From IMG/VR virus record IMGVR_UViG_3300035498_000530, positions 128,001 through 192,000 of that record: a stretch of DNA of 64,000 nucleotides; one strand, 5' to 3'. Shown piece by piece: positions 1 to 64,000 of the stretch. Each line of letters begins with the position of its first letter. The first letter of the stretch is position 1. The translations under genes were made by a program, and so were the position numbers. Under the pieces are notes generated by a model, which saw only the letters and a list, made by a program, of their open reading frames with translations, was not told the DNA's origin and searched no databases. The stretch is from a virus. Its lineage: Duplodnaviria > Caudoviricetes.

Positions 1-50
1 ATGATGTAGTAGAAACAAGACCAGACTCTGCTGCAGACTCATTATTCTAA
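1..50 (+). CDS. 3' end of upstream gene (partial, ...DVVETRPDSAADSLF*)
   Basis: Open frame ending in TAA at 48-50 with the codon style of neighbouring genes. Confidence 0.5.
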   Translation, partial: DVVETRPDSAADSLF

Positions 51-76
51 GGGATCAATCACGATCTAAGTATATA

Positions 77-88
77 AACATATTAATA
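77..88 (+). promoter_or_regulatory. Late (non-virion RNAP) promoter AACA-N6-TA
   Basis: AACA TATTAA TA; matches AR9 late consensus, upstream of structural gene. Confidence 0.65.
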
Positions 89-145
89 AAAATCTTACAT
101 TTATAAGTCCGCTGTATATGGATATAGTGTAAGAGTTAATATATT

Positions 146-202
146 ATAAATAATATTAAAGGAGGAAAATATAATGGGATTATTTTCTAAAAATGATTAT
201 AT
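146..202 (+). repeat. 57-bp perfect direct repeat, copy 1 (RBS plus first ~10 codons)
   Basis: Identical to 1445-1501. Confidence 0.95.
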
Positions 203-1445
203 TGGTTTAGGCTCTAATTATGAAGTAGCCGCTGATGAAAGTTATACATACCCGACTGGTTCTGGTAGAATTTTAGCAGAAGCAGCACAGAATGATCTTA
301 ATATGTTTAGTGCTCTTATTGCTAGAGACTTTGAAGAAGCTGCATATATCCAGGAAGGATATGGTGGCTTTAGTGTAGAAGTAATCACTGAAGGAGTAAC
401 AGGTATCTTCGGTAAGATTAAAGAACTTTTCCTTAAGCTTCTTGCTAAGATTAAGGGTCTTTTTAAGTCATTTATGGCTAAGTTTGATGCAGTAGTTATC
501 AAAGATAATAAGAAGTACTTTGATAAATACAAATCTGTTGTTAACAGTGGTAATGTAAAGTGGGATGGTTTCAAGTGCAAGTATCAGAAGCCAAAGAAAG
601 ATGTAGGTGGCCTTACTATTGCTGAAGGTGCTGCTGTTGATGTATATAATAATACTAAGTTTGGCTCTAATAAGCTTGGTTATGACGAAAGTACATATGA
701 AAAGGTATTTGAAGATGATGCTGCTCATATTGCATTCGTTAATGCTCTTACTGGTCTTAAAATTACAGAACTTGCTGATTTTGAAAAAGAATTCCATGAA
801 TCTCTTTTTGAAGATGAGGAAGAATTAGACGACACAAGTGCAGCTACTGCTAAGTCTTCTATAGAATCTATTATGATAGCTGGTGATAAGTATGGCAAGA
901 CTGTAACAAAGAATCTTGATGATTTTGATAAAGCTATCAAGAAACTTGTAAGAATTACAGAAGACCAGGCTAAGGCTATAGAAAAGATATATCCTACTGG
1001 TATTGATTATGAAAAGGGCAAAGAATCTGAAAAATCTAATTACAAAATTACAAGTACAATAGGCGGTCGTGGTGATAATACTGAATTTGATACAAGCAGT
1101 GATGATAATTCAATTAATAATAATAGATTAGCATCATATAAAGGCACGGAAGATGGTTCAAAAAATAAAGAAAAAACTGCAACAGCGGTTGGTTATAGTC
1201 TTAAAGTTGCTAATGCTTATCATAAACTTGCAGAAGTATTCCAGGTTTCTGCAACCAAGGTTCATACAGCTTATCTTAACGAACTCAAGTTTACTACAAA
1301 GCAGGCTAGAACTGTATATGCTGCTATGGTAGCACATGCATCTAGATATAAGAATAAAGTAGTAGCAGATAACTCATCTGCATTGCTTTATGTTGCACAG
1401 GAAGCAGCAGGTTATGAATTCGATTCAGATTTTGAACTTGCTTAA
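174..1445 (+). CDS. Putative internal head (virion) protein, paralog family
   Basis: AAGGAGG RBS; MGLF N-terminus; ITE-G site followed by amphipathic helix IFGKIKELFLKLLAKIK, an architecture like phiKZ-type internal head proteins. Confidence 0.65.
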   Translation: MGLFSKNDYIGLGSNYEVAADESYTYPTGSGRILAEAAQNDLNMFSALIARDFEEAAYIQEGYGGFSVEVITEGVTGIFGKIKELFLKLLAKIKGLFKSFMAKFDAVVIKDNKKYFDKYKSVVNSGNVKWDGFKCKYQKPKKDVGGLTIAEGAAVDVYNNTKFGSNKLGYDESTYEKVFEDDAAHIAFVNALTGLKITELADFEKEFHESLFEDEEELDDTSAATAKSSIESIMIAGDKYGKTVTKNLDDFDKAIKKLVRITEDQAKAIEKIYPTGIDYEKGKESEKSNYKITSTIGGRGDNTEFDTSSDDNSINNNRLASYKGTEDGSKNKEKTATAVGYSLKVANAYHKLAEVFQVSATKVHTAYLNELKFTTKQARTVYAAMVAHASRYKNKVVADNSSALLYVAQEAAGYEFDSDFELA

Positions 1446-1501
1446 TAAATAATATTAAAGGAGGAAAATATAATGGGATTATTTTCTAAAAATGATTATA
1501 T
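1445..1501 (+). repeat. 57-bp perfect direct repeat, copy 2
   Basis: Identical to 146-202. Confidence 0.95.
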
Positions 1502-2678
1502 CACAGAAGGTTATTTAAATAGTGGTATAATGAATGAAAGTATTGATACACCATCTATTTATGATGGTAGATATGACCATACAACTATGGAATCAGCATT
1601 CAGAATTGTTGCTGAAACCGAACAGAACTATACAAATATTATGAAAGCTGTTGGTGTAGAAGAACTTGCAGCTTTTGAAGAAGGCAGAGAATTTGTTCTT
1701 GAAGCAGGTTTCTTGGACAAGATTGTTTCTGTTCTTAAAGGTCTTTGGGAAAAGGTTAAAGGTCTCTTCAGAAAGTTTATTGCAGCTATTGATTCTGCAA
1801 CTAAGTCTGATAAGGACTTTATTAATAAATATAAGTCATACCTTATGAAGCCAGGTGTACTTAAAGATTTTAAGTACAAGGGCTACAAGTTTACTATTAG
1901 TCCAAATCCAACTGGTGCAATTTTGGATGATAGCAAAGCAGTAGAAGCTTCTCCATTAGCAAAACTTATAGGTACAGCTATAGCTACTGGTTCTACTGCA
2001 GCTATAGAAAGTATTCTTAATGATGATACTAAGATATCAACTATTAAGAGTACTATAACAGACTTTAATGAAAAATGGGATGATACGATTTCAGATAACT
2101 TAAGATCTGAAATTGTTACTACATTTATATCAAAAACATCTAATGCTCAGTCTACTTCATCATCTAAATCTATGGATGCAGAAGAAGCAGGAACAGCATT
2201 GTTTGAAGCTTATAGAAATGGAGATTCAGATAAAACTGAATTAGAGGGCAATGACATTGATCTCTCTGCTATTTCACTTGAACTCGGCAATTCAGCTGAA
2301 GTTAAGAAAACAGCAAATAGAATATTCAAAGATGCTCAGAAAGCATTTGATGATGCTATAAAGAAAGCAGAAAAACTTTCAAATGAGACTTTGAAGAAGA
2401 TTCCTGGTAAGGATGCTGATAAAGATAAAGCTGCTCTTGAAACACGTAAGCAGGAAGTTATAAATCAGGCTTTGAATATAATTTCAAGAGTTCTTACATT
2501 TAACAAGAATGTAAATACAGTTTGTATCAATGCATATCTTAAAGCTCTTGATGACAGATCTAAGCAGAATAAAGCTATCTGTGTAGCTCTTGTTAATAGA
2601 GGCACAAATGTTAAGACAGAAAGTGTTGATTATACATCAGCAAATGAAAGTTACTTAGGTAACGTAAAGTTAATTTAA
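1473..2678 (+). CDS. Putative internal head protein, paralog family
   Basis: Same N-terminus as 174; VLE-A then FLDKIVSVLKGLWEKVK helix; DKDFINKYK and FKYKGY shared with paralogs. Confidence 0.65.
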   Translation: MGLFSKNDYITEGYLNSGIMNESIDTPSIYDGRYDHTTMESAFRIVAETEQNYTNIMKAVGVEELAAFEEGREFVLEAGFLDKIVSVLKGLWEKVKGLFRKFIAAIDSATKSDKDFINKYKSYLMKPGVLKDFKYKGYKFTISPNPTGAILDDSKAVEASPLAKLIGTAIATGSTAAIESILNDDTKISTIKSTITDFNEKWDDTISDNLRSEIVTTFISKTSNAQSTSSSKSMDAEEAGTALFEAYRNGDSDKTELEGNDIDLSAISLELGNSAEVKKTANRIFKDAQKAFDDAIKKAEKLSNETLKKIPGKDADKDKAALETRKQEVINQALNIISRVLTFNKNVNTVCINAYLKALDDRSKQNKAICVALVNRGTNVKTESVDYTSANESYLGNVKLI

Positions 2679-2704
2679 TTATCTAAGTCCAAAATTAATA
2701 TAAC

Positions 2705-2742
2705 AATACGGATTACCTACAATGGTAATCCGTATTTTCTTT
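2705..2742 (+). terminator. Intrinsic terminator
   Basis: AATACGGATTACC/GGTAATCCGTATT stem plus T-rich tail. Confidence 0.7.
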
Positions 2743-2764
2743 ATAAAGAAAGGAGTTTTATAAG

Positions 2765-4096
2765 ATGAGTGTATTTACTAAAAGTATTGACTTTTCTACT
2801 TATAATACACCTATGAATATTACATTAGAATCAAATACAAGAAATGTATATAGTGAATCTTATTTTGCTTCTACATGTGATTTCTTAGTTGATATTAATG
2901 AGGAATACAATCATAATACAAAGGTTTTATATAAATCTTTGTTGGAATCTGGAAACGATCAAATGGTTATTACAGAATCATTTGATGAATTTTTTGATAA
3001 AGCTAAAGATATCATAGATAAGGTGATAGAGTTTATTAAGTCTCTTGTAAAGAGATTTATTACAGCTCTTAATAAGCTTATCAGTAATGATAATTATATA
3101 AAGAAACACAAAGGAGATTTTAGTCATTTTTCTAGTGATAATGATTTCTCTTTTGATGGTTACAACTATACATTCAAACCTAATATTCCATCATTAAATG
3201 CATTAGAATCATTTAGTGATGAATTTATGTTTGGTAATAGACAAGCTGCTGATAATCTTAAGAAATCATTTGAAAAAATGAATAGCCAGAATATTGAATC
3301 TAATGGCACTCATATAGCAACAGAAGAAGTTATAAATTCTCTTTCTAAATACTATCAAAAGCTTACTGAGGATCTTGAACATAATTATTATGATAGATTC
3401 CGTGGTAAAGTTCTTGATAAAGATGAACTTATAAGTTCTAATGAATATGCTAATGAGTTATTTAGTGTATATAGAGATGGTACTTCAGATACTGAAAGTA
3501 TTGATGTAAACTCTACTTATGTTCATAATTCTATAGATAGATATATGAATTATAATAAAGCTATATCAGAAATCAAGAAGTATCAGAGTAATGTAGAGAA
3601 AGAGTATAAAGCTCTTAAGAATAGTATTGAAGAAATGCAGAAGACTAACTATAAAGATGGTAAGAGTTCTGTATCAATACTCTTCCCAGGAGAAGAAACT
3701 CCTATAAATGTAACTTACTCAAATGAACTCATGAATTCAATTAATACTTGGTGTAAAGCTAAGGTTAATCAAGTTCAGGAAATAACTAATATTCATTCTT
3801 TGGCATTTTCTGCTAAGTTGGATGCTGTAAATAATTGCTACAAGCAGGATAAAGCTGTTCTTTATCAGGCTTTGAATAATATGCAGAAGACTACTAAGAT
3901 TAAAGAAGATGCTGAACTTTCATATATATTTGGAAAGAATGAACAACCAGAAATTAAGGTTTCTGATTCTTTGGTTAATTATAAAGATAAAGGAGAATTA
4001 TATGATACTCCTTTGAGGGATGATGATATTAAAGAAAAAGAACCTGCGAGAATATCACAATTTTCAAGTCTTATTAAAGATTTGAAACTTAAATAA
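2765..4096 (+). CDS. Putative internal head protein, paralog family
   Basis: ITE-S then FFDKAKDIIDKVIEFIK helix; DNYIKKHK and FDGYNY similar to neighbours. Confidence 0.6.
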   Translation: MSVFTKSIDFSTYNTPMNITLESNTRNVYSESYFASTCDFLVDINEEYNHNTKVLYKSLLESGNDQMVITESFDEFFDKAKDIIDKVIEFIKSLVKRFITALNKLISNDNYIKKHKGDFSHFSSDNDFSFDGYNYTFKPNIPSLNALESFSDEFMFGNRQAADNLKKSFEKMNSQNIESNGTHIATEEVINSLSKYYQKLTEDLEHNYYDRFRGKVLDKDELISSNEYANELFSVYRDGTSDTESIDVNSTYVHNSIDRYMNYNKAISEIKKYQSNVEKEYKALKNSIEEMQKTNYKDGKSSVSILFPGEETPINVTYSNELMNSINTWCKAKVNQVQEITNIHSLAFSAKLDAVNNCYKQDKAVLYQALNNMQKTTKIKEDAELSYIFGKNEQPEIKVSDSLVNYKDKGELYDTPLRDDDIKEKEPARISQFSSLIKDLKLK

Positions 4097-4111
4097 TTGG
4101 AGGTGTGAATT

Positions 4112-5830
4112 GTGGTAGATTCAAGTTATTATACAACTAAATCATCATACTTCCGTTTGATGTCAGAAAGAGCTATTCAGGATAATAATATGAAAAAGTT
4201 CTTTTCAGCATGTGAAATAGTAATGGAAGGTTATGATAGTATAGATATATTGAATGAAGGTGTTGGTGACAATCTTAAGAATGGTTGGAACAAATTCATT
4301 CAGTTCATAAAAGAAACATTTGCTAAGTTTAATGAGTCTTTATCAAATCTTTTTAACAGTGAAAAAGGTTGGTTAGATCAGTATAAAGATATTATTCTTA
4401 AGAAAAGACCAGATGAAAATATATCATTTGATGATTTTCCAGCATATGATATAGGTATACAGAGAATTAGTAGAGCAACTGTTCCTCTGTTTAATCCAGA
4501 TAGCGATGCAGAAATATTGAAAGATTCAGAAAGTTTTCTTAAGCATATATGCCCTAATATAGGAGAAAGTATGAATACTTTATTCCCAGAAGGCGTAGAT
4601 AAGAATACTAGTTCTGGTCTTACTACATACTTCAAAGGTGGAGAACCAAGACAAGGTGTAAAAATAACAGATCTTAATATGACTGACTTGTGGAATTTCT
4701 GTTATAATTATAAGACCCTTGCTAGCTATATTGAAAAAGATAATAAAGCTATTACATCAAGTGTAAATAATGCTAATAAAGCAATAACTGATGCTATTAG
4801 TAATCTTGATGAGAAGGATAAAGCTACTACAACAGAGCAACCTAAAGGTTCTGGCACAGATAATAAAACTGAAGAAGAAAATAAAGATGAAAATCAAGTT
4901 GATGAAAAAACTAGTGCAGAAGAAAAAAGTAAACTTGAGACTCAAATAAATAATGTACCAGATCCAGTAGATGATAATACATATAATTCTGCAAATACAC
5001 AAACAGAAGAAATATCAACAACATTTAATAATTCAAAAACAAAAATGACTGATGCTGATAAAAAGTCAATTATAACCAAATTCAAGAATTTGATAGATAA
5101 AATCAATAAAAATAAGTATATGACTGAAAAGAAAAAAACTTTGTCTGTTAAAAATGTATCAGAATCAGTATTGTATGCTTATGACGTTATTAATGAAGAT
5201 ATCAAGAAAACTCCAAATTCTACATCATCTTCATCTGCTCAAAGCACGGGTGTTTATTCGGATAAAACCACATCTGCTAATAAACAGAATATTGGAAATA
5301 CAATAGAAGATAGAAAAGCTAATGCAAATAACGCTGCAAATAATAATGGTGGTGATAAAGCAAAAGCTGTTGATGAAATTACAAATAAACTTAATATATA
5401 TCAGAAATGTGCTCAAGATGTTATGGTTGCAAAATCTTCTGCAATACAGACTATATTTAAAGATTATATGACTGTAATGAGGGAGCATGTAAGATCTATT
5501 GTTGGTAAAGAAGACCAGACAGCAAATGTAGCTCAACAGGCATCTACCAATACTGCTGATACTTCTAGATATTCACAAGCTAGATTTGATGATATAAAGA
5601 GAGTTAAGAATGCATACGATGCTGCAGATCCATCCAACAAGGATGATAAGAGTACAAAACTTACACAGTATGCTGATACTGTAAAGAAAATATATGGTAC
5701 TGATGCTTGGAATAAGAGATTTGCAGAATTGGGTAAAGATAGTGAAAGAACAGCTAATTACTTCGCTAATTCTTTCTTAAATGGTTATAATAAAGCAAAC
5801 AATTCTACAGTATCTTGGGATAATAAGTAA
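4112..5830 (+). CDS. Putative internal head protein with low-complexity insertions
   Basis: GTG start after GGAGGTG; LNE-G then WNKFIQFIKETFAKF helix; KGWLDQYK. Confidence 0.6.
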   Translation: MVDSSYYTTKSSYFRLMSERAIQDNNMKKFFSACEIVMEGYDSIDILNEGVGDNLKNGWNKFIQFIKETFAKFNESLSNLFNSEKGWLDQYKDIILKKRPDENISFDDFPAYDIGIQRISRATVPLFNPDSDAEILKDSESFLKHICPNIGESMNTLFPEGVDKNTSSGLTTYFKGGEPRQGVKITDLNMTDLWNFCYNYKTLASYIEKDNKAITSSVNNANKAITDAISNLDEKDKATTTEQPKGSGTDNKTEEENKDENQVDEKTSAEEKSKLETQINNVPDPVDDNTYNSANTQTEEISTTFNNSKTKMTDADKKSIITKFKNLIDKINKNKYMTEKKKTLSVKNVSESVLYAYDVINEDIKKTPNSTSSSSAQSTGVYSDKTTSANKQNIGNTIEDRKANANNAANNNGGDKAKAVDEITNKLNIYQKCAQDVMVAKSSAIQTIFKDYMTVMREHVRSIVGKEDQTANVAQQASTNTADTSRYSQARFDDIKRVKNAYDAADPSNKDDKSTKLTQYADTVKKIYGTDAWNKRFAELGKDSERTANYFANSFLNGYNKANNSTVSWDNK

Positions 5831-5875
5831 AAATAATTCCGAAGGGTAATAACTACCCTTCGGATATCTTTTTCT
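5830..5875. terminator. Bidirectional terminator between convergent genes
   Basis: TCCGAAGGGTA/TACCCTTCGGA stem flanked by A and T tracts. Confidence 0.7.
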
Positions 5876-7201
5876 TTATAGTAGACTATCTAAATCAAGA
5901 TCTGAATTTCCAAATAACCTGTTTATTATTATAGTATTCTTATCTGCATCTTCTCTAGAACTTTCTATTAACTTTTCTGGATCTACTCTAGATAAATCTA
6001 GCATAGCATTACACATAAATAGATCTGTTCCTTCTTTGATGAATAATTCTCTTTTTCTTGTTAGAATATATACACCATTAGTATCCAAATGTGCTGCATT
6101 GTATACCACATACTGTAAATTTGGATTTAATACTGATACATCTACATCATTCTTATTAATAGATAAAGTAACAGCAGAATGTTCTATTGATGATGTAATA
6201 TTTTTAACAGCATTAGGGTTACTTTGCCTAATTCTTATACTCTGAGATTTAGAATCTGAAGTATAAGAACTACTATTTATATTCTCTAATGAAGTTGATG
6301 ATTTGGATCCTTGAGTATCAACAGAATCAATTTGATTGAATTTCTTTTCTGTTGTATTATCTTTCTGGATCTGAGAATCTTGGAAACTTACATACATATA
6401 GTATCCATTATTCTTTTCAGCCAAACCAACTATATTAGAGTTTACATCTAACGCAGTTTTACCAATATCAACTATAACTCTATCATGTATATCATTTTTC
6501 TTTTTTGTAGCCACACCTGAACTACTAAGGATATATGTCATATCCTTATCGACAAAATATCTATAGTTAGTATTATAGAATACTCTATTACTATTAAGAT
6601 ATTCTATAATAGCAGCCACGCTATCAGTTGGAGGTATTATCAATTGAGATATATTTGTATCATATAACAAAGGCTCAAGTAATACATCCATATGAGAAGT
6701 TGCAGTATATATAGCATTAGTCATAGTAGTATTTACTAATACTGTACTTATAGTTTTTTTATTCTTATTTACTATATTAAGCTGAAGTAAACCTATCTGA
6801 ACATCTTTGAATAAGTCTTCTCTATCTGCTTCACTTCCAGAATACTGCATTTCTGTATCTACATTACCGGATTCTGATTTAATCATATATATGAACTGTT
6901 CTTGGAAATATATTTCATCTAATTCAACATCTGCACTATTGTTGAATTTATATACAGTCATATTAATAAGATTATCAGAAGCATTATCTACCATATCTTT
7001 AATAAGCTTCTGATCCAAACTTGCAGATACATAAATCTGAGGCATATTGGCATTACTAGAGTATGCATAATCTATACATACACTTTTTACGCATATTGGG
7101 AGAATCTGTGTAGATTCTCCTGTTTTTGTATTTACATACAACAAGTCAATTTTATATTTATAGGTACTAGTATCTAATTCTAAATCATTAGTTAAAGACA
7201 T
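5876..7201 (-). CDS. Virion structural protein, possibly baseplate hub-like
   Basis: Beta-rich ORF; GAGGTG RBS favours start at 7201; late promoter upstream. Confidence 0.45.
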   Translation of the reverse strand: MSLTNDLELDTSTYKYKIDLLYVNTKTGESTQILPICVKSVCIDYAYSSNANMPQIYVSASLDQKLIKDMVDNASDNLINMTVYKFNNSADVELDEIYFQEQFIYMIKSESGNVDTEMQYSGSEADREDLFKDVQIGLLQLNIVNKNKKTISTVLVNTTMTNAIYTATSHMDVLLEPLLYDTNISQLIIPPTDSVAAIIEYLNSNRVFYNTNYRYFVDKDMTYILSSSGVATKKKNDIHDRVIVDIGKTALDVNSNIVGLAEKNNGYYMYVSFQDSQIQKDNTTEKKFNQIDSVDTQGSKSSTSLENINSSSYTSDSKSQSIRIRQSNPNAVKNITSSIEHSAVTLSINKNDVDVSVLNPNLQYVVYNAAHLDTNGVYILTRKRELFIKEGTDLFMCNAMLDLSRVDPEKLIESSREDADKNTIIINRLFGNSDLDLDSLL

Positions 7202-7246
7202 ATAAATCACCTCTTAAACAAAAAATAAAGGTAGTGGGTTTACCAC

Positions 7247-7258
7247 TACCTAAATGTT
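7247..7258 (-). promoter_or_regulatory. Late promoter AACA-N6-TA overlapping a terminator hairpin
   Basis: AACA TTTAGG TA on minus strand; GGTAGTGG/CCACTACC stem. Confidence 0.55.
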
Positions 7259-7264
7259 GTCCTA

Positions 7265-8344
7265 TTATAATCGTATAAGATCAATAGGATTATTTCTAAA
7301 GTATTTATCATTTATCTCATTAAGACTCTTAGGATCATACAAATCTATAATTGGATCTATACTACTTAATGGGCTATTAGAAAACATAAGTTCTTGAATT
7401 TTAGCAGAAAAAGCAAAATAGTTCTGCTGTATTTTCAAAGCTGTTTCTGAGTCTGCCAATCCTGGTTTAATTAGGAAGTCATTAATCGTATTTTCGTTAA
7501 AAAAGTGCTTATTAAGTAAAGTTCCATTCATTATACCATTTTCGATCATTTTTAATGTCTTTTTGATATTGAATGTACATTTTATAGATCTCTTATCATA
7601 TCCATTCATAGCCATAACTAATGGTATTAATTCTAATGATATACTATTCTTAGAAGTATCAGTTAATACTCCTTTCTTATATACATAATAGAATTCAGAA
7701 AATTTTGTTTCTCTTTGAGATACAAGAGTTGATATATCTGAAGCTCCACTATAATCAAATACTTTATCTGGATATAACATTATTCCTTTATTGTAAAATG
7801 CTGGAATTTGTGCTACTAAAGCATCTCTACTTACAATCAATGATGGAACATTATATCTATTACAGTAGTGTAATATTACTGCAGAAGATTCAAACTCTTC
7901 TGATTCAGTATTTATAAGATATATTCCTGGAACGTATTTGATAAGACTCTTTAATAGTTCCATATTCTGCTTTATATTATTAAGCAATCTTTGATTATAC
8001 TGTACTCTTTTTATATAATCAGAATTATAATCCATACAATATGATTTGCATGTATTATATATACCTTGATATGATGCTACTATAAAACATCTTGTATTTA
8101 CTCCCAAATTGTTAAATATGCATTTATAATGAATACAAGCATTTATCAATCCAGAACAAATCTCTGTGCTTTCATATATAGTAAAGTTTATTCTATTTAA
8201 TAATGATCTGAATATTGATGCAGCATCAATATAAATATCTACATCATTACCAGTCATCTCACTAAATCCCATATAAATTAAATCATTCAATAGATTATAT
8301 TTAGTCAGATAAAGCAGAATAGTATTCTGAATCCCTGCTTTCAT
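7265..8344 (-). CDS. Hypothetical protein, possible divergent 5'-3' exonuclease/RNase H (PIN/FEN fold)
   Basis: IYIDAAS, FESSAVI, IVSRDAL and MNGYDKRSI spaced like FEN-family motifs; start moved using GGAG RBS. Confidence 0.4.
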   Translation of the reverse strand: MKAGIQNTILLYLTKYNLLNDLIYMGFSEMTGNDVDIYIDAASIFRSLLNRINFTIYESTEICSGLINACIHYKCIFNNLGVNTRCFIVASYQGIYNTCKSYCMDYNSDYIKRVQYNQRLLNNIKQNMELLKSLIKYVPGIYLINTESEEFESSAVILHYCNRYNVPSLIVSRDALVAQIPAFYNKGIMLYPDKVFDYSGASDISTLVSQRETKFSEFYYVYKKGVLTDTSKNSISLELIPLVMAMNGYDKRSIKCTFNIKKTLKMIENGIMNGTLLNKHFFNENTINDFLIKPGLADSETALKIQQNYFAFSAKIQELMFSNSPLSSIDPIIDLYDPKSLNEINDKYFRNNPIDLIRL

Positions 8345-8729
8345 TTGATGGATCATCTCCTTCTGATAAGTACTGATTGAATTCGCTTTCCTTTTCAATC
8401 GGTTTTTCTTTACATTCTGTACAATAATTCCTATGTCCTATTAAGACATGTCTTAATGCTTTAAGACAATCTTCACATATAGGAATTCTTATATTCTCTA
8501 CATTAGCTTTAAACTCAGTATCGCATATAATACAATTTGATACTAATCCTTTATCATGTATTGGTAATTGAGAATATAAACAAGTTTCAAATGTACAACT
8601 TCCTTCAGATTCCCATTTAGTGTGCAAATGACAATTTGGATTAGGACACTCATCAAATGCAACGTCTTCTTCTGTTACAACTTTAGTTCCTAATCCGGTA
8701 CTTCCTTTGATCATATCTTCAAAAGCCAT
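8301..8729 (-). CDS. Cys-rich zinc-finger protein
   Basis: CPNPNC, CTFETC, CIIC, CEDC, CTEC. Confidence 0.6.
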   Translation of the reverse strand: MAFEDMIKGSTGLGTKVVTEEDVAFDECPNPNCHLHTKWESEGSCTFETCLYSQLPIHDKGLVSNCIICDTEFKANVENIRIPICEDCLKALRHVLIGHRNYCTECKEKPIEKESEFNQYLSEGDDPSNESRDSEYYSALSD

Positions 8730-8734
8730 AATTA

Positions 8735-9079
8735 TCACCCCAATATCTTTCTAGGATCATAATAATCCTCTTCTTCCATATCTTCTTCATCTCTAGCATT
8801 TAAAGCATCTAATAAAGTAGCTGTATTACCATAGCCTTCTTTTACAAGAGCTTCTGCTAATTCATGAGGACCTTCTTCTGTTAAGAATGTAACACCTTTA
8901 CCTGGGCGTTCTCCTTCTTTAGTAGAAGTCCATCTTCTTAACTCAAGTTTATAATCATTATCAAACCACTTTACTTTTCTAAGTGCAAGATAGTTTGATC
9001 CTTTCTCATCTACAATTAGATTTACTCCATTCTCATCTATAGAGAATGTGAAATCCATATCATTACTTTTATCTCTCAT
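8735..9079 (-). CDS. PC4/YdbC-family ssDNA-binding protein
   Basis: LRKVKW..KLELRRW...GKGVTFLTEE signature, acidic tail. Confidence 0.8.
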   Translation of the reverse strand: MRDKSNDMDFTFSIDENGVNLIVDEKGSNYLALRKVKWFDNDYKLELRRWTSTKEGERPGKGVTFLTEEGPHELAEALVKEGYGNTATLLDALNARDEEDMEEEDYYDPRKILG

Positions 9080-9098
9080 TTATATTACCTCCATTAGT

Positions 9099-9133
9099 AA
9101 AAAATAAAAGAGTGCAGAATAAATCCGCACTCT
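9099..9133 (-). terminator. Intrinsic terminator
   Basis: AGAGTGC/GCACTCT stem with T tract on minus strand. Confidence 0.6.
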
Positions 9134-9140
9134 AATTATT

Positions 9141-10040
9141 TTAACGTTTATTGTACTGATACTGACTGAATCTATCGTTTGCTCTATTCTGAGGCAAGCT
9201 GCGTTCAAAATGTGCTATTGCTATAGGATCAGCTTTCAAAATTTCAATAAGCTGATCTCCTGTAACGCAATCAATTCTATTCATAAAATGAGCATCATAC
9301 ACATAATTTTCAGTTTTTGATCTGTACTTATTTCCCTTATTATACATAAATTTTAAAAACAGATTAAGATTTATGCTATTAACAACAGATTCTATATCTC
9401 TTCTTCCAAAATCACCATTAGAAGAATACTCATAATAGTATCCACTACCTATTTTGAGTTTTCCATCTTCTACTGATTGACCTTCTGTTCTAAAATAGAA
9501 ATTTTCAGTAATTCCCTCTTTTCTGCTTTCATTAATTATGAATTTCGTAAAGAAAACTTCAGCATATTCTGTTAATTTGTGGCTAATAGAATTACACACA
9601 TCACCATTATTAGCTACAGTTACATAAGCTTCTCCACTATTTCCAGTCGGAATTGCATTTTTGATTGATTCTATAGCATATACTGCATCTGAGTCTTTAC
9701 TTTTTTGATTTTCATCTATAGGACCAAACTTAAATTCTACCATCAAGTTATTAGTACTTGTAGTATTAGGAGGATAAATATGAGCTCCTAAAAAATCTTT
9801 AAACAATCCTGACATAAATTTATTTATGTCAGCTGTAAGATCACTTAATTGCATAAAAGAAGATCCTTTCAGAATTATTAAATCCATAGGATCTTCTACC
9901 ATATTATCGATATCATCTTGAATTGATTTATCGATTTTATGAGGCTGAATAACTGATGTTGGTTTTTCCAACACTGGTCTCTGGTTGTTTCTAAACCTAT
10001 CAATTTCTTTTTCCTTTTTTCTCCATACGCCTGATATCAT
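9141..10040 (-). CDS. Hypothetical protein
   Basis: 299-aa ORF with AAAGGAG RBS; both promoter types upstream. Confidence 0.75.
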   Translation of the reverse strand: MISGVWRKKEKEIDRFRNNQRPVLEKPTSVIQPHKIDKSIQDDIDNMVEDPMDLIILKGSSFMQLSDLTADINKFMSGLFKDFLGAHIYPPNTTSTNNLMVEFKFGPIDENQKSKDSDAVYAIESIKNAIPTGNSGEAYVTVANNGDVCNSISHKLTEYAEVFFTKFIINESRKEGITENFYFRTEGQSVEDGKLKIGSGYYYEYSSNGDFGRRDIESVVNSINLNLFLKFMYNKGNKYRSKTENYVYDAHFMNRIDCVTGDQLIEILKADPIAIAHFERSLPQNRANDRFSQYQYNKR

Positions 10041-10077
10041 AATGCAGGTCTCCTTTCATTGTTTAGTATATTATTTT

Positions 10078-10141
10078 TAAGTAAATGTTTTCAATACAGT
10101 ATAATTTAACAATACTGTCTTGAATCAATATAATAATATAT
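10078..10141 (-). promoter_or_regulatory. Tandem early (10126-10141) and late (10078-10089) promoters
   Basis: ATATATTATTATATTG and AACA TTTACT TA on minus strand. Confidence 0.5.
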
Positions 10142-10158
10142 TATCAAGATAATTTTTA

Positions 10159-11052
10159 TCATATTGAATTTATTATACCGCCGTCAGTGTAACAACAAAC
10201 ATATACAGCACCAGTACTATCTTTAATAAGATTATAATCTCTCTGTATTTTATCAAGATCAATTGTTTGATCATATTTTATAAATAGAGGATTGATCATT
10301 TTCTTATTAATGATATTCTGAATAGTTATTGCTATATTGTTTGGAACTATATGATCTTCTGTTATGATCTCTTCGTCTATCGTTATAATATTAAACGCTT
10401 CTAAGAAATCACTATAAAAATCATTAGATAGTAATAAGTCTTTTAACTTTTTAACTTTTCCTGTAATGGAATCATTTTTAAAGTTAAACTCATACAAATT
10501 CTCCAAAGCATCATCAAACTTAGAAGACTGTATAAATTTCAATATAGTATCAATCGAATCATCCAAGTATATAGATATGGTCTTATTATATCTCGGAGGA
10601 TCCGTATATACTAATACATCTTTGATTTCTATTCCTTTAGGACAATTATTCCTATTAATAGAAAGTCCTACTTTAGTAGTTCCATCATTATAGAATGCAT
10701 TTGCAAATAGATCTGATATTTGCTGCCTGCAAACTACAAAAGGAACATAGTTACCAGTTTCTACAACATCACTGTGTCTAACCAAAGTAACAATGACATC
10801 ATCTAAACCATACATTCCTACTATACTACAAGTTATATATCCATCTGGTATTAATCTTGTGTATTTCATGAATTCATCTCTGCTAAGTTTTACTTCGTTA
10901 AAATCATCATCATATAATATATAGGTATCCATATTTCTTATCCTTAACAGTCTAAGAATTTCAACTTCTACATTATCTGGATCTGAATTAATCACCTTAT
11001 AAAACTTTGCTCCGATATGTTGAATATCAGAAGTTCTTTGTTTCGTTTTCAT
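10159..11052 (-). CDS. Hypothetical protein
   Basis: Start MKTKQR after GGGGTGA RBS, just downstream of dcd. Confidence 0.75.
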   Translation of the reverse strand: MKTKQRTSDIQHIGAKFYKVINSDPDNVEVEILRLLRIRNMDTYILYDDDFNEVKLSRDEFMKYTRLIPDGYITCSIVGMYGLDDVIVTLVRHSDVVETGNYVPFVVCRQQISDLFANAFYNDGTTKVGLSINRNNCPKGIEIKDVLVYTDPPRYNKTISIYLDDSIDTILKFIQSSKFDDALENLYEFNFKNDSITGKVKKLKDLLLSNDFYSDFLEAFNIITIDEEIITEDHIVPNNIAITIQNIINKKMINPLFIKYDQTIDLDKIQRDYNLIKDSTGAVYVCCYTDGGIINSI

Positions 11053-11056
11053 TTTA

Positions 11057-11611
11057 TCACCCCAATTCTTTATACATTTTTGATGTCTGTGGTAAGTATT
11101 GGTTATTGTACTTACCTGAATATAATATGTTTTCAGAATCGGTTTTACCATCTGCCATTACAGGTTCAAAGAAATATATTTGACATATTTCTATATCTGG
11201 ATAAATGATTACTGGAGTTACCACGAAGATTTCAAGCGTCCATCTTCCATCAAATCCAATATCTCCAAATCCTGCTGTAACATGAACATTTATACCAAGT
11301 CTTCCTATAGAAGATCTTCCTGAAATACAAGGTATGTATTTATCAGTATGAGTTCTTTCTATAGTTGAAGCTATATAAAGGTGTCCTGGTTCGAGTAATA
11401 ATCCTTCTTCTGGAATTATGATTTCATTATAATTGTCTAGAGACTTAGAATTCTTCATATCCAATACAGAGTCAGGATTATATACTTTCATATGATTATC
11501 TAATCTTAAGTTATAACTATTAGGGTTTAATCTTTTAATATCAAACTCATCAATAGTTATATTTCCGTTATCTACTTCTTGTAGAATCTTATTATATGTA
11601 AGCATTACCAC
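11057..11611 (-). CDS. dcd: dCTP deaminase
   Basis: PNSYNLRL, GRSSIGRLGI, TAGFGDIGFDGRWTLEI, ICQIYF, GKYNNQ. Confidence 0.92.
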   Translation of the reverse strand: MVMLTYNKILQEVDNGNITIDEFDIKRLNPNSYNLRLDNHMKVYNPDSVLDMKNSKSLDNYNEIIIPEEGLLLEPGHLYIASTIERTHTDKYIPCISGRSSIGRLGINVHVTAGFGDIGFDGRWTLEIFVVTPVIIYPDIEICQIYFFEPVMADGKTDSENILYSGKYNNQYLPQTSKMYKELG

Positions 11612-11985
11612 ATATTGTCCTTTCTATCTAATTTTATAGGTTGATGAGCCATTATTATAATTTGTGCCATGGTATCATCTTCCTCTATATCATCTTTAAC
11701 AAGAACTGTTAAACCATGAGCTCTATCATCTGGAGTGGTTACATCTTGTCCTGCATCGTACTCTCCACCGGATTCTTCTTTACCATCTCCAACAGATCCA
11801 ATATATACAGTATTAGGATCTAATACACATGGAAGTTCTACTTCTATTGTTTTAGTTGTTTTTCTTTCAAGATCTTCTTTTTGACCCTCTTTATAGCTAT
11901 CTACTTTATGAGAAGCATGAAGCATAGGGTTATGAGGATCTCTTACATCATATCTTGAAAGTGATCTAAGTTCAGTAAATGACAT
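11605..11985 (-). CDS. Small protein resembling a degenerate dCTP deaminase/dUTPase-fold paralog
   Basis: IEVELPCVLDPNTVYIGS resembles IIIPEEGLLLEPGHLYIAS of Dcd; catalytic motifs absent. Confidence 0.45.
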   Translation of the reverse strand: MSFTELRSLSRYDVRDPHNPMLHASHKVDSYKEGQKEDLERKTTKTIEVELPCVLDPNTVYIGSVGDGKEESGGEYDAGQDVTTPDDRAHGLTVLVKDDIEEDDTMAQIIIMAHQPIKLDRKDNMW

Positions 11986-12002
11986 AATTTTACCTCCTTA
12001 TA

Positions 12003-12027
12003 TAGTCTATTGTTATAATTTATAGTT
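12003..12027 (-). promoter_or_regulatory. Tandem late-type promoters
   Basis: AACT ATAAAT TA followed by AACA ATAGAC TA before AAGGAGG. Confidence 0.55.
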
Positions 12028-12117
12028 TGTAATTTTGTAAATTATAATACAAATAAGAACTTTATAGTAAGGCCTATTTGGGCTGAATATTTACTCAAAA
12101 AAGGGAGGACACCTAGA

Positions 12118-12690
12118 ATGGAGAAAATCAAAAGAAGTTTTAGAAGACTTAATTACGATGTACTTAAGACTTCAAAGGAAAAGAACAATGCAAAGAAAGT
12201 TCTTAATGCATTAGCTGAAGGTGTAGATTATGTTATCTATAATACTCGCAGTGATATTGCTTATATTGTAGATAACTATAAAGTTATTGGTAAGATGAGC
12301 AAGTCCGATCTATATCGCATTACTAAATCTTCATTCAAATCAACTTTAAGAAATCGTCTTACTTTTGTAGACTTAGATGATAAAGAAATCAAAGACTATG
12401 TATCAGATTTGAAAGAGATGGCAGCAGTAGAAGATACAGAAGAAAAGTGTACTTGTAACTGCTGTAGTTGTGAAGATTTCAGTTGCGTTACGGATGATGA
12501 TTGCTTAGAAGAATTATACGTTTCAGATGCATCAAATATTCTTGCTAGAGTATCAGAATCTGTAATTAAGCAGATTAAAGAAGGCAAAGCAGAAATTAGT
12601 GAACTTGGTAGTGGTAATATAAATGTAGAAATTCCTATAACAGTATTGTTTACAAAAGTAAAGGATAAATGTATTTGTATTATTAAATAA
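12118..12690 (+). CDS. Hypothetical protein with Cys cluster
   Basis: GGGAGG RBS; CTCNCCSC; AACT-N6-TA at 12058-12069. Confidence 0.7.
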   Translation: MEKIKRSFRRLNYDVLKTSKEKNNAKKVLNALAEGVDYVIYNTRSDIAYIVDNYKVIGKMSKSDLYRITKSSFKSTLRNRLTFVDLDDKEIKDYVSDLKEMAAVEDTEEKCTCNCCSCEDFSCVTDDDCLEELYVSDASNILARVSESVIKQIKEGKAEISELGSGNINVEIPITVLFTKVKDKCICIIK

Positions 12691-12691
12691 C

Positions 12692-12733
12692 AAAATATTC
12701 CCGTATGGATTAAGTTCCATACGGGATTCTTAT
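12692..12733. terminator. Bidirectional terminator
   Basis: TCCCGTATGGA/TCCATACGGGA between convergent genes. Confidence 0.65.
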
Positions 12734-15616
12734 TTAAATTTTAGGACTTATTATATTGTATATAGTATTGATAGTCATCTGTACTGTATTTCTATCAATC
12801 TTAGTTTCATATATATTAAACTCACTATCTTCAAAGTATTTTCCAAATACAAATTCTGGGTCTTTTTCTTGAATAAATTTAAGATATTTAGAGAAATCAT
12901 TTAATATCTTTGCTCTAGCTTTATTATATTCATTTCTAGAAGATGATCTAGATTTGAGTTTATTTTCTATAGAAAGATTTAAGAACCATAACTTTATAAG
13001 TTCATACTTCATACTCTCTATATTACCACTCTTTTCAGCAGCTAATAATATCTTATGAGATCTAGCATATTCAGTTTCAAAATCAGAAGGATTCATTTTA
13101 CCAATTTTTCTTATAAGTAAATCTCCTTCATCATTGATTCTTATTGGTAAACTTCTAGCTTCTTCTACACTAGATTCTGAAGCTAATCCGATAGAATCAT
13201 GCATAATATTAAGTCTTTTTAATATTATCTTTGGGTCATAATCTTTAATCTTTCCTTGGAATACATTATAGCACTTATCATTAAATGTAGCACTATCATA
13301 CAAATCCCCAGGAACAGTTATACCAGATTCTTTCTTATTAAAGTGTATACCTCCGCCAAGTTTAAGAAGACTGTCTACAAACTGAGAGCATATCATCTGG
13401 TAATCTATATTTAAAGCTTTATGGAATGGTAATGCAAGTATCTGAGAAAATGAGTATTTAGATTTACTCTTATTCTTCTTAAAATCATTTACCATCTTTA
13501 CACATTTCTTCTTGATCTGATCAGATACAAATACAACAAATACTGCTATATTGCAATCTTTATCATATCCTTCTATAGATTCTATACTGAATCCACTTTG
13601 ACCATGATAATTTGCATTAAAACTAAATAATTCTTTCAAGTCACTTGAAAATCCAACAGCAGCATGAGAGAAATCACTATTAGTAACTTTCTTAATTGCC
13701 TTAGACAATAATGATTTATTTCCAATAAGAGTTATGTATATTGGATTGCAGTTATCATCTATTTTCTCTACTTCTCCTTTTTCTGAAATGTCTATCACTT
13801 TTATCATCCTACTATTTATGTATTTTTTAATTCTTGATGATGATAATTCTCTATTAGAGCTATCAAACTCCAACATAGGATTCCATCCAATTGATATCAT
13901 TTGTTCTTTGATTTTATTTGATTCTTCTATATTATTAGTCATTGAGCATATATCTAATTTATTTTGAAGATGGTTCATAGTCTGCACCCATTTATTATAC
14001 AGTCCTTTAAAATCTTCAGTATATATACCGTTATATAAAGCATTATAAGATTTATACCAATCTTCAGAAAATCCATCATATAAATCTTCTTCTGTATTAT
14101 ATAATCTGTTTCCTTCACCATCATAATAACCAAAGTCTATTAATTCTTCTGGTCTGAAGAATGGTAATTCCATATTACTTATTAATGAACTTCCTGGGTC
14201 TAGAATACTATCTATAGAAAGATTTTCATCAAAGAATGATTTTACCTTTCCAAGCATAAGTATATCATCTTTAGGAATATCTTCTATATCGTCATAAGAT
14301 TTAGTTCTAAATCCAGTTATATTATTCTTACAGAAAAATCCATTAAGATCAGAAAGTATATCACTTTCATCTGATAATATATTAGATTCTCTTAAGAAAT
14401 CTCTGTATATAGAACCTTCAATATCACATACAGGAACTTCGAAGTTTTCATTCATAAGCTTCTTATATTCTTCGAATATAGTAGATTCTATTATAGATTT
14501 CTTTGAATCTAAACTATTAAAGTTTACACTTTCAAATTTAGGATCATAATCTATCTGGTCATTACAGAGCATCTCATTGCCAGATAATATTTCATACATA
14601 TTCTTATTACCATTAGGACTAAGACAATACTCATATATAGCATTTATATCTTTTTCTTTATATGTATGAACTTTAATATTTTTATTCTTTAATATTTCTG
14701 GGAATTTGCTTACTTCTAGTTTATTATTATGCATTCTCATTATAGTATCTAAAGAATTATTTGTTATAGCAAACTCTGGTTCTTCATAAGAATTATCTGG
14801 CATTATTGTAAGCATACAAGCACCATTTTTAAATTCACCGTAAGCAGCATCTTCATTTACTCTAACTACTTTACTACTATCACCATCTAATATATTCATT
14901 TTAAGCTCAGCTAATACTTCTAATAGCTGGGCAAAATTATTATTAGTAAGTCTAAGATAGTTATACTTTCCTTGATTAGTAACCATCTCTTCTTTAGCTA
15001 CAGTCTTTTCCCTATATTCTTCCATCTCTCTATTATTAGGATTATCTCCACCATCTTTACATTCAATGATAAGATTATAAGGTATATAGAATATATCTGT
15101 TATATACTTTTTAATCTGACCTTTGAATTTATATTCTAATATAGGACCAGGAGTTATAATATCATAACTTCTTGCTCCTATAACTTTATCGAAGAATTCA
15201 AGACACTTCTTTTCATATTGACCTGTATAAGTATGCTTACCACCATCAGAGAACTTATATTCTCCAGATATTTTTCTATTAGCAAGCATTTTCTCTTGAT
15301 GCATAGGATCATTAAGAAGTGTACTAGTTCCATATACTTTTATATGATTCTTTAATGCTTTATCTCTTAATGCTTTTGTGCATTCTGGTTTTCCACAAAG
15401 TCTATTATATTTACCAGTCTTTTCATTCCAACTGGTTTCAGATTTACATACAACGCACGTACCGTGATTCTTATTATTTACTAAATCAAATACTACTCTT
15501 GTAGGAGTATAATCTTGTGGTATTTCTTGTTCATGTTTCTTTTCAATATGACTTATAAGCTTATACCTATCAAGTTTCTTATCACAATATGGGCATTTAT
15601 AATTTTTATCTGCCAT
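12734..15616 (-). CDS. Multidomain protein: C2H2 zinc finger, PD-(D/E)XK nuclease-like domain, permuted papain-like (YiiX/NlpC-P60) domain
   Basis: CPYC...HIEKKH; YITDIFYIPYNLIIECKDG; SKAIKKVTNSDFSHAAVG...MICSQFV. Confidence 0.7.
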   Translation of the reverse strand: MADKNYKCPYCDKKLDRYKLISHIEKKHEQEIPQDYTPTRVVFDLVNNKNHGTCVVCKSETSWNEKTGKYNRLCGKPECTKALRDKALKNHIKVYGTSTLLNDPMHQEKMLANRKISGEYKFSDGGKHTYTGQYEKKCLEFFDKVIGARSYDIITPGPILEYKFKGQIKKYITDIFYIPYNLIIECKDGGDNPNNREMEEYREKTVAKEEMVTNQGKYNYLRLTNNNFAQLLEVLAELKMNILDGDSSKVVRVNEDAAYGEFKNGACMLTIMPDNSYEEPEFAITNNSLDTIMRMHNNKLEVSKFPEILKNKNIKVHTYKEKDINAIYEYCLSPNGNKNMYEILSGNEMLCNDQIDYDPKFESVNFNSLDSKKSIIESTIFEEYKKLMNENFEVPVCDIEGSIYRDFLRESNILSDESDILSDLNGFFCKNNITGFRTKSYDDIEDIPKDDILMLGKVKSFFDENLSIDSILDPGSSLISNMELPFFRPEELIDFGYYDGEGNRLYNTEEDLYDGFSEDWYKSYNALYNGIYTEDFKGLYNKWVQTMNHLQNKLDICSMTNNIEESNKIKEQMISIGWNPMLEFDSSNRELSSSRIKKYINSRMIKVIDISEKGEVEKIDDNCNPIYITLIGNKSLLSKAIKKVTNSDFSHAAVGFSSDLKELFSFNANYHGQSGFSIESIEGYDKDCNIAVFVVFVSDQIKKKCVKMVNDFKKNKSKSKYSFSQILALPFHKALNIDYQMICSQFVDSLLKLGGGIHFNKKESGITVPGDLYDSATFNDKCYNVFQGKIKDYDPKIILKRLNIMHDSIGLASESSVEEARSLPIRINDEGDLLIRKIGKMNPSDFETEYARSHKILLAAEKSGNIESMKYELIKLWFLNLSIENKLKSRSSSRNEYNKARAKILNDFSKYLKFIQEKDPEFVFGKYFEDSEFNIYETKIDRNTVQMTINTIYNIISPKI

Positions 15617-15644
15617 ATATTATTTACCTCCTTTTAATCTCAAT

Positions 15645-15656
15645 TACAAGTATGTT
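15645..15656 (-). promoter_or_regulatory. Late promoter
   Basis: AACA TACTTG TA on minus strand. Confidence 0.6.
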
Positions 15657-15701
15657 GACTGATCTAGGATTTCTCATTTTGTCGTAAAAAATTACATCTA
15701 T

Positions 15702-15713
15702 AACTTTATATTA
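15702..15713 (+). promoter_or_regulatory. Late promoter, AACT variant
   Basis: AACT TTATAT TA before AAAGGAGG. Confidence 0.5.
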
Positions 15714-15736
15714 AATAATCAAAGGAGGGAGTCAAA

Positions 15737-16108
15737 ATGTCGTCTACCCTTAAAGAATATTTATTTACAACCAACAAGAAGTTTCAGCCAGAAGTATTGG
15801 AAGATAAAGATGCTAAATATGTATTAATTATCAGATTAATATTATTAGAGCCTGGAACTATACAAACTCATCCAGAAATGGGTGTTGGTCTAATATCTAA
15901 ATGGAGATATTCAGACCAAGATGATCTATTAAATTTACAAACAGAAATCAGAAAACAGATGGCAAAATATTTACCATTAGAGTTACAGACAGCTTCTGTA
16001 TCTATATCATATGCAGATAAACAGCTGCTGCTTAACATAACTGTGGATGGTGAAACCAAATCTGTTTCTGTTTCAGATAATGGTAGTTATACATTATCTG
16101 ATCTATAA
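15737..16108 (+). CDS. Baseplate wedge protein, T4 gp25-like
   Basis: LILLEPGTIQTHPEMGVGL resembles gp25 T.xGER...P.FG motif; size fits. Confidence 0.65.
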   Translation: MSSTLKEYLFTTNKKFQPEVLEDKDAKYVLIIRLILLEPGTIQTHPEMGVGLISKWRYSDQDDLLNLQTEIRKQMAKYLPLELQTASVSISYADKQLLLNITVDGETKSVSVSDNGSYTLSDL

Positions 16109-16129
16109 TATTTTAAGGAGGAAATTTAA

Positions 16130-17800
16130 ATGGATTTAAAAACATTGCAAAATGAAAAAGAGACAGAAAAGCCAGAAGTTGGCCTCACACCAGCAACTGA
16201 AGAAGTTGTTAAAAATGATAAAGTTAAAGTTGTAAATGCAACGGATATTCTCCCAGCAAGAGAGCACATTCCAGAAAATCAAGAATTCATTGATGGTCTT
16301 ATGAATGATCTTGATAAAGCTGCTGAATTTAAAATTAATGAAATTGAAGAAATTCATAGAGATAATTATCAAAAAGCTCAGGAATTAGAGCTTGCTAAGA
16401 ATGATGAATACGTATCAGAATTAGAAGAAGATGATGGTTATGATCTTAATGATATGACAGGAACACCAGAACAGAAACCAATTCAGGTTAATAAAGATAA
16501 TGTTGTTGAAGAAGCTCCAGTTAAAAAAGAAGTTGTTGAACCTACGCCTTCTAAGCAGCCAACTACAGAGCCTCAGACATTTTCTAATAAAGAATTATTG
16601 GAACCTGATGTTAATACAGCTGAATTAGTTCCAGATGTAAATGATATTCCTACATCAAACGTATTCAATATTGATCTTGATGATGAAGATCTTTATGATG
16701 ACGATGATGATGAAGAAATTAAAGAGGCTGATAATATTGATAGTACACCATCTACAGATACTTCAACAAATCAGGAAGATGATTATGCTGTTCTTAAGAA
16801 TGAAATTAAGAGAACACTTGTAGATTCATCTTCTGGTTTGGATCTTGCTGAATTCACAATTCAGACTAAAGCTATTTCAGCATCTAAAGTTCTTAATTTC
16901 TCAAAGAATCAGGCTAAACTTAAGAGTTCTGATTGGGGTCTTTTCAATTCAAGAAAGCCTATAACTCTTACTGCACTTTCTGGTTCTGAAGTTGAGAAGT
17001 TCAATCCTAACCAGGATAGTAGAAACGCTCTTCAGGCTTATAAAGAAATGTATGGTATTATTTATAACCATCTTCTTGATGAGAATAAGCCAAAGAGTTT
17101 GGAAGAATGGGTTAAGACAATTTATTTCCATGATAATGAACATCTTATGTTTGCAGTATATAAGGCTTGCTTCGAAGGTAAGAACATCGTTCCTTATAGC
17201 TGTTCGAATCCTAACTGTAGTAAGAGTCTCTTCATGGAAAATGTAAAGATAGAAGATATGGTTAAGTATTCTAGCGATGAAGCTAAAGAAAGAGCTCGTC
17301 AGATTATCGCAAAGTGCGAAGTTAATCCTAATGCTGAATATGAATCTAAGCTTGTTGCTATTAATACAAACTATGCTATATCATTCAGACCGCCAACAGT
17401 ATATGCTGTTATGTTTGAATCATTGTCTCTCGATAGACAGACAAGAGAAAAGTACGCTGATGTTCTTTCTGTATTGAGTTATATTGATAATATATTCTGG
17501 ATTGATACTATCAATAAGAGACTTATTCCAGTAAGCACAAAGCCAGATCCGCTTGATCTTACAAAGACTGTAAAGCGTAAGATTAAAGTATACTCAGATA
17601 TTATTAATACATTTACATCAGATGAATATAATAAGATCATCGTTACAATGACTAATATTAATAATGCAGCAGATGATATTTCTTATGTTATTCCTGAAAC
17701 TCACTGTCCTGAATGTGGTGCTTTGATTGCCGAAACAGCGGTTGATCCGTTATCAATGGTTTTCGAAAGGCATCAGTACGTGGTGGTGAGGGACTTATAA
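16130..17800 (+). CDS. Baseplate hub assembly / tail assembly chaperone-like protein (T4 gp26-like)
   Basis: Acidic N-terminus; CSNPNC and terminal CPECG zinc motifs; follows gp25-like gene. Confidence 0.5.
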   Translation: MDLKTLQNEKETEKPEVGLTPATEEVVKNDKVKVVNATDILPAREHIPENQEFIDGLMNDLDKAAEFKINEIEEIHRDNYQKAQELELAKNDEYVSELEEDDGYDLNDMTGTPEQKPIQVNKDNVVEEAPVKKEVVEPTPSKQPTTEPQTFSNKELLEPDVNTAELVPDVNDIPTSNVFNIDLDDEDLYDDDDDEEIKEADNIDSTPSTDTSTNQEDDYAVLKNEIKRTLVDSSSGLDLAEFTIQTKAISASKVLNFSKNQAKLKSSDWGLFNSRKPITLTALSGSEVEKFNPNQDSRNALQAYKEMYGIIYNHLLDENKPKSLEEWVKTIYFHDNEHLMFAVYKACFEGKNIVPYSCSNPNCSKSLFMENVKIEDMVKYSSDEAKERARQIIAKCEVNPNAEYESKLVAINTNYAISFRPPTVYAVMFESLSLDRQTREKYADVLSVLSYIDNIFWIDTINKRLIPVSTKPDPLDLTKTVKRKIKVYSDIINTFTSDEYNKIIVTMTNINNAADDISYVIPETHCPECGALIAETAVDPLSMVFERHQYVVVRDL

Positions 17801-17988
17801 TTCCAATATTGGAAATTATAGAAGGATATAGAGGAAAAACCACTATAGGTGAAATGTTTGAGATGAATATTGGAGATATAGACTATCTATATTATCGAAT
17901 GTATCTTAAAGCTCAAACAGAAGCAGGCAGAAAAGAATTGCAAAATCGATCTCTACAATATGAGATGGAAGATGCAAATTTGATGTGA
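17746..17988 (+). CDS. Unannotated ORF in the -1 frame of the upstream gene (candidate frameshift extension)
   Basis: Frame open 17746-17988 (...IIPILEIIEGYRGKTTIGEMFEMNIGDIDYLY...EDANLM*), filling the gap to the next RBS. Confidence 0.65.
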   Translation, partial: SVINGFRKASVRGGEGLIIPILEIIEGYRGKTTIGEMFEMNIGDIDYLYYRMYLKAQTEAGRKELQNRSLQYEMEDANLM

Positions 17989-18004
17989 TTGGAGGATTTT
18001 TGAG

Positions 18005-18316
18005 TTGAATATGAATGTAATAGACTTCACCAAATCAATATCATATGATAACTTTGATGAAGATTTATATACTCTTTTCGATGAGAATTTGATACTATAT
18101 CGACTTATGAATGGCGTCTCAGGAGTTAATATATCCTCTAAGCATAATGCTAACGGTGCCTTATATCACATATCCGTATCTGATGCGAGACATACTGTAT
18201 TTGAAATAGCCCAATATATAAAACTATCATTAATGAGTATGTATAGCGGGAAATACAATATAGATGTAAGTTACGAAGGAAATACAATAACTGTCATCTT
18301 TGGTGACAAAAAATAA
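18005..18316 (+). CDS. Hypothetical protein
   Basis: TTG start after GGAGG. Confidence 0.7.
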   Translation: MNMNVIDFTKSISYDNFDEDLYTLFDENLILYRLMNGVSGVNISSKHNANGALYHISVSDARHTVFEIAQYIKLSLMSMYSGKYNIDVSYEGNTITVIFGDKK

Positions 18317-18358
18317 CAATAGTGTAGAAAGAGGAATATTCCTCTTTCTACATTTTAT
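18315..18358 (+). terminator. Terminator hairpin overlapped by late promoter (18315-18326)
   Basis: AACA ATAGTG TA; TGTAGAAAGAGG/CCTCTTTCTACA stem. Confidence 0.6.
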
Positions 18359-18384
18359 TAAATAAATTTAAAGGAGTGATAATA

Positions 18385-20052
18385 GTGGCTAATAGACATA
18401 TGAATTTTGAACTATTGGACATAGATAAATTTGTAAAAGTTAATGAATTAAAAGAAATAACTAATCCTATATTCTTTACAAGAGACAATGCTCCAACTCC
18501 AGATGGCTTATTATCAAATGAAATATTTGGTATTACTAAAGCTGATAGGGGTTCTACATTTGCATATATAGATCTTGGTGGAACTTTTATACATCCATTA
18601 TATTATAAGATATGGGCTACTACGGATAGAAAAGTTAAAGATGTAGTTCATGGTGTAGAGGAATATGCTTTAGATAAGCAAGGTCATATAGTAGTAGATC
18701 CAAATGGAAAACATGGTATAGATTGGTTAAAGAGAAATATTAAAGATATAAATTGGTCTAAGAATGATTCTCTTAAGAGAAATAGAAATATAGATTTTCT
18801 TAGATCTCAAAAAGATAGAGCATTTATTACAAAGATACCAGTAATACCAGCATATTATAGAGATGTAAATACTGCTGGTAATGGTAGAACTGGCGTTGGC
18901 GAAATAAATCAGTTATATAATCAGATTATGATATGTGCAAAAAGTATAAGAGAATCTGAAGATTATGGTTTGACACTTTCTGATTCAACCAAAGGAAGAA
19001 TGCAAGAATTATTATTGAGTCTTTATAATTGGTTTGGTGCTGGTACAACCATAGGTGGTTCTACAACATCGGCTATTATACCATCTAAGATGGGTGTAAT
19101 TAGAAGAGCCAATTTATCAAAAACATCAGATTATGCATCTCGTCTTGTTATCTCTGCTCCGAATCTTAATGTAGAGAATTTTGAAGATCTTGAATCTACA
19201 GTAGATTATTCTGCTTTACCATTAGCATCAGCATGTACGAACTTTTTCCCATTTATCATGTTTGCTGTAAGAAGATTCTTTGAAAACGAATTTGGTGGAA
19301 GAAGTACATATGAAGTAATTAAAGATGGTAAAACTGTCACATACCGATTAGGCAACTGGCAAACTGAGTTTTCTGATGATAATATTAAGAAGAATATAGA
19401 AAGATTTATGAAAGGTTTCTCTAATAGACTTATTCCTATAAAAGTTCCAGTTATAGATACCAAAGGAAAAGAAAAATATGTAAATATGAGATTTACTGGA
19501 TATATTATAGATAGAGAAGTAGATCTTAATGAAGTTAAACCTCCTATATGTGAAAGAGATTTAACTTGGTGTGATATACTATTCCTTTGCGCAACAGAAG
19601 TTACTAGAGATAAAAAAGTTCTTATAACAAGATTCCCAGTAGACTCATATTACAACCAGTTCCCAAGTAATGTAGTAATATCATCTACTAAAGAAACAGA
19701 ACCTATGTTTTTACCAAATACAAAGTTTACTCAGAAAGTTTATAAGAGATTTCCAAAGATAAGACAAGAAGATATTGGATCAAATACAAGTAATATGTTT
19801 GTAGATACATTTCATATGAGTAATGTACATCTTGGATCTATCGGTGGTGACTATGATGGTGATCAGGTTACTATAAAAGGTGTTTATTCTGAAGAAGCTA
19901 ATGCTGAATTAGATAGGTATATGAATTCTAAATCATTCATGATCGGACTTAATGGTGAATGCGTTAGAAAAACAACCAAGGAAGGTATACAGGCATTATA
20001 TAGTATGACTATGGTATTACCTGGAAGTAACCTTACTGAAAAGGTAGTATAA
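18385..20052 (+). CDS. Phage multisubunit RNA polymerase beta' N-terminal subunit, likely virion RNAP
   Basis: PTPDGLLSNEIFG, IPVIPAYYRD, SRLVIS, catalytic GGDYDGDQ; late promoter upstream. Confidence 0.9.
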   Translation: MANRHMNFELLDIDKFVKVNELKEITNPIFFTRDNAPTPDGLLSNEIFGITKADRGSTFAYIDLGGTFIHPLYYKIWATTDRKVKDVVHGVEEYALDKQGHIVVDPNGKHGIDWLKRNIKDINWSKNDSLKRNRNIDFLRSQKDRAFITKIPVIPAYYRDVNTAGNGRTGVGEINQLYNQIMICAKSIRESEDYGLTLSDSTKGRMQELLLSLYNWFGAGTTIGGSTTSAIIPSKMGVIRRANLSKTSDYASRLVISAPNLNVENFEDLESTVDYSALPLASACTNFFPFIMFAVRRFFENEFGGRSTYEVIKDGKTVTYRLGNWQTEFSDDNIKKNIERFMKGFSNRLIPIKVPVIDTKGKEKYVNMRFTGYIIDREVDLNEVKPPICERDLTWCDILFLCATEVTRDKKVLITRFPVDSYYNQFPSNVVISSTKETEPMFLPNTKFTQKVYKRFPKIRQEDIGSNTSNMFVDTFHMSNVHLGSIGGDYDGDQVTIKGVYSEEANAELDRYMNSKSFMIGLNGECVRKTTKEGIQALYSMTMVLPGSNLTEKVV

Positions 20053-20058
20053 TATAAA

Positions 20059-20075
20059 TACATATTATAATTCTG
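20059..20075 (+). promoter_or_regulatory. Early-type promoter motif
   Basis: TACATATTATAATTCTG. Confidence 0.45.
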
Positions 20076-20179
20076 TATACTAAAGATAAGTCTAGAATAT
20101 ACAGTTTTAGACTTAAATGGAAAGGTGGTGATATCAGTGGACAACGAAACAGTTGGCTATGATGATTAGACGATATCAC

Positions 20180-20225
20180 AAAATAAATACCAGTATGGAA
20201 TTATTCCATACTGGTAATCCTTTTT
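20180..20225. terminator. Bidirectional terminator
   Basis: TACCAGTATGGAA/TTCCATACTGGTA. Confidence 0.7.
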
Positions 20226-20898
20226 ATTTTCTTCTATTTTTATTTTTTCTGCTTTTATAATTCTTTGTTGAGAATGTAGTCTGAGTCTCCTCTTCTGTTT
20301 CTGTAGATTCCTCTTCTTCATTCTCTTCTGTTTCTTCTGTAGATACTTCTTCAGTTTCATCTTCTTTTTTAAGTTCTGCAATAAATGAATTATCTACAAC
20401 TTCAACAGATTTTGAAGATATATCAATCTCTACATCAGGAAGACCTTCTTCATCAACAGAAACTACAGCAACTGCTACTGTTTCAGGAGTAGGTTCTTTT
20501 ACAGTAGTATCAATATCAGCCTTAGGTTCCTCCTTTACAGTTTCTTCAGTTTCTGTAGTTACAGTAACATCATACTCTTCTGCTGGTTTAGTTTCATTTT
20601 CAATAGTAGTATTATCTACTAAACCTACAGTAACATTTGGAGCATGTTTTACTATCTTTTTAACAGGTTTTTCTACCTTTTTAGCTTCCTCTTCTTCGAT
20701 CTCTTTACAAACCTTCTTATAGTCTGTACCATTAAGCAAAACAAGAGAGCCATCTTTTTTAATAGCATAAACCTTAGCACCACAGAAGATACATCTATGT
20801 ATAGAACCAACTGATAGTTCTATCTCTTTTGTACTTCTGATAGCAAAACTAGATTCTGGGACCACAACTGGTCTTGTTGGAATTACTTTACATTTCAT
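20224..20898 (-). CDS. Hypothetical protein, Glu/Thr-rich C-terminus with basic tail
   Basis: AAGGAGG RBS before MKCKVIP. Confidence 0.75.
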   Translation of the reverse strand: MKCKVIPTRPVVVPESSFAIRSTKEIELSVGSIHRCIFCGAKVYAIKKDGSLVLLNGTDYKKVCKEIEEEEAKKVEKPVKKIVKHAPNVTVGLVDNTTIENETKPAEEYDVTVTTETEETVKEEPKADIDTTVKEPTPETVAVAVVSVDEEGLPDVEIDISSKSVEVVDNSFIAELKKEDETEEVSTEETEENEEEESTETEEETQTTFSTKNYKSRKNKNRRK

Positions 20899-20911
20899 TT
20901 TCTTATCCTCC

Positions 20912-21250
20912 TTAGAAGTCATTTAAATAATCTGTAACAGTAGATTTCTCTACAAATGGATTTTCTAAGTCATCTTCCTTAGAATAATCATTTTCGAGTT
21001 CATCATCTTCAACTAATTCAGCTTCATATTCATCTCTAAGCTCATTAGTTACTTGATCAATATCAGCCTGAGTTATCATTTCATCAAGCTCATCATCTAT
21101 AAATGTGTCTGCTGAATTCATTTCTCTTTCAATTTCAGCATAATTATCAGTCAACTCGTCTTCAGTATCTATAATTTCATCTACCTCGTTTTCAAGGATA
21201 CTTGATTCGAGAAGAGCCCTATCTTCAAGATCTGAAAATAATGAAAGCAT
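20912..21250 (-). CDS. Highly acidic late protein, possible prohead core/scaffold component
   Basis: D/E-rich; LLE-S and ILE-N sites; late promoter AACA TATAAT TA at 21295-21306. Confidence 0.55.
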   Translation of the reverse strand: MLSLFSDLEDRALLESSILENEVDEIIDTEDELTDNYAEIEREMNSADTFIDDELDEMITQADIDQVTNELRDEYEAELVEDDELENDYSKEDDLENPFVEKSTVTDYLNDF

Positions 21251-21293
21251 ATTTTACCCTCCTTAATTTAGCCTTTTTAGGCCTTCTATAGAT

Positions 21294-22517
21294 TTAATTA
21301 TATGTTACATTTGTCGCTTTTAACAGATTTTTGATATAGTATTCTATAATATATATCGTTATTGGGATACCATAGAATAATTCTTTGTTTTCGCAATAAT
21401 GTAATTTATCTATGATATCTATTATAGATGTTATATTTATCTCCTGTTTCAGAATATATTCTATCATTATATTATATATAGCATATGGATCACTTATATT
21501 ATATAATGAACTACTTTCTGTTTTGATTCTTTTTACTACATCAGCTGGTATAACCTCTATAGGAGCACCGAAAGTAAATCCTTTAGTAAAGGTTGTAGTA
21601 TAGTATGTATCAAATCTAGCTGTAAGAATACTATTAGGATCGCATTCAGGAACTATATTTACTGTATAATTTGCCAAGTTATCAGTTTCTTGTAATTCTA
21701 TAGATCTGAATACGCTTCTATCATAATCCATAGAGAATGTCTTAGGAATATTAGTCTGATGGCATACATAAATATATTTATTACCACCTGATAACAGTTT
21801 ATTCCTAATGAGGAACTCTATCAAGTAAGGATCATAGACTTTTTTATTCTGATAGAAGTATATAAAGCTTTGTACCTTACTATCAAAGAATAATTCTTCA
21901 TAATACTTCTTAAGAGATACTAAGATATTATCAAGTGATTCTATTAAGTCATAATCTGTACTTCTGATAATAGGATTCATTTCTGTTCCTGTATTATCTA
22001 TAATCATTTTATAACTATCAAGAATCTGAGATTCTATTTCTGTTTCACTATATCTATTAAGACTATACTTTACTACATATGAATTAGCACCATCATCCAA
22101 TGTATCTATATCAACACCATCTACTCTAAACAGATATGGATAATTGGTATGATTTATTTTAAAGTAATCTCCTGGATTTGGAGTTATAGTATTTGGTAAT
22201 ACTACAGCTTCTCCACTAGCACCAGAAGCTTCAATACCAAAATCAGTATCATCAAGATTGAGCTTTACAGATTCTATTCCATACAAGAACATATTCTCAA
22301 TCTTATTAAATTTTATACTACTATCTGCACCTATATTAGAATATGTAGTACCAAGTCCTTCATCCACAGAGGTACTCTTAGTATCTATACTATAATAGGT
22401 TACTACAGTAGCATTTTTATTATTATACTTATAATACGGGTTTTTTAATTTATCTTTCGTTGATTCTACCAAAGAATCAATTGTCATTTTTCTTTCTGTA
22501 TTGATAAACTTTCCCAT
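21294..22517 (-). CDS. Virion structural protein, possibly neck/head-completion
   Basis: Late promoter AACA TTATAT TA at 22541-22552; PNPGDYFKI beta-barrel-like segment. Confidence 0.5.
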   Translation of the reverse strand: MGKFINTERKMTIDSLVESTKDKLKNPYYKYNNKNATVVTYYSIDTKSTSVDEGLGTTYSNIGADSSIKFNKIENMFLYGIESVKLNLDDTDFGIEASGASGEAVVLPNTITPNPGDYFKINHTNYPYLFRVDGVDIDTLDDGANSYVVKYSLNRYSETEIESQILDSYKMIIDNTGTEMNPIIRSTDYDLIESLDNILVSLKKYYEELFFDSKVQSFIYFYQNKKVYDPYLIEFLIRNKLLSGGNKYIYVCHQTNIPKTFSMDYDRSVFRSIELQETDNLANYTVNIVPECDPNSILTARFDTYYTTTFTKGFTFGAPIEVIPADVVKRIKTESSSLYNISDPYAIYNIMIEYILKQEINITSIIDIIDKLHYCENKELFYGIPITIYIIEYYIKNLLKATNVTYN

Positions 22518-22587
22518 TATAAATTCACCTCCATTATATTTAATATAATGTTTTTAGAGAAAAAATAAAGGGGTTTGTGAAAACCCC

Positions 22588-23640
22588 TTATATTCTTATG
22601 ATAGTATCTTTTATTCTATTCGCAGGAACACCATAATCTTTTTCATATACTATATCGCCATATCTAGATTCTGATACAATATATCTGTTTCTGTGAATAA
22701 ATATCGGTATTTGAAATGGCTCCAAATACCTTTTTAATTGCACCATAGTTTCATCTTTGATATCTGAATCTATATAAATATTTATAGATACATTTATAAG
22801 ACCAAGATTCTCAAACAAAAACTTTATGCAATTCAAATAACTCTTTCCACCTATAGAACAATAAATATTATTATCATCATTCCTTACAAGATTGTAATAT
22901 ATACTCAATATATCAAACGGTCCTTCTGCTATATGAATAGTTACTGGACGTAACAAATCCACATTCGTAGGTAATATATAATACCTCTTACTATTATCAA
23001 TCTTATTGAAGATATTATAGTTTATATATCTTTTACCAAGAAATCCATCGTTATTTGGATTAAGATTTCTCATATTAAGAAATCCATTATCATAACTTAG
23101 AAAACCGATAAAAGAGTCGTCCAGAGTTTTCATAACATCTGGACTTCTGGTGAAATTAGTTATATTGTTTTCCATGATTATATCTGATAAATTTAATACT
23201 ATCTTTTTTGAAACTATATCCTCAAGAGTCAGATTCAGGCCAAGTCTGTCATTAATATATTTCAATTTCGAAAAAGTTAACTGATCTTGAGTAATTCTAC
23301 TGTGCTTTATATTATAAATGCCAGTAAACATATTTATTTTGTTTCCTAGCTTTGAATTAAAGTTCTTTATATAAGTATTTAAAGACAATCCAAAGTTAGA
23401 ATCATATATATCAAACCATCTAAGTTTTTCAAATGTAAATACTCCGCCTTCATCACATTTCTTGCAATGATACATTGGTGGAATATTTTCATCTCCTAAA
23501 CCTATATAGAAATGAGCATTCCTAGGATTTCTAGAATCTCCGCATCTGGGGCATCGAGTTAATACCTCTTTGCCACCAGACACGAGTCTAGCACCTGGAA
23601 TATTATTTATCAGATAAATTCCAAGCTCATTAGCATTCAC
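22588..23640 (-). CDS. DNA primase
   Basis: Zn ribbon CPRCGDS...CKKC; TOPRIM IAEGPFDILS and YIDSD; GTG start after GAGGTG. Confidence 0.88.
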   Translation of the reverse strand: MNANELGIYLINNIPGARLVSGGKEVLTRCPRCGDSRNPRNAHFYIGLGDENIPPMYHCKKCDEGGVFTFEKLRWFDIYDSNFGLSLNTYIKNFNSKLGNKINMFTGIYNIKHSRITQDQLTFSKLKYINDRLGLNLTLEDIVSKKIVLNLSDIIMENNITNFTRSPDVMKTLDDSFIGFLSYDNGFLNMRNLNPNNDGFLGKRYINYNIFNKIDNSKRYYILPTNVDLLRPVTIHIAEGPFDILSIYYNLVRNDDNNIYCSIGGKSYLNCIKFLFENLGLINVSINIYIDSDIKDETMVQLKRYLEPFQIPIFIHRNRYIVSESRYGDIVYEKDYGVPANRIKDTIIRI

Positions 23641-23890
23641 CAACAAACACCTCTTTAAGTTCGTTAAGAATGACACCAATACAGCAGCATATGCTAATGA
23701 AAAGACCTAAAGTATTAAAGTCTATCAAAAGTAATGCAAATATGTGGAATAGATTTACAACATGACTAAGATCACGATGTAATATCATGTAAATAAATCC
23801 AGCATGCCATAAAAATGGCACCATCTTAACTATTACTGCGCATAATATTGCATATTTAATAATGCTAATTACATGCTTTTGCGTGGACAT
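23630..23890 (-). CDS. Small membrane protein
   Basis: Hydrophobic segments; GGAGGAGG RBS. Confidence 0.65.
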   Translation of the reverse strand: MSTQKHVISIIKYAILCAVIVKMVPFLWHAGFIYMILHRDLSHVVNLFHIFALLLIDFNTLGLFISICCCIGVILNELKEVFVGEC

Positions 23891-23916
23891 ATAAATCCTC
23901 CTCCTTCGCTTTTGTT

Positions 23917-25596
23917 TTATATATTATCTATCATGTCTATAACCATTAAGAATTCTTCTATTACTTTATCTGATGGGATTGTAATTTCTGCTCCATTACA
24001 ATCTCTATTTTTAAAGTCAATAGCCCTAAAGTCAGAACTGATAATGGTTGCAATAGATGACTCTATTACATTGATAGCTTTTGTCGCATTCTTATATTTA
24101 TCTTTTATAAGATTATAGTAATTTGACTTCTCTAACTTAGATAATTCTTTCTTATTAACAGTATTCTTATCAACAAGCTTTTCAATCCTTGAACTAATTA
24201 TAGCTGCCATATAAGGTAGCTCATTATCCAAAAGAATATTTCTCATAGTTATCATCATTATCACATAATCTTTTATATTAATAAGTTTTGTTGCAGTGAT
24301 ATCCCCAAAATACTTCGCAAAGAATTGGAATATCAAATTCATCTGGAATGAATTAATTATCTGATGATCATTAGCAGATAATTCACGAATATAAAAATCT
24401 ATCTCTTCATTACTAGGAGTACCATATTTATACATTATTGTATCCATGGCTCCTTCACAACATAATTTCGTCTGTACATATATTGCCTCATCTTGTCTGA
24501 TATGATGAGATTCAAATTTATCAAACTCGCTATTCTCATCTTCATCTCTAATAGATGATGAAAATGGAATATATTCATATTCGTATTTAATACGAGTTAC
24601 TTGATAACCAATATTTTCCTGTATAGCTTTATAGTTATAAGGTATAATATTCTGGTTAAAAGTATACTTCGGTACAATTTGTAATAAAATACTTTCTACA
24701 GATGTAAGACTATGGATAGTTACATTAGTTCCTCTAATGTCCTGCATATCCCATAATGCCTTATGAACTATAGAACTTTGTTTAGTATTAGTATGAGCTG
24801 TCTCATACAATTTATTATACATATCTGCCTCTCTTAAAAACTTATTAAGAATGATATCATATATCTTTAATAACAAATCTTTTATATTAGCAGATTTATT
24901 TACACTGCAATAATGAGTTGCTAATGGTATTATCATATTCATAAAAATAGATAATCTCAAAAGCATCTTCGCATGGATATTATCATATTTCAGAACTGGA
25001 TTTCTGGAATTTTCATAATTCAAATCAAGACTATAATTGTCCTCTGTCATAGAATTGATTTTCATAGTCATTATAGGATCATAAATAATCTCCTTTTTCA
25101 AGTCATATAAAAATGCCTCTTCATCATATATATGATTTTCAAATCCTATATCCATCATAAACTTAAAGTATGCATATACCATAATCAATGTTTTATCATT
25201 GTCATAGTACTTTTCAAAATAGTTCATATAATGAGCTATATGCATTCTTATGGTATCACTATTGTAACACCTTTTTGGCTTTGTAGCCATTTTAAAATAG
25301 TCAAAACTATTGACTTTATCGTTATCTTCTGATTTCAATAAATCAGAATTAGTAGAATTATTTTCTGTCTTTGGATTTGACAAAATAGCACCAACCGGTA
25401 CTATTATATAATCTTTCATTTGTTGAAATATATGGTCCATTGGTCCTGGAATCCAATAATCAACACATACAAACCTTTCTACAATTATTTCTTCCACTGG
25501 ATGAGCTTCTATAATCTTTCTAGCGATAGCCTCGTACTCCTCATCGCTTAATCCAGTAGGTATGTCTCTGATCGGATTTATTCTTTTATTAAACAT
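23917..25596 (-). CDS. Candidate non-virion RNAP promoter-specificity (sigma-like) subunit, AR9 gp226/phiKZ gp68-like
   Basis: Helical 559-aa protein two genes from the chaperonin, as AR9 gp226 is from gp228; early promoter at 25626-25641. Confidence 0.5.
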   Translation of the reverse strand: MFNKRINPIRDIPTGLSDEEYEAIARKIIEAHPVEEIIVERFVCVDYWIPGPMDHIFQQMKDYIIVPVGAILSNPKTENNSTNSDLLKSEDNDKVNSFDYFKMATKPKRCYNSDTIRMHIAHYMNYFEKYYDNDKTLIMVYAYFKFMMDIGFENHIYDEEAFLYDLKKEIIYDPIMTMKINSMTEDNYSLDLNYENSRNPVLKYDNIHAKMLLRLSIFMNMIIPLATHYCSVNKSANIKDLLLKIYDIILNKFLREADMYNKLYETAHTNTKQSSIVHKALWDMQDIRGTNVTIHSLTSVESILLQIVPKYTFNQNIIPYNYKAIQENIGYQVTRIKYEYEYIPFSSSIRDEDENSEFDKFESHHIRQDEAIYVQTKLCCEGAMDTIMYKYGTPSNEEIDFYIRELSANDHQIINSFQMNLIFQFFAKYFGDITATKLINIKDYVIMMITMRNILLDNELPYMAAIISSRIEKLVDKNTVNKKELSKLEKSNYYNLIKDKYKNATKAINVIESSIATIISSDFRAIDFKNRDCNGAEITIPSDKVIEEFLMVIDMIDNI

Positions 25597-25625
25597 AGTA
25601 GATTATCGCTCCCTTCATTTGTTAC

Positions 25626-25641
25626 CAATATATAATATGTA
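25626..25641 (-). promoter_or_regulatory. Early-type promoter motif
   Basis: TACATATTATATATTG. Confidence 0.5.
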
Positions 25642-25643
25642 AT

Positions 25644-26405
25644 CTAATATGATTTTTTGCTTTTCTTAGTATAACCGACTTTATTAGTCATTTTTGTTTT
25701 AGATATTGAGCTTGTCCTTTTACTCATACCTTTTCCAGATACTCTCTTTTCTTCAGAAGCTCTTTGTTTAGCAAGTTTAGCTTCTTTTTTATCTTTTCTT
25801 GCTTTTGCTCTTATCTCATTAGATTCTTTCATTTTATCATCCGAATGCATTACATTAGACTTTAATGCCTGCATATTAAATTTGATTCCAGCATCATACA
25901 AAGATTTATTAAAAAGACTGTGATCTTTTATGTACAAAAATGCAAAGTATATACTTTTAACATATCCTATATTAGATGAAGGGTTTCTTATTTCTGCAGA
26001 TTTTCTCATAGCTAATCTACTCATTTTATCTGATAAGTTAGTTATAAATAAGTCTTGTGACTTAAAAGCATTTGCATAAGTAAACACAAATGCAGGATCA
26101 TTTGAATAAAATCTTACAAAGTAGTTTCTAAGATGAGACTCAGATTTAACTTCATTACTTCCTGGGTAAAATTGAATTACTACATCATAGTAAATTTTTT
26201 CTGTAGACTCTGATGGTATTCTTATGTGTATATAATATTCTCCTTTTACAGTTGGAGTAAATAAATAACACTGAAACTTGCCCTGTTCTTTAAGCATAAC
26301 TTGTCCATATTTCTGCTCATAAGACTTCTGTATTAATTCTTTTTGGCTCATTACAGATCCTTTTCCCATTGGATTATCGATATATCCATTAAGAGTTTGT
26401 TTCAT
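25644..26405 (-). CDS. Hypothetical protein with basic C-terminal tail
   Basis: 253-aa ORF with GGGAG RBS. Confidence 0.75.
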   Translation of the reverse strand: MKQTLNGYIDNPMGKGSVMSQKELIQKSYEQKYGQVMLKEQGKFQCYLFTPTVKGEYYIHIRIPSESTEKIYYDVVIQFYPGSNEVKSESHLRNYFVRFYSNDPAFVFTYANAFKSQDLFITNLSDKMSRLAMRKSAEIRNPSSNIGYVKSIYFAFLYIKDHSLFNKSLYDAGIKFNMQALKSNVMHSDDKMKESNEIRAKARKDKKEAKLAKQRASEEKRVSGKGMSKRTSSISKTKMTNKVGYTKKSKKSY

Positions 26406-26467
26406 ACTAAAATCTCCCTTTTTATGCTGATGGGGACTTGCCCCATCAGCATCATTTTATGTATTGC

Positions 26468-28183
26468 TTATTTATCTAATCCATATACATTATGCAACGG
26501 TGTCTCAAGAATAAACTGATTAGCCGTAAACATTACTGTTACAATTTCTCCAATAGCTCCAAGTATTGTAGCATCTGACTCGATAGATGACAATACTTTT
26601 TGGTCATATTCTTTTGTAATCATATTATATGGAGTTGGTGATTCCAAAAGAGTTTCAAATTCTTTGTCATTAAGTTTCTCTTTACTATAAAGAACCTTGA
26701 TAAGTTCTTCATATGAATTGAGAATAATAGAAGCAATTTCAACATCAAGAATACACTTTTCAGTATTAAGATCTGTTGTATACTTTCTATTGATATCTCT
26801 GAAACATCTATAACCTTCGAAGTTTGCACCATAGCCTACACCATTAGCTGCTGCAGACCTACAGTTAAGTACAGCATCTTCTACTGCTGCTCTAAGACTA
26901 TCTCTATCGCTAGTAGCAATACCACCGATAAGATACTCTACCATATTTGCCTTAAGAGAATTAATTCTTCTCTTAAGATTACCAGTTACATTAGCATCCT
27001 GACCATCTCTCTTAGCCTTTTCCAATTCAGCCTCAAGGAATGTAATAATGGACTTAAATGTATCTGACTTTGAACCATCTTCATTATACATGAATTTAGG
27101 GTTAATAATCTTTGTAGTATATGCATCTGATACTACTTCATCAGCAGTACCGTAGAAGTCTACTACATTACTCAAGTCAGGAGCAAGACCTTTCTGAATG
27201 TCCATTTCCTGAATTTTTGGATCAAGATATTTCTTGATTACTTTACCACCACAAAGCTGTGCGATATCAGATAACTGATCACCATCATAGATATTGCTTA
27301 TAATCAATATAGGTGGCTTATTAGCAGGATCAATTTTATAAATCCAAATAGCAAGATCTTTCATGATATTACTCATATCTGGAGAGATCTTTGGAGCCAT
27401 AATAACTGTAGGAACTACTGTTTCATAAGTACCATCATTATATGGCTTAATGATATTATTACCAATAATAGTATCGAACAATGCTGCCATATTAGGAGTA
27501 TCAATAGGATCCTCAAAGATATATATTCTTGGAGCTCTTATTGTAGCTGTACCCTCTTTGATATCATTAATACACCATGTATCTACATAGCCAGTTTCAA
27601 TAGTCATACCATCATAAATTTTGAGCTGGCTTGTTTCTGAAGTTGAAACTGATACATCAATAAATACATCCAAACCGAATTCATTGTAGATATCTGATAT
27701 TTCTTTAGCTACTTCTACATTATTATTTGTAGCAATAAGAGCTATATTATAGATATCTTCCATTGTAGCTTGTCTTCCATCACTTCTGATGAGTTCCTGA
27801 GCTTCTTCAATTACTTTCTTAAATGAAGAAATAATCTCAGATGATGTATAATTCTTAGAATCCAATTCTGTAAGATTCTTAAATATATTAGCTGAAAGAA
27901 TAACAGCTGATGTTGTACCATCACCAACCGTCTTTACGATATGTCTTGTGATGTTTTCAATATCATCTTTGATAGCTCTTTCAAGCTGATTCTGAAAATA
28001 AATATGAGATAAAATAGTATGACCATCCTTAGTATAGATGGTTTCCATCTTGTCTTTTGTAATTCCAGTAAATGAACCATATGGTCCAAATGAAGAAGCC
28101 AGTACCTCACTAAGTTTATCTAATGTAGCTTCCTGAACTGGTCTTAAGTTGTTTTTTGTTACCACGTTTGTTACCAATGCCAT
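26468..28183 (-). CDS. Phage GroEL-like chaperonin
   Basis: SFGPYG, TKDGHTIL, VGDGTTSA, VEDAVLNCRSA. Confidence 0.93.
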   Translation of the reverse strand: MALVTNVVTKNNLRPVQEATLDKLSEVLASSFGPYGSFTGITKDKMETIYTKDGHTILSHIYFQNQLERAIKDDIENITRHIVKTVGDGTTSAVILSANIFKNLTELDSKNYTSSEIISSFKKVIEEAQELIRSDGRQATMEDIYNIALIATNNNVEVAKEISDIYNEFGLDVFIDVSVSTSETSQLKIYDGMTIETGYVDTWCINDIKEGTATIRAPRIYIFEDPIDTPNMAALFDTIIGNNIIKPYNDGTYETVVPTVIMAPKISPDMSNIMKDLAIWIYKIDPANKPPILIISNIYDGDQLSDIAQLCGGKVIKKYLDPKIQEMDIQKGLAPDLSNVVDFYGTADEVVSDAYTTKIINPKFMYNEDGSKSDTFKSIITFLEAELEKAKRDGQDANVTGNLKRRINSLKANMVEYLIGGIATSDRDSLRAAVEDAVLNCRSAAANGVGYGANFEGYRCFRDINRKYTTDLNTEKCILDVEIASIILNSYEELIKVLYSKEKLNDKEFETLLESPTPYNMITKEYDQKVLSSIESDATILGAIGEIVTVMFTANQFILETPLHNVYGLDK

Positions 28184-28198
28184 TGTAAATTCCTCCTT

Positions 28199-28903
28199 TT
28201 ATCCCATTGAAATCGGTGGTTTAATATAAGGGGCTACAGTTCTAATCAAGTTTGAATCATGAATAATAAAACTAAGTTCCCTTAATGGTATTTTCTTTTT
28301 GTAATCACTCATATTAAATGGATACTCCAGTATATATATTTGATTACCAGAAAATTTCTTATATTGAATAATGCTTAAAAAATACTTAACAAAATAAGCA
28401 TTATATAAGTCTGTATCTATTTCTTCTCTAGGTGAGATTATTGTTCTAAACAAATTTGGATACTGCTTATTTAATAGATTAACTTCTGATTCTCCTCTAC
28501 AAATAACAGTTACATTTATTCCAGATTCTGTTGTCCTATAGACTTCCATTAGTCCGCATATATCAGTAATAGGACTATTCTTCAATATAAAATCATATGC
28601 TTCGCTACTTGACATTATATCCTGAAGTAGTGAGTTAGCATCATCCTCAGTCATTTTATCCCTATCTGCTATTTCTAGTATAGGGTTTATATCTTTTCTA
28701 AATAGTGCAAAATCAAAAAGCACATTATCATTCTTTAAATTATTAAAAGTATAATTGAAAAATTTAGAACCTTTATAGTTCTTAAGTAGATATTTGTATA
28801 TACCTATATCTATATCTACCATTGCATCAAAATCTATTAAGATTTGATTGTTTGGCTTCAAAGGAGCCACTTTATTGGGATCTACACCAGGTACTTGATT
28901 CAT
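28199..28903 (-). CDS. Hypothetical protein, HAD-like fold possible
   Basis: ILIDFDAMVD resembles HAD motif I. Confidence 0.45.
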   Translation of the reverse strand: MNQVPGVDPNKVAPLKPNNQILIDFDAMVDIDIGIYKYLLKNYKGSKFFNYTFNNLKNDNVLFDFALFRKDINPILEIADRDKMTEDDANSLLQDIMSSSEAYDFILKNSPITDICGLMEVYRTTESGINVTVICRGESEVNLLNKQYPNLFRTIISPREEIDTDLYNAYFVKYFLSIIQYKKFSGNQIYILEYPFNMSDYKKKIPLRELSFIIHDSNLIRTVAPYIKPPISMG

Positions 28904-28922
28904 TTTAAGCACCTCCAATCAC

Positions 28923-28963
28923 AAAAAATAATACAGCGAGCGATTATAAATAACTCGCTGTAT
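28923..28963 (-). terminator. Intrinsic terminator
   Basis: ATACAGCGAG/CTCGCTGTAT stem with T tract. Confidence 0.65.
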
Positions 28964-28976
28964 GTATTATGCTTAA

Positions 28977-29807
28977 TTAATCACCATAGCCATTTCCAAT
29001 ATTTGTATAACTATTGTTTGATCTACCATTATTAAACATGTTGTTGGAACGACCTGATGACTGTCTATTGCTTACACCAAGAGCTTCCTGAATTGTATCA
29101 AGCTTCTTATTGAATCTATTATCATTCCACTTCATCTGCTCAATAACAGAATATGCCATGGAATTTGTCATTGATTCTGCATAAGAATCAAGAATTTCAA
29201 TTAATTCATAAAGCTCAAGAATCTTAAAGTTTACATCATTTGCAGTTTCTGCAACAGTAAACTTTGTAGGGTCATTGTCAGTAGAACCAGTTATACCATA
29301 AAATGTATTAGGTCTTGTCTGGTATGCTGCTGAACCAATCAATGTTTTAGAACCGCTCTGGAATACTTTAATAGAAATAACCGGACTTGGTTCATTAATA
29401 TTAAAGTCAGAGCCGTCTGATATATTGATTATTGATTCTGTATTGTTTGCATGAGTACATGTAATACCAACACTTTCTGCTGAACCGTTCTCATTATAGT
29501 TCTTAACAAATTCCTTTACCATGTTAGATAAGATTCTAGCCTTTGTTGGATTAATGTATGACAATACAGTTTCCTTATCACGATATTCAATATTATTACC
29601 ATTCCTTACACAAGGAACGATATAGATTTTCAATAAGCCTTGCCAAAATGAAAATCTTAAAGCATTAGTTCCTACAGATGAATCATAATTATTCATCCTA
29701 TAGTTGCTGTAAACAACTGGGGAGTATACTTTATCTTCTCCACCTCCACCATTGTTGTTTCTAAAATTATTGTTATTATTATAATTATTATTTCCGTAAC
29801 CTACCAT
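28977..29807 (-). CDS. Hypothetical protein with Asn/Gly-rich termini, possible ssDNA-binding protein
   Basis: AAGGAGG RBS; low-complexity ends; early motif 29886-29901 and AACT-N6-TA upstream. Confidence 0.6.
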   Translation of the reverse strand: MVGYGNNNYNNNNNFRNNNGGGGEDKVYSPVVYSNYRMNNYDSSVGTNALRFSFWQGLLKIYIVPCVRNGNNIEYRDKETVLSYINPTKARILSNMVKEFVKNYNENGSAESVGITCTHANNTESIINISDGSDFNINEPSPVISIKVFQSGSKTLIGSAAYQTRPNTFYGITGSTDNDPTKFTVAETANDVNFKILELYELIEILDSYAESMTNSMAYSVIEQMKWNDNRFNKKLDTIQEALGVSNRQSSGRSNNMFNNGRSNNSYTNIGNGYGD

Positions 29808-29956
29808 TTCGAATTCCTCCTTGGATTAATTTGAGATTACTATTAAGTTGCAATATGAGTAATAACTTACTCTATTTCCTCCTTTCGATATTATAATATA
29901 TAAGCATTATCTAATATACAAAAGAGGCCCGTAGAGAACTGGGTCTCTACGGGTTC

Positions 29957-31180
29957 TTATCTTCTACCTTCTATTATTTCTGGGTAGTTTACTACAAGTG
30001 TTCCTCTGTCACGATATGTAGCTTTTGCTGCAAGTTTATCTCTGAGAGCAAGATATTTATCATACATATTGAAGTATTTCTTCTTGCTGAATTCATCCAT
30101 CTTTTCACCCTCATTTTCAATGATTTCAGAAAGAATTGATATTCTTGTATTGATCTGTCTCATAAGCAGCATAGCTTCATCTTCATCTTCAACATTTCTC
30201 ATTCTCATAAAGAATTCATAATAGTCATTATCAAATGATTTTACACCATTATATTTAATTCCCATTATAGTTTTGCTAAGATTAGATTCAGTTATACACT
30301 TAAATTCGAGATATCCCTTTTTATATATAGTAGATTCCTGAACATTTTCATCCTGCTTATATGCATCAGGATCATCTTCTTCTACTTTCTTAAGTCTATT
30401 CATAACAGATGCCATAAGTCCTCTGTCATATTCAGAACCAGACATTCTTATAGCTTTATTAAGATGATGAATAGCTGGTATTCTATTTACACTAAGATCG
30501 GTGTAGATTCTAAGACACCATGAAAGTGTAATATAATCATTCTTAGCTGCTTTATTAAGAGTAGAATATTCAGTCTTGATCTTCTTTAATGCTGATTCAA
30601 GATCTTCACCATAACCACAAGCAAATACAAATTCATCTGCAGCTACTTCTTCATTTTCAAATATAGATGTAATCTTTCTTAAAGTATCTACAATACCAAA
30701 TTTAAGAAGCCAATCATATTCTCTTACTTTAGAAAGATTAAGACTAGTATGATTATCAATCTGATATCTATCTATAATCTTTCTAAGCTTCTTTATAGGA
30801 ACAGTATCATTTACAAGATGTCCTATCTCGTGGAGATACATAGCTAATACTTCTTTAGTTGTGAATCCGCCCATCTCTGGAGTCTTCTGGAATAACTTAG
30901 AATCAATCTCTATTCTATAATGAGATATTCTAATATCATTCTCGCCAACAATTATATCATATATTGTTTCTTTACCACCATATAACTCTGGATATACCCT
31001 CATACCAAAGAATGGTTTATCAGTATTCTTTGTATATATAATTTCTTTACAGGTACAATCTTTAAAGAATTGATTAGTTTCAGTTTTAAGTTTTGAAAGA
31101 GCCATATTCTTATTACTAGCACTTCTAAGAGCACTAAATATAGATTCAAACTTGCTAAAATCATAGTTTATTCTATGCAT
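29957..31180 (-). CDS. Zinc metallopeptidase-like virion protein (HExxH, M48-like)
   Basis: YLHEIGH; EEVAADEFVFACGYGEDLESALKK. Confidence 0.7.
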   Translation of the reverse strand: MHRINYDFSKFESIFSALRSASNKNMALSKLKTETNQFFKDCTCKEIIYTKNTDKPFFGMRVYPELYGGKETIYDIIVGENDIRISHYRIEIDSKLFQKTPEMGGFTTKEVLAMYLHEIGHLVNDTVPIKKLRKIIDRYQIDNHTSLNLSKVREYDWLLKFGIVDTLRKITSIFENEEVAADEFVFACGYGEDLESALKKIKTEYSTLNKAAKNDYITLSWCLRIYTDLSVNRIPAIHHLNKAIRMSGSEYDRGLMASVMNRLKKVEEDDPDAYKQDENVQESTIYKKGYLEFKCITESNLSKTIMGIKYNGVKSFDNDYYEFFMRMRNVEDEDEAMLLMRQINTRISILSEIIENEGEKMDEFSKKKYFNMYDKYLALRDKLAAKATYRDRGTLVVNYPEIIEGRR

Positions 31181-31214
31181 TTATCTATTCTCCCTTCTTA
31201 AAAAGTTTAAGAGA

Positions 31215-31242
31215 AGCCTATAGCCTAGAAAGGCTATAGGCT
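31215..31242 (-). terminator. Hairpin after major capsid gene (attenuating terminator)
   Basis: AGCCTATAGCCT/AGGCTATAGGCT, weak T tract. Confidence 0.6.
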
Positions 31243-31279
31243 ATATATTTAAAATTATTATTTAATAATAATCTATGTA

Positions 31280-33208
31280 TTAACCGTCAACTTCGTCATC
31301 AGCTACTACATCTTCCCAAGGTCTCTTAGGACCGCCTGTAGCAATTGCTGCTTCAACAGCTTTTCTTGTTGTTTCATCAAGGTTAGCTGTGTAGTCGTTC
31401 ATAGCTGGCTTACCAATAGGATCATCATTAACAAAGTCTTCTCTGTAGCCCATTGGGTTAAGAATTCTAAGACGACCCTGAACTGGCTGGTACTCTACAA
31501 ACTTCCAACGCTCAAATGCATGAATAGCTGGAAGAGCATAGTTAGCCATGTTTCTAATTTCATTAGAAACGTACATCTGATAATCATAGATTCTGTAGAT
31601 AATTCTCTCTGAATTTCTTGGGCAGAGGATGATTATCAAGTTGTTATCGTTTGTGAGCTTATCACTTGAGATGAACTGATATACTCTGTTGCCATCTGTT
31701 GTGATAGTTCTTGTGAAGTTAAGCTGAAGAGGTCCAATGTTGCTTGGTGAGCTATATACTGGATCTGTAGGCTTAATCTTTCTGATAAGGTCAGGACGAC
31801 CAATGATATTGATTGTCATGTTAGGATCTCTGATAACCTGAAGAAGGTAAGATACATGAGTATCAAGAGCATCCATGAATGTCTTGTATCTCCACTCTAC
31901 ATGGTCAAGAGCATAGCCTTCACGAGGTGCGAAGTCAAATGCCTTAGCGATCTTCTCTGAATCAGAAATAGTAAGGAAGCTCTCATCAAGATTTTCCTTA
32001 ATCTTATCATCCTTGTAGTTACCAAGAGTGATATTAAACAGACTCATAAGCTTAGTAAGCTGATTGATCTGATAAAGTGCACCAATATCCTTAACTTCTT
32101 CAGGAGATACTGGTGTATTGATTGGGATTGCTGGTGGGATCTCAACGAGATCTGTCTTTACTGACCAAGCAACCTGGCATGTCTTAAGCATAGCAGATGA
32201 GGTATCGATCTTAGCTGAGATCTTAACCATAGATACACCTGCAACTGTAACATCCTTTGTAGCACCTGAAACTGTGTTCTTTGTTACTGTAGAACCAGCT
32301 TCACCGATTGCTGCCATAATTGTAATCTTATTCTTCTTCATATAACCAGAAAGAATATCATGTACCTGAGTACCATCAGGGAATGTAACATCAACAGGTT
32401 CCATAAGCTGACGATCAATGTCACCATAACCCATTGTGAAGTTCTTCTTTACATTCTTCCAAACGATTACATCTGTTTCGCCGCCTGTAGCTACCTTATC
32501 TGTCTTAGTTGACTCATCATAGTAAAGGTCACCAGCTACAGCAGTCTTCTTAACACCAACTGCACTAATATATGTAGAGATGTCAAGGTTATCATCTGCA
32601 CCTGCACCCATAAGTTCGATTACATTAAGATCAACCTGAGGTGTAGCGAGAGAAACTGGAATATCAACATATGGAGCTGTAGAATCAATAAGATCCTTCA
32701 TCTTCAACTGATCTTTCCACATATCTACTTCTTCACCATTAGGACCAATGAGAGTTCTTGTCTCCATTGAGATAGTGAACTTAGGAGAAGTAGCTACAAA
32801 CTTAGGAATAGCCTTGTCAAAGATTGTGTCCATAAGAATTCTCTTATGAATAGGGAATGTCATACCAACAACTGGGTTATAAGCAGCCATTGGTGCATAT
32901 TCAAGTATAGCTTCCTTATCATTAAGGAACTGCTCGTGCATCATTTCAATATGATCATCAAGAGCTCTTGCGTCACCCATGAATGATTCTGGATCGCATG
33001 AGTTTTCAACAAAGAAGTTCTCCATTGCAGCAGATGCTGATTTCTGTCTTAAAGCTTTCTGTGGCTCAAGAAACATATCTACAGCATTTTCTGTAAGGAT
33101 ATTCTGAGCAAGATTTGAGAATGCCGCAGCATATTCTCTAATAGGATCATTTCTATATCCTTCGCCAATTCTGGCGTTCTTATTAGGTCTTTCACCAATA
33201 ATAGGCAT
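31280..33208 (-). CDS. Major capsid protein precursor
   Basis: Strong codon bias and elevated GC; late promoter; ILE-Y site near residue 103; size typical of jumbo phage MCP. Confidence 0.8.
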   Translation of the reverse strand: MPIIGERPNKNARIGEGYRNDPIREYAAAFSNLAQNILTENAVDMFLEPQKALRQKSASAAMENFFVENSCDPESFMGDARALDDHIEMMHEQFLNDKEAILEYAPMAAYNPVVGMTFPIHKRILMDTIFDKAIPKFVATSPKFTISMETRTLIGPNGEEVDMWKDQLKMKDLIDSTAPYVDIPVSLATPQVDLNVIELMGAGADDNLDISTYISAVGVKKTAVAGDLYYDESTKTDKVATGGETDVIVWKNVKKNFTMGYGDIDRQLMEPVDVTFPDGTQVHDILSGYMKKNKITIMAAIGEAGSTVTKNTVSGATKDVTVAGVSMVKISAKIDTSSAMLKTCQVAWSVKTDLVEIPPAIPINTPVSPEEVKDIGALYQINQLTKLMSLFNITLGNYKDDKIKENLDESFLTISDSEKIAKAFDFAPREGYALDHVEWRYKTFMDALDTHVSYLLQVIRDPNMTINIIGRPDLIRKIKPTDPVYSSPSNIGPLQLNFTRTITTDGNRVYQFISSDKLTNDNNLIIILCPRNSERIIYRIYDYQMYVSNEIRNMANYALPAIHAFERWKFVEYQPVQGRLRILNPMGYREDFVNDDPIGKPAMNDYTANLDETTRKAVEAAIATGGPKRPWEDVVADDEVDG

Positions 33209-33275
33209 ATTATTGCACTCCTTTCGAATTTATATTATCTATTTAATATTAAATAGCTCTATTATTCTGCTATTT

Positions 33276-33287
33276 TATTATATTGTT
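33276..33287 (-). promoter_or_regulatory. Late promoter of capsid gene
   Basis: AACA ATATAA TA. Confidence 0.7.
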
Positions 33288-33321
33288 AAGTTATTAATTC
33301 TAAGAATTAAGCTTTACAGAC

Positions 33322-33355
33322 AAAAAATAAAGCCTAGTAGAATTAACTACTAGGC
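33322..33355 (-). terminator. Intrinsic terminator
   Basis: GCCTAGTAG/CTACTAGGC plus T tract. Confidence 0.7.
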
Positions 33356-33362
33356 ATAAATA

Positions 33363-36300
33363 TTATTCATCTGGGGCTTCATCTTTATCTGTTTTTGTTT
33401 CTGGGTTTTCTTCGTCAGATTCAAAGGCAGCACCAAGCTCTTCAAGTATAGAATTTATACTATTCAATGCAGCTAAACATTCCTGATACGTAATAGTATT
33501 CTCTATAAATGTCTTATTATCAAAATTATGAAGCATATTATAACTAATAAGCTCTTTAAGTTCTGTTATCTTACGACTCAAGAAATCCAATACAGTTTGA
33601 GTATTACTATTTCTTGGAACTTTATTGATATCATCAGACAATCTAAGAACTGTTTCATATAAATCCATATAGTCTCTTTTGAGTCTATATTTCTTTTCCT
33701 TCATTTGTTCTGGATCTATGTCACTGAAAAGTTCTTTTTCTATATTCTTGATTTCGTCACTAAGACTTCCTTCTTCTCCCTCTTCACCGTCTTCAGGGAT
33801 TTCTCCTTCTGTATCATCTCCACCATCTGGATTTTCTTCATCAGAGTCTAATGGTTCGTCTCCACCACCAGTATCTCCTCCACCATCTCCAGTAGGAATT
33901 TCACCAGAAGTATCACCGCCAGTTTCATCAGAATCCAAAGGCTCATCACCTGCATCTCCTTCGTCACTATCAAGTGGTTCGTCTCCACCTTCATCTGAAT
34001 CTAATGACTCATTATCTCCACCGGCATCATCAGTTGGCTCATCCATAGGCTCGTCTCCAGCATCGTCTGTAGGTTCATCCATTGGTTCATCTGAACCACC
34101 ATCTGATGAACCACCTCCACCGGAACCTCCGGCTGTATAGCTACCATCTGGATCTGTTCCAAATCCATCATTAGTATCTTTATTAGCGTCATCAGCTACA
34201 GGATCATTATTCTTAACTTCTATTTCATTAAGAATATTATATTCCTCTTCTTTAGTAAAGAAGAATCCACCAGTTTCATGAGCATAATCAGAAGAATATT
34301 CAGATTTATCTTCTTCATCAGTACAATTATCGCAAGTCTTAAGCTGATCTAAATAATAAGATCTAAATGAATTATTAGTATCAGCAATTCTTAATATCTC
34401 ATCTGCACTTATATCAAATTTGTTTATAGCATCATATATATTCTCTGATGTAAATTTGATATTATCATTCTTTATGATATTAAAGTTCTTTATAGTATCT
34501 AAGACTCCTTCTTTGGAATCTAAAGACATAGTATTCGTATGAGGATCAGCATATTTATTTTCATTTATTCCATTCAATATATCTCTTTCTTGAGCTTTGG
34601 AGAAGAATAAACCCATGTGATCAACTCCTTCCTTTTTAACTTTAGAGTTCTTTTTAGAATCGATCTTCTTCTTAATAGGATCGTTTTCTACATTACTCTT
34701 AACTCTATCTTTTGCTATAGATAATCTATTCTTTGCTATATCTTTTCCTTTGGATACAGCATCTTTGATATTACTTACATTTCTTTCAATATTATCAAAT
34801 AGCTTTGGTCTACTTTCATTATTATCTTCAGTAGATTCATTCACATTTTCATTATCTATATTTATCATTTTATATCTCCTTGAACCGATACCAAGTTTGT
34901 GAGCATATTCTAATATATGAGTGCCATTACGAGTTTCTATTCTTTCTATTACATCTTTACCGTCTTCGGCAGAATATACCAAATCAACACAAGCTTGATC
35001 TAATGCTACTGGATCTAAAGATGCAAGAATTCCTATATCTTTCATCGTAGGTTCCTCTGGATGAGAACTGCAATCACAATCTACCGACATATTATTCATT
35101 ACATTTATAAATAATATTCTTCCTTCTTTAGCTGAGCATACTGATTGGGCAGCTTCAGCCATAGATTCTAAGAAAGGTATTTGTTCTCCACCTTTCCAAG
35201 TTCTTTTACTTCTTCCTGCAGTATGTATTAATCTCTTTCCTACTTGGGAAGCAAATCCGATAGAGATATTTTTCAATGCTCCACCGAATCCTCCCATAGC
35301 ATGTCCTTTAAAGTGAGATAATATAAGGAATGAATCATAAGACTGAAATGTTTCTCCAACAAAGTTTTCAGTAAGATGATTTCCTCCTGTTACAGGTAAA
35401 GATATTTGACCATCTGAATCCATAATATCGACGTCAGCAATATCTAAGAATCCATGATCTTGTATTACTTTTATATGCTCTTGTGTAGTATTTCGTTTTC
35501 CTTCGTAGGCAGTATTGCATTCGCATATTATACCATTGACTTCATCTACAACAAGTTTAATTAATTCTGGTTTCAAATAATTATTATTACCAGCTTCTCC
35601 AGTAGATAACTTAACACCTACTCTACCAGATATACATCCATTGTTAGATATCTTAAATATCTTTAATAGTGATTCTGGAGAAATATTTGATGTAAAGTAT
35701 ACTACCGAATCATCAAATCCAGAATTAGGAATATTTCTTACTGATGATAATCTTTCATAATAGGAGTCATCCTTAGGAAACTTATCATCAAAACTTTCTT
35801 TTATAGCTTTAGGCCCTTTCCAATACCTCTTAAAATCATTCTTTTCTCCAACATGAATATCAAGTTGTTCTTCTTTATCAAAGTAGTATTCTATTTTCTT
35901 TATGATATTATTAGCTAATTCTTTTCTATCTTCTTCGTCGCAATAGTTAAAGAATCTTATAGCTTGTAATACATGTTCTTTATCATTCAAAGGATACTTT
36001 CTCTTCTTAGGAAGACCAAATTCTTTATCTGATAATCCTTTACGATCTTTAGAAGATAAAGCTTCTTCATTTATAGTTCCATAACTCATAAATATCATAG
36101 TATCTGTTTGATCATATTCCTTCCATCCAGTTTTGTTATATAAATTTATAGCAGGAGTATTATTCTTTCTTACAGATAATTTTATAGTTTTTAGATCATT
36201 AATTGCTATCTGAAGTAACTTTGTTCCTATTCCTTTGTGTTTCATATTATCAGCTACTTCTAAAGCTTGAATCCAAATACCATCACTTTTCTTTTCTGTA

Positions 36301-37106
36301 TTGATTAATCCAACAAATTCATTATTAGAATTTATATATAAATACCCTTTAGTATTGGAATTTACTCTAATATGCCTAAGCATTTTGAATTTGCTTTTAT
36401 AGATATCAATAGTTTTTTCATCAAGATTAAGTCTTTTAAAATCATTAATATTACTAGATTCATAAATTGAGTCTTCTGGAACACATGGCAAATCATTATT
36501 AAAAATAGCGTTAGGTTCTATATTACTCTTTGGTTTTCCGAATAGATTTCTATTACTTATTCTTTTTTCCATATAAGTCATATATTCTGCTCCATTCATA
36601 CCATACAATTTATTATCTAATGCATTATATTCTATTAAGAAGCTTTTAGTAATCCTACTTCCAGCATCCTTATTTAAATTGTATATGATGTAATTTAAAG
36701 CATCTTTTTCTGTATTGAATTCATATACTCCTCGTTTAGGTTTCCAAGAAGATTCAAACCAATAAAATTTATTACCATACTTGAATACAATGAATGTATG
36801 TGTTGGTGTACTACCATCAGTATCTACTCCAATATGATAATATGATTTAAACTTTATATCTGGAAAATTTCTTTTAAAGTAATATGCTTCATATGTTACA
36901 TAATCCCAACATACTCCTCCTTTATATTTATTAAACTCCTGAGGACTAAGCATTCTATAATAATTATCAAAATCTTCACGTTTAATTTCAATAATAGGAT
37001 TACCATTATTAGGAATTATATATTCATACATATTTAACTCTTGGTTAAATCTTATGATTTCTTCTAGGCTAGTTTTACTATTAGCCTCATTAAAAAATAT
37101 ACCCAT
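33363..37106 (-). CDS. Polyprotein: transglutaminase/papain-like, GNAT, DUF6582-like and DUF362 domains plus acidic scaffold-like C-terminus
   Basis: GGVCWDY/THTF/WFESSW; KHKGIGTKLL/NTPAINLYNKTGW; EFGLPKKRKYPLNDKEHV; VKLSTGE/HFKGHAMGGFGGALKN/DIGILASLDPVALDQAC. Confidence 0.8.
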   Translation of the reverse strand: MGIFFNEANSKTSLEEIIRFNQELNMYEYIIPNNGNPIIEIKREDFDNYYRMLSPQEFNKYKGGVCWDYVTYEAYYFKRNFPDIKFKSYYHIGVDTDGSTPTHTFIVFKYGNKFYWFESSWKPKRGVYEFNTEKDALNYIIYNLNKDAGSRITKSFLIEYNALDNKLYGMNGAEYMTYMEKRISNRNLFGKPKSNIEPNAIFNNDLPCVPEDSIYESSNINDFKRLNLDEKTIDIYKSKFKMLRHIRVNSNTKGYLYINSNNEFVGLINTEKKSDGIWIQALEVADNMKHKGIGTKLLQIAINDLKTIKLSVRKNNTPAINLYNKTGWKEYDQTDTMIFMSYGTINEEALSSKDRKGLSDKEFGLPKKRKYPLNDKEHVLQAIRFFNYCDEEDRKELANNIIKKIEYYFDKEEQLDIHVGEKNDFKRYWKGPKAIKESFDDKFPKDDSYYERLSSVRNIPNSGFDDSVVYFTSNISPESLLKIFKISNNGCISGRVGVKLSTGEAGNNNYLKPELIKLVVDEVNGIICECNTAYEGKRNTTQEHIKVIQDHGFLDIADVDIMDSDGQISLPVTGGNHLTENFVGETFQSYDSFLILSHFKGHAMGGFGGALKNISIGFASQVGKRLIHTAGRSKRTWKGGEQIPFLESMAEAAQSVCSAKEGRILFINVMNNMSVDCDCSSHPEEPTMKDIGILASLDPVALDQACVDLVYSAEDGKDVIERIETRNGTHILEYAHKLGIGSRRYKMINIDNENVNESTEDNNESRPKLFDNIERNVSNIKDAVSKGKDIAKNRLSIAKDRVKSNVENDPIKKKIDSKKNSKVKKEGVDHMGLFFSKAQERDILNGINENKYADPHTNTMSLDSKEGVLDTIKNFNIIKNDNIKFTSENIYDAINKFDISADEILRIADTNNSFRSYYLDQLKTCDNCTDEEDKSEYSSDYAHETGGFFFTKEEEYNILNEIEVKNNDPVADDANKDTNDGFGTDPDGSYTAGGSGGGGSSDGGSDEPMDEPTDDAGDEPMDEPTDDAGGDNESLDSDEGGDEPLDSDEGDAGDEPLDSDETGGDTSGEIPTGDGGGDTGGGDEPLDSDEENPDGGDDTEGEIPEDGEEGEEGSLSDEIKNIEKELFSDIDPEQMKEKKYRLKRDYMDLYETVLRLSDDINKVPRNSNTQTVLDFLSRKITELKELISYNMLHNFDNKTFIENTITYQECLAALNSINSILEELGAAFESDEENPETKTDKDEAPDE
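33820..34100 (-). repeat. Coding tandem repeats (DEPMDEPTDDAG x2; GDE(P/S)LDSDE-like x4)
   Basis: Seen in translation. Confidence 0.8.
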
Positions 37107-37146
37107 ATTATTTCCTCCTTAAATATATTTAGAGTATAATATGTAA

Positions 37147-39513
37147 TTAATTTTTCATTGTGGTAGTTTGTTTTCCTAAGTCTGCTGTTCTTGTTGCTGC
37201 AGACTGGCCCCATTCTACTTTCATCTTATATCTTATTCTCTGATGCTGTCTTTGTAATGCTCTTTGAGTCATATACAAATTCTTTAAAGCTTTCATATCA
37301 TCTTTATCTTCAGCCATTTTAATCTGCTTTTCACAAAGATTTAATTCTACTTCAATTTCATCTAAAATAAGCTGTCTTTCTTTTGCTTGAGATGTTTTAG
37401 CACAAGCAATAGCACCAATAACACCTACAACAGCAATTACTGGATTTACTAACCATGCTGCACCTGTTGCTAATCCCCAATGGATAACTTTAGATGCACT
37501 AGGAATCAATTGTCCTTTAATAACCGCTTCTCTATTTCCTTTCTGCATTGCACGTTCTGCAGAAGAAATAACTGTATTTACTGAAGCATCCACTTGTCTT
37601 GATAATATTTTATCTTTATCAGCAAGACTCTGTATTCCTCGCTTGAGATTCTCAGAAGCAAGTTTAAGAGAGTTAGTAATACTAAGTTCATTTACATAAG
37701 TAGTATTAGTAATATTCTCTATTACATTATATCTCAAGTCAAGATCATTTATAACAGATTCTGTTGTACAAGAACAAGTACTCTTTTTATTACATTTACT
37801 ATGTTCCAAGTCCCAGATACAAGTATTTAATACACTCTTTGAATAGAAATCTGTACTTTCTGCATCTTTCAATTCTTTAAGTCTACTAGAGAATACTTTA
37901 TTCAATGATTCCGGATTGATTATCTCTGGTTTATTTATAGATATAGTAGTAAGAACTTCTGCTACATTATTACCAAAACCAGTAGATATTTTTGATGCTT
38001 GATTTGCTAAAGTTATATCAATAAAATTATCATCAAGATCTATCATTCTATTGATACTTTCTTCTATACATAATACAGACTTAAGATGCTCTATTAATGA
38101 TTCATCTAAGTCTTCATCATCGTCATCATCCACAAGATTAAGATTATAATCATAATCTTCAAATTTATATACAGCATCTTCAAGAGACTTCTTATATTCT
38201 TCTGCTCTCTTGATAGCTTTTTCATCACTTAATTTATCTATCTTCTTTTCTACTTTTTCTATTTCTTTATTATATTCAGATATCAGCTTCTTCATCTGCT
38301 TACGCTCCAAGGTAAGCTTCAATGTGAAATCTGCACATAATGCTATGAATCCTGGAATAAGACCAAAAGAAAAAGCACCAATTATCATCAATCCTCTGAG
38401 AAGACCAAGAAAATTTGGAATACCATCAATAATATCCTGAGGGTCTTTGGTATATATCTTATATATAAGAGACTTCATAGCTGCCGGAGTCTTCTTGGGA
38501 AGCATCTTGAATTCATCAATAAGCTTATCTACACTATTACCTATCTTGGCTTTCATATCGTCATTCTCAAGTATAGAATTAATGAAATTATCACTAAGAT
38601 CTGTAATACCATAACTCATAAGCTCATTAATAGCATCATTAGAAGTATTATATTCTGACTCGAAGATATACAAACTATTTATTTCTTTATCATCATATCC
38701 ATTTACTTTAGACAAAGTAGTTTTAAGATCTTTGATATGATTTTCAGTAAGAGTTTCAGGACTCAGCATAAAATAATCTGTAACAGTTTCAAGTATAGTT
38801 TTTCTATCACAATGTATAGCATTCTTATACAATGTATACTGTATATTCTCCAAAGCAACTTTATACTTAACCCCATAAGGAATATCATAAGTATCAATAA
38901 AGTTACATAAAGTAAATATAGTATCCTTAACATCATAAGAATTTTCCTGCACATACTGATTGAATGAGAATCTCTTATTAAGCTTCTTCTGATTAGAGAT
39001 AACTGTACATATAGCTTCACTTATACTACAAGTATCAAGAATCTTATCAAAGCATTTTTCAATAGATTCACTCTGAGGTTTAGGTTTATTGTTTGATGGT
39101 TGTGGTTGACCAAGGGTTTTAGATGCTGCTGTTTTAGCTTTAGTAATTTCAGCTTTTACTGCAGTACCAATCTTATGTCTATTCATCTGGTCAGTACTCT
39201 TTCCGTTACGAACTTTCTTCGTAGACGGAACAATTTCTTTAGATATTTTGTTTTCAACTTCTTCACACAGATATCTACAAGCTTCTTCTATTCTGTAGAT
39301 ATTTTGAGACTCTTGATTACAAATTTCAATGAATGCATGGACCTGTTCTTGAATCATTGCATTTTTGTTCTTGATCAGATTCAAATAATTAAAATAATTA
39401 TACTGTGGTATGTCTGCTACAGATAAAAAATTTGAATTATTTGTAGCTGATTCTGTTACCATATTGGGTAATGATAATTCTTTTGATAATACGTCTTTCA
39501 TGTTAATTAGCAT
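37147..39513 (-). CDS. Large putative internal virion protein
   Basis: Multiple x-X-E sites; two hydrophobic hairpins each followed by coiled coil; AACT TAATAG TA upstream. Confidence 0.55.
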   Translation of the reverse strand: MLINMKDVLSKELSLPNMVTESATNNSNFLSVADIPQYNYFNYLNLIKNKNAMIQEQVHAFIEICNQESQNIYRIEEACRYLCEEVENKISKEIVPSTKKVRNGKSTDQMNRHKIGTAVKAEITKAKTAASKTLGQPQPSNNKPKPQSESIEKCFDKILDTCSISEAICTVISNQKKLNKRFSFNQYVQENSYDVKDTIFTLCNFIDTYDIPYGVKYKVALENIQYTLYKNAIHCDRKTILETVTDYFMLSPETLTENHIKDLKTTLSKVNGYDDKEINSLYIFESEYNTSNDAINELMSYGITDLSDNFINSILENDDMKAKIGNSVDKLIDEFKMLPKKTPAAMKSLIYKIYTKDPQDIIDGIPNFLGLLRGLMIIGAFSFGLIPGFIALCADFTLKLTLERKQMKKLISEYNKEIEKVEKKIDKLSDEKAIKRAEEYKKSLEDAVYKFEDYDYNLNLVDDDDDEDLDESLIEHLKSVLCIEESINRMIDLDDNFIDITLANQASKISTGFGNNVAEVLTTISINKPEIINPESLNKVFSSRLKELKDAESTDFYSKSVLNTCIWDLEHSKCNKKSTCSCTTESVINDLDLRYNVIENITNTTYVNELSITNSLKLASENLKRGIQSLADKDKILSRQVDASVNTVISSAERAMQKGNREAVIKGQLIPSASKVIHWGLATGAAWLVNPVIAVVGVIGAIACAKTSQAKERQLILDEIEVELNLCEKQIKMAEDKDDMKALKNLYMTQRALQRQHQRIRYKMKVEWGQSAATRTADLGKQTTTMKN

Positions 39514-39571
39514 CAGGATCCACCCTTCCTTTATAATAATTTACTATTAAGTTAACCTTAAAATGTTTAGA

Positions 39572-39588
39572 TACATATTATAATAATG
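39572..39588 (+). promoter_or_regulatory. Early-type promoter motif
   Basis: TACATATTATAATAATG. Confidence 0.5.
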
Positions 39589-39629
39589 ATATAGATATAT
39601 CAATATATAATACAAGGGAGGAACCAAAG

Positions 39630-40001
39630 ATGCTTAGTGAAAGCAAAAAGAAACTTCATATGGCTATAAAGGTAGCCACAGTAAAGGCATACAAACTTCT
39701 TGAAAAGGAGATTGGTGAAAATGAATTAGCAATCGAATTGTTAAGACATAAAGAAAGGGATTCTTTAATAGATCTTGATCGTATAATCAAGAATGTTAAA
39801 GCTCCAGAGTACAATAATAATGAAAAGACAATGAGTCTTCTTTATTATAGTATAAATGATACTTTAGATAGAGGATTTACATCTTTTTACAAATGTGCAT
39901 CAGAAGATAAGACATATGGTAAAAATGTAAATGTAGATAATTGTAGACTTATAATTGATAAGTATGTTTCTACAGTAAAATCACTTGTCTATAACTATTG
40001 A
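39630..40001 (+). CDS. Hypothetical early protein
   Basis: GGGAGG RBS, own promoter and terminator. Confidence 0.75.
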   Translation: MLSESKKKLHMAIKVATVKAYKLLEKEIGENELAIELLRHKERDSLIDLDRIIKNVKAPEYNNNEKTMSLLYYSINDTLDRGFTSFYKCASEDKTYGKNVNVDNCRLIIDKYVSTVKSLVYNY

Positions 40002-40044
40002 AAAGAGATAACCGATGGATTTTACTCCATCGGTTTTATTTTTT
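40002..40044. terminator. Bidirectional terminator
   Basis: AACCGATGGA/TCCATCGGTT. Confidence 0.7.
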
Positions 40045-40045
40045 G

Positions 40046-40804
40046 TTAAACTGTCATTATAATAGGTAAATTAGTCTGAGCTCCACTAACCTGAGCAGAT
40101 TCCAATCTATCCAGAACTTCAGCACGTCTACTTGCTTTATCCTGAAGATCTGATAATTTAAGATCTATATTTACATATACTGTCTCTAATGCTTCATAAT
40201 ATTTAAGCTCTTCATATAACCAAGATGCAACATCTGCTGTAGCAAGATCTTCAAACACACCCATCATTGTAGGACTTATTGTACATAATGATGGACTATG
40301 TACACATAATACTTGTACAGGAACGTTCTGAAGTCCATGTGATAAATCCATATTATTTACACTAACAAGTCTAAACATATTTGGTTCTTTGAATTCTATA
40401 TAGATTCCTCTATTGAATAAAGACATATGATCTGCTCTCATTTGCATAAGACCTATATCATCAAGACCATATGCATCTGAATATACATCATACAAACCAT
40501 ATGCTCCAGGAGATTCTCTTCCTGTATATTCATCCCAATCAATATCCTTAACACCAAGGATTTCTACTGAATCACATATACTATCTTCTATATAAAACCA
40601 TCCATTCTTTTTCTTAGCATTATCTACATGAATCGTTATCTTATTAGGAAAATATCTACTGAATGTGACTAATGAATCTTCTATGATTACTGCATTAGCC
40701 CATTCATCCTTACATAAATAATCTGGTAATTTAAGCTGTCTTGTACCGAGTCGTCGTTCTATTTTATTAAGAAGTCTCGTCATATTATTGATATTATGAG
40801 CCAT
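40046..40804 (-). CDS. Virion structural protein, possible neck/head-tail adaptor
   Basis: KIERRLG N-terminus, TFSRYFP and C-terminal helix recall T4 gp13-like neck proteins; TACA-N6-TA upstream. Confidence 0.45.
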   Translation of the reverse strand: MAHNINNMTRLLNKIERRLGTRQLKLPDYLCKDEWANAVIIEDSLVTFSRYFPNKITIHVDNAKKKNGWFYIEDSICDSVEILGVKDIDWDEYTGRESPGAYGLYDVYSDAYGLDDIGLMQMRADHMSLFNRGIYIEFKEPNMFRLVSVNNMDLSHGLQNVPVQVLCVHSPSLCTISPTMMGVFEDLATADVASWLYEELKYYEALETVYVNIDLKLSDLQDKASRRAEVLDRLESAQVSGAQTNLPIIMTV

Positions 40805-40834
40805 ATTAACTCCTCCTTAAAAATGGTTATTTTT

Positions 40835-40850
40835 ATATATTATTATAATG
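40835..40850 (+). promoter_or_regulatory. Early-type promoter motif
   Basis: ATATATTATTATAATG. Confidence 0.5.
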
Positions 40851-40889
40851 TAAACTATAATATATCTCAAAACTAAGGAGGCAACAAAC

Positions 40890-41801
40890 ATGTTGGACTT
40901 AAACTTTTTAAAACAAAACCATCAGATACTTGAGTATACTGAGAATAAAATAATAGAGGTATTCAATTTATTGAATCCTAAACTTACATTTTATAATTGT
41001 AGATTAGAAATATCATATTTATATACAACAGATTTTAATTTAGGAGCATTTGGATCTGGTATTACAACAATATATGTATATAATGTCATAGATTCTGCAG
41101 TTGAAATTATGGATTCTGTATTTACAGTTAATGGATATATAAATCAAGAGACTATATATAAGATTATAAATTCATTAGTATATTCAGCTGTTGTACATGA
41201 ATTATGTCACTCAAAACAATTGATGCTAAATATATGCAGAGATGATATCTACATGGCTCATATTGAAAATGAGAATGAAATAGAAACAAAATATCAATTA
41301 AATAATCTTATAGGGAATGGAGTAATATCAATAGATGAAATTGATATGAACATAATTAATTTTATTAATAAAGCTACAATACCAGAGAACTACAGTGGAT
41401 ATGATCATTCTATAAATGGAGTTCATTGGCTATTATATAAAATTCTTCAGTACGATAAAGAAGAATATTTTGAACATGCAATTTCTGGGGAATTTGGAAT
41501 GATTGATTGTGATATTCTTAAAAGAATCGATGATGTATTAAAATCTGGAGCAAAAATAAATATAAAATTATACAATGAAGAAACTCAAAAATTGTATCAT
41601 GCTTGTCTTAATCCAGAAGAAAAAGATGTTATCGATTATAATGCTCTTGCATATCTTATAGATGGATATAATAGTATGGATTTTTATAGCGCAGAAATCT
41701 ATACAAAATTAGCGACAGCATTTTTTATAGGTTTTCATATATATGATGTATCTTTATCAATTCAACCAACTAAGCGATTTCCCATAGGTAGCATATATTA
41801 A
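40890..41801 (+). CDS. HExxH metallopeptidase-like early protein
   Basis: VVHELCHSKQ...IENENE. Confidence 0.6.
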   Translation: MLDLNFLKQNHQILEYTENKIIEVFNLLNPKLTFYNCRLEISYLYTTDFNLGAFGSGITTIYVYNVIDSAVEIMDSVFTVNGYINQETIYKIINSLVYSAVVHELCHSKQLMLNICRDDIYMAHIENENEIETKYQLNNLIGNGVISIDEIDMNIINFINKATIPENYSGYDHSINGVHWLLYKILQYDKEEYFEHAISGEFGMIDCDILKRIDDVLKSGAKINIKLYNEETQKLYHACLNPEEKDVIDYNALAYLIDGYNSMDFYSAEIYTKLATAFFIGFHIYDVSLSIQPTKRFPIGSIY

Positions 41802-41860
41802 TTAATATTAAAGGGGTCTAAATAGATCCCTTTATTTTTTCTTTCGTTTAGCCAGTTTTA

Positions 41861-41872
41861 AACATATGAGTA
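41861..41872 (+). promoter_or_regulatory. Late promoter
   Basis: AACA TATGAG TA. Confidence 0.65.
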
Positions 41873-41903
41873 ATATGATATTACATTTAAAGGAGGATTA
41901 TAT

Positions 41904-42776
41904 ATGAGCAAAGCAAGTACCCCTATAGGATACATATTACAAGAAGAATCTTCTGTAGTTAAAAATATGAAAATAGTTGCAGAAAGCGGTAGAAGAGTTA
42001 CAGCTGAAGGCATTCTTCAGACAGCAGAAGAATTGAATAGAAATGGAAGATTCTATGAAAGAAAAGAACTTTTCCCAGAATTAACTGGTCCTAGAATAAC
42101 AGAATTACTTAGTACTGGTAATCTTAAAGGTGAAGATGGTCATCCTTCTTCAAAAGAACTTACTAGACAGCAGACTATAGATCCAATGTTTACTTGTGTA
42201 AAGTATCTTAAACTTTGGACCAAAGGTGATGATATCTGGGCTACTTTCAGAGGAGATAATACAGCAAGAGGTGAATACTTCGATCTCGATCTTAGAGATG
42301 GTGATCTTCCATCATTCTCTCTTAGAGCCTTAGGTACTATTGATAATAAAGGTGGTAAGGCTTATGTAAGAAATGTAAGAGTTATCACTTGGGATAGAGT
42401 ATATTATCCATCTCATAAGAGAGCATATACTAAAGGTATTGTATCAGAATCTGGTAGTCTTTTATCTTCTAAACTTGCTGCTCCAAGGGGTGGTATAAAC
42501 GAAAGTGGTATTCTTACTATAGATGGTTCATCTAATCAGTTATATGAAACAGAATCTTCAGGTATTATAGCTCCTGTGACTAATGATTCAGTAATTAATT
42601 ATATTAAGACAGAATCAGCTAATATTCATACTATTATGAATAATTTCGATATTTTCTATGATACTATAAGCCTTACTGAAGACGGTAACTCTATTCAGAT
42701 GGTAGATAAAGCTGGTAATACTATTATAGTAAGTCTTGAGAAATATATATTTGATGAGATTATGAACTATATTTAA
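41904..42776 (+). CDS. Prohead core protease (T4 gp21-like)
   Basis: NRNGRFY, GEDGHP, FSLRALG, TWDRVYYPS. Confidence 0.9.
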   Translation: MSKASTPIGYILQEESSVVKNMKIVAESGRRVTAEGILQTAEELNRNGRFYERKELFPELTGPRITELLSTGNLKGEDGHPSSKELTRQQTIDPMFTCVKYLKLWTKGDDIWATFRGDNTARGEYFDLDLRDGDLPSFSLRALGTIDNKGGKAYVRNVRVITWDRVYYPSHKRAYTKGIVSESGSLLSSKLAAPRGGINESGILTIDGSSNQLYETESSGIIAPVTNDSVINYIKTESANIHTIMNNFDIFYDTISLTEDGNSIQMVDKAGNTIIVSLEKYIFDEIMNYI

Positions 42777-42777
42777 C

Positions 42778-42818
42778 AAAAAATAAACGGGATGGTTTAA
42801 AACCATCCCGTATTCTTT
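42778..42818. terminator. Bidirectional terminator
   Basis: ACGGGATGGTT/AACCATCCCGT. Confidence 0.7.
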
Positions 42819-43792
42819 TAACTAAATGCAAGAGCAATAGTATTATAGCTATCAACTAAAACAAATTCTACCTTTTGATATTTGTCTCTAAGTGATTGAA
42901 CTATTTTCATCATTGCCTTAATAGATCTTAATGATACCATATCATCTTTCAATATAGCAAACTCATATATATTATTTTTTGGTATTTCTAATATATTTAT
43001 CTTGAATCCTTTTGCTTTTTTGCTTATGGTTGTTTTTAAGATTCCTCCGGTTAATGTGATCTTGTCTAAATCACTTAATTCACAGTTATTCCCAATAAAT
43101 GTAACAAGTCCGCCACATACACTTTCAAATGCTTTATCATTATTTAATGGAGTACCATCAACTATAGGTTCTCCTTTACAAGTAATAATATTATTATTGA
43201 ATATCTTAACAGTTTGTATTACATTATACATATAATCTTCCCTATCAAGAATATCTATAAATATATCATTCATCTCTAATACATTATAATACGTATTACT
43301 CATTATTTCTACAGCTTCAATTCTTAAATCCTCATCAGGATCTCTATAGGAGCCATATGTCAAACTTGCAGTAATACCATATGCTGCATATAAGAACATC
43401 ATAGATTTAAATAATTCTGAATATGTATCATCCTTTACTATAGATGATATAGTTTCTTTGATATATTCTACAAAATCATCATCTATCTCTACATTCATTT
43501 TAATATTGCTAATTGAACAGATCGATGCAATACATAATTCTTCTAAATCTATAATAATAGATTCTTCGCTATATTTATAATATTTCATATCACTATTTCC
43601 GACGATACAAACACCTAAGTTTAAAGGCTTAAATTCATATGATACAATATATGAATCTTTTAACTTGAATATCAATTCATCAAGATAGCCTGATACATAT
43701 CTCTTTACCATATTCATATAAGTCTTTGTTGTTTTATTTAAGTATTTTGAAAATAAACATGCCTTTCTTACTACTTCTTTTGGATCTTTCAT
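42818..43792 (-). CDS. Hypothetical protein
   Basis: 324-aa ORF coupled (TAATG) to upstream gene. Confidence 0.75.
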   Translation of the reverse strand: MKDPKEVVRKACLFSKYLNKTTKTYMNMVKRYVSGYLDELIFKLKDSYIVSYEFKPLNLGVCIVGNSDMKYYKYSEESIIIDLEELCIASICSISNIKMNVEIDDDFVEYIKETISSIVKDDTYSELFKSMMFLYAAYGITASLTYGSYRDPDEDLRIEAVEIMSNTYYNVLEMNDIFIDILDREDYMYNVIQTVKIFNNNIITCKGEPIVDGTPLNNDKAFESVCGGLVTFIGNNCELSDLDKITLTGGILKTTISKKAKGFKINILEIPKNNIYEFAILKDDMVSLRSIKAMMKIVQSLRDKYQKVEFVLVDSYNTIALAFS

Positions 43793-44562
43793 TACTCATC
43801 CTCCTCAGCTTTAAGCATAATTACAACAGTATCATCTTCTTTTTCTATAATCTTATCTATAACACAATCAATGACTCCAATGGTTTCCATAATCTTATAG
43901 TTTCTTTTCGGAGTAATGACTATATTATTGTATATGAATGTGATATCTTTATATTTAGATAAAGATATATCATCAAAATAGTCAGTAAAAGTATGTGTAA
44001 TATATGTAGAATACATTATTCCTAAATCGGCTTCTCTGAAGTCTAAAATATAATTATCTATAATAGAACCAAGATCATACTTGTCAGTATAATTTTTTAC
44101 TACGTATCGTATACTTTCATTAAATAACTCATATATATTGTAGATATGTATTGTTATAAGCTCTGGATCATCTGTCTTAGGACGTGAATATACATCATTA
44201 ACAGCAATAATAAAATCATTGAGTATTAATATTTTTAATGCTACAATCATATCGAATCCATTATTCATTACTTTCATTAATCTCTCTGATACTGTATATA
44301 TTCTTTCTTCACTAATAAGCAATTTATGAATATGAGGATCATAATCTATACGATTTCCGGTTTCCATAGATAAGTATAAATCCTCGTTATTTACCTTTCC
44401 TAAATACATTGCAAAATTGATTCTATATGGAGCTCCTGCTGACATAAGAAACTCGTTATAGATATTGTTAAACCATGAGAATATCCAATCATTTCTCATA
44501 AAAATTAACTGACTGAATTGCTCAGAGTTTAAAATTTCATCTAACTGCTTTTGTTTTTCCAT
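43792..44562 (-). CDS. Hypothetical protein
   Basis: ORF with AAAGGA RBS. Confidence 0.7.
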   Translation of the reverse strand: MEKQKQLDEILNSEQFSQLIFMRNDWIFSWFNNIYNEFLMSAGAPYRINFAMYLGKVNNEDLYLSMETGNRIDYDPHIHKLLISEERIYTVSERLMKVMNNGFDMIVALKILILNDFIIAVNDVYSRPKTDDPELITIHIYNIYELFNESIRYVVKNYTDKYDLGSIIDNYILDFREADLGIMYSTYITHTFTDYFDDISLSKYKDITFIYNNIVITPKRNYKIMETIGVIDCVIDKIIEKEDDTVVIMLKAEEDE

Positions 44563-44638
44563 TTTAATCATCCTTTCTTGATTTTTAAAAAGTTATGCCA
44601 TATGGAATAAAATCCATATGGCTGTATTTAATATTAGA

Positions 44639-44711
44639 TGGCTCACATGGGGCTTGAACCCATGACCCCTTGATTAAAAGTCAAGTGCTCTACCGACTGA
44701 GCTAGTGAACC
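44639..44711 (-). tRNA. tRNA-Lys(UUU), CCA not encoded
   Basis: GGTTCAC/GTGAGCC acceptor stem, TAGCTCAGTCGGTAGAGC D arm, CTTGA-CTTTTAA-TCAAG anticodon arm, GGTTCAAGCC T arm. Confidence 0.95.
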
Positions 44712-44714
44712 TCT

Positions 44715-44726
44715 AATATATTGTTG
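44715..44726 (-). promoter_or_regulatory. Late promoter immediately upstream of tRNA
   Basis: AACA ATATAT TA a few nt before the tRNA 5' end. Confidence 0.6.
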
Positions 44727-44742
44727 ATACTATAGTAAATTA

Positions 44743-45597
44743 TTACTTCATATCAAAAATTACATATGCTGTAGAATCATCATATTTAGTCTTAGATCTC
44801 ATACTATGTTTATTAGTCTTAACGATATTGTTAATCTCATAGCAATATAAGATATAATTATCTTCACATATGTAATTTATATTACCTTTAAAGACTGGTA
44901 TACTAATTACACCATCATTAATGGTTTTAAATACAATATACACGTCTTTTCCTATATGAATATTTCCTCTGATGTAATCATATAGCATATTTATACCCAT
45001 AGAGTAATCATTTTCAAATGTAAACTCATCAAAGCATTTTTTAGAGTCATCTGCATATCTGTATATAGTATTAAGCAATAACTTTACATAATCATTATAT
45101 GCAACATCTCTATTCTTAGAAACCATAGCTAAATAATAATCCTTAGAACTACCAAAGGTAGAACATGAATCATCTATATCATGGTATAAAAGAGTTATGA
45201 GCTTATTATAATCAACAATCTTACTGTATGGAGTTATTTCATCTCTAACAAAATCTAATGTATGAAGTAGAGACGATAAATTACTGTATTCAGTATCTAT
45301 TGGTAATAATAAACTATCGCTTAATACTATTTTTGAAAATTCCTCTACAAGTTTTAGTTTTATAAAATCTTCTCCTATATTACCATTTCTAAGAAGATAA
45401 TTATAAAAAGTTTCTGTATATACTGTAATAGTATCTCCTGTAGTGTTTATTACAATGAAATCATCTGTTGGAGATCTACGAGATATTTCAACATTGCTAA
45501 TCATTATATTATACTTTTTAAGCATACTTAATAAAGATCCACAAATGCTATTGCATACTCGTTCTATTATAGCTATATGTCTCAGTTTATTTATCAT
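44743..45597 (-). CDS. Hypothetical protein
   Basis: 284-aa ORF overlapping upstream stop. Confidence 0.75.
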   Translation of the reverse strand: MINKLRHIAIIERVCNSICGSLLSMLKKYNIMISNVEISRRSPTDDFIVINTTGDTITVYTETFYNYLLRNGNIGEDFIKLKLVEEFSKIVLSDSLLLPIDTEYSNLSSLLHTLDFVRDEITPYSKIVDYNKLITLLYHDIDDSCSTFGSSKDYYLAMVSKNRDVAYNDYVKLLLNTIYRYADDSKKCFDEFTFENDYSMGINMLYDYIRGNIHIGKDVYIVFKTINDGVISIPVFKGNINYICEDNYILYCYEINNIVKTNKHSMRSKTKYDDSTAYVIFDMK

Positions 45598-46306
45598 GTC
45601 CTTCCCTCCTTAATTTGGCTAACTCGTCCAAAAATGAAATCCTAGTATTAGAATTACTAGTTGAAGTTGCCGGTGTTTCTTCGACATATTCTGGTACATT
45701 GTTTCCGAATGATGTCATATTATATCCAAATTCTGGTCTTTGTATATAATTCATCATCATTGCAGAATGATTTATCGGATCAAATTTATTCACTATATAA
45801 TGCAATTCTACAAATCTTTCTATAGAAATATCTGTATATACATTACTACTACCTATATACAATCTGACCCCTGGTTTATTGAATGAAATTGTTGGTTCAA
45901 GACCAACAAAATTATTCCCATATACCTCCATTTGTAATGGTGGTACAGCAGTTACTACTTTATATCCTCCTTCTTTATCTTTTTTAAATATATTATTAAA
46001 ATCTGGACCATCGAACCAGACCATGGCCATATTCAATAATTTAATGAACATAATAAAATCATTAAGATATAGAACTATTTGAGTCCTATCAGTTGTTTCT
46101 GTTTTGCTTTTTGTTATATTAAAATGATAGGAATACCTTCTTCTTATCATAATACCAGAACTAAGATTATATTCCTCATGTATAGGATTAATCGTATTCT
46201 GTGATTTATTTTTACTATATAAAGATGTTGTAAAAGTAAATAATGTATAAGGATCCAACTGACATAAAACATCAGTTATCTTATTATAATCTTTATAATC
46301 ATACAT
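45587..46306 (-). CDS. Hypothetical protein
   Basis: 239-aa ORF preceded by short leader ORF. Confidence 0.75.
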   Translation of the reverse strand: MYDYKDYNKITDVLCQLDPYTLFTFTTSLYSKNKSQNTINPIHEEYNLSSGIMIRRRYSYHFNITKSKTETTDRTQIVLYLNDFIMFIKLLNMAMVWFDGPDFNNIFKKDKEGGYKVVTAVPPLQMEVYGNNFVGLEPTISFNKPGVRLYIGSSNVYTDISIERFVELHYIVNKFDPINHSAMMMNYIQRPEFGYNMTSFGNNVPEYVEETPATSTSNSNTRISFLDELAKLRREGHDK

Positions 46307-46340
46307 AAGGGATTTCCCCCTTGAGTAGTTTAATCTTCAT
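46299..46340 (-). CDS. 13-aa leader peptide MKIKLLKGEIPYV
   Basis: Perfect AAGGAGG RBS, early motif at 46365-46381, overlaps next start codon. Confidence 0.45.
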   Translation of the reverse strand: MKIKLLKGEIPYV

Positions 46341-46460
46341 AAAGTTTCCTCCTTGTATGTACTACTATGATAATAATATATGTCTAAATATGTTTTAGTA
46401 TCATAGTAAATAAAAAATAAAGAGCTCCGAAGAACTCTTTATTTTCTTGTTTTCGCATAA

Positions 46461-47468
46461 TTAATTATATACGATTTCAGATTCAATATCATATGTTGCA
46501 GGATTTACACTATTTGGACTTGCAGTTAATAATACATATTTTATTTTAGAATTATTAAATTCTACAGCATAGTTATGAATATTATTCATATAATAATCGC
46601 CGTTATAATGCATATTAAAATTATATTTGTTAGTCGGCTGACCAATATTATTCTTATCTGCAAGCTCTATGAGATATGCCTTAATACCTTTATTAGTATA
46701 AATTCTTTTAGCTACATCACTAGCTAATTGCAACATTCCAGGATTGATATCATTAGATACAAAATTCAAACGCATCATCTTTCTATTGAAATCATTGCCG
46801 TTTTTATTTTGATCTTGTTCTATTGATACTATAGGACTTCTATTAATTGAATTAGATATATTCTTGCTAGCCCTCTGACCAATGTTTATTGTATTAGAAT
46901 CATTTGGTAATGAAAGCCCGCAGTTATTTATAGCTTTTGCTTTTTGTTTATTATTATAATTTTCTGATATTATATATTTAAGAACATCATTCTTTGGATA
47001 TACCCATTCTCTAAAGTATAAATCTTTATTATAATAATAGCAATGAGCAGCAAATTCTGTACAACGCTCAATAATTAAGAATAAGTCCATATTAGCATAA
47101 TAAGTTGGAAGTACTATATTTTCTAATTCTGTCTTAATCCATATTGGATTTTGTACTGGCCGCTCATCGGATATAAATAAATTCCCATTATTAATTGTAA
47201 AATATCCTTCATCAAGACCAATTGATATAGCATAACTTGTATATAACTTGTTATCTATAATTGCAATTGGATAATGATCTTTAGAAGAGAAATATTTATC
47301 TATCCAGACATCTTTCTCATCTTTAGATATATTACATACTGTTGGAAATTTATATATTCCAGCTGCAAGCTTTGCATCCATGACATTTGGGCTTTCTAAG
47401 TCTATATCTTTCTCAGACATATACTTTCCTATAGCATCATTTAAACTAAATCTTTTTCCTGTTTTCAT
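46461..47468 (-). CDS. Hypothetical early protein
   Basis: AAGGAGG before MKTGKRF; early motif TACATATTATTACAATG at 47507-47523. Confidence 0.75.
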   Translation of the reverse strand: MKTGKRFSLNDAIGKYMSEKDIDLESPNVMDAKLAAGIYKFPTVCNISKDEKDVWIDKYFSSKDHYPIAIIDNKLYTSYAISIGLDEGYFTINNGNLFISDERPVQNPIWIKTELENIVLPTYYANMDLFLIIERCTEFAAHCYYYNKDLYFREWVYPKNDVLKYIISENYNNKQKAKAINNCGLSLPNDSNTINIGQRASKNISNSINRSPIVSIEQDQNKNGNDFNRKMMRLNFVSNDINPGMLQLASDVAKRIYTNKGIKAYLIELADKNNIGQPTNKYNFNMHYNGDYYMNNIHNYAVEFNNSKIKYVLLTASPNSVNPATYDIESEIVYN

Positions 47469-47541
47469 TTTAAATTCCTCCTTAAGAATTAAATATATTT
47501 TGTTATCATTGTAATAATATGTATCCAAAAAACATATTAAA

Positions 47542-47568
47542 ACAGGATGAGAATATATCTCATCCTGT
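47542..47568 (-). terminator. Intrinsic terminator
   Basis: ACAGGATGAGA/TCTCATCCTGT. Confidence 0.65.
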
Positions 47569-47581
47569 ATGGTTTTATAGA

Positions 47582-49129
47582 TTAATCATCAAAGAATATT
47601 ATAGGAGACATAGGTCTCTTAGATTTTCTCTTCGGATTTTGTTTCCATCTATCTATTTCATCTAACTTCTGATATATAATATTATCATTATATTTTTCTG
47701 TAGAACAACTAGTAGCATACTTCTCAAATATAGGTTCTTTAGCATAATAATATTTTCTGGTTTGGTAAAATCCGGTATCAACTAATTCTCTATATGAAGT
47801 ATTTTTATCTCTAGTTCTTCCTAAAGTTTGCCTCGCAATTACCTCTGATTTAAAAGGCTCAGCAAGTACGATTGTCTCTTTTAAGCCTTTTATATCCATG
47901 GCAGCACCACAAGACTTGGTAGTTGATAAAATGACATCTTTTTCTAATTGCTCTTGCTTAGTGCTCTTATCAGATACAGATGTAAATATACCAACTCTAC
48001 CATAAAAATCTGGACAATTTTCCATTATCCAATCATATACATATTTTATAGCATCATTTGTTCCTATATAAACTAGAACTTTACCATCTACTTCTGTTCT
48101 TATATGATGCATTAATATCATAAGCATATTCTGAAAATTCTCTTGTTTTACTACATAATTAGTATACTTATTTCTATCAATACCATATATTCTATTAGAA
48201 CAGAATTTCATGTCTTTTGGTGTTGGTTCAGAATTATAGAACATTGCTATATATTCTGTCCTAGGATCTAGATCTTCATCGAACATATCTAGCTTAGGAA
48301 CATTCTTAAAATATAACTTATATAAAGCATTCTCATCTTTATCACTCCTTGCTGGGGTCGCAGTAAGATATAATGTAAGATAAGTATTACTAGCATAATC
48401 TATCTTGCACATATTATCAAAATTAAGATGGGCTTCATCATAAATCTTTATACATAATTTCAAGAATCTAAACAATTCTCCAATACTTTCCCAACTGGTA
48501 TTCTTAGCATAAGTTTCTAATGTCTGATGAGATACAAGATATATTTTATATCTATCTATCAATTTAGGATTATTAAGAAGCTTATGTATATCAGAAGTTC
48601 CAGTGATATGACATATTTGTTTTTTGGTTATATCAGTATATTCTTGTATACGAACTTTCCACTGATTTAACCATTCTACAGAACTGGTTATTATTATTGC
48701 AGGTACACTTAGATATGCTACAGCAGCAATAGTAATATATGTCTTACCAAATCCTGTAGGACAAGCTATTAGCTTTTGAGAATAATCATTAGTCCAACTA
48801 TACTCTTTATTACCTAGAATAAATCTTAATGCTTCAGATTGTCTATCATCTCTAGGTAATGTTTTAATCATAGTATCAGATGTTTTCATAAAATCATCTG
48901 TTTTAGCAAAAGTTGCTTTTGCTTTAACTTGATTTTCTACATACCATATATCTATACCTCTGGGGAGATATAGAATACATTTCTCAGGATCATACTTAGC
49001 ACATTTGAAATTAAGTGAATAATTTACCGGATCCTGTATTATGAAGAATGATTCAAGTCTGCTACAATCTCCATAGTGGTAATCATTTACCACTATGGAT
49101 GTTTGTCTAACTTCAATTTTGTTTTCCAT
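47582..49129 (-). CDS. Superfamily 2 (DEAH) helicase
   Basis: CPTGFGKT, YDEAH, LTATP, QTLGRTR. Confidence 0.92.
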   Translation of the reverse strand: MENKIEVRQTSIVVNDYHYGDCSRLESFFIIQDPVNYSLNFKCAKYDPEKCILYLPRGIDIWYVENQVKAKATFAKTDDFMKTSDTMIKTLPRDDRQSEALRFILGNKEYSWTNDYSQKLIACPTGFGKTYITIAAVAYLSVPAIIITSSVEWLNQWKVRIQEYTDITKKQICHITGTSDIHKLLNNPKLIDRYKIYLVSHQTLETYAKNTSWESIGELFRFLKLCIKIYDEAHLNFDNMCKIDYASNTYLTLYLTATPARSDKDENALYKLYFKNVPKLDMFDEDLDPRTEYIAMFYNSEPTPKDMKFCSNRIYGIDRNKYTNYVVKQENFQNMLMILMHHIRTEVDGKVLVYIGTNDAIKYVYDWIMENCPDFYGRVGIFTSVSDKSTKQEQLEKDVILSTTKSCGAAMDIKGLKETIVLAEPFKSEVIARQTLGRTRDKNTSYRELVDTGFYQTRKYYYAKEPIFEKYATSCSTEKYNDNIIYQKLDEIDRWKQNPKRKSKRPMSPIIFFDD

Positions 49130-51312
49130 TATTCATCACCATTCAACCAAACCTCAGAAGTTACTAATTCTGGATTTGTAATTAATTCTATAGGACTTAT
49201 AGGCCTATGTTTCTTAGTACTCTTTGGCTTTTCATAGTCTATATCATTTTGTGGATGTACTTTGACAAAATCATCATACATACTAGAACCATGTTTTTTG
49301 AATGTCAAAGGAGATACTAAATTCTTAGAGAACTTTTGATACATAAATGACTTTATTGGAGATGGATTCATCATCAATGCTTGATCCAATGTCAATATAG
49401 TATAATCCTCATTAGGATTTTCCCAATTAGGCATCATAAATACATCATTAGCAGATCTCATTTGATTAGATAATAATACTTCATAATGAATTGCCATAAC
49501 TGAAATATTACATTCCATCTGAGTCTGAATCATTTCTTGTAAGATCTGATTTTTATCCATAGATGTTGTTACATCTTTCTTATTGAGAATATCACTAATC
49601 CTATACAATGAACGACTAAGTTCATTATTCTGAATCTTGATACAGAAGATATCTACACCTTCAAGTTCACTTAATGGTATTATTATCTTATCACCATCAA
49701 TACCTTTACCATATTCTCTGATAGCTCTATTCAAATCACTAGTTATATAAAGTTTATCCTTTTCTTTAGTAGTGATTGGATATTCATTAACGCCATCTAT
49801 TATAGTAAATCTTGTTACATACTCATTGTATACTTCGCTATATCTTGAGTTCATAGCATATTCATCATAATCCTCAAGTTTTTCTGACATAGAATATGCT
49901 GCTTGTGCATACTCATCATCATTTTCCAATTCGATATCACTCTTATAAACCTCAAGGAATTGGTTTTTAATATATTCGCAGTCGTTCAATCTTAAGGTAT
50001 TTCCATCAACGGTTATCCATTCTTTAAAACTACCTTCCCAATCCATAGCTACCACAGATGCTCTAAGCAAATGTTTAGCAGAAAGAAGTCTTTGAGTTAA
50101 TATAGAAGTCAAAGACTCTGCTGCATTCTTTCCTGGATTTATATGTCTTAAACTATATGCTAAGTTACCATAGCACTTATAGCATATACCTTTTCCTTTG
50201 GCATGACTAGCACAAGTCATCGGACTTCTGAGATATATAGTCATACCAATGAGATGATAATCATCATCTTTGATAATTCTTTCAACTCCACCTGGATTCA
50301 TTCTATACCATCTATCTCTAAAGAAAGATAACATTTTTTCTGAAATTATTGTTATCATTATAAAGTTCTTTGTACAGCAATCATAGTGAGGGTCTGGATG
50401 TATTTTTGTATCTACATTATTCAGACCAACTATTCTTGCCAAATGTCCTGAGGTTCCTATATTATCTTTATTGATAATCTGAGCTTGTCTACCTACAGAG
50501 GCATCTATAAAGATATCTTCAAGAGTCTCTAAACCTCTATTCATGAATGATTTATTTATAGAATATTCAAATATTCCTCCATGACCATCTGGTTTAGGAC
50601 CTATATTAACAGCTACTTCTTTAAACTGAGCTGGGTTAATACCTTCACCGGTTCTAAAAGAATCAGCAATACAGAAATCATATCCAAGATATTTCTTTGC
50701 ATCTTTGATATGCTCTATAAGTTTCTTAGTATATTTCATACCAACATCTGGTACATCTTCTATTGGAACATCGCTTAAATCAAGATGCATCAAATCATTG
50801 AATTCTTTATCCTTTTGCATAAGAAAGATAAAGTCTTCATTACACATTGTATTACATAAATACATCTGAAAGTTTGCTATATCCAATAATCTATATATAG
50901 AATCATCTATAGTATTATTTATTATTACTGGATCCAATAATGTTCTATTTGGATCTATATGATTCTTATCTATCCACTCCTTAATAGAATTAGGAGTAAT
51001 ATCTTCTGGGAAATATAAATTATTTGAATGTATTCTTCTTCCTACATTAACTATCATTCCCCAGAGTATCATATTAAACCATAAGTCTTGTATAGTCAAT
51101 CTACAAGGACCTTCTGGAAATATTACTTCTACTTTGACAGATTGGCACCATTCTGTTTCTATACTATCCATCATTATATTCAATATTCCATCAACGTATC
51201 CTTTCCAATTAGAACTATTGACTTCATCTGTTATTATTGTTTGATATCCATAAGTTGCTAATGGAGCCATACAATAATAGTTTTCGTACTTTGTACACGG
51301 TGTCATACTCAT
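49129..51312 (-). CDS. Phage RNA polymerase beta' C-terminal subunit, likely non-virion RNAP
   Basis: Bridge helix SGHLAR; LRSPMTC...ICYKCYG; AAESLTSILTQRLLSAKH trigger loop; early motif at 51336-51353. Confidence 0.88.
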   Translation of the reverse strand: MSMTPCTKYENYYCMAPLATYGYQTIITDEVNSSNWKGYVDGILNIMMDSIETEWCQSVKVEVIFPEGPCRLTIQDLWFNMILWGMIVNVGRRIHSNNLYFPEDITPNSIKEWIDKNHIDPNRTLLDPVIINNTIDDSIYRLLDIANFQMYLCNTMCNEDFIFLMQKDKEFNDLMHLDLSDVPIEDVPDVGMKYTKKLIEHIKDAKKYLGYDFCIADSFRTGEGINPAQFKEVAVNIGPKPDGHGGIFEYSINKSFMNRGLETLEDIFIDASVGRQAQIINKDNIGTSGHLARIVGLNNVDTKIHPDPHYDCCTKNFIMITIISEKMLSFFRDRWYRMNPGGVERIIKDDDYHLIGMTIYLRSPMTCASHAKGKGICYKCYGNLAYSLRHINPGKNAAESLTSILTQRLLSAKHLLRASVVAMDWEGSFKEWITVDGNTLRLNDCEYIKNQFLEVYKSDIELENDDEYAQAAYSMSEKLEDYDEYAMNSRYSEVYNEYVTRFTIIDGVNEYPITTKEKDKLYITSDLNRAIREYGKGIDGDKIIIPLSELEGVDIFCIKIQNNELSRSLYRISDILNKKDVTTSMDKNQILQEMIQTQMECNISVMAIHYEVLLSNQMRSANDVFMMPNWENPNEDYTILTLDQALMMNPSPIKSFMYQKFSKNLVSPLTFKKHGSSMYDDFVKVHPQNDIDYEKPKSTKKHRPISPIELITNPELVTSEVWLNGDE

Positions 51313-51358
51313 TTTCTTTTCCTCCTTTAAGTATTCTAAATATATAATATCTAAATAC

Positions 51359-53479
51359 TCACAGCTTTAAAATGTTTGAATAGTTTATATTAGCTTTATT
51401 AAATCTATAAAGCCCTATACTATCCAATGGGAAGTTCTTTATATTATCATTCACAATAGAACTATAATCAATAAACTCGATTATCCATTGTGGTACTGGC
51501 TCTCCAATTGGAAGAGCTACAGAATCTATTTCAGAACTAAACTCAGTATATTCATTCATGAGTTTTATGATTTGCTCATATTTCTTTGGATTATCTACAC
51601 TGAGATGTGCTATATTTTCTCTATTTATAGATACCTTTATGATATCAATAGAATTTCTTGCACTTAAATCTAATGCTTCATATCCTTCATCTCTCAAAGC
51701 ATTATATACTATACTAGCTTTAATACCTTGAATACTCATCGGCTTAGGATAATTATGCATAGCTTTTACTGTTAAAGGCTTATAATAACTCTTATCGCCT
51801 TTTTGAAGCTGAGATATTATACCTTTCTCAAATATAATAAGCTTCTTTAATACTGTCAATGGATTAATCTTATCAACGTCAAGAATATCATCTTTTAATA
51901 TCTTTTGAAGTTGTTTCTTAGCACCCTCTGACAATGTGTTTTTATTTATAGGTAAACCCATTATTGCTAATGACTTAGACTTAGATACTGGATTTCCCTC
52001 TTGGAGTTCTCTGATATCAGCATAGTTTTTCTTACCATCCGTTGCTAATAATCTCTTGAATAAGAACTCATTTTTCATTATTATCATACACTTATGAGTC
52101 TCAGGATCATAGGAATAACTATTCTTTGTATACCTTTCCATATAATCAACTATAAGTGCTGAACCAATATATCCCATTATATTTATAATAGAATGCCTTA
52201 AAGAATCTTGCGGTATAAGATATATAGGATTTTGAAGTCTTTCTTTCTCCAATATCTCATCATCTACAAAACTATAATCTATTTTACCCTTAATTTCTTT
52301 AATAGGATTTATAGTTTCGTAATCACCAAATTCATCTGCCTTAATAAACTTAATAGGATCATATAGCCAATGGGCTATATGAATATCTTCTTCTTTGATA
52401 AGTTCAAGTACAAATCTATACCAAGCATCAAGTGATATGATATTACTATCTGTATCTGTAACTATATCTATTGCTCTTGGCATTATTTCTACTCTATCTA
52501 ATCTATCAATATAATGATGACCATAATATACATATTCCTTTACGATATCCAATACAGTATCCAATTCCACTTTGATTTCTTCTGGTGGTTTATTCGGATT
52601 AAGGAATGGTTTCTTAAGCATCTTAAGAAGATTTATAAGAGATTTCTTCATTGTAGAATTTAGAAAGAAGCTATAAAGATTATTCTTATAATATAATCTA
52701 TTTATATCTTCTTGTGATAAACTCTCAAGAATATTCATAACTATTTGCATATCTTTATCAGTTGGAGTCCAATAGAATCCTGCTGTTGACATAATCTTAT
52801 ACCAACATTCCTCTACTGTTATATCTTCATCTAAGATATCTAAGTCTTTAAATACTCTTTCATTCTTTTCTCCTATGACGTTATGAATGAATGTAATAAT
52901 TTCATTCAACGAACCAAACTTTACGTTATTAGCCAAGAATGATTCAAAGAATAATAAAGATGCAGAAGTATATGATCTACCCTGTGTAGTAGTACTTTCT
53001 GCAACATGCAAGTTATAAAATAAACAATTAGGCTGACCCAATGCACCATATAAGGCATTTGCATCGATCTTTGCCAAAAGCTGAACTAAGTTATATTTCT
53101 GAAACATTTCTGATCCAACCGGATACTTAAACATTTCTTTTTTAGCTTTAGTTCTATTGTCTATAAACTTCTGTAATAATTTTGAGAATGGATTATCCAT
53201 CTCAGAATGATGATACCACATAACACCTGCTGATGTTATGATAGGCTTTCTGTTTTCAAAGTAATTTACAATCTCTAAACCATCTGTATCTACTGTTTGA
53301 TTTAAGTAGTTATTATAGATTTTGAGACTAAAATTCTTAAATCTTTTATTAATAGAATAATCTACTGCTGAGTTTAAAGCTTCATACGACATCTCAGGAT
53401 TATTCAGTTTTAACATGTCTATTGCAATATTTTTATACCTTTGTATTGCACTAGACTCCAAAAAATCTTGTTCATTCAT
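51359..53479 (-). CDS. Family B DNA polymerase, polymerase-domain half of a split enzyme
   Basis: QLLAKIDANALYGALG, TTTQGR, TDTDS, KKNYA; no exonuclease domain or motif A seen. Confidence 0.88.
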   Translation of the reverse strand: MNEQDFLESSAIQRYKNIAIDMLKLNNPEMSYEALNSAVDYSINKRFKNFSLKIYNNYLNQTVDTDGLEIVNYFENRKPIITSAGVMWYHHSEMDNPFSKLLQKFIDNRTKAKKEMFKYPVGSEMFQKYNLVQLLAKIDANALYGALGQPNCLFYNLHVAESTTTQGRSYTSASLLFFESFLANNVKFGSLNEIITFIHNVIGEKNERVFKDLDILDEDITVEECWYKIMSTAGFYWTPTDKDMQIVMNILESLSQEDINRLYYKNNLYSFFLNSTMKKSLINLLKMLKKPFLNPNKPPEEIKVELDTVLDIVKEYVYYGHHYIDRLDRVEIMPRAIDIVTDTDSNIISLDAWYRFVLELIKEEDIHIAHWLYDPIKFIKADEFGDYETINPIKEIKGKIDYSFVDDEILEKERLQNPIYLIPQDSLRHSIINIMGYIGSALIVDYMERYTKNSYSYDPETHKCMIIMKNEFLFKRLLATDGKKNYADIRELQEGNPVSKSKSLAIMGLPINKNTLSEGAKKQLQKILKDDILDVDKINPLTVLKKLIIFEKGIISQLQKGDKSYYKPLTVKAMHNYPKPMSIQGIKASIVYNALRDEGYEALDLSARNSIDIIKVSINRENIAHLSVDNPKKYEQIIKLMNEYTEFSSEIDSVALPIGEPVPQWIIEFIDYSSIVNDNIKNFPLDSIGLYRFNKANINYSNILKL

Positions 53480-53504
53480 TGAAGTTTCCTCCCTTTCTTT
53501 CTTG

Positions 53505-53571
53505 TATTTAAATGTTTTTGGACCTGTATAAACTTAATTAAATCACATTTACTTAGAATAACATTAATGTA
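53505..53571. promoter_or_regulatory. Divergent late-type promoters
   Basis: Minus AACA TTTAAA TA (53505-53516); plus AACA TTAATG TA (53560-53571). Confidence 0.55.
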
Positions 53572-53641
53572 AATGGATATTTATATCTGATTCCAAAAAT
53601 ATAATATATAATATTTTAAATTTTTAAGGAGGAATAATAGT

Positions 53642-54079
53642 ATGGGTTTATTTAATAATACCAAAACTGAAGAAAATATAATGGAAATGGAACTTCAGAA
53701 TCCTAATGAACTTGCTGAAGCCATGATCCTTGACGAACTTTCATTCTTGACAGACGATCAGAAAGAAGAATTCGCTGTATCAGAAGTTTGTACAGAGCTT
53801 ATTGAAGAAGGCCTTCTTAAGAGACAGTCTGTAGTAAGACTTACAAGAAATGATGACCTTTCTAGAAGAATGAAGCTTGCTGCGTTCCAGCTTGCTAAGG
53901 AAAGACAGGATCCACTCTGGTCAATGCTTGTAAAGAACAGAGTAAAAGAAAGAGCTCTTATTGGTAAAATTATGCAGAAATACCGTGGTCAGGCAGGCAA
54001 AGCTGCTAAGGTTTCTCAGAAGACTTATATCAAAGGCAAGTTGCCACTTTCAATGCTTAGACCTACAAAGATGGGCTAA
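53642..54079 (+). CDS. Small abundant virion-like protein (acidic N-half, basic C-half)
   Basis: MGLF N-terminus; IEE-G junction; biased codons; own terminator. Confidence 0.6.
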   Translation: MGLFNNTKTEENIMEMELQNPNELAEAMILDELSFLTDDQKEEFAVSEVCTELIEEGLLKRQSVVRLTRNDDLSRRMKLAAFQLAKERQDPLWSMLVKNRVKERALIGKIMQKYRGQAGKAAKVSQKTYIKGKLPLSMLRPTKMG

Positions 54080-54089
54080 TACTTAACTA

Positions 54090-54121
54090 GAGGATGAAGT
54101 TTATCTTCATCCTCAATTTTT
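54090..54121 (+). terminator. Intrinsic terminator/attenuator before terminase
   Basis: GAGGATGAAG/CTTCATCCTC. Confidence 0.6.
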
Positions 54122-54137
54122 ATATGGAGGTGTCATT

Positions 54138-56315
54138 ATGCCAAATATTGGATCTCCAATGACATTGACAGTATATCCTCACTTGGAGACTACAAATAAA
54201 TCTTTTTTAAATATGCATTACTTCTTAAAAGAAAAAGGAATTAAGAATAATGCATTTATGCTTGCATTATATGATACTGATCTTGCTGGTATTAATCCAC
54301 ACGATCCTGCATTGAATTTTGTAATGAAGCAGAAGATACATATAGAATGCCAAAGAAACTATTGGTATTTCTTAAGAGAATGTGTAAGAATACCTGTTTC
54401 TGGCGCTACTGGTGGTGGTGCTAAATATGAACTCCACCGAGGAAACTTAGCATTTAATTTTTGTTCTTGTTTGAATCTTAATATATTCTTTGAGATTCCA
54501 AGACAGCAATATAAGACAGTATCTGCTTTATGTAGATACTTATATTTGTTTAACTTTGGTACTACTAATTCTGAGATATCATTCTTGCATATACAGATGA
54601 AGTACTCTAAGGCAAACTTACAAGCTTTTAAAGAATTAAGAGAATCTCTTCCATCTTATCTTAGAATGGATCAACAATTCTCTAGTAGAGACGGTCGTAA
54701 ATTAAAAGCCCCAAATACAACAGAATCATTACAACACCCATTTGCTAACAACAAGATTAGAACTGTAGCATCTGCTAGATCAGAGCAAGCAGCAGCAAAC
54801 CTCCTCAGAGGTCGTTCTCTTCCATTGATTTGGGCAGATGAGTGGGCATTTATACCATATAACAAAACCATATATTCAAATACAGCACCTGCATTTAAGA
54901 CTGTTGCTGATATTGCTAAAAGAAATGGTACAGCATATGGTATTCTTATTACAACAACTCCTGGATTCTTGACTACAGATGAAGGACTTTCAGCTTTCAA
55001 TATGAAAGAGAATGCTACTAAGTTTGATGAATCCTGGTATGATATGAATTATCAACAATTGACTCAACTACTTGAGGCAAATGTAAATTCAGATTTCGTA
55101 TATATAAGATTTACTTATCAGCAATTAGGACGTTCAGAAGAATGGTTTAGAGAAATATGCAAACTTATGCTTTCTGGTGGTGCTACATGGGCTGATATCA
55201 GAAGAGAAGTTCTTCTTGAATGGTCTAATAGTGTTAATAATTCTCCATTTACCCAAGAGCAAATGGAAATTGTTTCTCAGCTTACTAGAGAACCTAAGAA
55301 GAGAGTACTTCTTCTCGGTAAATATTACTTTAATATATATCAAGAGATCGATACAAAGAGAGTAATTCCTATAATGGGTGTCGATGTATCTGGTGGTTAT
55401 AATCGAGATTCATCTGCTATTACTCTTATTGATCCAGCCACAACTAAAGTATTTGCTGACTTTAATTGTAATTATATTCCTACGGATGAATTGTCACTTG
55501 TTATTTTGGAAATATTAAAGATGCTTCCAGCTGGATGTGTAATTAATATAGAGAGAAATGGTGGTTTCGGTGCATCTGTCATAGGAAACTTGCTCAAGAC
55601 TAGAGCAAAGAAATACTTATATTTTGAGATGAAAGAAAGAGAGTTAGAAGAAACCGTACAGACTATAAGAAGCAAAAAGAGAAAACAGCTTGTTAAAGTA
55701 TATGGTTTCGATAACACCAAAGATTCCAGAAATCTTCTTATGGATATTCTTAGAGATCGTATGGAGAACCATAAAGATAAATTTGTGTCTAAGAAGATAT
55801 ATGAAGAGCTCTTAGGTCTTGAATATAAGAAAAACGGAAGAATTGATCACTCATCCAATACCCACGATGACCAAATATTCTCATATCTTCTTGCATTATA
55901 TGTATGGTATTATGGTGTAAATCTTAAGGAAGATTTCCATATAGATAAACGTGATCTTGTAACTGATAGCGATTCTATAGATGAAGTTATCACATTTGAA
56001 GAAAAGAAAACAGATATTCTTAAAGATATGTATACTCATCCAGCTATATCTACAAAGCTTAAAGAAATGGAATCTGCTAAAGGTATGCTATATCATGAAT
56101 GGGAAGCACAGCAGAAAAAAGAAGATGAAGAAGCATTGAGATCTTTATTATCTCAAGATCATATACGAAGAGTATATGAAGATAAGTATGGATATGCTGA
56201 AGGAGAATTAGATAGAGAATATAAGAATAATGAGGAAATGATATATAAGAGTATATATGCAGATCTTGATAACGCAGATTATGAATATGATAATATTGAT
56301 TATCTAGAAGAATAG
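54138..56315 (+). CDS. terL: Terminase large subunit
   Basis: PRQQYKT Walker A, IWADEWAF Walker B, TTTPG, nuclease GVDVSGG, IERNGGFG, HDDQIFS. Confidence 0.92.
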   Translation: MPNIGSPMTLTVYPHLETTNKSFLNMHYFLKEKGIKNNAFMLALYDTDLAGINPHDPALNFVMKQKIHIECQRNYWYFLRECVRIPVSGATGGGAKYELHRGNLAFNFCSCLNLNIFFEIPRQQYKTVSALCRYLYLFNFGTTNSEISFLHIQMKYSKANLQAFKELRESLPSYLRMDQQFSSRDGRKLKAPNTTESLQHPFANNKIRTVASARSEQAAANLLRGRSLPLIWADEWAFIPYNKTIYSNTAPAFKTVADIAKRNGTAYGILITTTPGFLTTDEGLSAFNMKENATKFDESWYDMNYQQLTQLLEANVNSDFVYIRFTYQQLGRSEEWFREICKLMLSGGATWADIRREVLLEWSNSVNNSPFTQEQMEIVSQLTREPKKRVLLLGKYYFNIYQEIDTKRVIPIMGVDVSGGYNRDSSAITLIDPATTKVFADFNCNYIPTDELSLVILEILKMLPAGCVINIERNGGFGASVIGNLLKTRAKKYLYFEMKERELEETVQTIRSKKRKQLVKVYGFDNTKDSRNLLMDILRDRMENHKDKFVSKKIYEELLGLEYKKNGRIDHSSNTHDDQIFSYLLALYVWYYGVNLKEDFHIDKRDLVTDSDSIDEVITFEEKKTDILKDMYTHPAISTKLKEMESAKGMLYHEWEAQQKKEDEEALRSLLSQDHIRRVYEDKYGYAEGELDREYKNNEEMIYKSIYADLDNADYEYDNIDYLEE

Positions 56316-56320
56316 CTATT

Positions 56321-56357
56321 CTGGGAAGGCTTATAGTAGTCTTCCCAGGTTTATTTT
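56321..56357 (+). terminator. Intrinsic terminator
   Basis: CTGGGAAGGCT/AGTCTTCCCAG plus T tract. Confidence 0.65.
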
Positions 56358-56407
56358 ATACATATTATCAAACTTTATATTAAAAATTTATATAGGAGGA
56401 TAATATT

Positions 56408-57193
56408 ATGAGTCAATTTGCATCAAATAACTATGAATATAATATTATGACAGAATCAGAAGTATCATCTATATTAGATCATTTTGATGATAATTTATTA
56501 ATGGATGTCGTCCATAGATATCTAGAAACAAAGATGAATAATTATATTAGTAGACCAAATATAATCAATAGTCTTGAAAATAATTTTAAGCATTTGCTTG
56601 TTACATTCCCTGAAAAGAAAGAGGAAATAGAACAGACAAGAATAAACACGTATGAAAAGATTATAGATACATTATGCTCTGAGTGTAATGTATCATTTAA
56701 TTATCGTGATGATATGGATTATTTCACATGTGCTCAATATATGTGGGATTTTCTAGCATGTAACTTTAAAGATTATTTAGTTCTTTTCTTTACTAAATTC
56801 ATTAGTCAGGAAAAAGATTCTATATATAATGCTCTTAAGTTAGATAAATATAAGAAGTCTAAAGATAGTAGTACAATATATGGTAAGAATAATTATGAAG
56901 ATCAGCAGATTGCTATTATAGCAGCCAATATAGCAGAAGTATTAAATTATATTAAAGGATTTGATATTTCGTTAGAAAATATTTTACACTTCTGCTATGA
57001 TCGAGCAAGAGCAAACTTTATATCTTCAATTATAATTGATAATGATGGTCAGTTCTATACTAAAGTTTATTATACTGCATTGGAAGCAAACTTTGGAGAA
57101 GTTATAACGGATCTTAGATTATCAATTCAGAGAGAATATGCTAATAATCTATCTGCATCATTTTATACTAATACAACACCAACGGAGGATTAA
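56408..57193 (+). CDS. Hypothetical late protein
   Basis: GGAGGA RBS; AACT TTATAT TA at 56371-56382. Confidence 0.75.
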   Translation: MSQFASNNYEYNIMTESEVSSILDHFDDNLLMDVVHRYLETKMNNYISRPNIINSLENNFKHLLVTFPEKKEEIEQTRINTYEKIIDTLCSECNVSFNYRDDMDYFTCAQYMWDFLACNFKDYLVLFFTKFISQEKDSIYNALKLDKYKKSKDSSTIYGKNNYEDQQIAIIAANIAEVLNYIKGFDISLENILHFCYDRARANFISSIIIDNDGQFYTKVYYTALEANFGEVITDLRLSIQREYANNLSASFYTNTTPTED

Positions 57194-57198
57194 GATAA

Positions 57199-58221
57199 AT
57201 GAATAATATATTAGATGAAAAAACAAAGTCAGAAATGAATGCATTTAAGAAATTGTCAGAGGAAGTAATGGGTACTACTCTTGATGATTTGGAAGAAGAA
57301 TCCAAACAAGAAGAATATAATGTGGAAATGGCTACAGAAGAACAGAAAACAGAAGAACTTAAAAATACACTTAGTTCTGATTATGGTTTATCTGATAATG
57401 ATGTAGCTTCAATGATAAATATAATTAAAAAGCAAAAACAAGGAAAAGAAATTGAAATGAGAGATCTTCCTTTCTCTATGCAATCTCTTATGTCAAAGCT
57501 TTGTGTTGAGAATGGTATTTCAGGTCAGAATAATATAAATTCTTTTATTAATGATACGCTTGAGAATATTAATTTTGGTGCTACTGTAGATGCTGAAATT
57601 AATAATTTCAATAGTATAATTCAGAAAGAATTCCAAATGGATGGTATGGATCTTGTTGGAGAATACTCTACAAAGATGAAAGAATATTATGAAGTAACCA
57701 TACTTGAAAATGCTAAGAAAGCAGAGGAAGATGGTAATATAGAAAATGCTGAAAAACTTAGAAATATGTCTAAAGTATTTACTAAGTCATATAAGTATGA
57801 TGAAATAATGGAAGCATTTAAGAAAGATAGAAAAATGAAAAAGAAAGTATTCTCAAAGAATACTGCTTCTACTTATGGTGAATGCTGTCTTAACTATAAT
57901 ATTCTTATGAAGAATCATTCAGATCTTATAGTAAGAGACGCAGCAGAAGCCGGTAATGGATTATTTAAACATGTAGATACAGATATTACAAATATAGATA
58001 TAGCTAAATTTATTATAGCTATATGCACTTTTATTGAAAGATATCTTAATATTGTATCTAACAAATTTGATATGGTTTATGCTTACTATCTTTTAACTCA
58101 TCTTATGAATCTTAATGAAGCTTCAAAAGATAATATAAGTGAATTTGATAAAGAAATTATTAATAATGCTACAAATTGTATTAGAGAGATAAAGAGAGTG
58201 GAAGAGGAAACATTAAATTAA
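57199..58221 (+). CDS. Hypothetical protein
   Basis: 340-aa ORF, GGAGG RBS. Confidence 0.75.
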   Translation: MNNILDEKTKSEMNAFKKLSEEVMGTTLDDLEEESKQEEYNVEMATEEQKTEELKNTLSSDYGLSDNDVASMINIIKKQKQGKEIEMRDLPFSMQSLMSKLCVENGISGQNNINSFINDTLENINFGATVDAEINNFNSIIQKEFQMDGMDLVGEYSTKMKEYYEVTILENAKKAEEDGNIENAEKLRNMSKVFTKSYKYDEIMEAFKKDRKMKKKVFSKNTASTYGECCLNYNILMKNHSDLIVRDAAEAGNGLFKHVDTDITNIDIAKFIIAICTFIERYLNIVSNKFDMVYAYYLLTHLMNLNEASKDNISEFDKEIINNATNCIREIKRVEEETLN

Positions 58222-58244
58222 TAATTTAAAAAGGAGGTTATATA

Positions 58245-59804
58245 ATGACCGCATTAGATCAAATTCTTAAAGAGGATATGGAATCACAGGATCATATATC
58301 AATAATGCTTGATGATAATGAAGGGATAGATTCATTTATTTCTGATCTTGAAGCAGAAGAACTTGAAAGTGAGATATGTCCATTATGTGGTAAATCTCTT
58401 ATTGACTGTGAATGTGAAGATAGTTCAGAAGAATATTATTATGAAGAAGAACTTCCAGATGAACTTAATGAAATAGATGATAGTTTGTATGAGTTTGCTG
58501 AGGTATCATCAAAAAAATCTAATGCCCTTAATGAAGCTTACTTCGGAAAGACTAAAGAAATTCTTGAATGCCAATCTTTGTTAGGGGCTATAAGACAAAA
58601 ATATTCTGGATCTGCTTACAATATAAAGATTAATACAGATCCATTGTTACTGGAGTTTAATGAAAAAATAGCTAATATATTTGGATTATATTGTTATGAA
58701 TTATATATTCAGGCTGGTTTAACATATAATGCATATACTATGCCAATATCATATGCTATTGATTATAATCCTAAAAAGGCATTAGCTAATAAAAATGGAT
58801 TTAAATATGATAAAGCTGCCAAATATTCTGTAATGACAGTTATATATCAAGGATTAATGTTTTCAGATAAATTTACCGATGCAGAAATTATGGCAATACT
58901 TCTTCATGAAATGGGGCATAATTTTTCATCTGTAGTTGATGGAGATATTAGAACAATGAATATGGCATTAATAATATATAGCTTATTAGTAGATATAAAG
59001 CATATATTAAATAATTTAATACATTTGACACCTGCTATGGCTCCAATGGCAATTAAAAATGTTTTATTCGATATTGATACTTATATTAGAAAGAATATTA
59101 AACCATTATACTATATTAATGGTATATTTGATGATATATCTGCAATAATCGGAGATATTGTAAATAATATAAGTGGTGTAATAGACTTTGCTACATTTGG
59201 TACTTTAAGAGCTGGATTAAAAATTTTGGATGCTCTTAGAGGACAAATTTTATCACTGATAGTGATGTCTTATAAGTATAAAGATGAGAAAATAGCAGAT
59301 AGTATTTCTACAGCTTATGGATATTCTCAAGATCTTCAATCAGCATTGTATAAGATGGAACAAAATGAAGGCGGAATAATAACAAAGAAAGTACTTAAAG
59401 ATATTCCACTTATAGGAGCTGTTCAAGGAGTTTTAGAAATTCCTTCATATGCTATAGTGTATGCTTTAGATGAACATCCTGTATTTATAGAAAGATCAAA
59501 TTCATCTATAAAGTTATTAGAAAGAGAATTATCTAAATCTAATCTAGATCCTAAGATGAGAAAAGTAATAGAAAATGATCTTGATCAATTAAAGAAAAAG
59601 CAAAAAGAATTACTTGATTCAGGTAAAGGCCTTAAAGATAACATGTATGCTAAAAAGATATATTGGTCATGGCTTTTAGGTAATTTTGATGGTGATATAA
59701 AGCATAATATATTTGATTCTGATTATGTAACAGACAAATTAGATTCATCTTATAATAGAGCACAAGAAAGAAATACAGAAATAAATAAGGTTAAACTTAT
59801 TTAA
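58245..59804 (+). CDS. Zinc metallopeptidase-like virion protein (HExxH, M48-like) with acidic propeptide
   Basis: LLHEMGH; DEKIADSISTAYGYSQDLQSALYK; EHP; LNE-A site; promoter AACA TTAAAT TA at 58209-58220. Confidence 0.7.
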   Translation: MTALDQILKEDMESQDHISIMLDDNEGIDSFISDLEAEELESEICPLCGKSLIDCECEDSSEEYYYEEELPDELNEIDDSLYEFAEVSSKKSNALNEAYFGKTKEILECQSLLGAIRQKYSGSAYNIKINTDPLLLEFNEKIANIFGLYCYELYIQAGLTYNAYTMPISYAIDYNPKKALANKNGFKYDKAAKYSVMTVIYQGLMFSDKFTDAEIMAILLHEMGHNFSSVVDGDIRTMNMALIIYSLLVDIKHILNNLIHLTPAMAPMAIKNVLFDIDTYIRKNIKPLYYINGIFDDISAIIGDIVNNISGVIDFATFGTLRAGLKILDALRGQILSLIVMSYKYKDEKIADSISTAYGYSQDLQSALYKMEQNEGGIITKKVLKDIPLIGAVQGVLEIPSYAIVYALDEHPVFIERSNSSIKLLERELSKSNLDPKMRKVIENDLDQLKKKQKELLDSGKGLKDNMYAKKIYWSWLLGNFDGDIKHNIFDSDYVTDKLDSSYNRAQERNTEINKVKLI

Positions 59805-59809
59805 ATATC

Positions 59810-59842
59810 AGAGGATTGGATATTTCCAATCCTCTATTTTTT
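59810..59842 (+). terminator. Intrinsic terminator
   Basis: AGAGGATTGGA/TCCAATCCTCT plus T tract. Confidence 0.75.
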
Positions 59843-59903
59843 GTCTTAGACAAGCTACCTATAATGATCAACATTCATATAATAAAAATAAAGGAGTGAT
59901 ATT

Positions 59904-61451
59904 ATGGCCACTTATCCAGTTAATAGTAAGATGAGATGTAAACATCCTCATCCTCATAGAAATGTAATGAGAAGTCCAGATTTTTCTTTTTGTGATGGAT
60001 GCCATTATGTTCATTGTATCGGTAATGATACTAGCTGTATGAAAGATTTTTGTCATAAAGATAATTATATCAATCATCCTCACCAGCATTGTAACTTTGA
60101 TGATCCTCATGATCATTATGATGATCACTGGTGTCCATATGATAGATATAAAACTTATCATGGACATATGCATATTGATCCTTGTCATCATGCCCATGAA
60201 ATGGTAACAACACCAGTATATGATTACGATTATGAAAGAAATACATATGTTCCAAATTATAGAGGAGATGCTGGTCTTGTTCTTAATATAGATTATAAAG
60301 TAAAGAATACTATTGATATAGATATTACTTATGAAAATGGTATGTCTCTTGTTGGAGAAGTATCAGAGGGTGGTACATATGATTTTATATATGCTGACTC
60401 TGGTGTTCTTAAAAGAGATGTTGGTATTCTTAATAAGATTACTGTAACTAATGGTACAGTTCCTGATACTAGATTGGGATATTCTCAGCTTACAGACGTT
60501 GCTAGCATATATCTTGAGTTTGATTGTTCTAGTAAAGGAAATTCTCATATAGTAAATCTTGATATTAATCTTCTTAGGTCTATTGCATTAGTAACAGAAG
60601 ATGATACTGATGAAGACGAAGTAGTAATCAAAACTAAAGATGGTACTACATATGAAACAATCTCAGTAGCATTAGATGCTTGTAAAGATGGTGATACATT
60701 ATATGGTAATAGCAAATTTGAAATCAATGAAGATTTGACTGTAGATAAAGCTGTTAGCCTTGATGGTTTCATATTTAATAACTCTAAGTTATCATATGAT
60801 AGTATTGAAACAGAAAATATTGTATATATTACAAACAATACATTTAACAATGGTTCTAGTTTAATAACTACTGGTATTATAGATGAAGTTGTTCTTGATT
60901 CTAATACATTCACTAGCGATATTCCTTATACGGAAGATCTTGGTGTTAGAACTCCTGTAACTATAAATAGTACTGGATCTGTTACTATAACAAATAATAT
61001 ATTTAATAGCATAGAATGCGCATATTATAATGATATAGAACTAGATTCAGAAAATGGAGCTTTAAAGAGTTCTACAATAAGTAATAATAAATTTAATGGA
61101 TCAATATATAATGATGCTATAGTTATAACCAATGTAGAAGAGAATGCTTTAATAGTAATTAAAGATAATGTATTTGAGCATTCTGCTAATCCAATTAAGT
61201 TAAGCAACTATAGTAATGTAGAAGCTATATTTAGATTCATTAATAATACATATCTTCATAGTGATACTAAAGAAGAAGATGCTGGATTTATAAATCTTGC
61301 ACAGATCAACGAAGAGGATTTCTCTAAGTATAGTATTTATATTGAAGAGCTCTACTTCAGAGGTCATCATTTAACAGAAGTCGGAACTGGAGAGAAGAGA
61401 GTATGGTACACAACTGATACTGAAACCATTCCTAAGGTAGTATTCTTCTAA
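59904..61451 (+). CDS. His/Cys-rich N-terminus plus right-handed beta-helix (pectin lyase-like) protein
   Basis: ITNNTF, LDSNTF, ITNNIF, ISNNKF, IKDNVF repeats; late promoter AACA TTCATA TA at 59870-59881. Confidence 0.65.
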   Translation: MATYPVNSKMRCKHPHPHRNVMRSPDFSFCDGCHYVHCIGNDTSCMKDFCHKDNYINHPHQHCNFDDPHDHYDDHWCPYDRYKTYHGHMHIDPCHHAHEMVTTPVYDYDYERNTYVPNYRGDAGLVLNIDYKVKNTIDIDITYENGMSLVGEVSEGGTYDFIYADSGVLKRDVGILNKITVTNGTVPDTRLGYSQLTDVASIYLEFDCSSKGNSHIVNLDINLLRSIALVTEDDTDEDEVVIKTKDGTTYETISVALDACKDGDTLYGNSKFEINEDLTVDKAVSLDGFIFNNSKLSYDSIETENIVYITNNTFNNGSSLITTGIIDEVVLDSNTFTSDIPYTEDLGVRTPVTINSTGSVTITNNIFNSIECAYYNDIELDSENGALKSSTISNNKFNGSIYNDAIVITNVEENALIVIKDNVFEHSANPIKLSNYSNVEAIFRFINNTYLHSDTKEEDAGFINLAQINEEDFSKYSIYIEELYFRGHHLTEVGTGEKRVWYTTDTETIPKVVFF

Positions 61452-61505
61452 TGGATTGATTAATAATTAATGATAATCACATCTAAATAAGGAGGTGAAT
61501 ACTAC

Positions 61506-62231
61506 ATGGCTTATAATGTACCACCATTTCTTAAAAGAGATGGAGAAGCATTGATATTTAATACTGATGGTGAACTTATTTTCTATGTTCCTGAGTATTA
61601 TTTCGAATCAAAGAATGCTTCTATAGTAGGTGAATATGTTAATATTCTTGGAGTATTGGATTATGCTATATTTAATGCTTCAGGAAAATCAAGTGGTTTA
61701 AAACCATTTAGATTTCCGACGATGTTTATGTGTAAACCATCGGAGATAGTAAAAATGAAAGATATTAAACTGACTAAATATACAGAGTCTCAAGATTACA
61801 GATTTTTAAAATTCCGTAAAGGAGACGAAGTAGTAACGTCAGTTAAAGTACCACAAGATGCAGATAATATAGAATTATTGATGCAGTTATTTACAAGTGG
61901 TCATATACCAACAACAATAGCATATGATATTATGTATGAATATTTCATAGAATCAGCACATCTGAATGGAGCCAACTTTGGTATGACTACTCAGCAATTC
62001 GGATTCTTAGTATCTGAAATTTGTAGAGATCCAAAAGATTTAAGTAAACCATTTCGATTATCAAAATCATCTGATATGTATGGATATAAATGTATTAATA
62101 TCAGACAAGTACCAAAATTTGTTAGCCCTTATACTGCTGTAACTAGTGAAAACTGGGACGAGGCTATGGTTAGTGCTGTTCTTAATGATAAGACAGCTGA
62201 TGTACCACAGGAAAAAATAATCATGAACTAG
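61506..62231 (+). CDS. Candidate stand-alone extreme C-terminal beta' fragment of virion RNAP
   Basis: FGFLVSEICRD...SPYTAVTSENWDEAMVSAVL...PQEKIIMN parallels the bacterial beta' C-terminus. Confidence 0.55.
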   Translation: MAYNVPPFLKRDGEALIFNTDGELIFYVPEYYFESKNASIVGEYVNILGVLDYAIFNASGKSSGLKPFRFPTMFMCKPSEIVKMKDIKLTKYTESQDYRFLKFRKGDEVVTSVKVPQDADNIELLMQLFTSGHIPTTIAYDIMYEYFIESAHLNGANFGMTTQQFGFLVSEICRDPKDLSKPFRLSKSSDMYGYKCINIRQVPKFVSPYTAVTSENWDEAMVSAVLNDKTADVPQEKIIMN

Positions 62232-62242
62232 AGGGCTTTACT

Positions 62243-62254
62243 AACATATGAATA
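62243..62254 (+). promoter_or_regulatory. Late promoter
   Basis: AACA TATGAA TA. Confidence 0.65.
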
Positions 62255-62311
62255 AAAGCATTTAGCTTAATTTTAAAAATAAATTATTTTATTAAAAAGG
62301 AGGAAAAAAGA

Positions 62312-64000
62312 ATGTATCCTAGTACGAGATTTTCAATTATAGATAACAGTGCTATAACTACTCCTACTATAACTGATACAAGCCTTTATCAGGTTTTGCA
62401 GATGATTGGCTTTAGTTCAGATCAGGGTCCAGAGAAGTATAACATTGTTTCAGGTAAAAATTTCTTTTCTCTTTATGGTAGCAATATTAGCTTTAAGAAG
62501 CATGGTCAGCCATTGCTTCAGGCTGCTATGGCAATTAATTCAGGTGCAAGACTCTATGCAAAGAGAATTGTAGCAGAAGATTCTGCACTTGCCAATATTG
62601 GTGTAGTTGCAGTTCTTGAAAAGAAAGGCGATGTAATCACTCTTAGATATCAGAAAGCTGTTATTCCTGATGCTAAGGGTACAGAGTATGAAAACTATAA
62701 GAATCATGCTACACTTATTAAGAAAGCATTTAATACATCAGTAGCAAATGTACTTAATAATGGTAATGAGTTTGATGATGATTATTATGATGCTTGCATC
62801 GATAAGACAAATCATACACTCAAGGTTGATGGCCCTGTATACTTCCCACTTTTTGTAATTGCAGAAAATGGTAGAGGTATATCATACAAGTCAATTAAAA
62901 TTATTCCAGATTTCTCTGGTTCTAAATATTATACTTTCATTAAGTATCAGCTTGAGATTAAGAGAGACAATGAAACTCTTCAGACAGTAAACTTTGCTCT
63001 TGATCCTGATACTGTATATGATGGCACAAACCTTTCAGTTGAAAATGCATTTAGATCATCTACTCAGCTTATTTGTAAGCAGAATGCAGATGTAATTAAG
63101 CAGTTTATTAATGCACTTTCAGCTATTCTTGATATCGATGTAGATACACTTAATACATGTGATATTCTTACACTTAGAGATACTAGAAAGCAGTCTCTTA
63201 ATTATAAGAAGGGTGCTAAAGGTAATACAGTTATATATGTTGATAATTCAAATTATTTAACATATAATTTCGATTCAGTAGGCAAAGCTACTAGCGATAA
63301 AACTATATCTGCAGCAGAATTTGATAAAACTGGTAGTAGCACTATTAAATTTGTAACTGGTTATAAATCTTCACATACTGTTGGTGCAGATTGTGAAAAT
63401 GTAGTATCTGTTAAGATTACTAAGATTGCTGGTACTTCATATAGCAATGCTAAATATGCTGATACTACAGCTATTGAACTCGATGCTGCTGCTACTTCTG
63501 GTAATGTTGAAGAGTGGACAGCTAATTTGTCAGACTTTGATACTCTTGATGTTAGTTTGGCTATTACTACACAGGAATATCAGTATACTAAGACTATTAC
63601 AGTAGAAGCTACTTCTGGTACTGTAAAGATTGATCTTGGTGAAATTGATAGTTGGGATGCTAATGATTGGTCACAGGGTACTATTCCTGAAGAAACAGAA
63701 GATACTGCTAGTACTATTAGTCTTCTTTCTGAAGAAGATACAGCAGCAACTACTAAGATCGTTACAGCATATAAAAATAATGATACTAATATCTATTATG
63801 TAATAAATGATGATGGTACAACTACAACTGCATACAATGCAGATGGTACTAAGGCAGATTCAGCCGAAACAAAATCAGCAGATGATGTTACGGATGAATA
63901 CTCATATACAAAATCTGAGTCATTTAGTATTACAGTAGAAACAACAAGTGATACTGTATCAGATGTTACTGATAAGACTACTACTGAAGATAGTACTTCT
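62312..64000 (+). CDS. Tail sheath protein (partial, runs off window)
   Basis: AAGGAGG RBS; MYPSTRFSIIDNS...SDQGPE...FFSLYG...HGQPLLQA...GARLYAKRIV sheath-type N-terminus. Confidence 0.8.
   Translation, partial: MYPSTRFSIIDNSAITTPTITDTSLYQVLQMIGFSSDQGPEKYNIVSGKNFFSLYGSNISFKKHGQPLLQAAMAINSGARLYAKRIVAEDSALANIGVVAVLEKKGDVITLRYQKAVIPDAKGTEYENYKNHATLIKKAFNTSVANVLNNGNEFDDDYYDACIDKTNHTLKVDGPVYFPLFVIAENGRGISYKSIKIIPDFSGSKYYTFIKYQLEIKRDNETLQTVNFALDPDTVYDGTNLSVENAFRSSTQLICKQNADVIKQFINALSAILDIDVDTLNTCDILTLRDTRKQSLNYKKGAKGNTVIYVDNSNYLTYNFDSVGKATSDKTISAAEFDKTGSSTIKFVTGYKSSHTVGADCENVVSVKITKIAGTSYSNAKYADTTAIELDAAATSGNVEEWTANLSDFDTLDVSLAITTQEYQYTKTITVEATSGTVKIDLGEIDSWDANDWSQGTIPEETEDTASTISLLSEEDTAATTKIVTAYKNNDTNIYYVINDDGTTTTAYNADGTKADSAETKSADDVTDEYSYTKSESFSITVETTSDTVSDVTDKTTTEDSTS

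Follow-up and report, generated by a model that had tools for sequence, protein, structure and literature searches.

An in-frame fusion with putative cargo in the scaffold position of an AR9-like jumbo phage, with a candidate internal start codon at the fusion junction

The window (i.e. the whole stretch of 64,000 nucleotides that was analysed) contains an ORF of 1247 aa, P0001, which lies directly between a portal-sized gene and the gene encoding the major capsid protein (Table 1). Its frame is free of stops between 37106 and 33366 and encodes, in order, a leader, a series of cargo domains, a second leader, a small module, a third leader, an acidic tract and a helical C-terminal domain, the latter being predicted to fold into four helices (pLDDT about 90). 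Within the cargo region Pfam stretches were found for a weak transglutaminase/papain-like domain (residues 6-75), a GNAT domain (residues 248-333, an acetyltransferase in PHROGs), DUF6582 (residues 354-394) and DUF362 (residues 496-708). In relatives, homologues of the cargo domains reside in separate ORFs of 1000-1950 aa that are distant from the capsid gene. A blastn search with the whole P0001 gene yielded as its sole match the DUF362 stretch in one unannotated record, a tblastn search of the 417-aa C-terminal part against GenBank phages and a search of the portal-sized gene against PDB sequences yielded no match, and Pfam did not match the P0001 copy of the small module.

Table 1. Coordinates of the features at and around the fusion ORF P0001 within the window.
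Feature	Positions	Strand	Basis or remark
Leader-bearing protein, MGLFSKNDYI...	174..1445	plus	
Tandem paralog of the 174..1445 protein, leader MGLFSKNDYI	1473..2678	plus	identical 22-nt upstream region
Major capsid protein gene, directly downstream of P0001	31280..33208	minus	phrog_20655; tblastn to AR9/PBS1 major head protein
Fusion ORF P0001, 1247 aa	33363..37106	minus	ORF translation and domain searches
Conserved helical C-terminal domain, residues 1113-1247	33366..33770	minus	family-defining part
Acidic, low-complexity tract, predicted disordered, residues 962-1112	33771..34223	minus	
Leader copy 3, GGFFFTKEEEYNILNE, residues 946-961	34224..34271	minus	alignment A2
Add-on module, residues 850-945	34272..34559	minus	DUF6582-like in P0002/P0101, degenerate in P0001
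Leader copy 2, MGLFFSKAQERDILNGINE, residues 831-849, ending in Ile-Asn-Glu	34560..34616	minus	
In-frame ATG within P0001, Met831, at which a 417-aa isoform may start (candidate)	34614..34616	minus	
Lys/Asn-rich linker, residues 751-830	34617..34856	minus	no family match; holds the internal Shine-Dalgarno sequence
Internal Shine-Dalgarno sequence AAGGAAGGAG	34625..34634	minus	8 nt before the ATG
Cargo region of P0001	34983..37085	minus	Pfam; PHROGs acetyltransferase
Leader copy 1, MGIFFNE, residues 1-7	37086..37106	minus	
Long-form Shine-Dalgarno sequence AAGGAGG	37114..37120	minus	duplex -11.1 kcal/mol
Portal-sized gene, directly upstream of P0001	37147..39513	minus	identity inferred from size and position
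T4 gp21-type prohead protease (Peptidase_S77)	41904..42776	plus	PF03420, 43.8 bits (cut-off 27); phrog_207, 9e-19
145-aa leader-bearing protein, MGLFNNTK...	53642..54079	plus	virion structural protein PHROG phrog_26909, 7e-5

An earlier note on this DNA had raised the idea that relatives might encode only the C-terminal part of P0001 next to the capsid gene, and this is what was found in 34 of 34 IMG/VR jumbo-phage relatives, in which a stand-alone acidic/helical protein of 195-380 aa fills the slot that separates the portal-sized gene from that of the capsid. Most of these slot genes are preceded by a strong Shine-Dalgarno (SD) sequence and most of the encoded proteins start with M[GAS][ILF][FY]; when all 547 unique ORFs of the relatives' loci are considered, the pattern M[GAS][ILFVM][FY] occurs in 15, every one of them the slot gene. 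The C-terminal helical domain (about 130 aa) is located at the end of the protein, and its gene directly upstream of that of the major capsid protein (alignments A2 and A3; synteny). A profile search with this domain matched 819 clusters; the best 150 of these are almost all stand-alone proteins of 140-450 aa. An initial M is present in 146 of them, of which 75 carry the leader start. Judged by these sequences, the scaffold-position genes constitute a large family that is normally unfused, for which searches against PHROGs, Pfam and PDB sequences returned no named family and no scaffold family. Position, composition and a homolog in phage AR9 (see below) make the C-terminal domain a candidate scaffold, which would build the prohead core.

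The earlier note had also pointed to an in-frame ATG at codon 831 (34616), 8 nt downstream of a strong ribosome-binding site, and to three copies of a short leader motif. The first is confirmed by the translation and the upstream sequence, which reads aaaAAGGAAGGAGttgatcacATG, i.e. AAGGAAGGAG followed by a spacer of 8 nt, and the three copies are indeed present, at residues 1, 831 and 946 (34271). The ORFs that start at 34616 and 37106 share one frame and a common end at 33366. The calculated duplex between the internal SD and the anti-SD (-11.7 kcal/mol) is stronger than that of the median gene start (-10.3), and in SD strength Met831 ranks third among 1347 internal in-frame ATGs. AAGGAG/AGGAGG hexamers occur only 71 times in 169.6 kb of deep coding sequence, which puts the chance of a strong SD hexamer 4-10 nt before one pre-specified ATG at about 0.003; genome-wide, about three in-frame SD and ATG pairs are expected by chance and three are seen. 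A chance-like case is present at codon 747 of P0001, where the AAGGAG derives from conserved Ser-Arg-Arg codons. The SD at Met831 is therefore significant only because the codon corresponds by homology to the N-terminus of a protein. It is on this point that pure coincidence, in which an SD-like purine run and an ATG would be unrelated to any gene start, becomes a next to negligible explanation: it accommodates the genome-wide counts and the example of codon 747, but the low chance at a specified codon speaks against it and it is effectively refuted by the fact that the ATG is the exact homologue of residue 1 of a stand-alone protein and bears the N-terminal leader of the family.

The stand-alone protein in question, P0002 (484 aa), covers 98% of the C-terminal part of P0001, and Met831 aligns both with its residue 1 and with a retained Met456 in the fusion protein P0101. 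These alignments show Met831 to be homologous to true N-termini, and P0001 to be a derived in-frame fusion of cargo onto the 5' end of a scaffold-position gene. The stand-alone relatives and P0002 thus support the claim of the earlier note that cargo was joined upstream of a scaffold-type gene. Its further claim that the ancestral gene began at Met831 holds in part: P0002 does start there, but the deepest start aligns with Gly946. Met831 as the deepest ancestral start is ruled out by alignment A2, where leader copy 3 is orthologous to the N-termini of the stand-alone scaffold-position proteins. Residues 831-945, which P0001 has in common with P0002 and P0101, are an earlier add-on module. At this older junction the Met and the SD have been lost in P0001 (which has Gly in place of Met), P0002 and P0101, and the rest of the motif has been kept, which implies that the Met is dispensable for the internal role of the motif.

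Since the junction at Met831 resembles a normal gene start in SD, spacing and leader, it might be thought that two genes were wrongly joined through a stop codon lost by sequencing or assembly error, in which case Met831 would be an ordinary gene start. Such an error is very improbable, given that the identical 1247-aa protein is present on 4 contigs from two sources, that no in-frame stop interrupts it, and that analogous uninterrupted fusions exist in P0142 and in the P0101 cluster, which has 4 members on 10 contigs in total.

These other fusions indicate, at the sequence level, that cargo-scaffold fusions arose repeatedly and independently (P0101/P0129, P0142 and others). In P0101, P0129 and P0131 the cargo is DUF5131/radical-SAM-like and the internal Met is kept in the context '...ISEGSQ-MGLFYTKKQ'; in P0142 the cargo is a GNAT domain and the internal Met is kept in '...IREGMNN-MGIYSNK'. 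The junction of P0001 reads 'KKEGVDH-M', the internal SD being read in frame as Lys-Lys-Glu-Gly-Val. All three junctions (P0001, the P0101 group and P0142) have Glu-Gly 3-5 codons before the internal Met, and as GA(A/G)GG translates in this frame to Glu-Gly, the pair can be viewed as an "SD footprint", this protein-level footprint being what conservation of the SD in the other fusions is deduced from. Close relatives of P0101, P0142 and P0251 were not found in IMG/VR, nor were close relatives found when alignment A1 was compared with JGI metagenomes and GTDB genomes.

The question is then whether the retained start is used. Bacterial ribosomes are normally recruited to an ATG that follows an intact strong SD at the optimal distance, and judged from the sequence features at the junction we consider it probable, though by no means assured, that two products, a cargo-free and a cargo-bearing one, are made by internal initiation at Met831. 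The main rival holds that no product other than the single polyprotein matters: the SD and ATG would be a recent neutral relic of stop-codon loss, or of cargo having been inserted between two neighbouring genes with leaders, cargo-free scaffold would appear only after assembly through S77 cuts at the leader sites, and internal initiation would be negligible or irrelevant. We regard this as the less likely course of events, but one that several observations favour. Even close relatives differ in whether they are fused (the stand-alone P0002 and the fused P0101 share 77% identity, and the fused P0142 is close to P0004), so that the fusions may be of recent date, with an SD and ATG that have perhaps simply not decayed yet. 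Leader copy 3 works, or at least is conserved, at an internal position where both Met and SD are missing, and some fusions (P0145) have no leader-type Met inside, which implies that fully fused scaffolds can work and that a short isoform is no necessity. The observed number of in-frame SD and ATG pairs, being that expected by chance, is likewise in its favour. Finally, the start region at Met831 is not structurally open, and mRNA accessibility there lends no support to initiation: the unpaired probability is 0.31 versus a gene average of 0.45, the minimum free energy is -11.0 versus -7.4 +/- 3.9 (z = -0.44 against shuffles), and the Phe-Phe-Ser codons can pair with the SD and start region in a small hairpin. 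Against the polyprotein as sole product stand the intact SD at its optimal spacing, the Met and Glu-Gly footprint that have been retained in three independent fusion lineages, and the location of the SD in an unconserved linker, where protein-level constraint does not explain it.

Just upstream of 34616 no late-promoter-like motif was found, and a short form would consequently arise by initiation within the mRNA of the long form; because the motif in question (AACWN6TA) is rarer in the window than in shuffles (123 observed versus 158 expected), its absence at this particular position is weak evidence.

When all six frames of the 222.7-kb genome were scanned (ORFs of at least 150 aa), the leader pattern [MG]G[ILFV][FY][FY] was found three times, all three in P0001, where they correspond to the MG(I/L)FF copies at the positions given above. 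At gene N-termini, MG[ILF][FY] occurs four times in the genome against about 0.3 expected. According to alignment A2 the leader of the family ends at an [ILF]-x-E column located 10-30 residues past the Met, and the three copies in P0001 end in FNE, INE and LNE, respectively. With a gene for an S77 protease about 5 kb from P0001, the combination of MG(I/L)FF and hydrophobic-x-Glu would, by analogy, represent a T4-style capsid-targeting or propeptide element.

Inferring initiation at Met831, a scaffold role, targeting and cleavage, we propose the following scenario. In an AR9-like gut jumbo phage, about 830 residues of enzyme-like cargo, provided with its own MGIFFNE leader, were joined to the 5' end of the gene in the scaffold position, and the Shine-Dalgarno sequence and ATG (Met831) of the scaffold gene were retained at the join. 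As both are kept, ribosomes should initiate at two places on the late mRNA: a start at 37106 would yield the cargo-scaffold fusion and a start at 34616 a cargo-free protein of 417 aa, equivalent to the stand-alone protein of the relatives. Because the helical C-terminal domain, the presumed core builder of the prohead, would be common to both products, the long form would ride along into the prohead as a minority component, and cutting by the S77 protease after the leader Glu would then release the modules inside the head. More tentatively, and with considerable reserve, one may view the 5' end of the scaffold gene as a natural cargo dock, in which the portable MGxFF...hydrophobic-x-Glu leader would act as a targeting and processing tag, a variety of enzymes directed at the host (GNAT, DUF362, radical-SAM-like DUF5131 and P-loop kinases) would have been repeatedly captured in frame, and the internal start would have been selected to set the ratio of cargo to scaffold. 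If true, this would constitute a tunable and evolvable delivery of enzymes into the host alongside the DNA.

The loading of many internal and ejected proteins in giant phages is poorly understood. The locus described here reveals a large, previously unnamed scaffold-position family (the 819 clusters), many members of which have a conserved short leader, it provides natural and recurrent fusions between scaffold-position proteins and enzyme cargo, and it represents a simple case where one mRNA may yield both a scaffold and a cargo-scaffold. Confirmation would widen the principle of nested scaffold genes from proteases to arbitrary cargo and would offer a natural design rule for the packaging of foreign proteins in jumbo-phage heads. 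As of 2017, a giant-phage equivalent of the T4 scaffold gp22 was still to be confirmed (PMC5694885).

With respect to known systems, g116 of AR9/PBS1, a hypothetical protein of 213 aa, occupies the same slot, its gene immediately preceding that of the major head protein (g117), and likewise has an acidic tract and a helical C-terminal domain (BFVD fold match, E = 5e-4, probability 1.0), the similarity in sequence being below the reach of tblastn. In contrast to P0001, AR9 g116 is unfused and lacks the MGxFF leader, its N-terminus being MTDFDTLL (with a GTG start read as Met). In AR9, g116 is not labelled as a virion protein.

The capsid targeting sequence of phage T4 is of the MKTYQEFIAE type, whereas the leader of P0001 reads MG[ILF][FY]... 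The T4 sequences, found on IPI-III, Alt and gp24 and cut by gp21 (for background see PMC5694885), resemble the P0001 leader in that a leader of about 7-30 aa with a hydrophobic-x-Glu end is common to several proteins and in that a gp21-family (Peptidase_S77) protease gene lies nearby; packaging into the prohead core followed by leader removal is predicted for the P0001 phage by the same token. A further difference is that the P0001 leader is present on the scaffold-position protein itself and is repeated at internal module boundaries.

Nested scaffold genes have precedent (bioRxiv 10.64898/2026.09.13.751334; Shaw & Murialdo 1980, as represented in the literature that cites it). In lambda C/Nu3, HSV-1 UL26/UL26.5 and gp17/gp17.5 of the archaeal virus HFTV1, long and short in-frame ORFs have a common C-terminal scaffold part (a role that in P0001 is presumptive) and a separate ribosome-binding signal serves the internal start; the long form enters the procapsid via its scaffold domain and the short form is the bulk scaffold, as we would predict for P0001. 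Nu3 and UL26.5 are not related in sequence to P0001, the internal start of which is a candidate one. Where the nested protease-scaffold genes encode a maturation protease in their N-terminal part, P0001 encodes GNAT, DUF362, DUF6582 and a weak papain-like domain, and the S77 protease of its phage is a separate gene. In gpO of phage P2 an N-terminal enzyme and a C-terminal scaffold are likewise joined in one gene, as appears to be the case in P0001, and are separated proteolytically (bioRxiv 10.64898/2026.09.13.751334); gpO, however, has a protease as its N-terminal part and no internal start, whereas P0001 has cargo and an internal SD and ATG. The proposed mechanism would by analogy resemble the nesting of lambda C/Nu3 and HSV UL26/UL26.5, with the difference that enzyme cargo takes the place of the protease as the N-terminal part.

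The window covers bases 128001-192000 of a virus record that is complete (222,731 bp, with direct terminal repeats), and its GC content is 30%. In GenBank the capsid protein matches only Bacillus phages of the AR9/PBS1 group (21% identity), and in IMG/VR it matches 34 uncultured contigs of 160-290 kb (43-56% identity). All 34 relatives have the same gene order, namely a portal-sized gene (733-942 aa), a small gene (195-380 aa) and the capsid gene, and in each of them, as anticipated earlier, the stand-alone small gene corresponds to only the C-terminal part of P0001, the fusion ORF of the window. The small proteins are all built alike: a short leader at the N-terminus is followed by a long acidic tract of low complexity and by a conserved C-terminal domain of helices, which aligns with the last part of P0001. 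Most of them start with MGIY, MGIF, MGFF, MGLF, MAIF or MSLF behind strong Shine-Dalgarno (SD) sequences; starts of the type M[GAS][ILFVM][FY] were found in 15 of 547 unique ORFs of the relatives' loci, every one of them (15/15) being the small scaffold-position gene. A search of 1.84 billion proteins with a profile of the C-domain recovered 819 cluster representatives. Nearly all of the best 150 are 140-450 aa long and end in the domain, and a leader start is present in 75 of the 146 Met-starting proteins among these. AlphaFold, applied to the family alignment, predicted a disordered stretch of about 165 residues and, after it, four helices with high confidence, and no named scaffold family matched the scaffold-position proteins. 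They form a large, so far unnamed family, for which position, composition and predicted fold suggest a role as prohead scaffold or core protein.

By fold and position, the AR9 counterpart of this family is g116, a 213-aa acidic/helical protein encoded directly upstream of the major head protein, which was found by fold match (BFVD E = 5e-4) and is annotated as hypothetical only, its neighbouring genes being labelled virion proteins. The AR9 record already applies the label 'prohead core scaffold protein and protease' to g114, so that the choice of scaffold protein in AR9 may have to be reconsidered.

Coordinates of the features discussed (window positions unless marked otherwise; L037, AR9 genome locus; L038, segment of the phage's genome outside the window)
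Feature	Position	Strand	Length	Match
P0001 ORF	33363..37106	minus	1247 aa	
Transglutaminase/papain-like, weak match	P0001 residues 6-75			Pfam
GNAT	P0001 residues 248-333			Pfam
DUF6582	P0001 residues 354-394			Pfam
DUF362	P0001 residues 496-708			Pfam
T4 gp21-family prohead protease	41904..42776			Peptidase_S77
First tandem paralog	174..1445	plus	423 aa	
Second tandem paralog	1473..2678	plus	401 aa	
GroEL-like chaperonin	26468..28183	minus		Cpn60_TCP1, phrog_5725
Very long ORF	genome about 93.9-115 kb	plus	7033 codons	
ORF with codon-270 ATG	L038:166-1476 (genome 62665-63975)	minus	436 aa	
AR9 g116	L037:5041-5682		213 aa	
AR9 g114	L037:3304-4455			

The phage-encoded chaperonin lies ~3 kb downstream of the capsid gene. 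Outside the window, an ORF scan returned a single ORF that is extraordinarily large for a 223-kb phage; its listed internal ATGs fall at codons 2139-5354.

Residues 831-1247 of P0001 gave no Pfam match. Codon 831 is an ATG (34616) with AAGGAAGGAG upstream at a spacing of 8 nt, and the leader motif occurs at residues 1 (MGIFFNE), 831 (MGLFFSKAQERDILNGINE) and 946 (GGFFFTKEEEYNILNE), so that the three copies and the SD-preceded in-frame ATG described in the earlier note are borne out. In a six-frame scan of the whole genome (ORFs of at least 150 aa) the three occurrences of [MG]G[ILFV][FY][FY] all fell within P0001. In the family alignment, the Gly946 copy ('GGFFFTKEEEYNIL-NE-IEVKNND') matches the stand-alone N-termini ('MGxFx...[ILF]-x-E-[LI]-x-[VI]-[ND]-G', then the acidic tract) column for column, and Met831 aligns with residue 1 of P0002, a longer stand-alone form (484 aa, on a 14.9-kb contig) that consists of a leader, a ~115-aa DUF6582-like module, an internal GGFFF copy and the scaffold. 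These correspondences point to a history of two steps. A leader-bearing small module would first have joined the scaffold gene, the old start decaying to Gly, without an SD; the lineage of the window would later have gained 830 residues of cargo and another leader, at a junction where SD and ATG are intact. The proposed upstream addition of cargo domains is thus supported by the unfused relatives and P0002, and the ancestral start proposed at Met831 stands in part: P0002 begins there and the relatives are unfused, but the oldest start is the Gly946 copy.

An assembly error joining two genes is unlikely, because four contigs from two sources encode the identical 1247-aa protein and comparable fusions occur elsewhere. 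P0101 and P0131 (929 aa) and P0129 and P0130 (716 aa), some with an extra 213-aa insert, all start with MGLFYTPKNI and carry a DUF5131/radical-SAM-like cargo before '...ISEGSQ-MGLFYTKKQEEKIL'. P0142 (444 aa) reads leader, GNAT and '...IREGMNN-MGIYSNKATYIQELKIDG', its scaffold part being close to the stand-alone protein P0004. Further fusions have a P-loop kinase, DUF6582 plus AAA_18, a zinc finger or a C-terminal GNAT as cargo; in P0145 (616 aa) the scaffold-type domain is central (residues 325-453) with GNAT on its C-terminal side, and cargo is therefore attachable at either end. Relatives with unfused scaffolds carry homologs of the window's cargo domains in leaderless multidomain ORFs of 1000-1950 aa, tens of kb away. 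In five of the relatives' 1100-1600-aa multidomain proteins (P0011, P0012, P0027, P0029, P0041) the linker '(N/D)ESYIEE(S/A)' recurs at domain boundaries, and in other lineages 'ES(A/T)ILE(G/A/D)'; both linkers resemble protease sites, specific to individual lineages, in cargo polyproteins without MGxFF leader.

In all three fusions with a retained leader-type internal Met, Glu-Gly lies 3-5 codons before it (KKEGVDH, ISEGSQ, IREGMNN). Glu-Gly being the in-frame reading of GA(A/G)GG, this is a putative protein-level footprint of a retained SD at the P0101-type and P0142 junctions; scans of IMG/VR, JGI metagenomes and GTDB genomes found no close relatives for junction DNA.

The Met831 SD has an anti-SD duplex of -11.7 kcal/mol (median for gene starts, -10.3) and ranks third among 1347 internal in-frame ATGs, several other top-ranked ones lying in the first 50 codons and resembling mis-set true starts. 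The 169.6 kb of deep coding sequence hold 71 AAGGAG/AGGAGG hexamers and three in-frame SD+ATG pairs, about the genome-wide chance expectation, and the Met831 SD therefore matters by its location, which the relatives reveal; for a single ATG specified in advance, such a hexamer would occur 4-10 nt upstream with a probability of about 0.003. A second in-frame ATG of P0001, at codon 747 (34868, minus strand; AAGGAG 7 nt upstream, -8.3 kcal/mol), appears fortuitous: its SD-like run derives from a conserved Gly-Ser-Arg-Arg-Tyr at the DUF362 end, and homologs do not conserve the Met. The sole other deep in-frame pair of comparable strength in the genome is at genome 63168, codon 270 of a 436-aa ORF ('...YKEGGNKH-MKLNLTRK', upstream AGAAGGAGG and 8 nt, -12.6 kcal/mol), possibly another case of a nested or fused gene.

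Because SD and ATG are intact, two products are expected, and we regard internal initiation at Met831 as somewhat favoured. One mRNA would then yield two proteins that share their C-terminal domain, one of scaffold type with 417 aa and a longer one bearing the cargo. It is possible, with a lower probability, that the internal SD is a relic or that a single polyprotein is the product: the region around Met831 is not unusually open, close relatives differ in fused versus unfused form, so that the fusion may have arisen recently and its SD may be a relic that has not yet decayed, and some fusions lack a leader-type internal Met, hence a scaffold can function in fully fused form.

The start MG[ILF][FY] is found at four gene N-termini, where about 0.3 would be expected: in P0001, in a 145-aa protein encoded at 53642 with a match to a virion structural PHROG, and in the tandem paralogs at 174 and 1473. 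The latter are identical in their 22-nt upstream regions and over the first 10 residues (MGLFSKNDYI), matched no Pfam or PHROG family, and may be head or internal proteins tagged with the leader. The leader ends in hydrophobic-x-Glu, the type of site cleaved by gp21-type proteases. From leader ends and protease, the P0001 fusion would be cut into its modules inside the prohead; if the modules are separated anyway, fusion may be nearly neutral, which would also suit a relic SD or a single polyprotein. In T4, capsid-targeting sequences are propeptides of 10-20 residues that route proteins to the core before being cleaved off (PMC5694885). The leader and gp21-family protease gene of the window phage match this arrangement, and by analogy the leader is probably a T4-type capsid-targeting sequence.

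Nested scaffold genes are described as established for lambda C/Nu3 and HSV-1, and ribosome profiling recently established one in an archaeal virus (bioRxiv 10.64898/2026.09.13.751334). The P0001 locus combines known principles, i.e. a nested scaffold gene and a leader of the capsid-targeting type, within a large unnamed protein family, and would be a new variant of the two joined, its two-isoform part being plausible. The likeness to lambda and HSV-1 lies in the long and short form predicted here to have a common C-terminal domain, whereas the N-terminal part of P0001 is an unrelated enzyme cargo instead of a protease.
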